In this document: piece by piece, positions 1 to 42,027 of the stretch
Numbering within the stretch: position 1 is the first letter of the stretch
How the letters are laid out: each line of letters opens with the position of its first letter
Virus record (IMG/VR): IMGVR_UViG_3300047491_000179
Coordinates: 1-42,027 of that record
Length of the DNA stretch: 42,027 bases
Strand: one strand, 5' to 3'
DNA from: a virus
Lineage: Duplodnaviria; Caudoviricetes
The notes under the pieces: model-generated
The model's database searches: none
The model's input: the letters and a program-made list of their open reading frames with translations, nothing else
What the model was told of the DNA's origin: nothing
Translations under genes and position numbers: made by a program

Positions 1-255
1 TAAGCCCAACCATGCACAAAGAACTCAACCGAATACATAAATCTCTCCCTTCGATATAAACTCGAGTATGTCGTCGACCTCCTTTTTCAAACATTCCTGT
101 GGTATCCACTTGTCGTCTACGTTGACCATGTCAATCCATCTTGCGAGAGCAATCCATTGTGCACCGCTCAACTTCTTTGAACTGCTCACGCCGAAAAGAA
201 ATTTTATGACCTCCTTTCTCGCGTCATCGCTACCAGCCATTCTATTCAGCGTGCC
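1..255. repeat. Terminal direct repeat / circular overlap, copy 1
   Basis: 1-255 matches 41773-42027 except A128 vs G41900. Confidence 0.97.
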
Positions 256-363
256 TATCATGGCACCCTTCATGGGCTCGTTGTCAAACACAGCTCTCCC
301 GTACATGTCGGCGGTCTGCTTGCAAAACATCTTTACTTCCCTCGGGTTTCTAGCTGGCTTCAT
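25..363 (-). CDS. Hypothetical phage protein between helicase and resolvase
   Basis: ORF overlapping both neighbours; likely start MKPARN at 363 after GGAG. Confidence 0.7.
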   Translation of the reverse strand: MKPARNPREVKMFCKQTADMYGRAVFDNEPMKGAMIGTLNRMAGSDDARKEVIKFLFGVSSSKKLSGAQWIALARWIDMVNVDDKWIPQECLKKEVDDILEFISKGEIYVFG

Positions 364-1315
364 ATCTTGTCTCCAATCCCACAATCACATTCTTGTCCGG
401 TCTCACGAATAACGGTATCGTAATAGGTGCAATTCCCATTTTCTGTTTTAGGATACCCGCAATCAACAGATTCTTCGTAACGGGTGCCTCCCAACCGTCT
501 CCGCTTAAATCAGTCCCTTCTCTCTCGGTCTTGATTGGATACCACAAGCTAATAACTTTGTCGCTCGACTGCTCGATATTACTGGTTTCCAACCCGTCCT
601 CGAGTCTCGGTAGTTTAAAATCCCTATCAAGTACCTGCCTACCAGCCTGAACGCCCAATACCACAGGGCATCCCATCTGTATCGCCAAATCCTTCGCTTT
701 GTTGACTGCTTCCATCATTTGCTCGCGCTTGGTACTTCCGTCAGTGCTATCGGGCCTAATCCTTTGCAGATAATCTAGCACCACCATCTTTATCTTGTAC
801 TTACTATCGTTAACTCCATCAGCGATAAACTTAACCGCACTCAGCACGTCGTTCATAGTCATCCTCGGTCTTGGTTTCCCTTCAACGCTTGACTGCGCAT
901 TAGAATGCCCAACTATCCACAACGGTGTCTCGACCCTCGCTGTGTAAGCGTTCATCACGACGTCCCAATCCACAATCTCTCCTCGCACCAACGTCGATAT
1001 GCTAATCCCCGATTGCGAGCTTATCCACTTAAGCGTATCTTCCTCTACGCTATCTTCCCACGTCACCTTCACGGCGACCTCGGTTGAAGTGCATTGCGCA
1101 ACCGCGGATTTCAACAACCAATTCATGAACCCGCTTTTGTACCACGAGGTATATCCCATGACAACAAGTAGCTCCGCTGGTCGCAACGGCAACAACACGC
1201 TGTCCAATGAACCAATCCCAGTTTTTACACCAATCCCTTTATGCTTTTTTAAATCCTCTATAGCATCTATCGCTAGTTTAGCCGCTTCTTGCGGCGAGAA
1301 TATCAATTCTTGCAT
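350..1315 (-). CDS. DnaB-like replicative helicase (C-terminal SF4 domain only)
   Basis: GVKTGIGSLD, variant Walker A GYTSWYKS, VVLDYLQ, KDLAIQMGCPVVLGVQ, SNIEQSSDKVI. Confidence 0.9.
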   Translation of the reverse strand: MQELIFSPQEAAKLAIDAIEDLKKHKGIGVKTGIGSLDSVLLPLRPAELLVVMGYTSWYKSGFMNWLLKSAVAQCTSTEVAVKVTWEDSVEEDTLKWISSQSGISISTLVRGEIVDWDVVMNAYTARVETPLWIVGHSNAQSSVEGKPRPRMTMNDVLSAVKFIADGVNDSKYKIKMVVLDYLQRIRPDSTDGSTKREQMMEAVNKAKDLAIQMGCPVVLGVQAGRQVLDRDFKLPRLEDGLETSNIEQSSDKVISLWYPIKTEREGTDLSGDGWEAPVTKNLLIAGILKQKMGIAPITIPLFVRPDKNVIVGLETRYEAS

Positions 1316-2151
1316 CGCGCACCATCCTCACGGATTGTCTCGCTCGAAGCGTGCGGTTTCATGTCTGCGACAACCGTCCTTGGTCTTTCTTTTTTATAAG
1401 TGAACAACGTTTCTCTGATTTGTCTCAACGTCGGACGCTCGCCTTTCTTCCCTCTAAAATCCATTCTGTACCACGTACCATTAGCCCCATACTCCTCTAA
1501 AATCAACTTTGCGCTGACCCTGTCGTCTTTCAAAAGCTCCCGCGCCTCTACGGCTAACCGCGCTCGATTGGCTGGGAAACTCATGCCTGTAACATCAGCC
1601 AACGCCTGCGCCACCTCGAATTGTTCGGGCGGCGTGGCTCGCGCTCGCCTTTCTTTCTTTTTCTTCTGTTCCAATGGTATACCGTACTCGTCGCAAACCT
1701 CGTAAACGGGTTCTCCGTGCAACGATTTACTTGGGGCGGCAACTGGTGGTTCTTTGATGGTTAATGATGGTTCGGGTGACACAGCGTCACCCTTTTTGGA
1801 CACAGTGTCACCCTTTTTGGACACAGTGTCACCTTTTAATTCTTCTGCCTCAATGGGTGTCACCGCTTTACCCTTTTCTTCGCTAAATCGCGCCACTCGG
1901 ATACGGTAAAGGTTGGTGTGATTTCTCCCTCCTCCCTCGCGCACCATGTCTAAATATCTGCCTTCCAGCAACGACTGAATACTGCGCTGTACACTCCTGT
2001 CAGAAAGGCTGGTTTTACGTGCCAACGTTGCGATAGACGGGAAGATGCTCTCACCGCTATCACTCGCGTAGTCTGCCATCGCAAGTAACACGAATTTCTC
2101 CGTGGTTGGCAAACTGCACTCAAATACTATCGACATTAATCTGATACTCAT
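1303..2151 (-). CDS. Replication initiator with N-terminal winged HTH (lambda O/HTH_36-like)
   Basis: EKFVLLAMADYA..G..FPSIATLARKTSLSDRSVQRSI...TNLY; internal iteron repeats; start MSIRL at 2151. Confidence 0.85.
   Translation of the reverse strand: MSIRLMSIVFECSLPTTEKFVLLAMADYASDSGESIFPSIATLARKTSLSDRSVQRSIQSLLEGRYLDMVREGGGRNHTNLYRIRVARFSEEKGKAVTPIEAEELKGDTVSKKGDTVSKKGDAVSPEPSLTIKEPPVAAPSKSLHGEPVYEVCDEYGIPLEQKKKKERRARATPPEQFEVAQALADVTGMSFPANRARLAVEARELLKDDRVSAKLILEEYGANGTWYRMDFRGKKGERPTLRQIRETLFTYKKERPRTVVADMKPHASSETIREDGARCKN
1778..1836. repeat. Three 21-bp iteron-like direct repeats (putative replication origin)
   Basis: gacacagYgtcaccctttttg at 1778, 1799 and a partial copy at 1820, inside the initiator gene (GDTVSKK repeats). 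Confidence 0.8.
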
Positions 2152-2168
2152 ATCTGTGTCTGCTCCCT

Positions 2169-2486
2169 TCATTGGTTTAACAGCCAATGTTCTTTTACTT
2201 TCAATGGCAATTGCCGATACCATTTCCCGATATCGTAGTTATAAATCGCTTTCTGACGATAAGCGAAATCGACTTTCGTAGCCATGTCGTTCCCTTTTTG
2301 AGATAATTCCACGTGGCACATATCGCATATCGGCATCAAGTTCTCTTCTACTGTGAGCAACGTATGATAACGCTTCATGTCGTGCACAAGGCAATGGTGT
2401 AGTTGCGTTGCTCTTCTTTCGTAACACACTTCGCATAACGGTCGCCTGCTGAGTATCCTTGTTTTTAGGTCTTTGAACGATTCCAC
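2169..2486 (-). CDS. Small HNH endonuclease-like zinc-binding protein
   Basis: CEVC...LHH...ENLMPICDMCH. Confidence 0.75.
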   Translation of the reverse strand: MESFKDLKTRILSRRPLCEVCYERRATQLHHCLVHDMKRYHTLLTVEENLMPICDMCHVELSQKGNDMATKVDFAYRQKAIYNYDIGKWYRQLPLKVKEHWLLNQ

Positions 2487-3457
2487 TGCATCTTCCTCGC
2501 TGTGTTGACTAAGTTGTGGAGTGCTTTTTTATCCAATACATTGCTGGTTATCATGTCATCCACTTTATACGGCAACGATATAACCCTGCTTTTATCCTTG
2601 AACAGATTCACAATGCGCCTTACTGGAGTAATCCCGTCATTTGTTTGCTTCACATAAGCGTCTGGGTCGAGCAAAATATAAACCACATCGCATGCATTTA
2701 ATGCCGCGAATATTTCCTGACTAGGCGTTTTGCCCGGTGTCCCCACGACAAACATGTCGGGGTCATCGTACGCGATATAGGTAGTCATAGCTTTGAACTC
2801 GCCCTCTACTATCAACACTTTGTTTTTAGGATATGTGTCCAGATTCGCATAATATAGACTCGTGGGCAAACCCGAATATTCTGGTCTGTACTTATCGTTC
2901 ACATCTATCGGGTTGAGTAGTCTGTTCCTGATGGTTATCGGTGTTTTTGCTTCTGGCTCGAATACGGGTATCGTCAATGTAGGCGTATGATGTTCCTTGC
3001 CATTCTTCCTATCCCATATAACCTTGTCGGGATTGTATCCGAGCGTCCAGTACAAAATCCAGTAATCGTTTAGCCCTCTATCGTAATAGCGCTGGCGAAT
3101 TTCGCCATTCACATTACCTGCATATCTAACCCAGACCTGCTCCCGTTGCAATAGCTCCAAGGCATGCTCAGCCTTCGCTATCCTGTCCTGCTCATACGCC
3201 TTACGCTCATCTATCCATTCAGCATGGACAGCTTGCTCTATCCGCTCCCCTTTAGGTGTCCACGTATAACCACATTGTCGACACCAGCCCACAATCCCGC
3301 CCGTAGCACGGCTTTTGAGCCATACTCTAAACCTATCAGGCAGTTCGCCCCCACGGTGTGGTTCACCGCCACACCGTGGGCAACTTGCAGAATACTCATT
3401 CTCGCTAACTCTCCGGACGTATTTCAAATTTAATTGCTGGAATTCCGGTAAATTCAT
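2465..3457 (-). CDS. DNA primase (zinc-binding + TOPRIM)
   Basis: CPRCG/WCRQC zinc motif; VLIVEGEFKA and LLDPD TOPRIM motifs. Confidence 0.85.
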   Translation of the reverse strand: MNLPEFQQLNLKYVRRVSENEYSASCPRCGGEPHRGGELPDRFRVWLKSRATGGIVGWCRQCGYTWTPKGERIEQAVHAEWIDERKAYEQDRIAKAEHALELLQREQVWVRYAGNVNGEIRQRYYDRGLNDYWILYWTLGYNPDKVIWDRKNGKEHHTPTLTIPVFEPEAKTPITIRNRLLNPIDVNDKYRPEYSGLPTSLYYANLDTYPKNKVLIVEGEFKAMTTYIAYDDPDMFVVGTPGKTPSQEIFAALNACDVVYILLDPDAYVKQTNDGITPVRRIVNLFKDKSRVISLPYKVDDMITSNVLDKKALHNLVNTARKMQWNRSKT

Positions 3458-3489
3458 GTCGCTCCTTTCTGCATTAGATGCAAATACTT

Positions 3490-3663
3490 TTACAAATTAT
3501 ACATCCTCGGCGTTCGGCAAACCTTGCACATATACTCGACTTTCGCAACAGCCCGCTTTTGAGTAATCACTAACAGCTTGCCGTGCGCGGTAAAACGTAT
3601 TTTGTCCTTCTTTATCACTGCTAAGTCGTATCCGCATTGCTCACACCGCAAAACAATTGTCAT
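3490..3663 (-). CDS. 57-aa zinc-ribbon protein (not in ORF track)
   Basis: Manual translation MTIVLRCEQCGYDL...VEYMCKVCRTPRMYNL; ATGA overlap with the upstream stop. Confidence 0.75.
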   Translation of the reverse strand: MTIVLRCEQCGYDLAVIKKDKIRFTAHGKLLVITQKRAVAKVEYMCKVCRTPRMYNL

Positions 3664-3953
3664 ATCAAACCAGCCGATTTCAATTCAGGCACTATCGTGC
3701 CCGCAATATAGGCCTTGATTTGTACGACTGTCGTATGCTTTCTGTCAAACTCCCGCCCAAACATTTCTTCTGGGCTTTTCACAGTATACACAATATCATG
3801 CACGGTATAGCCCTGCTCTTTGATGCTGTCCGCTGGCACACACTCGTAACCATCCTCATCTTTTACCACGGCGGCTCCGTTCTTCCAACCTTCGCATTTA
3901 AATGCGGCTTCTAATATGGCACGTTCTAATGGCATCACGTTTTCTTTTGTCAC
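3660..3953 (-). CDS. Hypothetical protein
   Basis: 97-aa ORF, GTG start after GAAAGGA. Confidence 0.65.
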   Translation of the reverse strand: MTKENVMPLERAILEAAFKCEGWKNGAAVVKDEDGYECVPADSIKEQGYTVHDIVYTVKSPEEMFGREFDRKHTTVVQIKAYIAGTIVPELKSAGLI

Positions 3954-4211
3954 GGTGAATTTCCTTTCTCTTCTCGAAATATTACCAAACGCTAATGCAT
4001 TCGTCTGGCTTGATATACAATTGCCACATCATAATGGCTGATACTATCTTACTAACATCATTGCATGTGCCTAATACTGCTAGTTTTGTCTGTTACGCCG
4101 TGCTCCCTTATACTATATGGTAATCTAATCCCTGAGCCATTGCGTAGGTTTTCGTTTGCCTAACTGTTTGGTGTCCATGTCGCGCTCCCTTCGGTTCGTT
4201 TTATTGAACAC

Positions 4212-4239
4212 ATTGTACATCTGTATATCGTTTTGTCAA
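4212..4239 (-). promoter_or_regulatory. sigma70-like promoter upstream of the replication module
   Basis: TTGACA-16 bp-TACAAT on the minus strand. Confidence 0.65.
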
Positions 4240-4281
4240 TACCAGAAATGCCGTACTGAGGTGCGGGTTTTGAATGTATAC

Positions 4282-4611
4282 TTAATGTCGCCGTCCTTCC
4301 TCCAATGACGGCGGTATTTCTATGTATAACGCATTGCCTAGCAGGTACCCCTCAATCAGGCAATCTGCCCCGCGCAGGTTAGCCCACCTAACGTATTTGT
4401 CGATTGCGGTAGCCACCGTTTCTGAGCCCACTATCAAATACATTCTGTATAATCCTTTTTTTAGCTCTGGCAATTTGCTGATTGCCGTCAATACTATGCC
4501 ATTATGTTCGCCCATGATGCACCTTTCATTGCAGTTATCAATCATATCTCTCTCGGCAACCAATCTCATCACATCAGCATGAGCAAGATTGCCGTTTTCA
4601 ATTACATCCAT
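4282..4611 (-). CDS. Hypothetical protein
   Basis: 109-aa ORF in operon. Confidence 0.6.
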   Translation of the reverse strand: MDVIENGNLAHADVMRLVAERDMIDNCNERCIMGEHNGIVLTAISKLPELKKGLYRMYLIVGSETVATAIDKYVRWANLRGADCLIEGYLLGNALYIEIPPSLEEGRRH

Positions 4612-4790
4612 CCATTGTTCTTTGTTTCTATATTGGACACCTCCTCGTCTGGTATTAGCCCCTCGTATGACGGGTCGTAATCGTCATCGGTGTCGTTGCA
4701 AACATGAGGGCAGTCATCTGGTACAGGCAACCCCCATGTATCATCACAATCGCAGTCACATACATCACCGCAAAATGGGCACTCGTGCAT
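4602..4790 (-). CDS. Small Cys/Asp-rich acidic protein
   Basis: [17 protein letters not shown]...CPHVC; RBS GGAGGT. Confidence 0.65.
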   Translation of the reverse strand: MHECPFCGDVCDCDCDDTWGLPVPDDCPHVCNDTDDDYDPSYEGLIPDEEVSNIETKNNGWM

Positions 4791-5515
4791 CACTCCACCT
4801 CCTGCATTATCTCTAACAACTCCAATCGCCCACAACGCGCCTTGCCATTTGTGTTGTATGGCACAACAACATTCGGCAGGTCAATCCAGCGTATCCGACA
4901 ACGCCATATCGTTACTCCCTGATAATATTTTTGTATCCACGCCAACGTTGCGAAATTCACCCCACAACCACAATCCACTGTGGGAAGAGGATTGACCACC
5001 TCGGTGATAAATTCGCCGGGGTTGATTGTCCAATGTACAGGGGATGTGTACTCGGTGTTGCCAATCGCTTTATAAACGATATACCCCAAATCATCAGCCC
5101 GAAAATTATTCGCCAACCAGTTTGCCGGGTTGAGTAATCCATTAGCCCCACTCAGGTCAGCCCCGGTCAGGTCAGCCCCGGTCAGGTTAGCCCCGGTCAG
5201 GTCAGCGCAATACAGTTTAGTCTCGGTCAGGTCAGCCCTACTCAGGGTAGCCTCTTTCAGGTTAGCCCCACTCAGGTCAGCCCCGCTCAGGTTAGCCCCG
5301 GTCAGGTTAGCCCCGGTCAGGTTAGCGCGACACAGGTTAGCCCCGGTTAGGTCAACGTGATACAGGTTAGCGTGATACAGGTTAGCCCAGCTCAGGTTAG
5401 CCCCACTCAGGTTAGCCCCGTGCAGGTTAGCCCCGTGCAGGTCAACAACTTCATCTTGTAATATGTCTTTCAGGCATTTGCCATTTATAATAATCTCTTC
5501 AATGGTTCTCATCAC
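4790..5515 (-). CDS. Pentapeptide repeat protein with C-terminal domain
   Basis: About 20 A(N/D)Lxx repeats. Confidence 0.92.
5140..5445. repeat. 15-bp tandem repeats encoding the pentapeptides
   Basis: caggtYagccccRSt repeated. Confidence 0.9.
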
Positions 5516-5533
5516 TCCACCTCTCCATTCTGG

Positions 5534-5740
5534 TTAGCTCCAATACTCATCATGCAGGTTTATGATGGCAACGTCTGCCATTTCGGTTACGGTTGCGCTC
5601 GTCCTTAGCGACCAGACACGCTCTATATAGCTCCACGTTCGGCTTAGAGCCTGCTCGCGGTCTTTAGCTTCGACCCTAACAAATTCTTTACAACACTGGT
5701 CTTCCCGCTTAATATCAATAAACATCGAATAAGTCTTCAT
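5534..5740 (-). CDS. Hypothetical early protein
   Basis: Start MKTYS after AAGGGAGCG. Confidence 0.6.
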   Translation of the reverse strand: MKTYSMFIDIKREDQCCKEFVRVEAKDREQALSRTWSYIERVWSLRTSATVTEMADVAIINLHDEYWS

Positions 5741-5998
5741 TTCGCTCCCTTTATGCATGCTTGCTTTAGTTTGATGTCCGGTGGCTATCATCAATCCGGT
5801 TTCCCTATACTATTTTGTACGATACTCTTTCACAACGTTAATTATCACCCATCTTATGCTCCTTCCTGCGAACGGTACCAAGCTATCTCACGGTTCTCGT
5901 CTAACATTGGCTTTCCTCGCCATCTCGCGATATTCGCTATCTATGTTCGTTGCGTGGTAAATAGTCATTTCGTCGCTCCTTTTTTTTACTCTGTCATC

Positions 5999-6028
5999 AT
6001 CTTACCACTTGCGATATATACAAGACAA
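5999..6028 (-). promoter_or_regulatory. Early promoter cassette copy with variant -35
   Basis: TTGTCT-18-TAAGAT with extended TGG; about 70 bp near-identical to 40465-40534. Confidence 0.7.
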
Positions 6029-6045
6029 GTGCTAACTGGAACAAA

Positions 6046-6071
6046 TACGGGCAATCTCGCGATTGCCCGTA
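6046..6071 (-). terminator. Intrinsic terminator-like hairpin
   Basis: tacgggcaatc/gattgcccgta 11-bp stem followed by TTTGTT on the minus strand. Confidence 0.6.
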
Positions 6072-6093
6072 ATCATATACTTCATTTATTCTA

Positions 6094-6561
6094 TTACGCG
6101 AACTCTCCCTCACGATTCACAACCCGCGACCCATGAAATACGCGTATCTGGTCTAACGTGTAACGCCCGTGCCCGTTAGAGGCGGCGCCCACCCAATACC
6201 ACGCCATCTTCTTCGAGCTATACTTGAGCCCAAGTGCTTTCAACTGCCCTTTCACAGAATACGTGTCACCTGTCACCCAAATCCACGTACCGCAGATTTC
6301 CACGATGATGTCGCGCAATTTTAGCAATTCCAATATCGTCTTGCGCAGACGTTCGTCTACGCTCTCGACTTCCTCGTAATACGCTGTCGATTGATTGGGC
6401 TTACTAGCTCTCGCGAACATTCGACACGCGACTGTATACTCTGCGTTTATATCCTGCATCGTCCTGACGTCGCCCCCCATGTCGGGGTGGTGTTTTCTCG
6501 CCAAATCGCGATAACGTGCTCTCACCTCATCCGCGTTCTTGCATCCAGTAAACCATTTCAT
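6094..6561 (-). CDS. J-domain (DnaJ-like) phage protein
   Basis: YRDLARKHHPDMGG...MQDINAEY, plus C-terminal EICGTWIWVTG domain. Confidence 0.88.
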   Translation of the reverse strand: MKWFTGCKNADEVRARYRDLARKHHPDMGGDVRTMQDINAEYTVACRMFARASKPNQSTAYYEEVESVDERLRKTILELLKLRDIIVEICGTWIWVTGDTYSVKGQLKALGLKYSSKKMAWYWVGAASNGHGRYTLDQIRVFHGSRVVNREGEFA

Positions 6562-6562
6562 C

Positions 6563-6991
6563 TCAGTCTACCTTTTTGTACGGGCAATATTTCTCGTAAA
6601 GTTCTTTTGCGACCGACGGTTCGACTTTCTTCATCATAGCTTCGATGTTCTTTCTCGCTTTCTCGCCGCTACTATATACTCCGTAGTCGTCGCTCATCTG
6701 ATACCACCAATCATGGTGCCGTAACGTCAACTCCAACTTTTCTACGTCATTTTCAGGCTTCACCCACACGATGTAGAAGCTGCTCATCGACATTTCACCG
6801 ATTGACTTGTCATGAATCCAACCCTCCTTCTGCATGATATTCCATGCGTTAGCCAAGCTACCCCTCTTGCCATCTTCCCACCCATCACCTACAATCGCTA
6901 TAAATGCGTCGTAGTCGTCTTGGGTTCTCGCTACAAACCAGTTCGACTTATAATCCTTCGCGTTCTCGATACGTACGTTAATCTCTTTCAT
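6563..6991 (-). CDS. Hypothetical early protein (HDWxYxxSDD motif)
   Basis: Start MKEIN after AAAGGAG. Confidence 0.65.
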   Translation of the reverse strand: MKEINVRIENAKDYKSNWFVARTQDDYDAFIAIVGDGWEDGKRGSLANAWNIMQKEGWIHDKSIGEMSMSSFYIVWVKPENDVEKLELTLRHHDWWYQMSDDYGVYSSGEKARKNIEAMMKKVEPSVAKELYEKYCPYKKVD

Positions 6992-7203
6992 TTCTCGCTC
7001 TCCTTTTTTGCGTTTTTGTCCCAACACATTTCAGCTAACTTGCGGCTACCGGTATACACCAAATCTACCCACCCAGAACGGTTCTCTTGCACTCTATAAA
7101 CCGCAAATCCATCGCTGAACTCGACACGGCGCATTACCATTGCGTTGCCACGCGCCTTGTGGATGCCTTTTCTCAAAATGTCCATCCTCAACAATTCATT
7201 CAT
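6988..7203 (-). CDS. Hypothetical early protein
   Basis: Start MNELL after AAAGGAGCGAC, directly behind a promoter. Confidence 0.65.
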   Translation of the reverse strand: MNELLRMDILRKGIHKARGNAMVMRRVEFSDGFAVYRVQENRSGWVDLVYTGSRKLAEMCWDKNAKKESEK

Positions 7204-7225
7204 TTTGTCGCTCCTTTCTACCTTC

Positions 7226-7255
7226 ATCTTACCACCTGCTGTATATACATGTCAA
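7226..7255 (-). promoter_or_regulatory. Early promoter
   Basis: TTGACA-18-TAAGAT with extended TGG; TGTATATACA palindrome in the spacer. Confidence 0.8.
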
Positions 7256-7263
7256 GTAGTCGG

Positions 7264-7503
7264 TTACTGTAAACGCTTTACTACTGATGTCATCATCAGG
7301 CTACGCACAAACGTTTCATCGGTCAACGGATTTATCACCTCCCGAAACACACGGTAGTGCCTCACTGCAAAATTCACTCGGTAGGTATGTCTCGGCAACT
7401 CGCTCTCAAATTTGGATGTATCGCGTAGACGGCAGACTATTTCAGTCGCCGTCCCGCTCACCTCCTCGCCACTAACAAATACGATATGGTATGTTTTTTT
7501 CAT
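7264..7503 (-). CDS. Small protein downstream of the amidoligase
   Basis: 79-aa ORF, RBS AGGAGG. Confidence 0.65.
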   Translation of the reverse strand: MKKTYHIVFVSGEEVSGTATEIVCRLRDTSKFESELPRHTYRVNFAVRHYRVFREVINPLTDETFVRSLMMTSVVKRLQ

Positions 7504-7512
7504 TTTCGCCTC

Positions 7513-8334
7513 CTACAAAACTGCTGTAAAACTCACGCCAGCGTTGAAGTAGGCGAACCGAGCATCTAACCACCGTGAGCACTGCGCTATACGCGGCTGT
7601 CTGTGGTGTTTTGAAATACCAAGGTACTTCTTGAATGCCACCAGACTAACCTTCACGTCTTTCAGGTTCAGGTACTTGCCCTTAGCGGTATCCACCAGAC
7701 TGAGCATCAATACAACCCAATTCAAGACCTTGTCCGCTTCGGTCGTCCCGCTGTGCTGGCGAAATTCAATCGTCCCATGACGCCCGTAAGCGCACAAATT
7801 CACTTTATGGTACCGCATATCATTCGCATCATAGTCCCACGGTCTTTCAAACATCTCAATGACGTCAGTGACGACTTTGCTCTTGCCCTGCCTTGCGACC
7901 CGCATGAACTCGCTGACTGAACGGCAATATCTGTTCGCGTTCCCTCTCCGGCTTTCAGGAACTATCGCATCAAACATCTTCTCCCAACGTCCGTAAGCCG
8001 CTGTGACTGACGCTATTTCTTTTCGGCTCATATCACGAGCGTCAACATGAACGTGCAGACCGCACTTTTTATCGACCTTCGCACCAATCAACGTCAACGC
8101 TTTGCACACTTTCTCGACTTGATTGAACCCGTCCTCGCCACCTAAAACAGGGCTGACCACTTCAAAACCCGCCGAAGCGTCTGTAATCACCTTCCAATGT
8201 GTCTTGGTGGAGTGGTTGTAGCCTTCTGCGAAAGCCTGAACGCCCGCGTCTCGAATTGCTGACGCAATCTTTTCTTGTGACAACCCGTCGGTCAAAACCT
8301 CTATTTCAACTCCAAATTTGCGCTCGATATTCAT
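7513..8334 (-). CDS. Putative amidoligase enzyme (COOH-NH2 ligase type 2)
   Basis: FGVEIE, WKVITDAS, EVVSPVL, CGLHVHV, RYHKVNL, TIEFRQHSGT; start MNIER at 8334. Confidence 0.88.
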   Translation of the reverse strand: MNIERKFGVEIEVLTDGLSQEKIASAIRDAGVQAFAEGYNHSTKTHWKVITDASAGFEVVSPVLGGEDGFNQVEKVCKALTLIGAKVDKKCGLHVHVDARDMSRKEIASVTAAYGRWEKMFDAIVPESRRGNANRYCRSVSEFMRVARQGKSKVVTDVIEMFERPWDYDANDMRYHKVNLCAYGRHGTIEFRQHSGTTEADKVLNWVVLMLSLVDTAKGKYLNLKDVKVSLVAFKKYLGISKHHRQPRIAQCSRWLDARFAYFNAGVSFTAVL

Positions 8335-8386
8335 GTCTGGCTCCTTTTTTTTATGAAACGCTTGTCCGTTTTGCTTACCTGCCTTT

Positions 8387-8415
8387 ATCATACCACCTTT
8401 TGTATATACATACAA
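8387..8415 (-). promoter_or_regulatory. Early promoter
   Basis: TTGTAT-17-TATGAT with extended TGG and TGTATATACA. Confidence 0.7.
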
Positions 8416-8529
8416 GTGTACTGGTAATACTGGTTTTACCCTAAAACACGAACACTCCAATAGGAGTGTTTGTTCATTTAAGTATCGTCTAGTTTATCTC
8501 ACGCTGTTTGTCGCATAATTAAAGCGACA

Positions 8530-8554
8530 GCCCCGATGGGACGGGCATCGGGGC
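8530..8554 (-). terminator. Hairpin at the end of the late/lysis operon
   Basis: gccccgatg/catcggggc 9-bp stem. Confidence 0.55.
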
Positions 8555-8581
8555 TTCTCGTTAGCCGTAGCTATAAACGAT

Positions 8582-8902
8582 TCATTTGGGTTTTACGTCT
8601 GAGGTTTGTGGTGTAATCATATACGCAGACTGGTTGCTGACAATCGCAATTATCAGATATCGTACCAGCGTTATCGCTCCCTGCTTGTCGCAGGCAAGAT
8701 TGCTCGCGAGTATCCCATAGCATTGCAACATAAATACCACGACGCTCACTAACACGAGTAAGCCTAGCATAATCAACCTTTTTACTTCACCGCTTAGCGA
8801 AGCGTATTTTACTCTTAGGTAAGGGATGTACGAAAAAGCCAGCGATAGCAATACGCCAGCTATCCCTACTATCCACTCAGGCGATACGATAATTTCACTC
8901 AT
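8582..8902 (-). CDS. Putative holin (three hydrophobic segments)
   Basis: Hydrophobic segments; position in the lysis cluster. Confidence 0.65.
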   Translation of the reverse strand: MSEIIVSPEWIVGIAGVLLSLAFSYIPYLRVKYASLSGEVKRLIMLGLLVLVSVVVFMLQCYGILASNLACDKQGAITLVRYLIIAIVSNQSAYMITPQTSDVKPK

Positions 8903-9267
8903 TTTACATTCTCCATTTCTGACGGTGTGCCCTTCAATTCTATAACCTGATTATATAACTTCCCTGAATACGCTTTATAGCGTTTAAGCTCATCTCGTAA
9001 TATTTTTACCTCCGCTTGTAGCAAGACATTCTCGGAACGCAACGCTGTAATCTCTTCTTGAAGTTTGCTGATTTCGCTCCACAGTTTGGCTATTTGCTCC
9101 CTCGCATCCTGCCAATCATCGCTTGCGGATTTTGCGGCGCGCGCGAAAGCTTCAGATGCCTGAGCGTCTAGGTTTGTAGTTTCATGGGTGCTTTTTATAT
9201 AACTCGTCAATAAAGAGCCAACGGCTATAAGCACACCCGCGATACCGGTAATCCCTTCCCAATTCAT
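8899..9267 (-). CDS. Membrane-anchored coiled-coil protein (lysis accessory)
   Basis: N-terminal hydrophobic segment then heptad repeats; start MNWEG with ATGA overlap. Confidence 0.65.
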   Translation of the reverse strand: MNWEGITGIAGVLIAVGSLLTSYIKSTHETTNLDAQASEAFARAAKSASDDWQDAREQIAKLWSEISKLQEEITALRSENVLLQAEVKILRDELKRYKAYSGKLYNQVIELKGTPSEMENVK

Positions 9268-9566
9268 TTTATACGCATCCTGTTCTTGGACTGTATAGCC
9301 CCAGCCGCCATGAAAGCTAATGTAATCATCGCCAAGGGCACAAAGATATACTGCATAATACACGCTCGCCCTGCTATATCCATTACGACATCGTATGCAA
9401 AGCTCAATGCCCATAGCAAACCGCAAAGCCCACTTGCCAATTTATACATCGCCCAAGAATGACGTCTGTTATCTATAGCCTGCACGCATTGCACGTAACA
9501 TACCAGCATACCCACGATTACGATTATCGCTTTTTCGACAAGCATAATCACATGCATAGCGTCCAT
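9264..9566 (-). CDS. Small membrane protein (lysis cluster)
   Basis: Three hydrophobic segments; downstream of the endolysin. Confidence 0.6.
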   Translation of the reverse strand: MDAMHVIMLVEKAIIVIVGMLVCYVQCVQAIDNRRHSWAMYKLASGLCGLLWALSFAYDVVMDIAGRACIMQYIFVPLAMITLAFMAAGAIQSKNRMRIK

Positions 9567-9570
9567 TAGG

Positions 9571-10527
9571 TCATCCTTTCCAATGACTGGCAATCGCCTT
9601 CAACGCTGTTATTTCGGTATCTGTAAACACGTTATACGGCGCGGTCGGAGTGCTAGGTGTAGTCGGCGTAGTAGTTGCATCGCTGGCTATCTGCTCAGGG
9701 GTCATTCTTGCATTCCCGCACCAGCTTTTCATCTGCGCCAACGTCCCGTTGAAGTAATTCAAATCCATCGCAGAATAGGCACCCTTCACCTCGCCGTAAT
9801 GCCCATCGGCCGTATATTTGTCGCCGCTGTATTGCCATATGGTCATAGCACCATTGGACAGCCAAGGGAACGATTTTGTGGCATCCAGCTCTGGTGCAAA
9901 CTTTCCTCTAAAATCAGACCAGCTAGCCTTTTGAACGCCATTGCCTACCCAATCTGGGTCAGAGGGATATCTAGCACCCCACGTAAAGAACCAAGGTTGT
10001 TTGAGCAAATTGTCTATCTTGACCTTCATTGTCGGGCTATGCTCGAAGAACCAATCCGCTGTATAAACCCCGATTTTCAAGTCGGGCCAGATATTGTGCA
10101 ATCTACCTATCAATAGCTCGAAATTGTCGGCTATCTGGGTGGGTGGTATAGCCCCATCTGCCGTCTGCCAAATCTCCACATCTAGGGCAAGGAAGTCAAC
10201 GCTTTTGCCTATTTTAGACCCTAGCGCATATACAAGCGGTGCGATTTGTCTGTCCTTCAGTGGTTGCTTCGGGTCTGGGATAACGGTCGGGTCAAACACC
10301 CAATAAGCCCCGAATACCTTCCCTGTATCATACGCTCCCTGACAATGCGTGGCAAAGGTAGTGTCAATGGCTACCGCTGGGTCTGTGACATTCCGGTATG
10401 TCCAGCCGCCGTGACCAACCCGCGCGATGTAAAAGTCGACATATGGCGCCAACATTTTATAATCCACCACTTTTTGGATACCTGAAATATCAATCCCGAA
10501 GGCATACGTGCTCCATCTATCTGTCAT
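9571..10527 (-). CDS. Endolysin, glycoside hydrolase family 25 muramidase
   Basis: GIDIS, FGAYW, LALDVE, GVYT, IWQYS, MDLNYF. Confidence 0.88.
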   Translation of the reverse strand: MTDRWSTYAFGIDISGIQKVVDYKMLAPYVDFYIARVGHGGWTYRNVTDPAVAIDTTFATHCQGAYDTGKVFGAYWVFDPTVIPDPKQPLKDRQIAPLVYALGSKIGKSVDFLALDVEIWQTADGAIPPTQIADNFELLIGRLHNIWPDLKIGVYTADWFFEHSPTMKVKIDNLLKQPWFFTWGARYPSDPDWVGNGVQKASWSDFRGKFAPELDATKSFPWLSNGAMTIWQYSGDKYTADGHYGEVKGAYSAMDLNYFNGTLAQMKSWCGNARMTPEQIASDATTTPTTPSTPTAPYNVFTDTEITALKAIASHWKG

Positions 10528-10745
10528 TTTACAATCCCTTTCTCATCCAACACTCCAAACCGATACAAAAGAATTCCGCACAGGTCTAACTTTTGCGCTG
10601 TGGTTAACTTGGCGTATTCCTTGCCTTTGTACGTGGCTATAATCTTCTCGGCTTTGGCATCTGCCCCTTTCCTCTTATCTAGAATAATTTGCGCTAGTGC
10701 TCCATCTTGTACTTTGACATTTAGGAAGTCATCAATTCTGGACAT
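10524..10745 (-). CDS. Hypothetical protein
   Basis: 73-aa ORF coupled to neighbours. Confidence 0.6.
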   Translation of the reverse strand: MSRIDDFLNVKVQDGALAQIILDKRKGADAKAEKIIATYKGKEYAKLTTAQKLDLCGILLYRFGVLDEKGIVK

Positions 10746-10968
10746 TTAGCATCTCCATAATAACATCTGACTGTAGTTTTATAATCTCTTGCATCTGAGC
10801 AAGCCGTTCCTCGATTGTAGTGTTTGAGGCTTGCTCCGCTTCCCACGCTCCCATATTCGCTTTTGGCACACGCACAATGCCCGCGCCTGTCTGATATATC
10901 GCCGTCATTGCGCTATCATCTGTACCGTCTGTACCGTTTGCATCGTATCCAATCAATTCATACGTCAT
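10732..10968 (-). CDS. Hypothetical tail-fibre-associated small protein
   Basis: 78-aa ORF after the fibre gene; TIEERL coiled-coil end. Confidence 0.6.
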   Translation of the reverse strand: MTYELIGYDANGTDGTDDSAMTAIYQTGAGIVRVPKANMGAWEAEQASNTTIEERLAQMQEIIKLQSDVIMEMLNVQN

Positions 10969-12914
10969 GGAGTGCTCCTCTTATACTCACTCGTATCATA
11001 ATGAGCTATATATATAACGTCCCCTCGATAACCTGCTGAACTTGCATTCTTTGAACTTGCCCTGATAATCACTTCATGTACACCATCAAAACTTAATGTG
11101 AACGCAAAATTCCATGCTACATTATAAGTGCTAGCTGATGAATATGTGTCTTTAGTAGAAGCCAGCGCCCCGTCTACGTAGAAATCTAGTATACCTCCGC
11201 TTGATGATGTAATCCATGAGCCTTCCACCCCCCATAAACCAGCCTGAGCCGCGAATGTGTACTTATAGCTTTCTCCGATTGCGCTAATGATTCTCCAATA
11301 TGTGTTATATCTACATAGAGGTTCCACGAACGCAGCCCAAGAGCCCACGAAATTGCATATCATGTTATCGCCAGCATACGTGAATCTCGACTTCGTTGCG
11401 TTGACCTGCGGTATTGTATCGGCTAGGCCCAGATTGGCGTCAGATATGTTTATCGTCAATGTCGTTGTAGGGGAGTTGCTTGCTATAGTACCAGCATAAT
11501 AATAAATAGCCCCCCCCGCCGTAGTCATATAAACCCTTCTGCGTATGTATGTCGTTCTATCCCCGCCTGAGCCAAACGTGCAAGGCAAACATGCGACCGA
11601 TATTTGTTTATGTGTAGCGTCTACAGTCACAGTTGCGGGCGGGCTTCCGAGCGTAGTGCCATACTGGTCTTCAAACACAAAGGCCACGCTGTGTACACCG
11701 TTGGTGCAATTGCCCGTGCTCGTTGCAATTTGGCTAACAGTAGGCATGTAATATGGTCTAGTTAACTGATACTGTGCCTGCACAGCATAGTCATTAGGCT
11801 TATTCCCTAACACCGTGCTCGAATTCACTGTCAAAGATGGCATAATGTTCACACCGCTCTGTGACATCTTAATCTGAGCAAACGTGTTGGGATTTCTGAC
11901 AGACACGGCATCAATAGCGATTACAGAACCTTGCTGAGTATCACCGCCTATGTAATTCCCAAGACAGTAAAAGTATATGGTTGCGGCATTTGCGCCTGTA
12001 GGGGCTAAATATGTTCCGAGTACATGCGTCCAAGGTCTCGGTACGGTCAAATACGTTTCCACGTTTTGAGTACCAAGCGAAGACCCGCCGACTAAGGCGG
12101 TAAACCATTCTATCACCACAGTAACAGATGGGTATGGCGTGCTCATCCTTATATATGCCTCGGCTTGATAATATGACCCTGCCGTAACAGCAAACCTGTT
12201 AGATGTCAGTTGCCCAATACACGTATTGTACGCTTCATCAAGCAATGGATTTGTAGGTACAACTGTCATCTGGAAAGAATACACCCCTTCGTACGGATTG
12301 GTTGTAGTTACGCCCCATGATGTTTTGGTGCTCGTTGCTGTCCATCCTGTCAGGTTGCCTGTTTCTGCGTCGCCGTTTGTTATAAGGTTGCCGTGAGATG
12401 GCGATAGCTCAGTGTAATTTATATCGAAATCATCATGCCCGCTTTGTGGCGACAAGGTCAATTCCGCTGTATCTACGTATCCAGTAGAGCCGTTCAAATC
12501 TGTATGCAAAACACTGTATTCGGTGCCGTGTACCGTAATACCGTCTGTGTCCATCGTCATAGATCCACCTGCAAACAGTGCTTTCCCTGTCGTTGCATCC
12601 AGCCCAAATTCCAAAGCTCCAGAACTCAGCCCCCCGATGTTTACGTTTTGGTTTGATATCGTTTCCCCTTCTGCGCTCATAAATACGCCAGTTGCGTTGG
12701 GGTCTGTAGGGTCGTCTCCCGAAGTTAGTGCTATAAATCTGCCAGCCCTGACATCACCCAAATCATTCGTGACTTCATCCAAAGCATTGAACGCGGTTTC
12801 TTGCTGTGCAAGGGTGTTTACTGCTTTTTGATTGTCTGCTTGCGTTGTCAAAAAATTGTTTCTAACAGCTTTTTTGGCAAGCATGTTATGCAGAACTGAC
12901 GCCATGTCCATCAT
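10965..12914 (-). CDS. Tail fibre / receptor-binding protein with carbohydrate-binding-module-like domains
   Basis: NLITNGDAETGNLTGW CBM-like start; beta-rich; start MMDM at 12914 after AGGAGGT. Confidence 0.7.
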   Translation of the reverse strand: MMDMASVLHNMLAKKAVRNNFLTTQADNQKAVNTLAQQETAFNALDEVTNDLGDVRAGRFIALTSGDDPTDPNATGVFMSAEGETISNQNVNIGGLSSGALEFGLDATTGKALFAGGSMTMDTDGITVHGTEYSVLHTDLNGSTGYVDTAELTLSPQSGHDDFDINYTELSPSHGNLITNGDAETGNLTGWTATSTKTSWGVTTTNPYEGVYSFQMTVVPTNPLLDEAYNTCIGQLTSNRFAVTAGSYYQAEAYIRMSTPYPSVTVVIEWFTALVGGSSLGTQNVETYLTVPRPWTHVLGTYLAPTGANAATIYFYCLGNYIGGDTQQGSVIAIDAVSVRNPNTFAQIKMSQSGVNIMPSLTVNSSTVLGNKPNDYAVQAQYQLTRPYYMPTVSQIATSTGNCTNGVHSVAFVFEDQYGTTLGSPPATVTVDATHKQISVACLPCTFGSGGDRTTYIRRRVYMTTAGGAIYYYAGTIASNSPTTTLTINISDANLGLADTIPQVNATKSRFTYAGDNMICNFVGSWAAFVEPLCRYNTYWRIISAIGESYKYTFAAQAGLWGVEGSWITSSSGGILDFYVDGALASTKDTYSSASTYNVAWNFAFTLSFDGVHEVIIRASSKNASSAGYRGDVIYIAHYDTSEYKRSTP

Positions 12915-13942
12915 CGCACCTCCTGAGCGACTAGAGCCATCTTTCCCGCCATTTCGTTGACGGACATGCCCACAATTCGTATCATGTTGGTCATAGCTCC
13001 CTCCCCGTAAAATCTGCCCCATGTATAACGAGCCGTTACAGTATCGCCTAGTCTAATCTTTCCCCACAATGAAGACCTGTTGTCCACCGTCACGCTAAAG
13101 GTTTTGGGAGGCGTGAGATACCCATACAATTTGGCATTGGCGTAATTTTGTACGGTAGTTTGGTCGTTTCCATCTACATTTACCACGGATTGATGCGGCC
13201 CATATAACGTCATCGAGCTGGTATCCATCGCTGTATACCTCACTTTGGTGTCCCACGTTGTCGCATTTCCTACGCCCTGCACGTGGTTGTAAAACGGGCT
13301 TTGCTCTTCTATCCCGTTTGTTTCGACTAACTCGGAGTTGGTTTCGTCTATCTCATAATCTGTTCTGATACTCCCTTTGCGAGCATACCAATTGGCGGCT
13401 AGTTGCAAATTGTTTGTTGCACTAAGTGTTGGCGTGATGTCATAATCGCACCCGTAATTATCCGATAATCTGCTTATCTCGTCAAATATGTTGACGCATC
13501 CTATAGAATTCACGTGACCAGTATCCCCGTAATTTATAACCCCTTTGGCTATTTGTGTCCCGCCTTGCTGATTAGCATAGTCCACCAGAGCAGTATAAAA
13601 ATACGCCACGCTACCGCTAAGCTCGACAGGGTTTTGGGTGCACCGCAATTTCCAAATATACTCTGCCGTGTATGCCGTCACCGTAATAGTCCCATAGTTT
13701 CTGCCCCTAGGCGGGTCTATAACGCCTACCCAATCAGGCATGCCCGCTGAACGTACGTATAACAGATTGCCATATCGCAGGTTGGTTTCTGTGCATTTCG
13801 GATTGCTGGACGCTATTGTGAATGTGCATTGTCCGACATCATCAAGTAACCAGCTTCGTGTAACCTCAACGTCCAAATCAGCCAACGCGACGCCGTATTG
13901 GTCGTATGCCATAACGCTAAGCTGTGGTACGGTCGCTGTCAT
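12911..13942 (-). CDS. Siphovirus baseplate hub / minor tail protein
   Basis: Position after the Dit-like gene; GQCTFTI, WVGVI, IRLGDTV. Confidence 0.7.
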   Translation of the reverse strand: MTATVPQLSVMAYDQYGVALADLDVEVTRSWLLDDVGQCTFTIASSNPKCTETNLRYGNLLYVRSAGMPDWVGVIDPPRGRNYGTITVTAYTAEYIWKLRCTQNPVELSGSVAYFYTALVDYANQQGGTQIAKGVINYGDTGHVNSIGCVNIFDEISRLSDNYGCDYDITPTLSATNNLQLAANWYARKGSIRTDYEIDETNSELVETNGIEEQSPFYNHVQGVGNATTWDTKVRYTAMDTSSMTLYGPHQSVVNVDGNDQTTVQNYANAKLYGYLTPPKTFSVTVDNRSSLWGKIRLGDTVTARYTWGRFYGEGAMTNMIRIVGMSVNEMAGKMALVAQEVR

Positions 13943-15846
13943 GGGTTTCTATCCTGCCATTTCGTGACGAATGTCACCCCGCCTACGCCTGCCGTCTGGG
14001 TATAAGATAGTTGATTTGTTGCGGATGGTAGCAAATCTAGCCATTGCACCCGCACAGATGACATCGCCATAGACGATAGCACAGATTGCCCGTTTATCGT
14101 CACTGTCCTGTTCACCGTATCTATCATCAGCGTTTGGTTCAGATACATCGGATATGCAATAGTGACATAATCTCCGGTAGTGACATTCATGATTTTAGCA
14201 TTTATCGGATAAAACGTTGCGCCGACTTCTGCGCCAACGGTAACCGTAGGCGAAGTGCTAGAACTCAATGCCAGCGTGGCAGTATCTATTTCGTAGTACG
14301 CTTGCAGGTATTGATATGCCGTTGCGCTTCCCGCAAATATCGCCCGCACAGTCTTAGGCGAACCGCTGGTCGCGACACCCGCATGCGTGAACGCTGTCCA
14401 TGTGCTCAATGCTGGCGCGGTTTCAGTCCATGCCGTCACATAGTTGACATTGTCTGTGGTATATTGCATTGACGCTGTCGCCAACCAATACTTACTCATC
14501 CATTTCTGCCCCGTCATAGAAACAGAATCAATCCCAGACGGGTTAGTTATGCTCCATATCAGAGTAGCATTGTCCGATTTCCATCGCCCAGATACCTTGG
14601 GTTCGACGTATGCCATCCCCATAGCAGTAGAATAGTCGGCTACGGTATTTTGTAACCCTGTATACGTAGTAGACGATTTTAGAGATGATATCACCGATGG
14701 CGTCCATTGCCCCATCATGTTGCGGTTAGACAAGCTGAAGAAGTTGGCGTATACCCACGATGTATTAGTCGACGTTGCCGTGTTGAATATCGGCATATAC
14801 GTGTTATCCAATGTGGGCGCAGACGCCGTGGATAGCCCGTACTTCATATACAAATCGTGCTGAATCCATTTCGCAGTTTCACCAGCGGTATGACCCACCG
14901 CTGTGGTGCCTTTTTGCCCTCGTGCCACTATCGGCAATGTCATCGTCGGCACATCTGGCGTTCCGCATATCATTATCTCGGTTCCCATCATAACCAGCGC
15001 GCCAGACGGCAATCTACTCAAATCACCGCTGACGCTTATGGTCGTCGGTAATAAACCGATTGACGTCGTTGTCATTGTCAACTCCAGCTTTGGGGCAAGC
15101 GAGATATTCATCCATGCCCTAGTCGCTGTGGTGTTCATCGCCCCCAGCCATCTTGTGGCTTCTGTGCCGTCTAAAACCATGCGTAGGTCGTTGCCACTCG
15201 CAAGCATTTTGCCCGCTGTGACCAAGGCCGCAGTATCGAACCCCGTCCCTAATACGTTTAGCGGGTAATTCGTAAAATTCACAGACGTGTTATTAAATAT
15301 CGCTATAAATCTGTTGTATAAATACGACCCGGGTGCGAGTGAAGTAGGCGTTATCTCAAATACAGGTTGTGCGTTTGCGTTTCCTATTGTCGTGATGTTG
15401 TGTGTAGATGTGGGTAATGTGATGCTCCATGTGTCTGTATTCTGAGTAACCGTATACCACCAATCATCCTCAATGTATAAGCTGAACGTTGTGGATGCCC
15501 CAGATATATCTGGATGCGCTATAGCCGTGGCGTATACCTGCCATTGTCTATCGCTATCAGATACATCTTTCACCACCAGTAAATGCGGCGTTTGGTCTCT
15601 TGGTGAAAACAGCTTTTTCAGCGCATCTAACTGAGTCGCTATCACTCCCCGCATAATAATCGTTATCGGCACAATTTTAGCGTTGACCTTTTTCGCCGCA
15701 TAATCAGGCGGTAAAAATGCCCTCTCCACCGCCACAGCTTCAGCGCTCCCAGCAAGTGCGATTGATTGAGTTTGTGGGAAATACGCACTATACGTTGCCC
15801 CGTCATTTATCAGTACACCATTGTAAGACACCGGGACTATGTTCAT
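13939..15846 (-). CDS. Distal-tail-like protein with a large insertion
   Basis: Dit-like termini (GNANAQPVFEI; LMIDTVNRTVTING...WLDLLP..TN); directly after the tape measure gene. Confidence 0.65.
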   Translation of the reverse strand: MNIVPVSYNGVLINDGATYSAYFPQTQSIALAGSAEAVAVERAFLPPDYAAKKVNAKIVPITIIMRGVIATQLDALKKLFSPRDQTPHLLVVKDVSDSDRQWQVYATAIAHPDISGASTTFSLYIEDDWWYTVTQNTDTWSITLPTSTHNITTIGNANAQPVFEITPTSLAPGSYLYNRFIAIFNNTSVNFTNYPLNVLGTGFDTAALVTAGKMLASGNDLRMVLDGTEATRWLGAMNTTATRAWMNISLAPKLELTMTTTSIGLLPTTISVSGDLSRLPSGALVMMGTEIMICGTPDVPTMTLPIVARGQKGTTAVGHTAGETAKWIQHDLYMKYGLSTASAPTLDNTYMPIFNTATSTNTSWVYANFFSLSNRNMMGQWTPSVISSLKSSTTYTGLQNTVADYSTAMGMAYVEPKVSGRWKSDNATLIWSITNPSGIDSVSMTGQKWMSKYWLATASMQYTTDNVNYVTAWTETAPALSTWTAFTHAGVATSGSPKTVRAIFAGSATAYQYLQAYYEIDTATLALSSSTSPTVTVGAEVGATFYPINAKIMNVTTGDYVTIAYPMYLNQTLMIDTVNRTVTINGQSVLSSMAMSSVRVQWLDLLPSATNQLSYTQTAGVGGVTFVTKWQDRNP

Positions 15847-17696
15847 TGTACCTGTATCCTTCTGGCTTGCCTAAGCAAACTGGTCAAATCGCTATCAGGG
15901 CTTGCGTATATGTTAACTATCCCGTGATTTCTAAAACTGTTGTCTGCGCTTGATATCCCGCTTGTCGCCCCAACATACGCCAACCCAGAACTCGATTGCA
16001 TTACAGCGTTTAGCGGTAGCGTCATCCCGTCTGTGATGCCCTTCTCCCACCCCCTCATCATATTGACGCCGATATTCATGAACACCTTAGACGGAGAGCT
16101 AATGCCGAGTATCGCTTTTACTGCGTCTATAATGCTTGACGCATACCCTTTGATTTTAGCTATCACGCTAACTATAGCAGTTTCGGCACCCTTACCCAAA
16201 CCCGTAATCAAATCCTTCCCAGCCTTGATGAAGTTGGCGATGTAAACCACTATCGCGCCGACAATATTGTCTAAGCTCTTGGACACTATAGTTTTGAGCG
16301 CGTTGAAGTTGCTCACCCAAACTCCAGTAAACGCCTTGAGATTAGTGCCAACTATAGATAACGCCATATTCATAAATGCCGTCAATGCTCCCCCTATAGT
16401 CAGCCAGACGCCTTTGAGCATGTTGACAATAGCATCCCACGCCCCTTGCCAATCGCCTTTTATGACAGCAGACACAACATTTATGATGCCCTGCACGATT
16501 TTCATTCCAGCAGTAATCACACCTGATATGATAGCCATTGCGCCACCTATCACAGCGACTATCGTCCTGAACATGAAGTTGACCACCGCCATGATTTCTT
16601 CGCCGTGCTTAGCCCATATATCAGCGATTGTTTTTATTACCGTGGATATGTTCCCGATAATCGTAGGCCCAACAGCCGAGAACGCACCCTGCAAGAACGC
16701 CCACATATCAGCACCATATTGTTTTATGCGCGGCATGGTGGATTGTATAACCATAAACAAACCGCTCAAGGCATCCACGATAGGCTGAATAAATTCCACA
16801 ACTCCGCTAAATACAGAGCTAAAATCAGCCTTCCCTATAGAACTTATCCATCCTGCAAACTGCTCTCCAGCTTTTTCTATGTACGGTATGAGCGGAACGA
16901 TGACTTTGTCCATCAACTTAGTCAGCACAGGCAACAGAGCCAGACCTATCGTTTCCTGCACTTCGCCCATGCGGTTCTTCAAGATTTCCATCTGCCCAGA
17001 AAACGTTTTGCCAGCGGCTACGGCGCTTCCCCCGAATTCGGTTTTTAATTCCCCCATTATAAGAGCTTGTGCATCAGCCACCCTACCCGATTCGACCATC
17101 GACTTAATCATGTCCCTTTGCGCATCTGTGAAGTTCACGCCCACACGCTTCAGCGCGGTCACTCCTTCAACTGGGTCTTGCAACGCTTTGCCCAATTGAA
17201 TAGACGACGATTTCAAATCCTGCCCCAAAGCCTGCGACATGTTGAGCACCGTTTCAGTGGCTGCTGGGAACACGTCTTTTTTAATGTTCGTAAATGTCAG
17301 TAACATATCTTCGGCAGATAATGTCTGCTCTTTTGAAAACTTTGTGGTCTTCTGAAAACCTTCTGCCAGCTTTATGGCTTCTTCTGCCGTAACCCCAGCG
17401 GCACCCCCAGTAGACTTTATGACAGCGTTAAGCTGTGCAACCTCGTTCTGGCTTTTTGTGGCGGCGTCAATAAATTCCTTGCCAAACTCCACCGCTTTTT
17501 GAGCCGCGAGCTCCACCCCTTTTACTATCAGGTTGCCCCAAACAAACGACATTGCAGAACCCAGCGTAGATGTCGCTCCCTCTACGCCTCTGGTTTTGGT
17601 TTCCAGCCCGCCTATAGTTTTTCCAAGCCCTTCAATTTTGGCAGTACCGTCACCACCCACTTTTATAACACCGACAACGGTAAAATCCTCAGCCAT
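15843..17696 (-). CDS. Tail tape measure protein
   Basis: QLGKALQDPVEGVTALKRVGV; amphipathic W/F repeats; GISSPSKVF. Confidence 0.92.
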   Translation of the reverse strand: MAEDFTVVGVIKVGGDGTAKIEGLGKTIGGLETKTRGVEGATSTLGSAMSFVWGNLIVKGVELAAQKAVEFGKEFIDAATKSQNEVAQLNAVIKSTGGAAGVTAEEAIKLAEGFQKTTKFSKEQTLSAEDMLLTFTNIKKDVFPAATETVLNMSQALGQDLKSSSIQLGKALQDPVEGVTALKRVGVNFTDAQRDMIKSMVESGRVADAQALIMGELKTEFGGSAVAAGKTFSGQMEILKNRMGEVQETIGLALLPVLTKLMDKVIVPLIPYIEKAGEQFAGWISSIGKADFSSVFSGVVEFIQPIVDALSGLFMVIQSTMPRIKQYGADMWAFLQGAFSAVGPTIIGNISTVIKTIADIWAKHGEEIMAVVNFMFRTIVAVIGGAMAIISGVITAGMKIVQGIINVVSAVIKGDWQGAWDAIVNMLKGVWLTIGGALTAFMNMALSIVGTNLKAFTGVWVSNFNALKTIVSKSLDNIVGAIVVYIANFIKAGKDLITGLGKGAETAIVSVIAKIKGYASSIIDAVKAILGISSPSKVFMNIGVNMMRGWEKGITDGMTLPLNAVMQSSSGLAYVGATSGISSADNSFRNHGIVNIYASPDSDLTSLLRQARRIQVQ

Positions 17697-17898
17697 GTTT
17701 CAAACCTTCCCGCTGATTCTCAGCCACATTGAGCATGATAGCGTCATACATTTCATCTACCTCTATTCCCACGCTGACGCCGTATTTTAGCCAAAGCATC
17801 TGTTTTATCTTCAACGCCACCGCCCAATCAGGTAGTTTGTCGGTTTGCCCGTAGGCATAAAGGTCTAACTCTATGCCTCGGGCGTTGACACGTTTTTT
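17689..17898 (-). CDS. Tail assembly chaperone -1 frameshift extension (gpGT-like)
   Basis: Open -1 frame beginning at slippery A AAA AAC. Confidence 0.7.
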   Translation of the reverse strand, partial: KKRVNARGIELDLYAYGQTDKLPDWAVALKIKQMLWLKYGVSVGIEVDEMYDAIMLNVAENQREGLKHG

Positions 17899-18224
17899 GA
17901 TGTTAGCTGGTTCATCGCAGTCAGAATAGCCATGCCATCCCACAAATCATACGATTTCAATTCCTCCACACTCACAGAACACATAGACGCAAGTAGCGGA
18001 TATATGCTGTCCATCGCTTCTGCGGGTATGCTTGTCGGTAAGCCTATGATGCCTTCCTCAGCCATAGCGACGTTATCAAACGCTTTGCTTAGCGCAGTCA
18101 TGGCACCCAACGAATTTATAAACAAACCCATGTCTTTGGTTTGCGGAGCGTGTACTGTCACAACCTCGCCTGTGGTCAGAGTGACTTCAATCGCTGGTAT
18201 CTTTTTGGGATTCGGGCTTTCCAT
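17871..18224 (-). CDS. Tail assembly chaperone (gpG-like)
   Basis: Between tail tube and tape measure genes; ends at the slippery site. Confidence 0.75.
   Translation of the reverse strand: MESPNPKKIPAIEVTLTTGEVVTVHAPQTKDMGLFINSLGAMTALSKAFDNVAMAEEGIIGLPTSIPAEAMDSIYPLLASMCSVSVEELKSYDLWDGMAILTAMNQLTSKNVSTPEA
17892..17898 (-). other. Programmed -1 frameshift heptamer AAAAAAC
   Basis: TCA AAA AAC in frame 0; -1 frame continues KRVNARG. Confidence 0.75.
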
Positions 18225-18372
18225 TTTGCGGTTCCTTTTTGTATACGCCTTGCTTGACGGCTTTCTCCAACAAGTCGATTTGCTCTTGCGTCATATACGC
18301 CGTGTCCAAATCTTTCGCTGGCAAGCCTGCATAATAAATACGACTATTCTTATCGTAAATGTATGTAGCCAT
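18187..18372 (-). CDS. Small tail-region protein (GLPAKDL motif)
   Basis: RBS GGAGG; similar to 19859-20173. Confidence 0.65.
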   Translation of the reverse strand: MATYIYDKNSRIYYAGLPAKDLDTAYMTQEQIDLLEKAVKQGVYKKEPQNGKPESQKDTSD

Positions 18373-18383
18373 TTATCCTCCGG

Positions 18384-19367
18384 TTACGGCAAGGTTGCCA
18401 CGCCGTTCGTGACAACAACATTCAGGTAATTCGCCATCGCAGTGTCGTAAATAGCTTGGAACTTTAGCTCGACTATTTGCGCTCCCTCTTTATCGCCGTA
18501 TAGCGTGTAATTGTCGTTCATGGCACCTGAGAACTGTATCTCTGCAGACTTTGTGCCAGACACCGTCTTCAACTGAATCACGGTAGGTAATCCCGCATTG
18601 AGGGTGTTGGTGATATACGTCTTTACCGCAGATGTGTACAACAAAGACAGCGTAAGAGTAGGCATCACCTTATCATACACAAATGATGTGGGTTCCAAAC
18701 TTGCGGCGGTGTATACTGGCTTTAGCCCGTTATCAACGTCCAACCCGAATGACACCAATGTGTTAGTGAATGCTGTCGTTCCCGGCGTCACGCCTGCGCT
18801 ATCCATCGCAAGCGTTGTCGGAGGTGTAAGCACAACTTCCACAGTCCTGTTTCCGATAGCTGGCGTAAGCGAACCGCTGATTACGTGTGTTTTGTAAAAC
18901 CCAGACATCGTTGCTTCCCATTGTGCTGACGCCTCTCCTTTTATGCTCCACTTGTTAATCAGACATCCTTTTGCCTGCACCGTCCCGATATCATACCCAA
19001 ACTCAAAGCTGTATGATTGGGCAGACCATGCGCTAGCCAGCGGTGCCCCATACGTCCACACATACGGCCCAGCGCCCGTAGGCGTCACCACGCCAAGCCC
19101 CCCGCTCAGCATATAAAGAATATCCTCATACGTGACATGCGTGTTTATGCTGAATTCACCGCCTTTTTGCAGTATCGCATTCAGATAACCGGGCGCCAAG
19201 GTTCCCCGCTGTTCCTCAAACATTGTAGACTTGTAATACGGTGTAAACGACGGCGTAGGTTGTACACCCATCCATTTCGCAGTAGCCGATGCTGACGTAC
19301 CCCAAACAGTTTCCTGAAAGCTTTGCAACGTAATTAATCGAGTTGCGAGTGTAGTTGATGTAGGCAT
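18384..19367 (-). CDS. Major tail tube protein
   Basis: QETVWGT N-terminus, YVWTY, SYSFEFG; position in the tail module. Confidence 0.8.
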   Translation of the reverse strand: MPTSTTLATRLITLQSFQETVWGTSASATAKWMGVQPTPSFTPYYKSTMFEEQRGTLAPGYLNAILQKGGEFSINTHVTYEDILYMLSGGLGVVTPTGAGPYVWTYGAPLASAWSAQSYSFEFGYDIGTVQAKGCLINKWSIKGEASAQWEATMSGFYKTHVISGSLTPAIGNRTVEVVLTPPTTLAMDSAGVTPGTTAFTNTLVSFGLDVDNGLKPVYTAASLEPTSFVYDKVMPTLTLSLLYTSAVKTYITNTLNAGLPTVIQLKTVSGTKSAEIQFSGAMNDNYTLYGDKEGAQIVELKFQAIYDTAMANYLNVVVTNGVATLP

Positions 19368-19380
19368 TTATTCCCTTCCT

Positions 19381-19872
19381 TTATCCCGCTATGGTCAGCG
19401 GGAACGCTTCCCTGACTTTCAAGTTAAACATCAATCCGACAAATGACGTAGTACCGTACTGATACTCCTCTAATGACCAGTTCGTAATCGATGCGTCAAT
19501 TATAAACGTCAAATCCTGCACGCCAGACGGTGTGTCCGACAATCTCAAATGCTTGGCAAACGCTTCAAATACGACATCACGCCATGTAAGCGCAACGTTT
19601 ATGCTGTCCCTCAAATTCATATTGGCTTCCCGCCTGCTCAAACATAGGTGCATTCTGATGTCGGTATCAACAAACTGCAAGCCTCCCGTGGCTAGAAAAC
19701 TTGTCCCAGTACCGTCTATCTCGTTAATAAAAAACGGACAGACAGCAGATGATACGTCAGACGGGGGGTAAGGTTCCGCTTTTGCTATAGCGCTAGACGG
19801 ATAACCGCCTGTAAGCACTATAGCAGACTGTATCTTTGCAACCCTTTCCGCAATTTGATTACCCTGTGACAT
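19381..19872 (-). CDS. Tail terminator/completion protein
   Basis: Position before the tube gene; size; start MSQGNQ. Confidence 0.6.
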   Translation of the reverse strand: MSQGNQIAERVAKIQSAIVLTGGYPSSAIAKAEPYPPSDVSSAVCPFFINEIDGTGTSFLATGGLQFVDTDIRMHLCLSRREANMNLRDSINVALTWRDVVFEAFAKHLRLSDTPSGVQDLTFIIDASITNWSLEEYQYGTTSFVGLMFNLKVREAFPLTIAG

Positions 19873-20173
19873 TATCACGCTTTGCTTTCTGGCGAACTTC
19901 GCCAGCATCCGCTTTTGCGCTAGCTTCCCAAGGCACGTCCGGCATCTTGTAACCTTCGGGTTGCTCAGCTTTAGGTCCGTCTACCGCCGGAGGTGTATCT
20001 AGTACAACAGTTTTCGATTTGCTAGATTCTGCCTTTTTCTCAAGCACAACCTCGTAAACGCCAGCAGTCACAGCATACCCGATATAATGCCGATACCGCT
20101 CTTCGATTTCTTCTATGTCGAAGTCCCTCTCGGGTAGATAGTTTATATGCCCGCCAAGATATTTAAGTTTCAT
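19859..20173 (-). CDS. Small virion-region protein (LPERDF motif)
   Basis: 104-aa ORF. Confidence 0.6.
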   Translation of the reverse strand: MKLKYLGGHINYLPERDFDIEEIEERYRHYIGYAVTAGVYEVVLEKKAESSKSKTVVLDTPPAVDGPKAEQPEGYKMPDVPWEASAKADAGEVRQKAKRDNVTG

Positions 20174-20177
20174 GATT

Positions 20178-20798
20178 TTAGTTTCCTATTCTTGCCCATT
20201 GTCGCAAATCAGCGCGTATATCTGGAGGCATAGCAATTGGCACCTCCATAAGGCCGAGTTCTGCTGTAACCACACGCCCTAATGGCGCTTCGCGCAATTT
20301 ATATATCCACCATGACAAACGCAAAGCAATTGACTTGAGCCCCGCAGGTATACTGCTATACCCGCCCGTGTACGTCCATTTCACAAATATTTGCCCCGTA
20401 GTACGACTATTTAATACAGGCGCTGATGATTTCACCCTTACAGTCCATGCGTCAGGCGCAATAGGACTTGCGGACGATGGCAGTATGATGTCGTCTGCAT
20501 TCCACGATAATGTTTGCCATCCGCTCTTCCCAGACACGACATCCCTTAGCTTTACTTCCGTCACCGCTGTGACTGGCCCTCTTTCTATAGCTCTTAGGTT
20601 CAACCACCCGTAGGCATCCACGAATGGATTTACCGTCATAACAAGCGTTTCTGTGGCTTCATCAAAAGCAGACCCAGTAATCAACGTCATTTCCGCTTGC
20701 GCCCTATCTATGGACGATTGCAACGTAACATCATCCGCTGTTGCAGTTGCCGGTATTTGCCCATAAGTCTTCAAGTCGGTTAGAGTGATATATGCCAT
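20178..20798 (-). CDS. Head-tail connector/adaptor
   Basis: MAYITLTDLKTY, YTGGYSSIPAGLK, MPPDIRADL. Confidence 0.82.
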   Translation of the reverse strand: MAYITLTDLKTYGQIPATATADDVTLQSSIDRAQAEMTLITGSAFDEATETLVMTVNPFVDAYGWLNLRAIERGPVTAVTEVKLRDVVSGKSGWQTLSWNADDIILPSSASPIAPDAWTVRVKSSAPVLNSRTTGQIFVKWTYTGGYSSIPAGLKSIALRLSWWIYKLREAPLGRVVTAELGLMEVPIAMPPDIRADLRQWARIGN

Positions 20799-20810
20799 AT
20801 AACACCTTTT

Positions 20811-20839
20811 TGCCCGCTGGGGCTTAGCCCCAGCGGGCA
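20811..20839. terminator. 13-bp GC-rich hairpin after the capsid gene
   Basis: tgcccgctggggc/gccccagcgggca; no U-tract on the minus strand, so it may stabilise mRNA rather than terminate. Confidence 0.55.
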
Positions 20840-20850
20840 TCTGTTTATTG

Positions 20851-22383
20851 TTATGCTACCCTTGCTCCGACAATCGCACTCTGCGCTATCGGGTGATAGC
20901 ACTTCAACGTTTCAGTCCAGAATGTCGAGAACGGGAACGAACGGTCTGAACGTGCCAGCTCAAAGTAAGTATACGGGGTCTGCACGTCAAGCGCAAACCC
21001 TCTTGCTTCCCTTGAATACTGATAAGGAATACGTTCAGACAGGAAAAGGAATGTTCCGTCTGGCATGTAAGGATGCGCCCACACCGGAATTGTAGCAGGT
21101 TGCTGACCCATCAATGAAGCGGCATATTTGTTGAGGTAACCTCCCACAAACACGCCACCAGTAAACGAACCACGTTCCGGCGCGATTTCCAGACGATACA
21201 TGGCGGCGTTATTGGCCGCAATCAGCTTGTCTGTCAGGTTCGAGGTAGAAGCGGGCGAACACACAATCAAGGTCGGATTGATAACCCACTGCGTCCACAA
21301 CTGCTGAAGAATATAATCAAACTCTGATACGCCAGAGCCCGCGGTTGTCAACGTGCCGCCATCCATATCTTTGATGATACGTCCGGTCAGCGATTGCCCG
21401 TATACTGTGCTTTTCTCAGCCCACGATATCAAGCCTTCAAACACGTTGGCGTTTGCAGTCCCATCTAAACTGGGGGGCGTCGGGTCGGTGTTTACACCAA
21501 CTGCCCACAGTTGCACATGGTTGACGGTCACATACGTCTGCCCAGAAGGCACGGTAATAGTCCCGCCTGTAGTAGCAAGAGGCGTGGTGCCTTTGTCGCA
21601 GTACTTCAAGCTGGTCAACGGGTTCAGCAAATAGGTTGCTCCCGCTCCACCGCCAGCGGCGGCGTTGACGTAAACCTTGTAACCTACTGCGCCTTCGACA
21701 GCTGGCCATGAGACATCCAAATAGTCAGCACCAGCCGCGGGCACGGTAATCACAACAGAGCCAGCGGTGCTTTCACCAACTGCCGAATTACCGGATGCGT
21801 TGGTAATGCTTCCCTGTAATGTCAGCGCAGTTACTTTTACAGTCCACGCGCCCACGCCGTAGGTTCCTACTGCATGTGCGGATGAGTAGTTGCCAGTAGG
21901 CACCGGAGCTGAGATAGCCGCGGTGTTGCCACCGAGGGTGATGAGTTCTTCCAGCCTGATAAGCGTTGACAGGGTCATGCTGGTTTCAATCGCCATAGGG
22001 TCATCATACCCCTGCGCCATCGGAATAGCCTCGAACTGCACAGAACCCTTTACCGCTTGGGTCTTGTAATCCGCTCCGATGGTTGTGCTGTTATCAGTCA
22101 CATCAGGTCCAGTTGCGCCGAATGCAGTACCGAAACTGGCAGCTGCTCCAAAGCCGAATGAGCCATATCCCAATTGCATACGCCATTGTGCTGAGGTACC
22201 GCCCATTTTAGGTCGGTCTGCTGGAAGCCTGTTTCTCAATCCTGCATACAATGGCAATAATAGTTTGGCGGTCTGCTCTAGGTTAATCCCGACAAACCCT
22301 GAACTTACAGTCAACGCCTTCGCAATCAAATCGGCGTCGTTAGAACCCATCAATGATTTTAAGTTATCTAAATCGCGATACAT
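20851..22383 (-). CDS. Major capsid protein with an inserted FN3/Ig-like domain
   Basis: Position after the protease; INLEQTAKLLLP, LEELITLGG, FEGL, AHPYMPDGT; insert LDVSWPAVEGAVGYKVY. Confidence 0.8.
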   Translation of the reverse strand: MYRDLDNLKSLMGSNDADLIAKALTVSSGFVGINLEQTAKLLLPLYAGLRNRLPADRPKMGGTSAQWRMQLGYGSFGFGAAASFGTAFGATGPDVTDNSTTIGADYKTQAVKGSVQFEAIPMAQGYDDPMAIETSMTLSTLIRLEELITLGGNTAAISAPVPTGNYSSAHAVGTYGVGAWTVKVTALTLQGSITNASGNSAVGESTAGSVVITVPAAGADYLDVSWPAVEGAVGYKVYVNAAAGGGAGATYLLNPLTSLKYCDKGTTPLATTGGTITVPSGQTYVTVNHVQLWAVGVNTDPTPPSLDGTANANVFEGLISWAEKSTVYGQSLTGRIIKDMDGGTLTTAGSGVSEFDYILQQLWTQWVINPTLIVCSPASTSNLTDKLIAANNAAMYRLEIAPERGSFTGGVFVGGYLNKYAASLMGQQPATIPVWAHPYMPDGTFLFLSERIPYQYSREARGFALDVQTPYTYFELARSDRSFPFSTFWTETLKCYHPIAQSAIVGARVA

Positions 22384-22397
22384 GCTGTCCTCCGTAA

Positions 22398-24188
22398 TTA
22401 ACTTTTAGGCGCAAGCGCAAAGAACTTTTGCGAATTTACGCCAGCTTCGTATAAAGATTGTTTGGCTAATTCGTCCACTCGCATATACAGAGCGGGCATA
22501 TCTCCAGCTTTAGCAATTGCACCTTTTAGGTCGCCCGCTCGCAATAGCTCACCGACAGGGTCTAACTGCACAGCGGATTTCTGAGGCACGTCACCTGCTG
22601 GTGCATTCTTCGCAACGTTCCCATTTAGCAACGCCATAATCTGACCGATAGCAGATTCTATCGCATCCAGGCGTGAACTTGAATCATTTCCGCTGACTGA
22701 TGGCGAAGAACCTGTTTCAGTCGCTGTACTGTCTACTTTTGTAGCAGTCATAGTGCTGGTCGGTTTGGTCGCGGTGCTCGCTGTTTCTGCCGTCCCCGTG
22801 GCGGTCTCCGATGGTTTAGTTTCGGATGGTTTGGTTTCCAACGGTTTGGTTTCTGTGCTCATTGCCGCTTTTATGGTGTCAACACCTGTGCTGGTATCTG
22901 CGCCTGTCGGTTTGGCGGTTTCGGTATCTACCGGAGTAGCGGCATCAGCCCCGACTTCCAGCGCAGACATCGCCTGCACAAGCATATCTCTTGCTTTCTC
23001 TGGGTCTGAGCCGATTGCTTCAATCGCGCCGTTTACCGTGGCTTTTACATCTGACAGCAAACCAGCCACGGACGCTTTAGTCATGTCACTCATAACATTC
23101 TCCCTTTCGACCCTCTTTTTAGTAGGGTCATACTTGAACATCTCGCCTGTCGTATCCGCAGATATCCTCGCGATTCGCCTACCCAATACAGCCCACTCTC
23201 TAGGTGTATAGGTAGCAATCCCTTTACCGACGTTGTAAAGCTTGACGCTTTCGTACGCCCGCATCTTATTATCGCAAGCATACCGCCAGTTGGCTGGGTC
23301 GCCGTATTTCTTATAATCGCTAGATAATCCTTCTGTCGCTCCCGTGGGCGAGTCTGGTCGGCGTATAATGCCGATTGTTTTGCCTAACTGGGTCAAACGT
23401 TCAACATCCTCGTTGACGTTGCCCTTGGCAACGACCTCTTTGATTACTTTCAAATCCTCCACAGCCTGAGCAAATCTCCCAAGCGTTTCTTGGTCGATAC
23501 CTGCTCCCGCCGTCACTTCAACGAGTTTGACCTCCGGTATATTCGATTCTGTGCTCTCCATGTTGTCTGGCACATCCTCTACTGATGTATCGCCTTCTGG
23601 TTTCATAAACTCGGCAAATGATAACTCCTCTTCCTCTTCTTCTTCAGCGATTGCTTCCGATTTTAGCTCTTCCCCGAAATAGAAATTGTTGATAACCTGC
23701 CTGCTCCCGCCATCTTTCCTCATGCTTTTGTCGACCTTCACCAGCGTTATAACAGCTTGCGGGTTAGCGGGAACGTCCACCAAACTGATTTCTGTCAAAG
23801 CCATCTTTTTAATGATTCTGGTAGAACCTTCGTATGCCCAATCCAACGCTCTACCGCCAATCGAGAACCCTTTAAGCACGCCCTCTTTGACTTTTGTCAG
23901 CGCATCTTCCCCGTCTCTCGATTTGGACAAATACACTTGAACTCCAACACGCTTAGCGTCTTTATCCCCCCACCAGTTTTTTAGCATTCCAACAGCTTTG
24001 GGCTGGTGCATTTCCCTTATGCCCAAGGTTTCGGCGTCTCCAGTCATTGTGTCGACCATGACATCATAAGGTATACGGTCGCCCTGTCGGTCTTTTTCGT
24101 CTGTAGATGCCCACCCCTCAACTATGCGCTGTTCGGCGTCTATCTTCGTTATCTCCAAGCCGAAATGCAAATTACGCGATTTTGCCAT
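22398..24188 (-). CDS. HK97-type prohead protease fused to a DUF6582-like domain and scaffold
   Basis: RIVEGWAST..DRQGD, REMHQ, GFSIGG, EISLVDVPANPQA; KYGDPANWRY; T/S/E-rich tail. Confidence 0.88.
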   Translation of the reverse strand: MAKSRNLHFGLEITKIDAEQRIVEGWASTDEKDRQGDRIPYDVMVDTMTGDAETLGIREMHQPKAVGMLKNWWGDKDAKRVGVQVYLSKSRDGEDALTKVKEGVLKGFSIGGRALDWAYEGSTRIIKKMALTEISLVDVPANPQAVITLVKVDKSMRKDGGSRQVINNFYFGEELKSEAIAEEEEEEELSFAEFMKPEGDTSVEDVPDNMESTESNIPEVKLVEVTAGAGIDQETLGRFAQAVEDLKVIKEVVAKGNVNEDVERLTQLGKTIGIIRRPDSPTGATEGLSSDYKKYGDPANWRYACDNKMRAYESVKLYNVGKGIATYTPREWAVLGRRIARISADTTGEMFKYDPTKKRVERENVMSDMTKASVAGLLSDVKATVNGAIEAIGSDPEKARDMLVQAMSALEVGADAATPVDTETAKPTGADTSTGVDTIKAAMSTETKPLETKPSETKPSETATGTAETASTATKPTSTMTATKVDSTATETGSSPSVSGNDSSSRLDAIESAIGQIMALLNGNVAKNAPAGDVPQKSAVQLDPVGELLRAGDLKGAIAKAGDMPALYMRVDELAKQSLYEAGVNSQKFFALAPKS

Positions 24189-24220
24189 GCTTCACCTCAT
24201 AATACATTATACATGATTTA

Positions 24221-24664
24221 TCAATGGGAGTAGCTTTCTATTCCTTTCCGAAAGCCCGCCTCCATCTCATTCTGGATTTTCTCTTTCATCCCAGTCCAGA
24301 TGTAGCCCTTCGACTGTTTTGCATATATCCATTGTCCCGTCCTCCCACAACGCCATCTCAGAAATTTCTTGTTTATAGGCACTATCATCTTACGCGCTGG
24401 ACCGTACAAACCCGTCCCAAACAAAGGGTATTTCAAATAATGCGTTGAGCCGAATTCCATCTCTTGACCAGTTTTCGTTATCTTAAATCCAGCTTTCTTT
24501 CTCGTTGCGCCTGTCCTTACATAGCATGGACTTTTCGGCAATTGGGAGTAAGTCACTAATGCGCCTCTGAAGTTCCCTCCAGCTCGCAACAAGCCAGCGT
24601 TCCACCTCTCAACCGGCTTGCTTATCCACGGGAGTTTTTTTATGTTCCATTCCATTTGTATCAT
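24221..24664 (-). CDS. HK97 gp10-like neck/tail-completion protein
   Basis: YVRTG, FGTGLYGP..IVP.NKKFLRW; RBS AAGGAGGT before ATG at 24664. Confidence 0.6.
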   Translation of the reverse strand: MIQMEWNIKKLPWISKPVERWNAGLLRAGGNFRGALVTYSQLPKSPCYVRTGATRKKAGFKITKTGQEMEFGSTHYLKYPLFGTGLYGPARKMIVPINKKFLRWRCGRTGQWIYAKQSKGYIWTGMKEKIQNEMEAGFRKGIESYSH

Positions 24665-24797
24665 CGCCAACCTCCTTGGCATCACGCTCTGCTTTTTTAT
24701 GCCCGTATGGCGCAGTAATCTCTTCGCCCCAAATCCGTGCCGTGGCTTGATTTGCTGTTTGTTTTTCATTTCGCTCAGGTGTATTCTTTTTACTCAT
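24609..24797 (-). CDS. Possible 62-aa protein directly after MuF-ART
   Basis: ATG overlaps the end of MuF; hydrophilic; overlaps the next gene by 56 nt. Confidence 0.35.
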   Translation of the reverse strand: MSKKNTPERNEKQTANQATARIWGEEITAPYGHKKAERDAKEVGDDTNGMEHKKTPVDKQAG

Positions 24798-26130
24798 AGG
24801 TTCCCTCAATTAGCATCGTCTCTCGATTGTTTTTCGTATATTTGCTGATAGCCGTAATCGTGATTTTAGCGTTTCTAGGAAGCAGAACCTCAGCTTCGGT
24901 GTTTATTCTAGACAGGTTGTTGGCATTGAGATATGCCGCTTTCGCGCCAGCCTTCGCTATGATGTTAAATTCTATACGGTAATTATTAGCGCTTAAGAAA
25001 TCATCTATCACACCACTCACCGCGGTTGTAGATAAGAATCCTTTGTCCCATATCGTGTCGCCAACTTTCACGACTCCATTTTCGATGTCGTTGTATAACG
25101 GCTCATGCGCTGTACCGCGTTTCAATAGTACGTCAAAGGGCAACTGGGTTTTATCAATCGCCGCGTCCAAAAGCTTTGTCTGCTTGGCCGCGTCAGGATA
25201 CCTAGGGTTACTGTAATCTTCATCTCTAGCGCAGGCGTTTATGCCTCCATATGCAATACCCGTATAATCCGAGATTGCAGTTTGCTCGTCAAATGTAAGG
25301 TTGTCTGCCCATTGTTGGTACGAAGGTATCAATGCTAAGTCCGCGTCATCCACGTCGGCGTATTCTTGATACTGCCCATCTCCCTGTGGTGCAGACAGCG
25401 GCTCAGGTGGCACATTTTCTGCAGCTATAGCGTTCGCCTCTGTTGTCTCCGTAAAACTCATTTCGCAGTTGCACCTTGGGTGCATCGGCGGCTTGATGTC
25501 GTAATCGCTTAGTTTGTATGGCGACTCGCTAGCCTTGCTTGCGCAGTCATCACAAGTATTTTCATAAAGAGGAACCCAGACCCAATGGTCCACGCCTATT
25601 GTTTCCATAACATCCGTCATTACTAAAGCCGATAGCCGTGTCGTTTCTGTTATCGCGATACTTCTCGCTCGCTTTTCATCGAATAGTTTGCGCATTCTTG
25701 CCTCTAACGCTTCCCAATCCTCTTTAGGGTCGACTACCCATTCAGCGATGCCAGTTCGCAATACGTCCTGCGTGTTAGCCGTTATACCATCTATGTAAAT
25801 GCCCAAAGTATTTGCATAGTATCGCATTTTGTCGGCTACGTCATACTCAAAATCTTTGTTTTTGTCATGCCAGTACTCTTGTTCGGGCGTCACTATAGTT
25901 TTTGCCGCTCTCGAAAAAGCTTCTGTCATTCCTTCTTTGAATGTAGTACTCCATTCTTCCCAAACGTCAGGATTATCGAACATGTCTTTCTTCAGGGTTT
26001 TCATGCCTTTGAGTTCTGCTAATACCACGCGCCATTGCTTTTGCAACAATCCATACGCGGCATCATACACCTGACGCTCTGCTTCTTTACGCGCCTTCTT
26101 CTTTTTGTTTCTGCGTATGGTTTCCTTCAC
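24790..26130 (-). CDS. MuF/SPP1 gp7-like minor head protein with C-terminal VIP2-like ADP-ribosyltransferase
   Basis: RARSIAITETTR, PPMHPRCNC; YT...INA, LKRG, GFLSTT, EAEVLLPRN. Confidence 0.9.
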   Translation of the reverse strand: MKETIRRNKKKKARKEAERQVYDAAYGLLQKQWRVVLAELKGMKTLKKDMFDNPDVWEEWSTTFKEGMTEAFSRAAKTIVTPEQEYWHDKNKDFEYDVADKMRYYANTLGIYIDGITANTQDVLRTGIAEWVVDPKEDWEALEARMRKLFDEKRARSIAITETTRLSALVMTDVMETIGVDHWVWVPLYENTCDDCASKASESPYKLSDYDIKPPMHPRCNCEMSFTETTEANAIAAENVPPEPLSAPQGDGQYQEYADVDDADLALIPSYQQWADNLTFDEQTAISDYTGIAYGGINACARDEDYSNPRYPDAAKQTKLLDAAIDKTQLPFDVLLKRGTAHEPLYNDIENGVVKVGDTIWDKGFLSTTAVSGVIDDFLSANNYRIEFNIIAKAGAKAAYLNANNLSRINTEAEVLLPRNAKITITAISKYTKNNRETMLIEGTYE

Positions 26131-26132
26131 GT

Positions 26133-28646
26133 TTACCCTTGCATATTCGGCATCACGCCCGTTTCCAATAATAACTTAGCTCGTTCTAAAGCTTTATCCT
26201 GCGCTGTTTCTCCAACGAGCTCTTTGATTTCATCCCACACCGCTTTATCTTTGACACAAGCCTTCAACGCCATGACGACCTCTTTTGGCAGTTGCTTGCC
26301 AGCCATCGCTTCCACAAACGGGCTTGTCTGTAAATAATCGTCTTCGGGAAACCCCAGACCGTTATCAATTAATATCATTCGCTTGTCGTCGTCTGGATGC
26401 GTGCGATAATTTCCTGTATGCCTGTCGGTTTGACACATAATAAAATCTAATGTGCCAGCTTTCGCCACCCATAGCGTGTCGTATTCGCTCACGTCCTCAG
26501 ACGGCTTTGAGCCTTTCACGTAATACACCACAGCACCCGCTTCCTTGTTGTACTCGGTAACGAATGCCACAGGCACAAGATAAAATTGCAATAATCGGTC
26601 TAACAAATATGCGGCTTCTTCCCTCAGGTATTGCCCACCGCCAACACGCTCAATTAATGTATCGACTTCGCCACCCTCTGGCTTCCATAGCGCAGGTACA
26701 GGTGTCATCCCGTCTTGTTTCAAAGCAACAATGTCGAGCGAATTTGCATGGTGGTCGTTCGGATACGGTATATCCGCAATGTTCACAACCTGAGCCCCAT
26801 AATAGCCATCATCTTCTGCTGATACGCCCACGCCTTTCTGCGTTTCCACCAACTGGCTTAGTAAGGTGTAATAGCTCGGATTCTCTTTTAGATGCGCTAA
26901 CGCAATACGCCCTTCTATCATCGGGTCGCCCTGCGTAATGTCTTCGTGCTCTTGCTCTTCCTGCAACCCCAACCTAAATTGCTCGAGGTCTATTTCATCC
27001 CATTTCACGCCAAGCGCATCTCCTATTTCCCTAGCCCTCGCTGTATTTATTTTAGCTTTTGGAGCAAACTTTCCACCGTGCTGGTGCGGGTGTTGCATCT
27101 GTACGCTTATGAATTTGGTTGTTAGTCTGCCATCATTCAGCATCGTTGCGGCACTATCACGGTTCTTTTCGTCTTGCTCCGCGTCCTTCTCTTTTTCTCC
27201 AGACGCGAGATAATCGCTAAGTTTTATCAAACCCCCACCAGACACCATGAACCGTTCATCGCCACCGTCTATCGGTTCTCTGCCCATCTCGGACAGCGCA
27301 TCGTTCAACGTAATGACGCCTGACCTAAATAAGTCCAATGTATTCTTGGTGTGGATTTGTGGGTCTATATTCTCTGCCACCTGTCCCAGCTCGAACTTGT
27401 CTGTAATCCCAAACCTGCCGAATATCTCGTTGAGGCATCCTTCTAGATATAGCTTCAACGGTGACAATCCCATGCGATACAACGTGTTTTGCATCATGTC
27501 GCCGAAGCCCTTCCCACCCAAGCCAGAGCCAGGCATCTTCCCCCACTCTGACGGAGGTATGCCGTAAGCCAAACTTAGGTTATCTCTTGCCTGCTCATAC
27601 AATGTTTTCGGGAAGTCTGGCTTCTTCGTAGGTACGTAATTGAACCCGCTCGGCACCAGTCTAATGCGATTCCTTTCCGCTAAACCGCTCATCTGTCTGG
27701 CGTTTATCGTCTGTTCGTAGAGGTCTATCTGCTCTAACGTCCAGCCCTCAGGCGCTTGCATAAGCCCTTCCGGCATGTTCCCTTCCCTGTAATGCGCTAA
27801 CTCAAAGCCTGAGATGTTTGCGATTATAAGCACCCATGCCCATGACATTTCTATAGGTGACATTCCATACGGCGCGTTATAACGCCGGAACCGCGGCCTG
27901 TACCACATTTCATCTTGCGAGTACCACCCGAACGGCGTTCCTTTTATGACCTGCACAAACGCTGGCGTACTAGGGGCTTTGAATAGATTATTCACATCCA
28001 AATACTTGTTTAATTTACTCTGGTAGTCTGGCGCATTTATGATAACCGGGTCTTTTGCGTCTGGTAGTGGAAGCTCGCCGTGCTGGTCAACAAGCACGAA
28101 GATTGTACTCCCGTCCACATATCTAAGGTTTTTCAGTTTTCCGAGCGTTTGTTCTATGTACAACGTCCCCGCGTCAAACACCAGCGCGGATTGCAAGAAT
28201 CTAGATGCCCACACAGTAAATGGGTTGACGCCGTCGGGTCTATCCAAGAATCCCTTATAAGGATGGTCTACAATTTGATTACCGTCTTTATCCACAAACC
28301 TTGGCGTAAAATTCGTGACTTCCTTCACCAACGTATTTACACACATCCTGATTTCTGATACATTCTCATAGGCTTCCGCAAGAGCGGCAAACGGCATCAG
28401 CCCGTAATTTGTCCGTGGTTGTATCGTTGCATTCACAGCCACAGGATAATCTATTTCTCGCGGTATGCCTTCCTCTATCGGATGGCTTATCGGTCTGATG
28501 GGCCAGCCCGGCGCATACGTTGTCTGTAACCATGCATCTGGCAACGGTGCCACATTTGGCTTAGGTGCTGGCGGCACCGGAGCTGTCGGTATTGGCACCT
28601 GCATTACTTGTGCCATAGCTTTCAATATGTCATTACGTATGCCCAT
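26133..28646 (-). CDS. Portal protein with C-terminal DUF5661-like and kinase-like domains
   Basis: LRYVDGSTI, YGMSPIE, GNMPEG, AYGIPPSEWG, GVITLNDA...PIDGGD; then EEQEH...IALAHLKE.P.YY; WKP, REEAAYLLD, DRHTGN, LIDNGLGF. Confidence 0.88.
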   Translation of the reverse strand: MGIRNDILKAMAQVMQVPIPTAPVPPAPKPNVAPLPDAWLQTTYAPGWPIRPISHPIEEGIPREIDYPVAVNATIQPRTNYGLMPFAALAEAYENVSEIRMCVNTLVKEVTNFTPRFVDKDGNQIVDHPYKGFLDRPDGVNPFTVWASRFLQSALVFDAGTLYIEQTLGKLKNLRYVDGSTIFVLVDQHGELPLPDAKDPVIINAPDYQSKLNKYLDVNNLFKAPSTPAFVQVIKGTPFGWYSQDEMWYRPRFRRYNAPYGMSPIEMSWAWVLIIANISGFELAHYREGNMPEGLMQAPEGWTLEQIDLYEQTINARQMSGLAERNRIRLVPSGFNYVPTKKPDFPKTLYEQARDNLSLAYGIPPSEWGKMPGSGLGGKGFGDMMQNTLYRMGLSPLKLYLEGCLNEIFGRFGITDKFELGQVAENIDPQIHTKNTLDLFRSGVITLNDALSEMGREPIDGGDERFMVSGGGLIKLSDYLASGEKEKDAEQDEKNRDSAATMLNDGRLTTKFISVQMQHPHQHGGKFAPKAKINTARAREIGDALGVKWDEIDLEQFRLGLQEEQEHEDITQGDPMIEGRIALAHLKENPSYYTLLSQLVETQKGVGVSAEDDGYYGAQVVNIADIPYPNDHHANSLDIVALKQDGMTPVPALWKPEGGEVDTLIERVGGGQYLREEAAYLLDRLLQFYLVPVAFVTEYNKEAGAVVYYVKGSKPSEDVSEYDTLWVAKAGTLDFIMCQTDRHTGNYRTHPDDDKRMILIDNGLGFPEDDYLQTSPFVEAMAGKQLPKEVVMALKACVKDKAVWDEIKELVGETAQDKALERAKLLLETGVMPNMQG

Positions 28647-28663
28647 GATTTATCCTGTCACCT

Positions 28664-29881
28664 TTATATGTTCAACTCATAAAATTCGAGTTGTTTGGCT
28701 AACCTGATTGCATTACCAGACACGTTTGTCGTTCTATATAGGTATGCCGTGTTTGGCTTCATCACGATTTCTGTGCCCTGCCTGATGAACCCGCCCGCTT
28801 TCCCACCACCTGTACCGCCCGGCAGATAAAATGTAAACAGCAACGTTCCCACAGATGTTATCGTTGCGCCCGCCCTGATTACGGTAGTGGGCGTCGTGGC
28901 TACATTTCTATTCAAATTTGTTGGCGTCAATACCGTCCCGTTGCTCCCTACAGCATCCTCGTAGATGTTCAACGTACAAGCCCCCTCAGCTTGGATAGCA
29001 GACACTAAGTGACACATATCACTACCCGTCACAATATAACAGTCAGAATCGCCGCTGTTCGCCAGCGAAGGCACAGCTATTGATGTTGTCCATAACGCCC
29101 CCTGATGTACGTACTCGTGCACATAATCCGTGGTCACCTGCAAATTCGACCCGTTGACGCCTTCCATCATCTCGTACAACACCTCTTTTAGCGACACAGT
29201 CAGATAACCTGACGATAGCGATGCGGGCAACCCAGCCCCAAAGAACGCCTTGATTGCCTTCAATAAACCAACTAACGTGGTAGCCGTAGATGCGTCTGTG
29301 GTCTGCCCAACTGTCGGGTCATGCGTTGCCAGCGCATTGTCACCAGCAGAAACAGATGTCGACATCGCCACCCTCGCAGTCAATGCGCTGTCACCGCTCT
29401 TGATTTCTGACGTCACACCTGCTGATAACGATACAGGCATTGGCGTCCCTGATGTATCGCCCTGTACTGTAAGCACACCGCCCGCTGGAGTTCCCGCAGT
29501 CCCAGCACCGCCTATTCTCAAATAATGCGTTACGGCGTTTCTGACATCTGCCAGTATCGCTACCAACCCACGAACATGCGAGTTTACCGTTCCCGTTGCA
29601 TCTACCGCAACGGCGGGGTCATCGGTTTGCCCTGTTGTAGGGTCTTTTACGGCGACAGCATGCGAGCTCGCTGTTATCGCCGTAGCAACAGCTACGTTGG
29701 CTTGGGTAGCTGTCAGGTCATCCTTCACTGTAACGGCGCCAAGGGTGATTGCCCCTGTGGATATCGTGGCGTTTACGTCTAGCGAATATGTACCGTCCCC
29801 ATTATCAACAGCCTTGACAGGTATCTGCTTTGCTGTTTCGTCATAAAATACTAGATGTTTATCAGTCATAATATCCTCCAA
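28664..29881 (-). CDS. Ala/Thr/Val/Gly-rich putative virion (decoration/fibre-like) protein
   Basis: Low-complexity beta-rich sequence with an internal repeat (DPTTGQTDD/DPTVGQTTD); lies between terminase and portal. Confidence 0.55.
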   Translation of the reverse strand: MEDIMTDKHLVFYDETAKQIPVKAVDNGDGTYSLDVNATISTGAITLGAVTVKDDLTATQANVAVATAITASSHAVAVKDPTTGQTDDPAVAVDATGTVNSHVRGLVAILADVRNAVTHYLRIGGAGTAGTPAGGVLTVQGDTSGTPMPVSLSAGVTSEIKSGDSALTARVAMSTSVSAGDNALATHDPTVGQTTDASTATTLVGLLKAIKAFFGAGLPASLSSGYLTVSLKEVLYEMMEGVNGSNLQVTTDYVHEYVHQGALWTTSIAVPSLANSGDSDCYIVTGSDMCHLVSAIQAEGACTLNIYEDAVGSNGTVLTPTNLNRNVATTPTTVIRAGATITSVGTLLFTFYLPGGTGGGKAGGFIRQGTEIVMKPNTAYLYRTTNVSGNAIRLAKQLEFYELNI

Positions 29882-29890
29882 TTACTTAAC

Positions 29891-29919
29891 AATATATACC
29901 ATTCCTGTTCATCGGTCAA
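29891..29919 (-). promoter_or_regulatory. Candidate promoter for head genes
   Basis: TTGACC-17-TATATT. Confidence 0.45.
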
Positions 29920-31381
29920 CTGGCAGTTTCACGCCTGACTTTTCACTATACTCTAACAAGTCCGCTGGTACGCTTTCTGCCCTGATTACTCCTTTTTTGT
30001 ATCGCTCAAGCTCTTCGCTCGTTACCGTATACGGGCTTGCAAGTTCGTTGAACGCGCCACTTGTCGCATCCATGATGTCGTCGTGCTTCATGTCGGGTTG
30101 TGAATGCATGTGGTTTATCCATTCATCATTCCATGAGCCCGCCAACAAGTACACGTTCCCAGCCTCTGATTGAGCGGCAAATGGCTTCGCTCTCGATATT
30201 TTGTCACCGCTTGGGGCAACACCCCTTGCGTCAAACCCGATAAGCAAACCCGCAATATACAAGCTGTCTCTTTTGCCGCTCGCGCCACCTTCGCGCTCCC
30301 ACCTGACTACGTATCTTGTCCCCATCTTACTCGCCTCGTATAAATCCTGCCTCGCAAGGTTGGCAATCGCTCTGTCTGTGTCCGTAGGCGATATCCTTTG
30401 CGCCGTCATGTCCAGAACGTAAAACTTACCATCCACAAACCGCATTTTTACGGACGCGGTATAGTCGGGGTCACTTCCCTTGAACTTCGCCTCGGTAGCG
30501 GCTAAATCCCAAAAACGGCAATCAACACCGCCGTTCGGTACTGCGTCTACGATTTTATACCATTCTCGGTTGAACAACTTGCCCTCCGCTTCGCGTATCT
30601 TCCAGTTCCCGCCTCGTATTGGGTCGCCTAACAACCTCTCTCTATCCACCAATGGCAATGCCTGCAACGACGCCAAATAGCCCGGGTCTTTCGCAGTAAG
30701 TATCGGATTGTCATAGATAGTGAACGGCACAAACGTGACTGTCTTTGGGTCTTTATCTGGGAACTGCTCTCTCAACTCCTGTTTCGTGTCAGCCCAATAC
30801 ATCTCTCCGTTATCGCCTCGCACAAACGCGCGTATCTTCCCCGCCCTCTCCATGTCTGCGTACCCGTCGGGCGCTATCCACCAATCCAAAAATTTTGCCA
30901 ACCAATTCGGCTCTGGGTTCGCGGTAGCTCTTAGGTACGAGTTGACACTACACACGCTCCTGTTCCTCGACAACATGTAAAAGAACTGCCTCTCGGTAAA
31001 CGTTTCTAACTGGTCGAACATTAGCAACGCGACCTGCGCCGATTTCCAATTGCTTAATGATTGCTCGTTGGTTAAATGCCCAAAACCTATTTTGGACTTC
31101 GCGAATCGATACTCCAACTTACCAGCGTTCGGCACACCGCCGAACATTGGGTATAGTTCGTTCGCGTAATCCCAAACGCCACCTGTTTTTGTAATTTCTG
31201 GGTATGTCCGTCTTAGCATGACGGAATTAAATTTGTTTGTCTGGAAATGGCGCAACGGCTCCAATAACAATGCGTAAGTTTTTCCCCCGCCAGCGGCACC
31301 TCCCCCTATAGCTATGTCCGCTTCACTAGCTAAGAACTCCTCTTGCTTGTCATGTAGCCGAATCTCAACATCGTCATTCAC
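29909..31381 (-). CDS. terL: Terminase large subunit
   Basis: GGAAGGGKT, LRRTYPEI, ATANP, FWDLAA, DYTA, HDDIMDA. Confidence 0.93.
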   Translation of the reverse strand: MNDDVEIRLHDKQEEFLASEADIAIGGGAAGGGKTYALLLEPLRHFQTNKFNSVMLRRTYPEITKTGGVWDYANELYPMFGGVPNAGKLEYRFAKSKIGFGHLTNEQSLSNWKSAQVALLMFDQLETFTERQFFYMLSRNRSVCSVNSYLRATANPEPNWLAKFLDWWIAPDGYADMERAGKIRAFVRGDNGEMYWADTKQELREQFPDKDPKTVTFVPFTIYDNPILTAKDPGYLASLQALPLVDRERLLGDPIRGGNWKIREAEGKLFNREWYKIVDAVPNGGVDCRFWDLAATEAKFKGSDPDYTASVKMRFVDGKFYVLDMTAQRISPTDTDRAIANLARQDLYEASKMGTRYVVRWEREGGASGKRDSLYIAGLLIGFDARGVAPSGDKISRAKPFAAQSEAGNVYLLAGSWNDEWINHMHSQPDMKHDDIMDATSGAFNELASPYTVTSEELERYKKGVIRAESVPADLLEYSEKSGVKLPVDR

Positions 31382-31763
31382 GCTTGTTGTCCGGTAAATA
31401 CAATGTGACTTTTACAGGCTCAGTTGTTCTCAAACTCACATCGCTCTGCACTTCGGTTCTTTCCACCCATCCGCATTGGGTTTTCAGGAAGAATATCATA
31501 GCTGTCACATGCCCCTGCACGTTCGGGTCTAAACACGAACGATAAAACTCGCTTTCTACCGCGTCCTTCATCTCGTCACGCGAATCTTCCATGACTTCTA
31601 ATAGCTTCTTATGCGCAAATATAAATCTCCGCACATGGCTTCGTGACCAGCCGACCGCTTTTGCTACCGACGACACGTTACCACGCTTCTCTTTGATTTT
31701 AGCTTCCAGCAAAGCAACGGTTAATTTCTTCCTTTTTATGGTGTCCTTTTGTTCTTCTGACAT
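31374..31763 (-). CDS. terS: Terminase small subunit
   Basis: HTH GNVSSVAKAVGWSR, AMIFFLKT..GWVE; directly upstream of terL. Confidence 0.8.
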   Translation of the reverse strand: MSEEQKDTIKRKKLTVALLEAKIKEKRGNVSSVAKAVGWSRSHVRRFIFAHKKLLEVMEDSRDEMKDAVESEFYRSCLDPNVQGHVTAMIFFLKTQCGWVERTEVQSDVSLRTTEPVKVTLYLPDNKRE

Positions 31764-31779
31764 TGTCGTCCTTCTTTAT

Positions 31780-32496
31780 CTAAAAGCTCAAACTCACCGT
31801 GTACTCTGAGTTTTTTCTCGCTATTCTGTGAATGAAGCCGGGATACATCTTTATCAGCATCTCGATTGCCTGCTCTTCTACTTCGTGCGTTCGATAATCC
31901 TTGCATCCTCCCTCATCCTCCCAATGGCTGTTCACCCAATATACGTATCGTATTCCCGCCAGACCGCCGTCCTCTTTGATGCAACGTAGGCATATCTCGT
32001 AGTCTTCCTTGACCTTAAATCTTTCGTCGAACCGTATCCCTGTGTCATTTCTGATGCCCATCATCGACGCGGTGACATACGTCCTGAAGTTTATCGGCTT
32101 GTATGGAAAGGTTCCCTTCAAGCTACCGTCTGTGTTCACACCCCATATCCGGTAATTCATTTGCTCGGTGAGGTCGAACATACGTATGAACTCTCTCTCC
32201 CATTGTTCGCTCGTCATACTGTACGTTTTTGCAAAACTCTCGAATAGCCGAAAGTACCCCTGTACCTTTACGTCATCGTCGACCATGACAACCCAATCAT
32301 CATTACAATTGTCGAGTACCCAATTTCTTGTAGCTGTAATACCCTTTACGCTTGAAGGCACGCCGACAACCCTTTCACCATAAACACGAACATAATCATC
32401 ACGCTCATATTCAGGCACGAATAGCACACCGTTCTTTAGTATCTTGAGCGTTTTGACGCGTCCTGCTCTGCCTTTACTTGGTATCGCGATTAGCAT
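31780..32496 (-). CDS. TAGT/GREB1-like GT-A glycosyltransferase
   Basis: IAIPSKGR, RNWVLD, MVDDD, KEDYEICLR, EGGC. Confidence 0.8.
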   Translation of the reverse strand: MLIAIPSKGRAGRVKTLKILKNGVLFVPEYERDDYVRVYGERVVGVPSSVKGITATRNWVLDNCNDDWVVMVDDDVKVQGYFRLFESFAKTYSMTSEQWEREFIRMFDLTEQMNYRIWGVNTDGSLKGTFPYKPINFRTYVTASMMGIRNDTGIRFDERFKVKEDYEICLRCIKEDGGLAGIRYVYWVNSHWEDEGGCKDYRTHEVEEQAIEMLIKMYPGFIHRIARKNSEYTVSLSF

Positions 32497-33121
32497 TGAC
32501 CCGCTCCATAAACTTCTCTGCCGTAATCAACCGCTCTGCTCCAGCGTCATTGAAAGCCGACCCCTCTTTGTATCCCCCACGCCTAACCATCCCCAATCCT
32601 AAATAGGCTCGGATAGCGTCAAAATCCTCGTTTGTTTTGCAAACAATCATCACGTACTCTTGCTCTGGCAATAACTGCACAGACCGCTTCAGCAAAACCT
32701 CTTCGGTTTTATCCTCGACTTCTTTATGTAACTTGTCTAACGTGTAAACAATCCCCTCATTTTCGGTTTGTATGCCATCTATCAGACTGTTCAAAGCTTT
32801 CTGGTCTGCATCTGCCATTTCTGCAATCGGGTCTAGTGTCGCAAGCACTATATCTTCTTCCTCTGGCGTAAGCTTGACATACTTCACGGGGACTTCCTTT
32901 TCTTTATGCTTTTTAGCAAGCTCATACCGCAAGTGCCCGTCAATGAGATTTCCTGTTACTTCATTCACAATCAATTCCTGCACCCAACCGACGGTTTCCA
33001 ACACGCCGCTCAATGCAACTTGCTGATATTCTGGATGTAGTCGCCAGTTTTTAGGGTTTTTCTTAATATCCTCTACGGGCATAACTCCGTTACCCGTAAT
33101 TCGATTTCTCCACTCAGCCAT
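32474..33121 (-). CDS. ParB-N domain protein
   Basis: NPKNWRLH, GWVQELIVN..TGNLIDGHLR. Confidence 0.88.
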   Translation of the reverse strand: MAEWRNRITGNGVMPVEDIKKNPKNWRLHPEYQQVALSGVLETVGWVQELIVNEVTGNLIDGHLRYELAKKHKEKEVPVKYVKLTPEEEDIVLATLDPIAEMADADQKALNSLIDGIQTENEGIVYTLDKLHKEVEDKTEEVLLKRSVQLLPEQEYVMIVCKTNEDFDAIRAYLGLGMVRRGGYKEGSAFNDAGAERLITAEKFMERVNANRDTK

Positions 33122-33974
33122 TTCTCACCGCCCACTCCTGCAACTGTTTCCACTTGGGTTCGTCACCCTTGAACGCGTTTTCTATAATCTCTGCCGTCTC
33201 TGCCGGAACGCCCGACACGTCAAATATATCACGCAACGGCACCCACTCTTTATCCACCTCTTGCCCGAGGTATTCAAGGCACACCCTACTCATCATACCC
33301 AATATCACACCGAACGCGTGAATGTCATACTCTTTTCCCAACCGACGAATCAGGTACTTCAACAGCTTTATCCGCTCTAACTCGGCATGGTACATCTCGG
33401 TTTCCTCTAATGAGAAATTCTCTACCATTTGTTCGCAAGCTTTCTTGAACAAAGCCTCATCACTAGGAAAGAGGTTTATCCATATCGTTTTGTACTCTAA
33501 ACCCAAGTCTACCGTTTCGGCACGGGCTTGTTCTAGCTTCTCGTACAAAGCATTGGAATCCAAGAACGCCTCCAGCCTCGACTCGATGTCACTAATCGTC
33601 TCGTATATCTCTTTCAACGTGTCTGGGTCATCCGACCCCTGAATGGAATTATGCGCCAACTGCTTACCTTTTATCTGGTCACGCGACAGGTTAGACACGT
33701 CGACCAACACAAACAACTCTTCTAATCCAGCCATCTTGGCGGCTCTCACCCTGTGATGCCCTGAAACAATTTCGATAGTCTGCTTACCACCGTTATCTTT
33801 AAGCGCGCAAAACGGGACAGACTCCAACCTTCCATCCCGCCCTATCGTCATCGCCAACCTTTGTATCGCATCGCCTGACATCACCCGAGCGTTTTTGTTC
33901 TGCTCCCGCAGTTCGTTGATGCTCGCTTTCCACAACTCTAACCCATGCCCTAATTCGTACACTTTCTCAGCCAC
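33114..33974 (-). CDS. ParB-N domain protein
   Basis: KNARVM, IVSGHHRVRAA, QLAHNSIQG. Confidence 0.88.
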   Translation of the reverse strand: MAEKVYELGHGLELWKASINELREQNKNARVMSGDAIQRLAMTIGRDGRLESVPFCALKDNGGKQTIEIVSGHHRVRAAKMAGLEELFVLVDVSNLSRDQIKGKQLAHNSIQGSDDPDTLKEIYETISDIESRLEAFLDSNALYEKLEQARAETVDLGLEYKTIWINLFPSDEALFKKACEQMVENFSLEETEMYHAELERIKLLKYLIRRLGKEYDIHAFGVILGMMSRVCLEYLGQEVDKEWVPLRDIFDVSGVPAETAEIIENAFKGDEPKWKQLQEWAVRNG

Positions 33975-35346
33975 GCGATTTCTCCTTCCACTTTTCTAGC
34001 CAATCGCTCAATAGTTCACCCCAATGTTTTCCATTCCACTCGGTTTCATACTGCAAAAGGAAGCCACCGTTCTTTTCTTCTCGCTTTATCAACTTCATAA
34101 CGCCCCTGTCGGTTTTACCCTCGTGCCTCTTTGTGGGGCTGGATGTCCTGATACCTTTAGGCTCGCGCATCTCGAGGATAATGTACTTCGAGAGTATCCA
34201 ATCCCTAAAGTCAACACTCGTCAACATAAGCATAAATAGCTTACCTATCCTCATATATCTTTCGCACGTTTTGCTTATGCCATAGACTTCATATATGTAC
34301 TCGACCTTACCCAAATACACATCACGCACAGCCAGCCCCCACACGGTTGTAACCCTACCGTCTATCAGCATAACACCGTTCAAATCCGCAACCGTCAAAC
34401 CTAACCCGTGAACAAACAAATCGCGGTAATACTCAGCTTCATTGGCTTTGATTAACTCAAAACTTATCTTGCTGTCTGGCCTGATTTCCTGTTCTTGATA
34501 TATCTCGTATGGAGCGGTTGGCACTTTTTTGACGGTATTCTGAATAAACCTATCGTCCAAATCCCTGTTTGTCAGAACGTATGAAGTCCTCTTCCCTCTA
34601 ACCTCTGCGAACACTTTGTGCCATTTGTCGCTGAATCTGTCAGGATAAGATGTCCATATGCACATCAAAGATGGCACATTGGTCATGCCGTCGAACGTTT
34701 CACTTAATTCATTTGGCCCCAATTCTTTTATCGGCTCCGGTTTCCAACCGAGTAAAGTTGCTGGGTCTTCATACGATTTTGTGTATACCCTGCTCCCACT
34801 AGGCGGGGTCATATAAAACAACGTGTTCCCTTCGATTGCTTTCATCTCAGTTAGCACGTCACGGACGTCCCTTCTTTCGTACTTCAACCCAGCGAGCGAC
34901 GTCCTCATGTCTATCAAATCCCTGACCATGTTATCCACATAAATTCTTGCGTTGGTTTTCAATTCCCTCTGCACCGACGCCATGTACGGGTTTTTCGGCT
35001 GTACCCTTAAATAATGTAAAGCTAACAAATACCACGCGGTGTATTCCATATCACTCGCGCCAACAGGCGGTGCAAAGCAACCCAAGCTGTCGGGCATGGA
35101 TAGATTTAGAGACCGCACGTTTTTGCTCCCGTCTAAACAGTACCCTATCAATGTGGAAAACAACGAGAAGTCACTTGTTTCGATTTTACTGGCAGGATAA
35201 CCCGCCGACACCAACGCACTCACCGTCGAGAACGAGCCGACGCATGGGTGTATGACGCGCTCTGGATTAGTCGACGAAACAAGCGCGGACATAAACTGCC
35301 GCGCTTTAGAATTTGTAACACCCTCGAACAAACGGAATGGGTTCAT
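33967..35346 (-). CDS. Degenerate DNA adenine methylase-like domain fused to a putative GNAT-like domain
   Basis: Motif I-like IHPCVGSFS, ETSD, motif IV-like FYMTPP; C-terminal VMLIDGRVTTVWG...YMRIGKLFM. Confidence 0.5.
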   Translation of the reverse strand: MNPFRLFEGVTNSKARQFMSALVSSTNPERVIHPCVGSFSTVSALVSAGYPASKIETSDFSLFSTLIGYCLDGSKNVRSLNLSMPDSLGCFAPPVGASDMEYTAWYLLALHYLRVQPKNPYMASVQRELKTNARIYVDNMVRDLIDMRTSLAGLKYERRDVRDVLTEMKAIEGNTLFYMTPPSGSRVYTKSYEDPATLLGWKPEPIKELGPNELSETFDGMTNVPSLMCIWTSYPDRFSDKWHKVFAEVRGKRTSYVLTNRDLDDRFIQNTVKKVPTAPYEIYQEQEIRPDSKISFELIKANEAEYYRDLFVHGLGLTVADLNGVMLIDGRVTTVWGLAVRDVYLGKVEYIYEVYGISKTCERYMRIGKLFMLMLTSVDFRDWILSKYIILEMREPKGIRTSSPTKRHEGKTDRGVMKLIKREEKNGGFLLQYETEWNGKHWGELLSDWLEKWKEKSRG

Positions 35347-35357
35347 AATATCTATAG

Positions 35358-35430
35358 TCCGGACGGGACTGTCTTGACAGCCCGTTTCTTCACCGAGTGG
35401 TGAAGCGTACTAGCCCTATACGACGTCCGG
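35358..35430 (-). ncRNA. tRNA-like cloverleaf RNA (tRNA-Glu-like) with non-canonical anticodon and T loops
   Basis: CCGGACG TC GTAT AGGGCTA GTAC G CTTCA CCACTCGG TGAAG AAAC GGGCT GTCAAGAC AGTCC CGTCCGG A; all four stems pair. Confidence 0.75.
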
Positions 35431-35856
35431 TCAGAACAGCGTCATCTGCTGTATCGTTGGTTTTCCCTCCACGATTTCTTGCGCTACGACGGGGTCATAC
35501 TCCTCAATCACTTCTCCCGTCCGCTCCTGCCACCACTCCGCGAAATACCGCCTGTGGCACGTTTTGCCTTCCTTGATGTTCTCGAAGCACAATAATACCA
35601 AATCTTTGCCGTCGTTGCGTTTGCTGACCACATTTAAATACCGCTTGATTTTATCTACACCATACATGTCTAACTTAGCCCAATACTTCGCCTTGAAGTT
35701 ATCATTCCACGGTATACCCCACGGCGCCAGCATACCGCATGACTCCGTCACCGCAAAACCCGTAGGAAATTTTGGCTTGTACATCGATATTTGTACCTTG
35801 ACCGCGTCAAAATTCTTCAACTCTTTGCACGTGAACCGACTGGTAAATATCTTCAT
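35431..35856 (-). CDS. DUF488-family protein
   Basis: MKIFTSRF, LAP, LVLLCFE...CHRRYFAEW; probably a leaderless start at 35856. Confidence 0.8.
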   Translation of the reverse strand: MKIFTSRFTCKELKNFDAVKVQISMYKPKFPTGFAVTESCGMLAPWGIPWNDNFKAKYWAKLDMYGVDKIKRYLNVVSKRNDGKDLVLLCFENIKEGKTCHRRYFAEWWQERTGEVIEEYDPVVAQEIVEGKPTIQQMTLF

Positions 35857-35862
35857 ACTCAC

Positions 35863-35891
35863 ATGATACATCTTTCTGCATATAAATGCAA
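35863..35891 (-). promoter_or_regulatory. Promoter for the modification/packaging operon (predicted leaderless transcript)
   Basis: TTGCAT-17-TATCAT, 6 nt before the ATG. Confidence 0.6.
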
Positions 35892-35980
35892 GTAAATTGG
35901 TCTAAACAGCCGCTATTTATGCAAACTACGCCCGTATTCTGGTAATATCGGGCATAATTTGCAATTGCTATATCACTCTA

Positions 35981-36457
35981 TCAATCGCCTTCGTATTTCG
36001 GCGGCTCTGGCAACTCCATCCACTCCAAAATAACCTCCTTTATCCACCCCCATTTATCTTTTTGCTTGTCGTAACGCGACACAACAACGACATCTTGCGG
36101 ACTTGCCTCAAACTTCATGTGAAGCGCGTAAAGCCCGCTCCTCAATGGAGCCTCGGTGATTTTGTGCCAAGTCATGTTCCCTAAACAATAATCCGCTAAC
36201 ACCTTAGTCGATTTCTCGCTATCGCCACGCATAATATTTAATGCCATCTGCGCAGACAACAAATCGACTTTCATTTGTTCGTTTACTTCACGGAGTCTTT
36301 CCAACTCATGTACTATGCTATAGGTCACCCGAATTGGGTCAACACGTGTTACGGTGCCGTCCGCAGACCATGCGCCCAACATAGCGTTTAATATCGCTCC
36401 AACAACAGCAACCTCTTCTTTGCATCTATCCTGATTGCTTCTGCCTATCTCGTCCAT
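35981..36457 (-). CDS. Hypothetical protein with DUF551-like C-terminus
   Basis: Ends VILEWMELPEPP. Confidence 0.65.
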   Translation of the reverse strand: MDEIGRSNQDRCKEEVAVVGAILNAMLGAWSADGTVTRVDPIRVTYSIVHELERLREVNEQMKVDLLSAQMALNIMRGDSEKSTKVLADYCLGNMTWHKITEAPLRSGLYALHMKFEASPQDVVVVSRYDKQKDKWGWIKEVILEWMELPEPPKYEGD

Positions 36458-36470
36458 CTGTCGCTCCTCT

Positions 36471-36507
36471 GCAAATCAAGTTGGCGAAATTCGCCAACTT
36501 GATTTGC
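36471..36507. repeat. Perfect inverted repeat with 18-bp arms
   Basis: gcaaatcaagttggcgaa-a-ttcgccaacttgatttgc. Confidence 0.9.
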
Positions 36508-36522
36508 CTTAGTCATGAATAG

Positions 36523-37203
36523 CTACGCTTTTGCAACACTCACGATGTTTTTATAAGGTTTCCCATTCTGATTCATGCGCGTCGAATTACGCCATTGTAT
36601 CTTGTAATGAACCTTGTACGAGCCCGGTCGCATAAACAGCTCGGGCGACCACGCGTCCGTCGCCAGCAACATCATTACTAGTTGCTCGGGCGTCATCACC
36701 GCAGATATTACAGGATACTGCAAACCGCTCTGGTAGAAGTCCAACCGCGTCTTTTGGTCTGGTCGTGGTTGTACATCCATGCGCTCCACAATCAAAACCC
36801 CAGCCCCATCGTCAACAGGTTCGTATGTCGGCTCAGCCTGTTTCGCTTGTGCTTTGGGCGGCTCGTTAGACTGCTGTGGCGTCTGAGCCCCATTGTCTAC
36901 TTGCTCTGGCTTCGGCGCGGATTGCAACACCTTGTACGGCTTCAGCCCATACTTCGCTTGCGCGGTAGCCATAGTGCGTAATATGCCCTCCAACGCTTCG
37001 AGGGATGTGAACCCGCGATGCGTGACCGTGATTTTCACGTCATGGACACCGCTTTCATCCTCGGACGTTCCCCACAACTCGCAGAACGCTATTCCACCTG
37101 CTTCGGGTAACTGTATCGCGGTTACTAGCTCGTCTGCAGTCGGTCCCTGCTCTTGGGCGTTATCAACCACATACGTTTCTTTCTCAAAACTCTGGTCTGT
37201 CAT
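36523..37203 (-). CDS. Hypothetical two-domain protein, possibly OB-fold/SSB-like at the C-terminus
   Basis: Q/P-rich linker; ends NGKPYKNIVSV. Confidence 0.55.
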   Translation of the reverse strand: MTDQSFEKETYVVDNAQEQGPTADELVTAIQLPEAGGIAFCELWGTSEDESGVHDVKITVTHRGFTSLEALEGILRTMATAQAKYGLKPYKVLQSAPKPEQVDNGAQTPQQSNEPPKAQAKQAEPTYEPVDDGAGVLIVERMDVQPRPDQKTRLDFYQSGLQYPVISAVMTPEQLVMMLLATDAWSPELFMRPGSYKVHYKIQWRNSTRMNQNGKPYKNIVSVAKA

Positions 37204-37373
37204 TTCTCATTTCCTTTTTCTCTCAATACAATCTCACCATTCAGCCACATTTGCAGTAGCTCTCTCACGACACCTGACACGCCTCTGTCTTCTGCTTTTT
37301 CTCGTATCGCTTTCAACATATCTTGTGTCAACCTAATCAAAAAGCTCGCGTCAAAGTACTTCTCCTTGCTCAA
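37200..37373 (-). CDS. 57-aa ribbon-helix-helix (Arc/CopG-like) regulator (not in ORF track)
   Basis: TTG start after AAAGGAGGT; MSKEKYFDASFLIRLTQDMLKAIREKAEDRGVSGVVRELLQMWL. Confidence 0.7.
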   Translation of the reverse strand: MSKEKYFDASFLIRLTQDMLKAIREKAEDRGVSGVVRELLQMWLNGEIVLREKGNEK

Positions 37374-37810
37374 TTCCACCTCCTTTCCTCGAGTATCTTC
37401 AACAATTCGTCATCCAGAACGCACTCAATACCCCCGTACCCGTCCGTCCTGACATATCCGCTCGGTACGCGTACCCATACGTTGCACTCCAAGGAAGCAA
37501 GCAACCGGTATAACTCATTCTTAGCCGTCGTGAGAGCCGCGCCGTCGCTCGCACATTTCTTGATAGCTTCGTTCTTGGCGTTTTCGAGCGCATTGGCGGT
37601 ATCCATAAACTTCGCCAAATCCTCGTCCGCGCTAATCACGGGGCGATAATCACGACGAGCATTCCCAGCCCTATGGCTCTCTTCCTCGGTTTTCTCATAC
37701 GTTTCTTTCGCGTCGCTATACACACGAAACGCGTCCCGCAACATTCCCATGTCCATCGTTGCGAGCACTCTTACATCAAACTCATTGTCTCCATTCACAA
37801 TATCACTCAT
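37370..37810 (-). CDS. Hypothetical coiled-coil protein
   Basis: Start MSDIV after AAGGAG. Confidence 0.6.
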   Translation of the reverse strand: MSDIVNGDNEFDVRVLATMDMGMLRDAFRVYSDAKETYEKTEEESHRAGNARRDYRPVISADEDLAKFMDTANALENAKNEAIKKCASDGAALTTAKNELYRLLASLECNVWVRVPSGYVRTDGYGGIECVLDDELLKILEERRWN

Positions 37811-38051
37811 TTCTATGCTCCTTCGCAAATTCTAATATCTTATCGGCTATCTCAACCAGCTTCTCGTTCGTCACGTAGAACGCAAGCTCTTTTTCTTTCT
37901 TTCCGGTCATCGTTTTGTTCACCACAATACTCATAACGTAAACGTTCCCGCCTACGCTACCAAGCATCACCTCCTTTTCGTAGACTGCACTTTTGCCCGT
38001 TAGTAAATGTACCTGCTTACTGTTCATCAATTTCAATACTTTCCAGCGCAT
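37803..38051 (-). CDS. Hypothetical protein
   Basis: ORF in operon. Confidence 0.55.
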   Translation of the reverse strand: MRWKVLKLMNSKQVHLLTGKSAVYEKEVMLGSVGGNVYVMSIVVNKTMTGKKEKELAFYVTNEKLVEIADKILEFAKEHRNE

Positions 38052-38305
38052 TCAGGCACATAATAAAACTTGCTCAGCATACCCTCGTATTCGCGGATAT
38101 AGTAATACTGATTTGCTTTCAACGCGACCAAATAACTCATCCCTTGGTCATGCGCGCTCCACCTCATGCTGTGATAATCCCGCATATCGCATACGTCCAT
38201 GTCGCGCAACTTTTCGTACTCGTCCATCGTTTCCTTACTCATCCATTCGGGCACTCTCAACACAATGCCGCCCTTGCCGTCACAAACAACGTTATTCTTT
38301 TCCAT
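38033..38305 (-). CDS. Hypothetical protein
   Basis: Start MEKNN after AGGAG. Confidence 0.6.
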   Translation of the reverse strand: MEKNNVVCDGKGGIVLRVPEWMSKETMDEYEKLRDMDVCDMRDYHSMRWSAHDQGMSYLVALKANQYYYIREYEGMLSKFYYVPECAGKY

Positions 38306-38315
38306 TTCTTCTCTC

Positions 38316-38582
38316 CTATGCAAGATAGACATTGACTTCATAACGTCCGCTCTGCATTCTGTACCAACCAAGCACTAACAACGCCTTCGCGCCTGTCACC
38401 GCAATCGTCGTAGAACCGCTTTCACCACAGATAACACCGCTCCACGGCTGGCCGCTCTCGTCCACCGCCGTAATCCCGTTCTGTTTCAGAACATCAAACA
38501 CTTTGTCGAACGGTATAGCCTCGAAATAGGTGTTGTAGGTCAACTTGCCCAACTCTTTGTTCGCTTTGTTTTTCGGTGTCAT
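38316..38582 (-). CDS. Hypothetical early phage protein
   Basis: First gene behind a promoter cassette; WYRMQSGRYEVNVYL. Confidence 0.7.
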   Translation of the reverse strand: MTPKNKANKELGKLTYNTYFEAIPFDKVFDVLKQNGITAVDESGQPWSGVICGESGSTTIAVTGAKALLVLGWYRMQSGRYEVNVYLA

Positions 38583-38612
38583 TTTGTCTCTCCTTTTTTT
38601 CAGTCTGTCTTT

Positions 38613-38642
38613 ATCTTACCACCTACGGTATATACATGTCAA
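38613..38642 (-). promoter_or_regulatory. Early promoter
   Basis: TTGACA-18-TAAGAT with extended TGG. Confidence 0.8.
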
Positions 38643-38663
38643 GTGGACTGGTTATTAAATACA

Positions 38664-38694
38664 GGACGGGTTGGCGAAATTCGCCAACCCGTCC
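38664..38694. repeat. Perfect inverted repeat with 15-bp arms, sharing its core with 36471-36507
   Basis: ggacgggttggcgaa-a-ttcgccaacccgtcc. Confidence 0.9.
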
Positions 38695-38700
38695 CACAAT

Positions 38701-39762
38701 TTATTGCTCTACCAGAACCATTCCGCGACTAACGCGCCCATTGTTTATGTAATGCTCGAGCATATCACCCGCTAGACGCTCCATGTGGTTTGCTCTGCTG
38801 ACTTCGTACCCCTGCGCCATCGAAGTAATCCCATTCAGCACATCAAACAATGCTGGTTTATGCTCGCGCTCATTCCTAGCGCTCTCACCTATTACGGAAT
38901 GCAACCAATTGTCTTTTTCCCCCACGGACAAACCGTACGTACGCGACCAACGCTCAACTATACCCGACAAATTCACCTCCCCGATGTCAATTGCAACGCT
39001 GTCTACAAACGCCTTAATTACCACATCTGCGCTCGCCAACGCTTGCTCAATTGCGGCGGCTACCAGAACAGTCATCGCAGACTTTGGCAAATGACGATGT
39101 ACACCGCTCACCGCCTCTTTGTTCTTGTACCCAAATATCATGCCGTTCTCGCAATAACCCGTAAACACCGCGCTAGAAATACGCCAACGTCGGCTACCCC
39201 GTTCACTATTCCCTATATGCAAAGCTGGGTGTAAAGTACCGCCACTCTTGCCATCGCCACGAGGGTCTTGCCCAACCGCGAATGCTGGGAATAAGACATA
39301 AGCAGACATCTCGTCGCCTACATAACCGCGCTTGACCTTCACGTCGGTGTTCATCGTAGACACAGCCTTCTCAACAAGCTCCAACAGCTCGTGATTGTCG
39401 AATGGGCTGTACTCGTCCGAGAGCACAGCACGTACTGTGCCGCCCTTGCTCCGCACAAACAGGCTCTTTTCCTCGCGCTCTTGAACTAAACGGTTCATAA
39501 TCGTTGCAACAAGGTCAGACGGGCAATTCTCTTCGCGCCACAACCAATCTGCCCTCGGCGCATTGAGCCTTGCGCCAATCTGCGATGCCGCCCAATCATT
39601 CAGCACACCGCTCTCCCATGCACTGCCGAACAGCCCGTTGTTGGTCTGGTAGCTCATCCCTCTCCCACCAACGAACTGTACGTTTTTGCTCGTCGCAATC
39701 GCATCGTGACAATCCTGCGCGTACGCACGAGCCGCGTCCAGCAATTTCTGCAAATCTTCCAT
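38701..39762 (-). CDS. DUF932/DUF945-like protein
   Basis: VRAVLSDEYSPFDN, IGNSERG, YCENGMI, LFDVLNGIT, MERLAG. Confidence 0.75.
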   Translation of the reverse strand: MEDLQKLLDAARAYAQDCHDAIATSKNVQFVGGRGMSYQTNNGLFGSAWESGVLNDWAASQIGARLNAPRADWLWREENCPSDLVATIMNRLVQEREEKSLFVRSKGGTVRAVLSDEYSPFDNHELLELVEKAVSTMNTDVKVKRGYVGDEMSAYVLFPAFAVGQDPRGDGKSGGTLHPALHIGNSERGSRRWRISSAVFTGYCENGMIFGYKNKEAVSGVHRHLPKSAMTVLVAAAIEQALASADVVIKAFVDSVAIDIGEVNLSGIVERWSRTYGLSVGEKDNWLHSVIGESARNEREHKPALFDVLNGITSMAQGYEVSRANHMERLAGDMLEHYINNGRVSRGMVLVEQ

Positions 39763-39847
39763 AGTCTTTACGCTCCTTTCAATATACATGAACAAAACTT
39801 ATCGAACGGCTTTTCACCGCCACAGGCTCCCCCTCGCCTTCGTTCTG

Positions 39848-40471
39848 TTATACATTCAAACCCCAAGTGGCTACGTAATCGAGCAACACATTCTCGATCG
39901 TATCGCCGTCACCGCTGGTGGTTTCGACATTCCATTTCTGCCCGCTATCTTTCGACATGACGGATAATTTCAGGTAGACGCTGTTGCTGTCAAACATCTC
40001 ACGACGCTCGTGCGCAAACATCACGTAGGCTAGACCGTTCGTCGTGTTCAATGTTGCGCGTCCCGCGCCCTTGTTCTCGTCGCCATCCAATATCTCATAC
40101 GTCACGCTAGGGTTCAGCGCGATTGCCCTTGCCATCTTTTCATTCACGCTTGCTTCACGCTCTGCTTTATCGCGAGCCCTCCGCTCAATATCTCTATTCT
40201 GCCCCGCTATCGCCCTCTCGATATCGCCGTCCGATAACAAATTGACGTGTTCTGTACTGCATTTCCCACCGTGCGTACGGCAAGTCGACAAACTGAACCG
40301 GATTTCTGTCTGGTTCTCATCAGCAATTTCTACTACCTTCCCGCCCTCGATTTTCATTTTATACATAGCTACCGCGCTGTTTTTGCAAACCTTCGTGACC
40401 TCGTATACGCGCATCTGGCTCGCCCATAATTTATAAATATAAACTTTTTCGCCTGCTTCGATAGTAGTCAT
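39848..40471 (-). CDS. Hypothetical early protein
   Basis: 207-aa ORF behind a promoter cassette. Confidence 0.7.
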   Translation of the reverse strand: MTTIEAGEKVYIYKLWASQMRVYEVTKVCKNSAVAMYKMKIEGGKVVEIADENQTEIRFSLSTCRTHGGKCSTEHVNLLSDGDIERAIAGQNRDIERRARDKAEREASVNEKMARAIALNPSVTYEILDGDENKGAGRATLNTTNGLAYVMFAHERREMFDSNSVYLKLSVMSKDSGQKWNVETTSGDGDTIENVLLDYVATWGLNV

Positions 40472-40502
40472 TTCGTCGCTCCTTTTTTTTTACTCTGTCA
40501 TC

Positions 40503-40532
40503 ATCTTACCACTTGCGATATATACAAGTCAA
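40503..40532 (-). promoter_or_regulatory. Early promoter
   Basis: TTGACT-18-TAAGAT with extended TGG. Confidence 0.8.
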
Positions 40533-40561
40533 GTAGACGGCTCAACTAGATTTAAACGGCT

Positions 40562-40646
40562 GAACCCCTGTGACAAGCAGGGGTTCTATTAGCCGATTGG
40601 GACAAGCAATCAGCGAAAGGAGCGCAGACTTTTGATAGGGTCTGCA
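40562..40646 (-). other. Three-hairpin structured intergenic element
   Basis: Stems at 40562-40586, 40592-40614 and 40624-40645; two loops read CTTGTCM. Confidence 0.6.
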
Positions 40647-40654
40647 CCTCTATA

Positions 40655-41233
40655 CTAGCACACCTTCTCGGTAATCGCAAGCTCGATTTTATCAATCAAC
40701 CCCAACACTTCCCTCTCTATAAATTCAGGCAAGTGCATCTTGATGCCCAACACTTCCCGCAATTTATTTAACAACGTCGCGACCTCGCTGGCAGCGTTTT
40801 CTTCCTCTGCCTGCAAATAATTTGTTGGCGTAGCATTGTCGTGAAATGCTGTCTCCATAGAGTCCACCGTCGCAGGTCGGTTCAATCTATCGGTCTGCTC
40901 GACAGCCCAATCCAACGCTTCACGCCATTTCTCGCCTAAACTCATAGCTGTTCTGAAATGGTCAAATGTCAGTACCGCATACCGCTCTCGCACTTCGGGC
41001 GGGTAGAACCTGCTGATAGCCGCATACTCACGTACGGTTCTCGACTTCTTGCCAGCAAACGCGCCAACCGCGCTATGGATTTCTTTGGGCAATATATCCG
41101 GTCTTTCATACGCCACGAGTGCAACAATATCGCCAATCCTAAACGAATCCCTTGTGAGACTGTCTCTAAGCGCTATCAGTTCTTCTTGGTACTCGGGTGA
41201 CAAGATGTCGCCGTATCCTACTACTCCGTCCAT
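40655..41233 (-). CDS. Putative HTH DNA-binding protein (LmbU-like)
   Basis: FRIGD...GKKSRTVREYAAISRFYPPEVR...LTFDHF. Confidence 0.55.
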   Translation of the reverse strand: MDGVVGYGDILSPEYQEELIALRDSLTRDSFRIGDIVALVAYERPDILPKEIHSAVGAFAGKKSRTVREYAAISRFYPPEVRERYAVLTFDHFRTAMSLGEKWREALDWAVEQTDRLNRPATVDSMETAFHDNATPTNYLQAEEENAASEVATLLNKLREVLGIKMHLPEFIEREVLGLIDKIELAITEKVC

Positions 41234-41448
41234 ACTACTTTACCTTTCTCGACAACCCCTTTGCGGTCGTCGCGCTGAATTATCACGCCGTTCCAGAAAT
41301 GGTCCCGGACACCTTCCATAAACTCGCCATATTTAAAACAACGTCCGAAAAACGCGCTGTAGTCGTCGGTGAGTTTTTTGTAATCTGGTTTCAACCCCAA
41401 TATCTTCACCATGTGCTCTGTACTTCTCCTGTATACGGCTCCTGTCAT
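41221..41448 (-). CDS. Hypothetical protein
   Basis: Coupled ORF (ATGA overlap). Confidence 0.55.
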   Translation of the reverse strand: MTGAVYRRSTEHMVKILGLKPDYKKLTDDYSAFFGRCFKYGEFMEGVRDHFWNGVIIQRDDRKGVVEKGKVVWTE

Positions 41449-41810
41449 TTCGTCTCCTCTGCCTTTTTCACAACAACATGCACACCAATTCTGCTAGCAT
41501 CTTTTATCTGTGTCTTCGTCAGAATCAACCTGACTACTCGCTTGTCGTTCTTAAATATAGAACCCTGTAGCCCATCCAATACACACTTCGACAAGTTGTC
41601 TAAATCCGCAAGGTCACGCTTCACATAAAAATCAAGGTGTACCTCTACAGCCTCGTCGAGCAAATCACCGTCATGGGCTTCCTTAGCCGCGCACCATATC
41701 GCATTCTGCCATTTCTTTACGTTCTTGGTTTGGTAAGAATGTCCAGCCGCGTAACGAAAACTTTGCTTGGCATAAGCCCAACCATGCACAAAGAACTCAA
41801 CCGAATACAT
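41445..41810 (-). CDS. rusA: RusA family Holliday junction resolvase
   Basis: DLDNLSKCVLDGL...NDKRV. Confidence 0.9.
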   Translation of the reverse strand: MYSVEFFVHGWAYAKQSFRYAAGHSYQTKNVKKWQNAIWCAAKEAHDGDLLDEAVEVHLDFYVKRDLADLDNLSKCVLDGLQGSIFKNDKRVVRLILTKTQIKDASRIGVHVVVKKAEETK

Positions 41811-42027
41811 AAATCTCTCCCTTCGATATAAACTCGAGTATGTCGTCGACCTCCTTTTTCAAACATTCCTGTGGTATCCACTTGTCGTCTACGTTGACCG
41901 TGTCAATCCATCTTGCGAGAGCAATCCATTGTGCACCGCTCAACTTCTTTGAACTGCTCACGCCGAAAAGAAATTTTATGACCTCCTTTCTCGCGTCATC
42001 GCTACCAGCCATTCTATTCAGCGTGCC
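41773..42027. repeat. Terminal direct repeat / circular overlap, copy 2 (ORF 41797-42012 duplicates the 3' part of 25-363)
   Basis: Direct sequence identity with the window start. Confidence 0.97.

Follow-up and report, generated by a model that had tools for sequence, protein, structure and literature searches.

Enzymes carried on phage head proteins are already a known theme. Portal-fused PBECR, 2H, InPase, Nudix and ADP-ribosyltransferase (ART) domains have been presented as likely injected effectors (Iyer 2017, PMC5512222; Iyer 2022, PMC9503650). In the available text of these two papers and of a paper on MuF toxins (Jamet 2017, PMC5576092), the enzyme is attached to a head protein within a terminase–portal module, is predicted to be packaged and injected, and is proposed to be processed by metallopeptidases. 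Prohead proteolysis has been described separately. According to the accessible part of PMC7411985, the SPN3US protease recognizes a single short motif when it cuts portal and ejection proteins; for T4 (Alt) and the SPN3US E proteins, such a motif marks cuts, made after Glu, in capsid, portal and ejection proteins that are separate polypeptides. For S78-type proteases, the HK97 maturation cut is placed at K103/S104 (PMC10275583, excerpt). As for phage kinases, the T7 kinase disarms defences by phosphorylation, and both T7 gp0.7 and JSS1_004 are proposed to disarm the host in this manner (PMC13645617, excerpt).

The window, as we call the whole stretch of 42,027 nt analysed here, comes from freshwater metagenomes and is filled by a siphovirus-like phage genome with profile matches for tail tube, tape measure and Dit genes. 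A genome-quality tool assigned the record to its linear class with 44% completeness. The ends are joined by a 255-nt direct repeat (1–255 and 41773–42027). A probable DNA-modification cluster on the minus strand (33967–35346, 33114–33974 and 31780–33121) comprises a DAM-like protein fused to GNAT, two ParB-like proteins and a TET-associated glycosyltransferase. A 51-nt intergenic repeat occurs four times (5980–6030, 7207–7257, 38594–38644 and 40484–40534), upstream of minus-strand genes, and looks promoter-like by eye. There is also a gene made of 15-nt repeats (4790–5515; pentapeptide-repeat-like) and a perfect 18-bp inverted repeat (36471–36507), an arm of which is found again at 38670.

The head module lies on the minus strand. 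It includes the terminase large subunit (29909–31381; profile matches), upstream of the fusion gene that is the subject of this study (26133–28646), and between the two a 405-aa gene of PHROG 5335, a family of unknown function (28664–29881), whose product has N-terminal relatives near head genes at three other loci (L001, L004 and L005). The fusion ORF stops 3 nt before the start of the next gene, the two being free of overlap. This neighbor (24790–26130) encodes a MuF minor head protein fused to an ART (PF03496, E 6.5e-24; PF04233, E 0.009; PHROG 3895 and 115) and is the second head-cargo gene of the window; its ART part is VIP2/Alt-like, and the MuF-to-ART linker contains no lysine. Then come an S78 (HK97-type) prohead protease that ends in a scaffold-like tail (22398–24188; PF04586, E 1.9e-8), the predicted processing enzyme, whose motifs EMHQ, GFSIGG and EISLVD line up across loci, and the major capsid protein (20851–22383; PHROG 13692), the homologs of which are annotated as such by position and family. 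PADLOC returned no match for five head proteins. Thus, as with the effectors described by Iyer and by Jamet, a head protein encoded in the window's packaging module bears a fused enzyme domain.

The initial annotation had read the fusion gene as a portal, a DUF5661-like domain and a kinase in a single frame. ORF analysis, profiles, structural models and contigs all bear this out: the gene encodes 837 residues with no internal stop. The portal domain (residues 1–480; 27207–28646) is matched by PHROG 2662 over residues 60–493 (E 1e-31) and by PF04860 (E 4e-8, under the curated cut-off), and its top Foldseek matches are the portals of phage 812 (E 8e-17), GTA, T5 and HK97. Both the fold and the place between terminase and head genes identify it as a portal. 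It is followed by HPHQHGGKFAPK (residues 519–530; 27057–27092), a variant of a tag, HPRxxxG(K/R/E)F, and by a helical domain (residues 538–599; 26850–27035) that PF18905 recognizes as DUF5661 with 60.5 bits (E 2e-16), well above the curated cut-off of 27; structural comparison gave a TM-score of 0.78. The kinase occupies residues 605–837 (26136–26834). In the full-length model (pTM 0.44) the linkers 510–531 and 599–604 are of low confidence, the latter with pLDDT below 50; the kinase domain modeled separately reached pLDDT 92.5 and pTM 0.90. DUF5661 is elsewhere fused to prohead proteases, OsmC and CBS domains (ESM Atlas rows), hinting at a metal or redox module in heads; a feature search of the Atlas for DUF5661 gave no usable match.

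Could the fusion be an assembly artefact or a chance read-through joining separate genes? One relative (L020) does have the two parts split. However, three Logan contigs from two studies span positions 24700–29000 unbroken, with 0 substitutions and 0 gaps; these are contigs rather than raw reads and may be the source of the window DNA. The homologs provide independent support for the frame: a portal lies N-terminal to the kinase in 37 of 39 homologs found with the kinase, and the kinase is attached in 97 of 111 found with the portal. This census refutes the artefact, whose probability we regard as negligible, and the single-frame fusion is confirmed.

The portal is a twelve-copy assembly (available text of PMC7411985), and the initial annotation had predicted up to 12 kinase copies per particle. 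A programmed −1 frameshift could yield free portal, but no slippery heptamer is present at the window junction, and among 23 family genes only four have one, at unrelated positions. Nor did we find an internal start before the kinase, either in the window or at any of 21 loci. With no conserved frameshift or internal start to free portal or kinase, all twelve subunits should carry the cargo.

We next considered what kind of kinase this is. All of the motifs quoted in the initial annotation are present between residues 654 and 763: WKP (654–656), REEAAYLLD (675–683), DRHTGN (741–746) and IDNG (760–763). The key residues K655, E660, E676/E677, D741, R742, N746 and D761 are all retained. The model has two lobes with the ATP-binding Lys, the catalytic Asp-x4-Asn and the metal-binding Asp of PI3/4K-like kinases. 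The domain therefore appears intact, as had been claimed, and judging from its residues and modeled fold it is very probably catalytically active. By structural comparison the closest structure is PI4KIIalpha (Z 18.5, rmsd 3.6, 222 aligned residues), followed by Fam20 (Z 15.5), CtkA (Z 13.3), HipA (Z 10.8) and CotH (Z 10.2). Foldseek and a PDB sequence search agree, PI4K type II being the best PDB sequence match (E 0.001). Of the original assignment to PI3/4-kinase/HipA-like enzymes, the PI3/4-kinase part stands and the HipA part does not, since PI4K type II, Fam20 and the SCO1664 family are nearer. A HipA toxin is also at odds with the absence of any HipA profile match at E 0.01 and with the neighbors, which are MuF-ART and a virion gene instead of a HipB antitoxin.

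Profile scores place the domain outside curated families. PF00454 gives 18.6 bits against a cut-off of 27.1, a threshold that a few homologs do pass. TIGR03843 (SCO1664) matches 24 of 28 family members, all far under its cut-off; the window kinase scores 47.3 bits (E 1.6e-12) against 172.4. Similarity to the SCO1664 family is nonetheless evident, with a TM-score of 0.83 to its Atlas models and a profile probability of 97.6% to an Anaerolineales copy. A tree of 117 domains, built with 25 of the 94 core family members defined below, put the portal kinases into a single clade and 28 of 30 loci from the phylum to which genome G001 belongs into a second, each supported at 1.0; its remaining branches are distant domains, in part from WXG100 or MuF carriers. 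We therefore do not regard the window kinase as a SCO1664 family member: that family (Actinomycetota, Chloroflexota) is standalone and chromosomal, and the phage kinases are portal-borne and make up their own clade. Nor is it the Kinase-PolyVal of Iyer 2017, for which there is no Pfam match; in the available text of PMC5512222 the kinase lacks the C-terminal subdomain, whereas the window kinase has a full helical C-lobe in the model. With human PI4KIIalpha/beta, Fam20 and Helicobacter pylori CtkA the phage kinase has in common its fold and the motifs YLxExxAYLxD, LDYxxxxxDR and IDNGLxFP, but it is far smaller (233 aa), strongly acidic and only about 20% identical. It matches no PHROG kinase family and represents a different kinase family from T7 gp0.7 and JSS1_004. 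Its gene lies in the head module, whereas the T7 kinase is expressed early from the phage genome.

Distant kin occur on WXG100-bearing proteins, and proteins of 1500–6100 aa contain them in tandem arrays (P0076, P0127, P0134, P0136, P0139, P0143 and P0153); these are possible polymorphic-toxin kinases. The initial annotation had regarded a kinase on a portal as much less familiar than cargo on MuF. That view has to be revised, as enzyme–portal fusions are in print (PMC5512222 and PMC9503650, in the text available) and BFVD contains PI3/4K-like folds on head proteins, namely MuF proteins and one 1201-aa portal (A0A6J5S481); further BFVD folds of this kind come from phages Onyinye, GodonK, HHTV-1 and HSTV-2. 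A PI4K-like kinase on a portal is not named in the available text of PMC5512222 or PMC9503650, the accessible text of PMC5576092 has 0 occurrences of 'kinase', and the PMC9503650 supplement has no PI3, PI4, DUF5661 or Fam20. In the mostly open-access literature searched, we found no description of this kinase family, of DUF5661 or of the lysine code discussed below; the supplements of PMC5512222, outside that scope, may list the architecture.

How widespread is the fusion? A single-protein scan of viral contigs gave no matches, but alignment-based searches did find relatives. In the kinase-first search, the 7 shorter matches are all on contigs of 3.2 kb or less. A profile search of a 50%-identity library listed 150 proteins; our core set consists of the 94 that include the domain start and reach a score of 125 bits or more. 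At 50% identity the kinase family, not described before, comprises 94 clusters or more. A portal is present in 69 of the core set, always upstream; the other 25 include truncated proteins as well as true standalone or otherwise fused forms. Most family kinases open with HCGVC (CxxC), with Cys in 62 and 57 of 94 at the two positions; the window kinase opens with GVGVS instead (26820–26834). The family has no match among 50,697 cultured phage records, and a query combining MuF and kinase gave only MuF matches among the best 40 of 1182.

The portal-first search, which removes the bias of a kinase query, yielded the 111 portal homologs. Along with the 97 kinases, 41 carry DUF5661. Six residues (K655, E660, D741, R742, N746 and D761) are all intact in 90 of the 97 portal kinases. 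Other cargo varies: 2H/Acb1-like phosphoesterase, ART, zeta toxin, Nudix, MuF-like domains and a second PI3/4K-like domain. That second, different kinase lies downstream on portals P0048, P0049, P0050, P0054, P0061 and P0068; in the cases inspected it follows HPR..GKF tags, and three copies placed in the tree separate from the first kinase. Unlike the Iyer and Jamet effectors, as the available text describes them, one cargo here is carried by nearly the whole clade. Cargo kept by almost all members resembles a core function more than the exchangeable cargo of an arms race.

This raises an alternative in which the kinase never meets the host, but phosphorylates phage head proteins (scaffold, MuF or portal) or works inside the particle. 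The kinase is kept while DUF5661, 2H and ART come and go, and across 61 proteins the portal and kinase distances are correlated (Spearman 0.37; permutation maximum 0.19). Moreover, where the L020 portal lacks the kinase and carries an ART, a standalone kinase is the next gene, and a separate kinase gene probably adjoins the portal in the pairs P0005/P0186 and P0021/P0190 as well, since within each pair the contigs are equally long. (L020 also has an ORF, ferritin-like by eye, at 11066–11557, between MuF and a protease–capsid fusion.) Several observations speak against an assembly role, however. At least 7 of the 97 copies have lost catalytic residues, several full-length portals have no kinase domain, and no such kinase was found in related cultured phages. 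Moreover, the portal and kinase trees agree only in part: of 17 supported kinase splits, 6 are shared with the portal tree and 7 conflict with it. Taken together, we consider a purely phage-directed role improbable. Copies without catalytic residues were seen in L010, L021 and P0234–P0236; L010 and L021 keep the upstream lysine.

That lysine bears on the earlier proposal that the prohead protease cleaves the cargo from the portal, for which there is now evidence at the sequence level. The residue just before the kinase, K604 in the window, is Lys in 94 of 97 portal homologs. Two positions ahead of this lysine, 85 of 89 have a hydrophobic residue, against 33% for lysines within the kinase core. 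The same hydrophobic-x-Lys motif closes the capsid propeptide, in exact register in 12 of 18 aligned rows (two of them duplicates) and within 3 residues in all 18; in the window the predicted propeptide end is IAK (residues 20–22; 22318–22326). It also precedes 39 of 43 2H domains if Tyr is allowed (shuffled mean 14, maximum 22) and occurs in 43 of 61 portal leaders (shuffled mean 23), the window portal having a predicted N-terminal site ILK at residues 7–9 (28620–28628). Finally, it accompanies two tags, HPRxxxG(K/R/E)F and GGPGSGNFGHxGRxG, that recur right behind predicted cuts and ahead of variable cargo: it lies no more than 14 residues upstream in 29 of 30 HPR tags and precedes 10 of 11 GGPGSGNFGH tags. 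We view these tags as candidate ejection or DNA-binding signals; the kinase itself has none of the tags that open much of the variable cargo.

Because one motif fronts unrelated folds (kinase, capsid protein, 2H domains and tagged modules), it points to a shared prohead-protease site. Some of the signal may nonetheless be helical patterning, since the motif is over-represented rather than depleted inside kinase cores (150 occurrences; shuffled mean 116, maximum 142). Furthermore, standalone kinases retain the upstream lysine (L020), which fits a structural role as well as it fits a cleaved leader. At the family level the kinase boundary bears the motif as it occurs at the capsid propeptide boundary, and cleavage at the position equivalent to Lys604 seems likely. 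The window site, T602-Q603-K604 (26835–26843), lies at the edge of a low-confidence linker and is non-canonical, with the sole Thr among the 89 at the hydrophobic position; cleavage of the window protein itself is predicted with somewhat less assurance, though we still hold it to be the better bet. Here the cut would follow Lys, with cargo and portal in one chain, as opposed to the Glu cuts on separate proteins in T4 and SPN3US (PMC7411985, accessible part), and a prohead-protease site would take the place of the metallopeptidase processing proposed in the available text of the Iyer and Jamet papers. A cultured comparison is offered by Arthrobacter phage Mufasa8 gp3 (NC_049478), a related portal (24% identity) that continues into Nudix and MuF domains. 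Its Nudix domain lies between hydrophobic-x-Lys motifs, which are found again in scaffold and capsid; unlike the window portal, gp3 has no kinase.

Portal C-termini face the capsid interior, and portals stay in the particle instead of being ejected. Since the portal stays behind, tethered cargo needs a cut to leave. In the reading that we favor, the fusion would build up to twelve kinase copies into each prohead, the S78 protease would free the kinase at Lys604 inside the head, and the freed kinase would be ejected with the DNA to act at an early stage of the following infection by phosphorylating a host target. We give this reading as a whole a probability of roughly 45%. Among its later steps, retention in the particle followed by ejection seems slightly better supported than the contrary, and we see the chances as balanced that the substrate is a protein involved in host defence or take-over. 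In favor of the reading are the effector-like fellow cargo (2H/Acb1-like, ART, zeta toxin, Nudix and second PI3/4K-like domains) and the distant kinase kin on WXG100 and MuF carriers. Counting against the scheme are the Thr at the window site, the window's own tag HPHQHGGKFAPK, which is the only one of the 30 lacking the upstream motif, and the motif's not being depleted in kinase cores.

The kinase might instead act late in the producer cell, while attached to the portal or just released, blunting defences that sense portal or protease; cleavage would then merely clear it away. According to the available text of PMC13728456, portal and prohead protease are indeed immune triggers (Avs, SpbK and type I CBASS), and the T7 portal itself counters the stringent response. 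The 2H domains on the same portals, with both HxT/S motifs in 40 of 43 and some matching Acb1, would suit such a role, as would the standalone kinase gene in the L020 operon. However, that a processing site is conserved right where the folded domain begins suggests a product kept intact rather than destroyed, and abundant standalone protein would suit a cytoplasmic role better than a dozen copies in each particle. We rate this alternative as unlikely, although not as low as the phage-directed role.

A further alternative retains delivery but changes the substrate to phosphatidylinositol or an inositol metabolite, so that the host membrane or redox buffer would be altered at entry. PI4K type II heads both the structural and the PDB sequence matches, TIGR03843/SCO1664 matches most family members, and SCO1664 is invariably linked to the mycothiol gene mshC (PMC4255298, excerpt). 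The strong genome matches are two family loci on contigs of Anaerolineales and Dehalococcoidales (Chloroflexota) MAGs. Yet the contigs that carry this host link are short. Among 401 genomes of the G001 phylum, only G001 had a strong match; 183 had some match, nearly all weak and SCO1664-like, and the portal kinases are a clade apart from such chromosomal proteins. Fam20 and CtkA follow PI4K closely in structural rank. Moreover, the domain is acidic, with a net charge of −17 in the window (family median −16), which argues against membrane binding, and the model shows no obvious segment for membrane anchoring. A lipid or inositol substrate thus seems about as improbable as the phage-directed role.

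Returning to the portal-loaded, protease-freed kinase, the fusion is conserved and probably processed. Head-fused effectors have long been predicted, but the route from portal tether to host had stayed open. A motif common to the capsid propeptide and to the starts of unrelated cargo offers a concrete, testable release mechanism, and the cultured relative Mufasa8 makes it testable. An ejected kinase would add a virion-borne enzyme to phage anti-defence, where the T7 kinase is the model. The phage family may also help to reveal what bacterial PI4K-II-like proteins (the SCO1664 family and WXG100-linked copies) do; for these we found no biochemistry in the literature searched. A bolder and rather doubtful extension is that the portal serves a large, uncultured phage clade as a modular magazine: enzymes would be split by a lysine protease code, HPRxxxGKF and GGPGSGNFGH tags would act as ejection signals, and a near-obligatory PI4K-type-II-like kinase would be injected in a dozen copies to phosphorylate bacterial phosphatidylinositol or defence proteins. 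If true, the kinase would be an effector delivered by the virion, and the loading of proteins into phage heads would follow a readable grammar.

Follow-up and report, generated by a model that had tools for sequence, protein, structure and literature searches.

I found that a phage genome encodes a tRNA-Glu-derived RNA together with an enzyme in which a Dam-like fold is joined to a GNAT fold, and that both belong to a compact cassette in front of the terminase genes. By analogy with Mu Mom, there is a slightly better than even chance that this Mom-like enzyme transfers glutamate from its private tRNA onto a DNA base. The two folds, the cloverleaf, the linkage of the RNA to the enzyme, the combination of retained and missing tRNA elements, and the covariation of enzyme residue 403 with the RNA were all observed, and from them I infer that the RNA is the donor and DNA the acceptor. 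The window analyzed here is the whole 42,027-nucleotide stretch of the viral record IMGVR_UViG_3300047491_000179. An initial annotation of the window had read six parts as one DNA-acylating pathway. Comparative evidence supports its C-terminal GNAT domain and its tRNA-derived RNA travelling with the enzyme, and does not support the single six-part pathway; the cluster consists of two cassettes stacked on each other, DUF488-RNA-enzyme-ParB1 (cassette A) and an independent ParB2-TAGT (cassette B).

All the parts that had been listed (a DUF488-like protein, the RNA, a 459-aa protein, two ParB-N proteins, a TAGT, and terS/terL) are present, on the minus strand. Cassette A consists of the DUF488-N3a-like gene (35431..35871, start possibly 35856), the RNA gene (35355..35430), the 459-aa enzyme gene (33967..35346), and ParB1 (33114..33974; PHROG 7405), a ParB-N protein whose SGHHR box is intact. 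The terminase small subunit (terS, 31374..31763) and large subunit (terL, 29909..31381) provide the context. As the annotation had claimed, the coupling is tight; the genes overlap each other by 8-23 nt or leave gaps of 16 nt, and the first base of the RNA is the base right after the DUF488 stop codon. From 31300 to 36200, zero differences exist among three assemblies, possibly of the source DNA. The DUF488-like protein matches its Pfam family with an E-value of 2.8e-4, below the family cut-off, while it retains the family residues C95/C105-H106-R107 and co-travels with the RNA across loci. NCBIfam has no family for the enzyme or the DUF488 protein. A single promoter had also been proposed. 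By eye, a possible sigma-70-type promoter, TTGCAT-17-TATCAT, lies at 35863..35891 on the minus strand, 6 nt ahead of the ATG at 35856, and might yield a leaderless DUF488 mRNA; however, it is below the threshold of a sigma-70 scan, which placed no site ahead of DUF488 and found 10 sites versus 9.8 expected.

The tRNA-like RNA is real by its cloverleaf, its MFE, and a covariance-model match. The four stems are fully paired (7/7, 4/4, 5/5, and 5/5), and the MFE z-score is -2.8. A covariance model built on 29 relatives' RNAs, this RNA excluded, finds it at 35358-35430 with 41.9 bits (E 3.2e-10; runner-up 13.3 bits) when the filters are off, and the match disappears under default filters. ARAGORN (default and lowered settings) and Rfam (gathering cut-off and E 10) found nothing at the RNA in the window. 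Positions 1-73 correspond to 35430-35358 and are followed by a CUA tail. PMC9976931 gives the tRNA-Glu determinants as U11-A24, U13-G22:A46, no base 47, U35, C36, G1-C72, U2-A71, and A37. The RNA has the first five of these elements for GluRS. In place of the other three, it has C1-G72 (with A73), C2-G71, and a G after the anticodon. Its anticodon loop is 8 nt with CUC preceded by an A, and its T loop is 8 nt, GUCAAGAC; a 7-nt anticodon loop with U33, a TTC T-loop, and an encoded CCA are lacking.

The A33, G37, 8-nt loops, and CUA tail of this RNA, its place in the lowest-scoring group against the covariance model, and a TPPSG motif where relatives of the enzyme have NPPxY could mean that the family works as proposed while this copy is decaying, or that its methylase half is dead and its RNA is no longer charged. 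I regard such decay as quite unlikely; all four stems remain paired, with a two-sided change at pair 12-23, and both 8-nt loops (12/62 RNA rows) and CUA tails (7/62) recur in the family. The enzyme copy also retains H313, E353, S403, K411, R414, G37, D59, and D160.

Is the RNA a constant companion of the enzyme? Outside one largely RNA-less clade, 57 of 69 loci have an RNA no more than 500 nt ahead of the enzyme gene, and no RNA is nearby in eight; in the Acidobacteria-type clade, 38 of 43 loci have no RNA nearby (these counts include many near-duplicate rows and some split genes). In 60 loci, ARAGORN at default settings made 20 calls, all of them on the strand of the enzyme and at most 417 nt upstream of it. 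Two-sided changes occur at 19 of the 21 pairs. Beside the Glu type, the relatives' RNAs include Gly, Lys, or Arg versions. U33 is present in 18 of the 44 seven-nucleotide anticodon loops of the family, as against 42/46 in host tRNAs, and loops of 6 or 8 nt occur in 18/62 rows. G1-C72 is found in 0/61 near-family RNAs, while G1 is found in 7/7 host tRNA-Glu. In 80 Brigit-like loci, 58 Lys-type RNAs have C or A as their first base and G72-A73-CCA at their 3' end. The RNAs of cluster W mycobacteriophages and of Clawz have an ordinary G1-C72. The counts set aside L118 (a host tRNA-Cys) and L039, L052, and L053 (mis-parsed; 1:72 read by eye), retain L037 (a mis-parsed loop), and leave L144-L175 uncounted as duplicates of earlier loci. 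The RNA is annotated as a plain tRNA-Gly in cluster W and was overlooked in Brigit, ValentiniPuff, Clawz, and the present phage. Since cultured phages (cluster W mycobacteriophages, Clawz, and ValentiniPuff) carry the cassette, it is directly testable. I rejected the reading of the RNA as an attP remnant, since it retains the complete cloverleaf and adjoins the terminase, not an integrase.

The annotation had mentioned reports that Mom uses glycyl-tRNA, and this is borne out by PMC13219725; Mom is a single-domain protein that takes host Gly-tRNA of any isoacceptor and needs no phage tRNA. The present enzyme might likewise aminoacylate DNA from a host aminoacyl-tRNA, the phage RNA being a supplement or an anticodon-nuclease decoy. 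The RNA-less loci of the Acidobacteria-type clade would suit such an enzyme, and the variable anticodon loops would also fit escape from nucleases. However, the RNA and the enzyme are tightly linked over unrelated phage types, a purine at position 72 is kept across amino-acid classes, and residue 403 follows the RNA type. Moreover, one RNA-less enzyme genome (L270) has a DUF488-RNA pair on another contig, and therefore supply of the RNA in trans is possible. A host donor is unlikely.

The enzyme belongs to two Pfam families, DAM-like-phage1 (PF22555, aa 7-263, 95.8 bits) and GNAT-phage-like (PF22559, aa 291-452, 54.5 bits), both above the gathering cut-off of 27 bits. The Pfam descriptions of these families and of PF22751 name no RNA, donor, or product. 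The family forms 878 clusters at 50% identity. A single-protein scan of viral contigs gave no close relative. Structure searches of both halves, the check that had been suggested, gave a Dam fold for the N-terminal half (aa 5-263, Z 12.9-13.3) and a GNAT fold for the C-terminal half (aa ~287-440). The GNAT assignment, which the annotation had called its weakest link, holds. In VIA, Mom (PDB 8bv8) is the first match of the GNAT half (Z 10.1, rmsd 3.8, 142 aligned), but ordinary acetyl-CoA GNATs tie with it to within 1 Z unit, and it ranks 13th in Foldseek. By sequence, a profile comparison with Mom was not significant (hhalign probability 0.16%), no Mom family was found for the enzyme in Pfam at E 0.1, and a PDB sequence search gave no match. 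By eye, the invariant H313 is the counterpart of Mom H58. Mom has an HTH-like insertion and the essential residues R111, S124, and R151, whose counterparts here read G356, G368, and the T405 region in what is only a by-eye topology match.

The best fold matches of the N-terminal half over the greatest length are the DNA amino-methyltransferases Mcbe1, Dam, DpnM, and T4 Dam. The SAM-pocket residues G37, D59, and D160, shared with this class, are retained in 91-93 of 93 proteins. In contrast to EcoDam, DpnM, T4 Dam, and Mcbe1, motif IV is never (D/N)PPY in the family; it reads NPPxY or SVPHY in relatives and TPPSG here, as TPPS had been read before. This degenerate motif, RNA and protein methyltransferases within 1-2 Z of Dam, and the presence of FemA 1lrz among the VIA matches of the GNAT half (Z 8.6) would also suit a private aminoacyl-tRNA donor whose acceptor is a protein from either phage or host (ParB1, capsid, or one involved in defence), a small molecule, or an RNA; tRNA-dependent GNATs act mostly on peptides, proteins, and lipids (PMC13219725). 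The DNA-enzyme identity of these fold matches, the ParB-N partner, and the position before the terminase, which is generally known to be typical of phage DNA-modification genes, make a non-DNA acceptor a poor prospect.

Acetyl-CoA GNAT toxins of the AtaT/TacT type carry the acetyl-CoA loop motif Q/RxxGxG/A. At position 366, where the loop glycine would lie in the register of the predicted structure, the 93 proteins have R, H, N, T, K, or F, and G in none. Such toxins target aminoacyl-tRNA (PMC13219725), and none was among the 50 VIA matches listed, which excludes nothing. Acetylation of aminoacyl-tRNA, with the phage RNA as a decoy antitoxin or a substrate, is very unlikely given the missing glycine, the fusion to a DNA-methylase fold, and the intact enzymes of the RNA-less clade, although the residue-RNA covariation would fit substrate recognition too.

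In this covariation, residue 403, in the predicted pocket, is S or C in 33/33 Glx-type rows and T, A, or I (Gly), Q (Lys), or E (Arg-like) in the 9/9 other rows. It is the only one of the 459 columns that tracks the RNA type, and 0/5000 random labellings give such a column, in a control that ignores kinship and for a pattern that had been looked for deliberately. The pattern amounts to five changes, with 3/3 to 4/4 independent pairs in agreement (p 0.25-0.125). At residue 414, R or K goes with G72 and N, S, or H with A72, which is chemically attractive; it was dropped as evidence because it is a single tree split common to four other columns and because cluster W has R with C72.

In the proposed transfer of glutamate to DNA, host RNases would excise the RNA, and the host CCA enzyme would repair its CUA tail. 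A host synthetase likely charges it with glutamate, presumably GluRS through U11-A24, U13-G22-A46, the missing base 47, and U35/C36. Since the RNA has C1-G72 and not the amidation signal U1-A72, glutamate is expected rather than glutamine. The 103 ORFs examined upstream in 42 loci include no synthetase, amidotransferase, or CCA enzyme. The RNA is likely kept away from the ribosome, and purine 72, common to the Glu, Gly, Lys, and Arg versions, may allow the enzyme to distinguish between its own tRNA and those of the host. The Dam-like half, which may still bind SAM, would bind DNA and present an exocyclic amine, N6 of adenine being likelier than N4 of cytosine. The GNAT half likely uses the charged RNA as the donor to aminoacylate the phage base, as Mom does with host Gly-tRNA. 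The product would weigh +129.04 Da, might undergo a rearrangement like that of 6-NcmdA, and might block host restriction. ParB1 may assist on DNA in an NTP-dependent manner, and DUF488 may act on the RNA.

A broader reading, which I put somewhat below an even chance, is a tRNA-programmed DNA-modification code, in which a private orthogonal tRNA with purine 72 selects Glu, Gly, Lys, Arg, or perhaps Gln for the Dam-GNAT enzyme to write onto DNA, with the pocket and the tRNA co-evolving and DUF488 maturing or repairing the tRNA. If true, this code would yield several DNA bases not described so far, together with a swappable system that puts amino acids on DNA.

No enzyme other than Mom is known to modify DNA from a charged tRNA. 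A cassette family with its own tRNA and a variable amino acid would, if true, carry Mom-type chemistry over to new bases, account for a class of solitary, unusual phage tRNA genes, assign a role to DUF488 and a ParB-N clade, and supply a tool enzyme. The gene set was reportedly predicted by Burroughs and Aravind in 2023, evidently at the protein level; my literature search found no paper on the cassette, the probable defining paper of the Pfam families being outside its coverage. Cassette A resembles Mu Mom (PDB 8bv8; PMC13219725) in the GNAT fold, the top VIA match, the phage context, a histidine closing helix 1 (judged by eye), and the predicted use of aminoacyl-tRNA on DNA. In contrast to Mom, the GNAT forms one protein with a Dam fold and is accompanied by its own tRNA, DUF488, and ParB, the enzyme has no detectable sequence likeness, R111 and S124 appear to be missing by eye, and the amino acids suggested by the relatives are Glu, Gly, Lys, and Arg. 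The non-proteinogenic tRNA-Gly of Staphylococcus aureus (PMC9976931) is similarly altered to leave translation and feeds a GNAT-fold transferase (FemABX), whereas it is a host system for peptidoglycan, uses Gly only, and is unlinked to a phage DNA-binding enzyme.

Cassette B stands behind cassette A and consists of ParB2 (32474..33121), a second ParB-N protein with PHROG ParB matches and no Pfam match, and its partner, the TAGT glycosyltransferase (PF20691, 31780..32496; 61.8 bits versus a cut-off of 27.5), in which D73-D75 of the DDD motif are invariant. That the genes here overlap in one continuous run would fit the idea that TAGT further glycosylates the acylated base. However, TAGT occurs in 0/142 enzyme loci (66 with room) and the enzyme in 0/80 TAGT loci (39 with room), all 80 of which have their own ParB2; no TAGT is among 116 downstream ORFs of 35 enzyme loci. 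One pathway is extremely improbable; ParB2-TAGT is separate and widespread, and is best read as another modification cassette, independent of cassette A, that occupies a shared hotspot before the terminase. The 27 window proteins that were compared with Pfam, a part of the protein set, include no TET/JBP dioxygenase. The coupling to packaging is positional only; the terminase follows in 23 of 35 loci scanned, whereas the cassettes of cluster W and Clawz lie away from it. The stacking of the two cassettes was seen in no other locus examined, while ParB2 and TAGT themselves are ordinary members of the ParB-N and TAGT phage cassette, 52-70% identical to many others.

Each gene listed in the initial annotation was named by Pfam and PHROG. 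In Pfam, the 459-residue enzyme (window 33967-35346, minus strand) is a fusion of a DAM-like-phage1 domain (residues 7-263) and a GNAT-phage-like domain (residues 291-452), and the structure model of the full protein has a pLDDT of 88.6. Residues 5-263 match DNA amino-methyltransferases, with Mcbe1 (Z 13.3), EcoDam (12.9) and DpnM (12.4) tied; Mcbe1 is presumably an N4-cytosine enzyme. The C-terminal half, folded by itself (pLDDT 90.2), matched only GNATs in VIA and Foldseek, which bears out the GNAT reading previously made from the sequence. Mu Mom ranks first in VIA (Z 10.1, rmsd 3.8, 142 aligned), with ordinary acetyltransferases less than 1 Z away in the same list, and ranks 13th in Foldseek. 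At 50% identity the enzyme family falls into 878 clusters. Conservation was read from 93 distinct full-length members. In the Dam-like half, all of them have G37 and D59 and 91 have D160, and motif IV varies (NPPxY, SVPHY, and TPPSG in the window copy). In the GNAT half, all 93 share H313 and a K or R at 411, and 90 have E353; none of the 93 has the acetyl-CoA loop glycine. That the enzyme is a tRNA-acetylating toxin with the RNA as its decoy seems very improbable. The public gene call (P0001) has a later start, giving 376 residues. In another locus (L037, 4330-6714), a 795-codon frame carries about 260 residues inserted within the Dam-like half, possibly an intein, and members of 746-749 residues resembling it are present in the family listing.

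The RNA occupies window 35430-35358 on the minus strand plus a CUA tail; its first base directly follows the DUF488 stop codon and its end lies 8 nt before the enzyme ATG. Standard finders (ARAGORN, Rfam) did not detect this copy, which is too diverged for them; recognizing it is one addition of the window. A model built from 29 relatives' RNAs, with the window left out, found it at 41.9 bits (E 3.2e-10) with filters off only, and two-sided changes occur at 19 of 21 pairs among those relatives. Together with its position before the enzyme, these results confirmed that the suspected tRNA-like RNA is real. When 60 loci retrieved by the enzyme protein alone were searched with default ARAGORN, all 20 tRNA calls were on the same strand, within 417 nt upstream of the enzyme gene. 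Of the 69 loci that have upstream room and fall outside one clade, 57 carry the RNA no more than 500 nt away, 4 carry it at a greater distance and 8 lack it; the 43 loci of that clade, which is Acidobacteria-type with motif SVPHY, comprise 1 with a nearby RNA, 4 with one at 1.3-2.4 kb and 38 with none. Both counts take in near-duplicates and some split genes. A host tRNA as the donor is a doubtful alternative overall. Since the enzyme ATG, which has no Shine-Dalgarno sequence (window 35347-35357), begins 8 nt past the tRNA end, tRNA processing would yield an almost leaderless message. Tandem RNA copies were seen at L024 1519-1677 and L027 5796-5967, the latter locus also having two DUF488 genes. 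In Acidobacteria MAGs (loci L042-L046, L049, L050, L058, L060) there are several enzyme gene copies lacking the RNA, preceded by a conserved hairpin pair and a possible short ORF; one such genome has a DUF488-RNA pair elsewhere (L270). In an Acidobacteria genome (L261, G005:C297), 21 tRNA genes form an array, and several of them are atypical.

I parsed 62 RNA rows, of which L118 is a host tRNA-Cys and three were parsed by eye. Most have a Glu/Gln D arm together with a 4-nt variable loop (47 of 62). The anticodon loop is 6 or 8 nt long in 18; in the 44 seven-nt loops, CUC (18) and then CUG (11) are the most frequent anticodons, and U33 is retained in only 18, versus 42 of 46 control tRNAs from five host genomes. 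A purine occupies position 72 in 61/61 family rows (C-G 24, A.G 22, U-A 14, one broken); the cluster W and Clawz RNAs, which have G1-C72, go against this rule. G1 is found in 7/7 host tRNA-Glu, and host tRNA-Gln also has the D arm and U1-A72. In the consulted part of PMC9976931, the major tRNA-Glu identity elements are structural (U11-A24, U13-G22:A46, missing 47), and G1-C72 and U2-A71 are weak. Measured against that set, the window RNA has U11-A24, U13-G22:A46, missing 47, U35 and C36, and lacks G1-C72, U2-A71 and A37. This pattern would be expected for an RNA selected for charging, not decoding, similar to the non-proteinogenic tRNA-Gly of S. aureus that this review names. Decay of the window copy is improbable.

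Other RNA versions exist. In Faecalibacterium phage Brigit the RNA is a Lys(CUU) version that lacks annotation, with a Lys call in 58 of 80 Brigit-like loci and G72 in all 58; ValentiniPuff has an Arg-like version; the sole annotated tRNA of cluster W mycobacteriophages is a tRNA-Gly immediately before the enzyme gene, and Gordonia phage Clawz has an unannotated Gly-like RNA. When every one of the 459 enzyme columns was scanned, only residue 403, located where predicted strand beta5 ends, tracked the RNA type (33/33 Glx-type rows have S/C, and T, A, I, Q or E stands there for 9/9 others; 0 in 5000 random labellings). Support from a kinship-aware test is thin (5 changes; independent pairs 3/3 or 4/4; p 0.25 and 0.125).

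By analogy with Mom, the favoured reading, somewhat more likely than not, is that the host excises the RNA and completes its end, GluRS charges it with glutamate, and the GNAT half passes the glutamate onto the exocyclic amine of a DNA base presented by the Dam-like half. The SAM pocket may serve methyl addition or merely domain stabilization; a SAM synthetase is encoded 2 kb upstream in Brigit. As inferred from Mom, the purpose may be restriction escape. An acceptor other than DNA is unlikely for this enzyme. The likeness to Mom would lie in the working mode; the enzyme is not a member of the Mom family and has no sequence or profile likeness to it. The enzyme's protein families are already in Pfam, presumably stemming from Burroughs and Aravind 2023. 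According to the consulted part of PMC13219725, Mom takes Gly from a host tRNA and places it on N6-adenine, and the product rearranges to 6-NcmdA; the paper's supplements may include homologs of the enzyme. No paper on the tRNA-enzyme cassette was found in the literature searched, although Burroughs and Aravind 2023 and Iyer 2013 may mention the tRNA. The Taptic announcement (PMC5356062) lists both a tRNA-Gly and ParB and draws no link, the consulted part of the Microbacterium survey (PMC7302621) gives no tRNA for ValentiniPuff, and the cassette is undescribed in the consulted parts of PMC7824862, PMC12839542, PMC12419801 and 10.1101/2025.10.10.680097.

The initial annotation joined six elements into one pathway. 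In the compared loci, ParB1 (33114-33974) goes with the enzyme, lying within 700 nt after it in 92/117. DUF488 tracks the RNA, not the enzyme: 40 of 41 DUF488-bearing loci have the RNA and the remaining one has half of it, DUF488 is found in 0/27 RNA-less loci with room, and, of 42 loci scanned, 9 more have a second DUF488 subfamily next to the RNA. TAGT (31780-32496) goes with ParB2 (32474-33121), which lies upstream in 80/80 of the TAGT loci compared (the best 80 of 363). TAGT is found in 0/142 enzyme loci (66 with room) and is absent from 116 downstream ORFs of 35 enzyme loci; the enzyme is found in none of the same 80 TAGT loci (39 with room). Because each occurs without the other, the window contains a stack of two cassettes, one of DUF488, RNA, enzyme and ParB1 and one of ParB2 and TAGT, and a single six-part pathway is hardly credible. 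The glycosyltransferase is thus revealed as a passenger, the second addition of the window. Of the proposed coupling to packaging, the proximity stands, with the terminase following the cassette in 23/35 loci; it lies elsewhere in cluster W and Clawz, and coupling is therefore unneeded.

The gene content is that of a tailed phage, with the studied cluster on the minus strand immediately before terS and terL. A terminal repeat of about 255 nt (1-255 and 41773-42027, one mismatch) at both window ends suggests a complete circular genome, despite the IMG/VR listing of the 42,027-nt record, all of which the window spans, as linear and 44% complete. Nearly identical DNA is present in lake and freshwater metagenomes, from which the window may come. 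Other minus-strand genes encode a virion protein of the MuF-toxin type, in which an ADP-ribosyltransferase domain (PF03496, E 6.5e-24) is joined to a MuF-like head protein (24790-26130); a portal protein with two fused additions, DUF5661 and a domain resembling PI3/PI4 kinases (E 0.002; 26133-28646); and, in the early region, an Amidoligase_2 protein (7513-8460) and a pentapeptide-repeat protein (4790-5515).

Follow-up and report, generated by a model that had tools for sequence, protein, structure and literature searches.

A conserved tRNA-Glu derivative beside a phage Dam-like/GNAT gene: a candidate private aminoacyl donor for DNA modification

What use does a phage have for a tRNA-like RNA whose loops appear unsuited to decoding, encoded between two genes of a putative DNA-modification cassette? 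The question is raised by a stretch of 42,027 nucleotides (IMG/VR record IMGVR_UViG_3300047491_000179, hereafter the window), a phage record of about 44% completeness whose minus strand encodes capsid, portal and terminase proteins. A preliminary description had placed such an RNA at 35355-35430 and had offered three functions for it: a dedicated aminoacyl donor, a decoy for anticodon nucleases, or a processing signal. The family data presented here fit the first option best and the other two poorly. The favoured reading, with a probability of about 0.58, is that the phage encodes a conserved derivative of tRNA-Glu as its private source of glutamyl groups, which the GNAT domain of the adjacent enzyme would attach to the DNA of the phage itself, probably to adenine. 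The neighbourhood of the RNA comprises the following genes.

35431..35871, minus strand: DUF488-N3a-like gene; its stop codon abuts the RNA, and its start may be at residue 6, at about 35856
33967..35346, minus strand: fusion of a Dam-like domain (residues 7-263) and a GNAT-like domain (291-452); PF22555 E 3.5e-27, PF22559 E 1.6e-14; phrog_7858
33114..33974, minus strand: ParB-like partner (PF02195 E 3.6e-5, phrog_7405 E 3e-49), overlapping the end of the GNAT gene
32474..33121, minus strand: second ParB-like protein (phrog_620 E 1e-17)
31780..32496, minus strand: TET-associated glycosyltransferase-like gene (PF20691 E 1e-16)
29909..31763, minus strand: small and large terminase genes, directly downstream of the cassette

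All cassette genes in the window are open frames, and the arrangement is that of the PF22555/PF22559 cassette: both domains score above the Pfam cut-off, a ParB-like gene lies downstream, as it does in most clusters of homologues, and a DUF488 gene is nearby. The DUF488-like protein matches PF22751 below the cut-off (E 3e-4), and Atlas clusters that carry PF22751 match it as well (score 0.95, TM 0.70-0.85). Scans for promoters and terminators stayed at shuffle level (9 vs 7.7; 4 vs 4.5). Stop-codon read-through from the DUF488 gene into the GNAT gene was considered and rejected: the 84-nt spacer is in frame but holds two stops, and the spacers of 14 loci share no conserved frame. Upstream of the cassette, a perfect 19-bp palindrome occurs twice in intergenic DNA (36480-36498 and 38670-38688; 0 expected from 100 shuffles) and is likely an operator or a promoter/terminator element. 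The glycosyltransferase gene, which has its own ParB-like neighbour (31780-33121, minus strand), may belong to a second modification and may glycosylate either the base targeted by the cassette or a different one; no TET/JBP dioxygenase was found among the scanned ORFs of this incomplete record. Elsewhere on the minus strand, 24790-26130 encodes a minor head protein in a MuF-like position with a C-terminal ADP-ribosyltransferase domain (PF03496, E 6.5e-24), 26133-28646 a portal protein followed by DUF5661 and a further C-terminal region that is kinase-like by eye, and 7513-8460, far from the cassette, an Amidoligase_2 gene (PF12224, E 1.6e-39).

The RNA itself has the following parts.

35355..35430, minus strand: non-canonical RNA derived from tRNA-Glu(CUC), 73 nt up to the discriminator, then genomic CTA
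35424..35430, minus strand: 5' strand of the acceptor stem, starting with C1 (partner strand 35359-35365); the first pair is C1:G72, where host tRNA-Glu has G1:C72
35407..35421, minus strand: D-arm with G10-C25, U11-A24, A12-U23 and U13.G22
35388..35405, minus strand: anticodon arm, with CUC in an 8-nt loop that lacks U33 and A37 and can close to a tetraloop
35384..35387, minus strand: variable region of 4 nt, with A46 present and base 47 absent
35366..35383, minus strand: T-arm with G51.U63, U53-A61 and an 8-nt non-TTC loop

The preliminary description had reported a 73-nt minus-strand cloverleaf, and each of its stems and loops is found in the sequence: the acceptor stem CCGGACG/CGTCCGG, U8, the D-stem GTAT/GTAC, the anticodon stem CTTCA/TGAAG with its 8-nt loop CCACTCGG, the variable region AAAC, and the T-stem GGGCT/AGTCC with the T-loop GTCAAGAC. 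Sequence and ORFs also bear out its placement. The 5' end at 35430 is the first base past the TGA of the DUF488 ORF (35431-35871), the discriminator A at 35358 is followed by CTA, and the ATG of the enzyme gene lies 11 nt past the discriminator. The RNA folds into a four-way junction at -34.3 kcal/mol (z -4.09; 1 of 200 shuffles equally good), and all 21 cloverleaf pairs have probabilities of 0.86-1.0. In the minimum-energy form the anticodon loop closes to a tetraloop, as had been proposed, and so does the T loop (-34.3 vs -22.0 for the strict cloverleaf).

The 7/4/5/5 stems and U8 of canonical tRNA (RF00005) are present. The loops depart from the canonical pattern, a 7-nt anticodon loop with U33 and purine 37 and a TTCRA T-loop on a G53-C61 pair: the anticodon loop has 8 nt and no U33, and the T-loop is non-TTC and sits on U53-A61. 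The bare 7/4/5/5 skeleton occurs at two window sites when both strands are scanned, at the RNA and at 32429 inside the glycosyltransferase gene, so that the skeleton alone is weak evidence. A pseudo or undetermined call had been expected from tRNA-finding programs. In fact ARAGORN called no tRNA gene in the whole window and missed the element even at a relaxed threshold, and Rfam gave no match at 35355-35430 at E<=10, but a covariance model of homologues did recover it. This model, built from 30 homologue RNAs aligned by sequence alone with the window RNA left out, matched exactly 35355-35430 with filters off (43.8 bits, E 5.3e-10; runner-up 10.4 bits); under default filters the match disappears. 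Because ordinary host tRNAs reach 40-69 bits on the same model, the score identifies a tRNA derivative only, and the claim of a family rests on position. Two lake-water metagenome DNA assemblies match 33000-36500 without difference and may be the window's own source. Two runs labelled as RNA yielded no coverage, a result uninformative about expression.

Position was assessed among homologues of the enzyme from IMG/VR (38 loci), GTDB genomes (19), metagenomes (80) and GenBank phages. Of 139 loci, 35 were dropped because their genes were partial or less than 150 nt of upstream DNA was available, and the 104 near-complete ones formed 37 protein clusters at 70% identity, the window counted; matches at L135, L130 and L127, being ordinary or downstream tRNAs, were left out of the counts. 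In 31 of the 37 clusters the 500 nt upstream of the Dam-like/GNAT gene contain a tRNA-like gene, and widening the interval to 2.5 kb raises the count to 33, while 4 of 37 have no RNA in the available DNA. Double changes occur in 19 of 21 pairs, and across 30 RNAs 91.7% of alignment cells are paired, against 62% after shuffling and 41-52% with slid partners. Homologous loci thus contain the cloverleaf with compensatory changes, as the preliminary description had anticipated, and the cloverleaf at 35355-35430 is real and conserved. Among the first 59 loci, default ARAGORN finds a tRNA just upstream of the enzyme gene in 19, with Glu(CTC) the commonest type; together with the determinants discussed below, this supports the earlier assignment to Glu.

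The linkage is not uniform. In the largest cluster, 40 Terriglobia-type loci, an RNA is found in 4 of 40, 1.3-2.4 kb upstream and right behind DUF488, and 36 of 40 have none nearby; in one genome of this type a DUF488 gene and an RNA form a pair on another contig. Tandem RNA pairs occur in single cassettes at L024:1519-1674, L027:2796-2964 (with differing loops) and L311:1282-1430. A single-sequence scan of IMG/VR gave no close relative of the window enzyme, which sits on a long protein branch (1.38); its relative P0002 stands at 51%. Unannotated tRNA-like genes precede the Dam-like/GNAT gene in cultured or named phages as well, at L254:2835-2908 (Clawz), L255:2833-2906 (Soos), L059:4355-4429 (ValentiniPuff) and L058:3747-3823 (FP_Brigit). 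The RNA is absent from the annotation of these four records and appears as an ordinary tRNA-Gly in the records of Jeon, Argie and Taptic.

The company that the RNA keeps bears on the best-surviving alternative, which is itself improbable: the RNA could be a partner or substrate of the DUF488 protein, an uncharged cofactor of a DUF488/Dam-GNAT/ParB complex, or a charged donor to an acceptor other than DNA, such as a virion protein. It begins 0-60 nt past the DUF488-N3 stop in 11 of 36 RNA-bearing groups, and when the genes are separated it is sometimes found beside DUF488 rather than GNAT (L089, L092, L107, L150, L197, L223, L236), with the GNAT gene 0.6-2.2 kb off or, in L150, missing from the locus. 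Against a DUF488 partnership, no more than 120 nt separate the RNA from the GNAT start in 29 of 36 groups, and it keeps this place in loci where DUF488 is 0.5-2.1 kb away (L015, L049, L063, Jeon, Clawz, Soos). An uncharged cofactor would have no need of synthetase determinants that persist and track the GNAT clade. A non-DNA acceptor gains from the fact that the case for DNA consists of the Dam fold and the linkage to the terminase genes.

Which tRNA features the family has kept is informative. In E. coli, U34, U35, C36 and A37 are strong tRNA-Glu determinants, U11-A24, U13-G22:A46 and the absence of base 47 are major ones, and G1-C72 and U2-A71 are weak, as described in PMC9976931. Of this bacterial set, the window RNA has U11-A24, U13-G22:A46, no base 47, U35 and C36. 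The elements named in the preliminary description are therefore all there, but the E. coli set is not complete, U34, A37, G1-C72 and U2-A71 being replaced by C34, G37, C1:G72 and C2:G71. C34 itself also occurs in host tRNA-Glu(CUC) genes of the control genomes, and A12-U23 in the D-stem is a double change relative to the family's C12-G23. Among the 36 RNA-bearing groups, 31 have U11:A24, 26 have U13:G22, 31 have a variable region of 4 nt and 27 have A46; the loop contains CUC or UUC in 28 and lacks both in 8. Two features had escaped the preliminary description, namely the loss of G53-C61 and a family-wide inverted or mismatched first pair (C1:G72 in the window): G1:C72 is found in 0 of 36 groups (C:G 15, A.G 12, U:A 8, U.G 1).

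Features read by the ribosome have fared differently. Just 4 of 36 groups have a canonical anticodon loop. This loop and the T-arm are both canonical, and the D-loop has its GG, in 1 of 45 distinct subfamily RNAs against 54 of 67 control tRNAs, a comparison between phylogenetically related sequences whose significance is overstated, yet the gap is large. The controls come from five host genomes, T5 and Bxz1, with the L143 array and all class II, His and Pyl tRNAs left out; they were identified with ARAGORN at its default settings, a search biased towards canonical tRNAs. The sequence features thus show the pattern of a non-proteinogenic donor, with synthetase determinants kept and decoding and EF-Tu features altered, and the homologues lend support to the earlier view of an RNA apparently kept for charging and withdrawn from decoding. 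The CTA in place of CCA, taken earlier as a further sign of withdrawal, does not carry that meaning: CCA is encoded in only 21 of 36 related groups, CTA also in 4, and CCA in only 16 of 33 host tRNA genes, so that the window's CTA is unremarkable.

Variants within this subfamily include 5-7-nt T-stem insertions or a 20-nt T-loop hairpin in L049/L050/L051 and L101/L102, whose Glu cores are otherwise intact. The L073, L089, L092, L107 and L150 clade combines a Glu-type D-arm with an A1.G72 mismatch and CUG in the loop; a non-discriminating GluRS would be expected to charge such RNAs with glutamate, and amidation, which requires U1-A72 according to PMC9976931, would not follow. The cassettes of L010, L011, L012 and L014 lie beside an archaeal-looking replication-factor-C-like gene, and their RNAs have CC in the loop and A73.

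The full-length partner enzyme was modelled with AF2 (pLDDT 86.9). Residues 5-263 adopt a Dam fold, with Z 12.6-13.6, rmsd 4.2-5.3 and about 200 aligned residues against EcoDam, DpnM and Mcbe1 (EcoDam 4rtm: Z 13.6, rmsd 4.2, 198 aligned). Active Dam-type methyltransferases carry the motifs FxGxG and (D/N)PP(Y/F). These motifs are degenerate in the window enzyme, which has PCVGSF, and TPPS for NPPY, and they vary across the family. NCBIfam gave no match for the enzyme, and the Mom family PF25680 none at E<=0.1. Aligned with Mom by hhalign, the GNAT domain did not reach significance, either as a single sequence (E 0.51) or as a profile (E 0.15), the latter alignment placing H313 near H58-Y59 of Mom; an Atlas link between the two (0.85) is a lead only. 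The GNAT profile had no match among PDB sequences at E<=10, and the domain modelled alone by single-sequence AF2 is of low confidence (pLDDT 38.5). Foldseek rows for the GNAT part are weak (E 2e-3 to 8e-3), and full-length searches are dominated by the Dam domain; the absence of Mom among the structural hits is uninformative.

Both partners in the window are divergent, which invites the reading that the family works as proposed while this particular copy is a decaying relic, the phage using host tRNA or no longer modifying its DNA. The window copy is, by its sequence, among the most derived members, with the most derived loops, U53-A61, invisibility to ARAGORN even when relaxed, and an enzyme with TPPS for NPPY on a long branch. 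The RNA may charge poorly, since it lacks U34 and A37, its 8-nt loops prefer closure and its protein partner sits on that branch. Decay is nevertheless doubtful, and less probable than the DUF488-centred alternatives: all 21 pairs are intact, the D-stem carries a double change, all four core Glu determinants are kept, the cassette genes are all open, and the 8-nt anticodon loop recurs almost unchanged in L028.

Transfer of an amino acid from the RNA by the neighbouring GNAT domain gains weight from two further clades, in which the RNA type, as assigned from sequence, follows the enzyme clade. In the Brigit clade (FP_Brigit and relatives) an RNA is found in 38 of 38 searched loci (80 fetched). 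It is of Lys type, with A73 and CUU in 13 of 13, C1:G72 in 12 of 13 and a T-stem bulge in 13 of 13; six RNAs of the clade, cut (L206), distant (L197/L203/L211) or Gly-like (L247/L248), were left out, and so was the cut RNA of L275. Those at L247/L248:2284-2355 (U73, UCC) are Gly-like RNAs within an otherwise Lys-type clade, and the beta-4 sequence of their GNAT domain is changed. The third type is Gly. Cluster W mycobacteriophages carry a lone annotated tRNA-Gly(TCC) immediately before the Dam-like/GNAT gene, and the report on this cluster (PMC5356062) does not link the two. An unannotated Gly-type RNA occupies the same place in the Gordonia phages Clawz and Soos (Gordonia CP; 26.6 and 27.7 bits), although Soos is described as free of tRNAs in PMC11008160. 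A single-sequence scan with the Jeon protein found no IMG/VR loci; an alignment scan recovered them, with an upstream RNA in 50 of 80 Jeon-clade loci and none in 30 of 80 under default filters. The 30 distinct Jeon-clade RNAs all have U73, and 28 have G1:C72 and C2:G71 (the other two were parsed one base off). All 25 of the seven-base loops have C36, whereas base 34 varies freely (U in 20, A in 3, C in 2) and drift is seen at positions 33 and 37, as would be expected if a synthetase, not a codon, reads the RNA. The canonical loop, T-arm and D-loop GG occur together in 0 of 13 Brigit-clade and 2 of 30 Jeon-clade RNAs. Across the three clades, the pattern is that of an RNA that keeps the parts read by a synthetase and loses those read by the ribosome.

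On the enzyme side, GNAT residue M372 is present in 34 of 34 aligned subfamily proteins with non-Gly-type RNAs and lost in three lineages with Gly-type RNAs (L006, L008, L037; U73, CC in the loop) and in the RNA-less L136. S410 is found in these four and in 25 of 25 Jeon-clade proteins, and also in 4 of 24 Glu-type proteins. L010, L011, L012 and L014 (CC loop, A73) were classed apart and keep M372; their GNAT domains have R/E at 411/412. The tracking of RNA type by M372/S410 is suggestive only: it emerged post hoc from about 160 columns, the lineages that switched are long branches, and the YRDLF motif was fixed by the search pattern.

The clade-by-clade conservation of amino-acid identity elements also weighs against a cis-acting role, in which tRNA-processing enzymes would cut the operon RNA at this punctuation mark and so tune expression of the modification genes. 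The close packing of the RNA between the flanking stop and start codons (0 and 11 nt away) and the frequent location of the RNA at gene borders would suit such a role. tRNA-processing enzymes prefer the T-loop and CCA, precisely the parts that drift in this family, and the RNA floats in position and occurs in the tandem copies mentioned above, which makes punctuation quite improbable. Least probable of all is an anti-defence tRNA, a decoy or cleavage-resistant replacement directed at anticodon nucleases in the manner of the T5 tRNAs against PARIS: phage tRNA variants do counter PARIS (PMC12409363) and altered anticodon loops could resist nucleases, but a replacement must be translation-competent (T5 and Bxz1 tRNAs are canonical in 25 of 34 cases, against 1 of 45 subfamily RNAs), a decoy should retain the target loop, and either would leave the tie to one enzyme family unexplained.

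From the observed RNA structure, linkage, determinant pattern and clade tracking, a route for glutamyl transfer to phage DNA can be proposed. The RNA gene and its cloverleaf are kept together with the enzyme gene, and the RNA retains synthetase determinants while the ribosomal features of its anticodon loop, T-arm and D-loop are gone. It would be expressed as part of a late transcript, have its ends trimmed by RNase P and 3' nucleases of the host, receive CCA and be charged by host GluRS. EF-Tu and the ribosome would largely ignore it, and its first pair, other than G1:C72, would allow the phage enzyme to distinguish it from host tRNA-Glu. By analogy with Mom (PMC13219725), the GNAT domain would then move the aminoacyl group to DNA, the Dam-fold domain probably binding the DNA and presenting an adenine rather than methylating it, with ParB as a putative helper comparable to that described in PMC13229309. 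The mark would block restriction before packaging, and Lys or Gly would be used likewise in other clades. A broader proposal, held tentatively and at somewhat less than even odds, is that of a widespread system in which a swappable private tRNA sets the amino acid (Glu, Lys, Gly, perhaps others) that a Dam-fold/GNAT enzyme adds to viral DNA. The products would be aminoacyl bases not yet described, in the window phage glutamyl-adenine or a rearranged form, and the RNAs would be the first non-proteinogenic tRNAs encoded by viruses and dedicated to DNA chemistry.

If correct, this would provide a third reason for phages to carry tRNAs, besides codon supply and anti-defence, and would explain the lone tRNA-Gly of the cluster W mycobacteriophages. 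It would also predict new DNA bases modified with amino acids, the side chain of each being legible from the sequence of the RNA, and would supply natural enzyme/tRNA pairs outside translation that are usable for DNA labelling. Many such RNAs are invisible to standard annotation, and cultured carriers make the idea testable: Jeon, Taptic and Argie on M. smegmatis, Soos and Clawz on G. rubripertincta, and ValentiniPuff.

tRNA-dependent DNA aminoacylation, non-proteinogenic tRNAs and the protein cassette are each already known, the last as Pfam families (PF22555 DAM-like-phage1, PF22559 GNAT-phage-like and PF22751 DUF488-N3a) and phrog_7858, entries that carry no function. The openly accessible main texts searched contained no counterpart of a donor tRNA that a virus encodes alongside a DNA-modifying enzyme, in Glu, Lys and Gly versions, and no description of a tRNA tied to the Dam-like/GNAT cassette. 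T5 anti-PARIS tRNAs are likewise phage-encoded variants of altered sequence (PMC12409363), but mostly have canonical loops and form large arrays, whereas the RNAs described here are single and tied to one enzyme. ParB homologues that activate phage DNA-modifying T-dioxygenases (PMC13229309) resemble the present system in the ParB-like helper beside a post-replicative DNA-modifying enzyme; the chemistry described there is different and involves no tRNA. The phage Mu protein Mom (PF25680) is closer, as a GNAT-type phage enzyme linked to the late phase and packaging, for which transfer of glycine from Gly-tRNA to adenine N6 is described (PMC13219725). According to the same source, Mom is a free-standing GNAT that accepts any of the three host tRNA-Gly isoacceptors and needs no private tRNA, whereas the GNAT domain in the present family is joined to a Dam fold, is partnered by ParB and DUF488, and comes with an altered tRNA gene beside it, of Glu, Lys or Gly type. 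The closest parallel for the RNA is the non-proteinogenic tRNA-Gly of staphylococci, which, as described in PMC6103715, retains charging, has C37, and thus a pyrimidine at this position, binds EF-Tu weakly and serves the GNAT-fold Fem ligases outside the ribosome. That tRNA is chromosomal, specific for Gly and directed to peptidoglycan, whereas the RNA described here is viral, occurs in several amino-acid types, lies beside its enzyme gene and probably has DNA as its acceptor.
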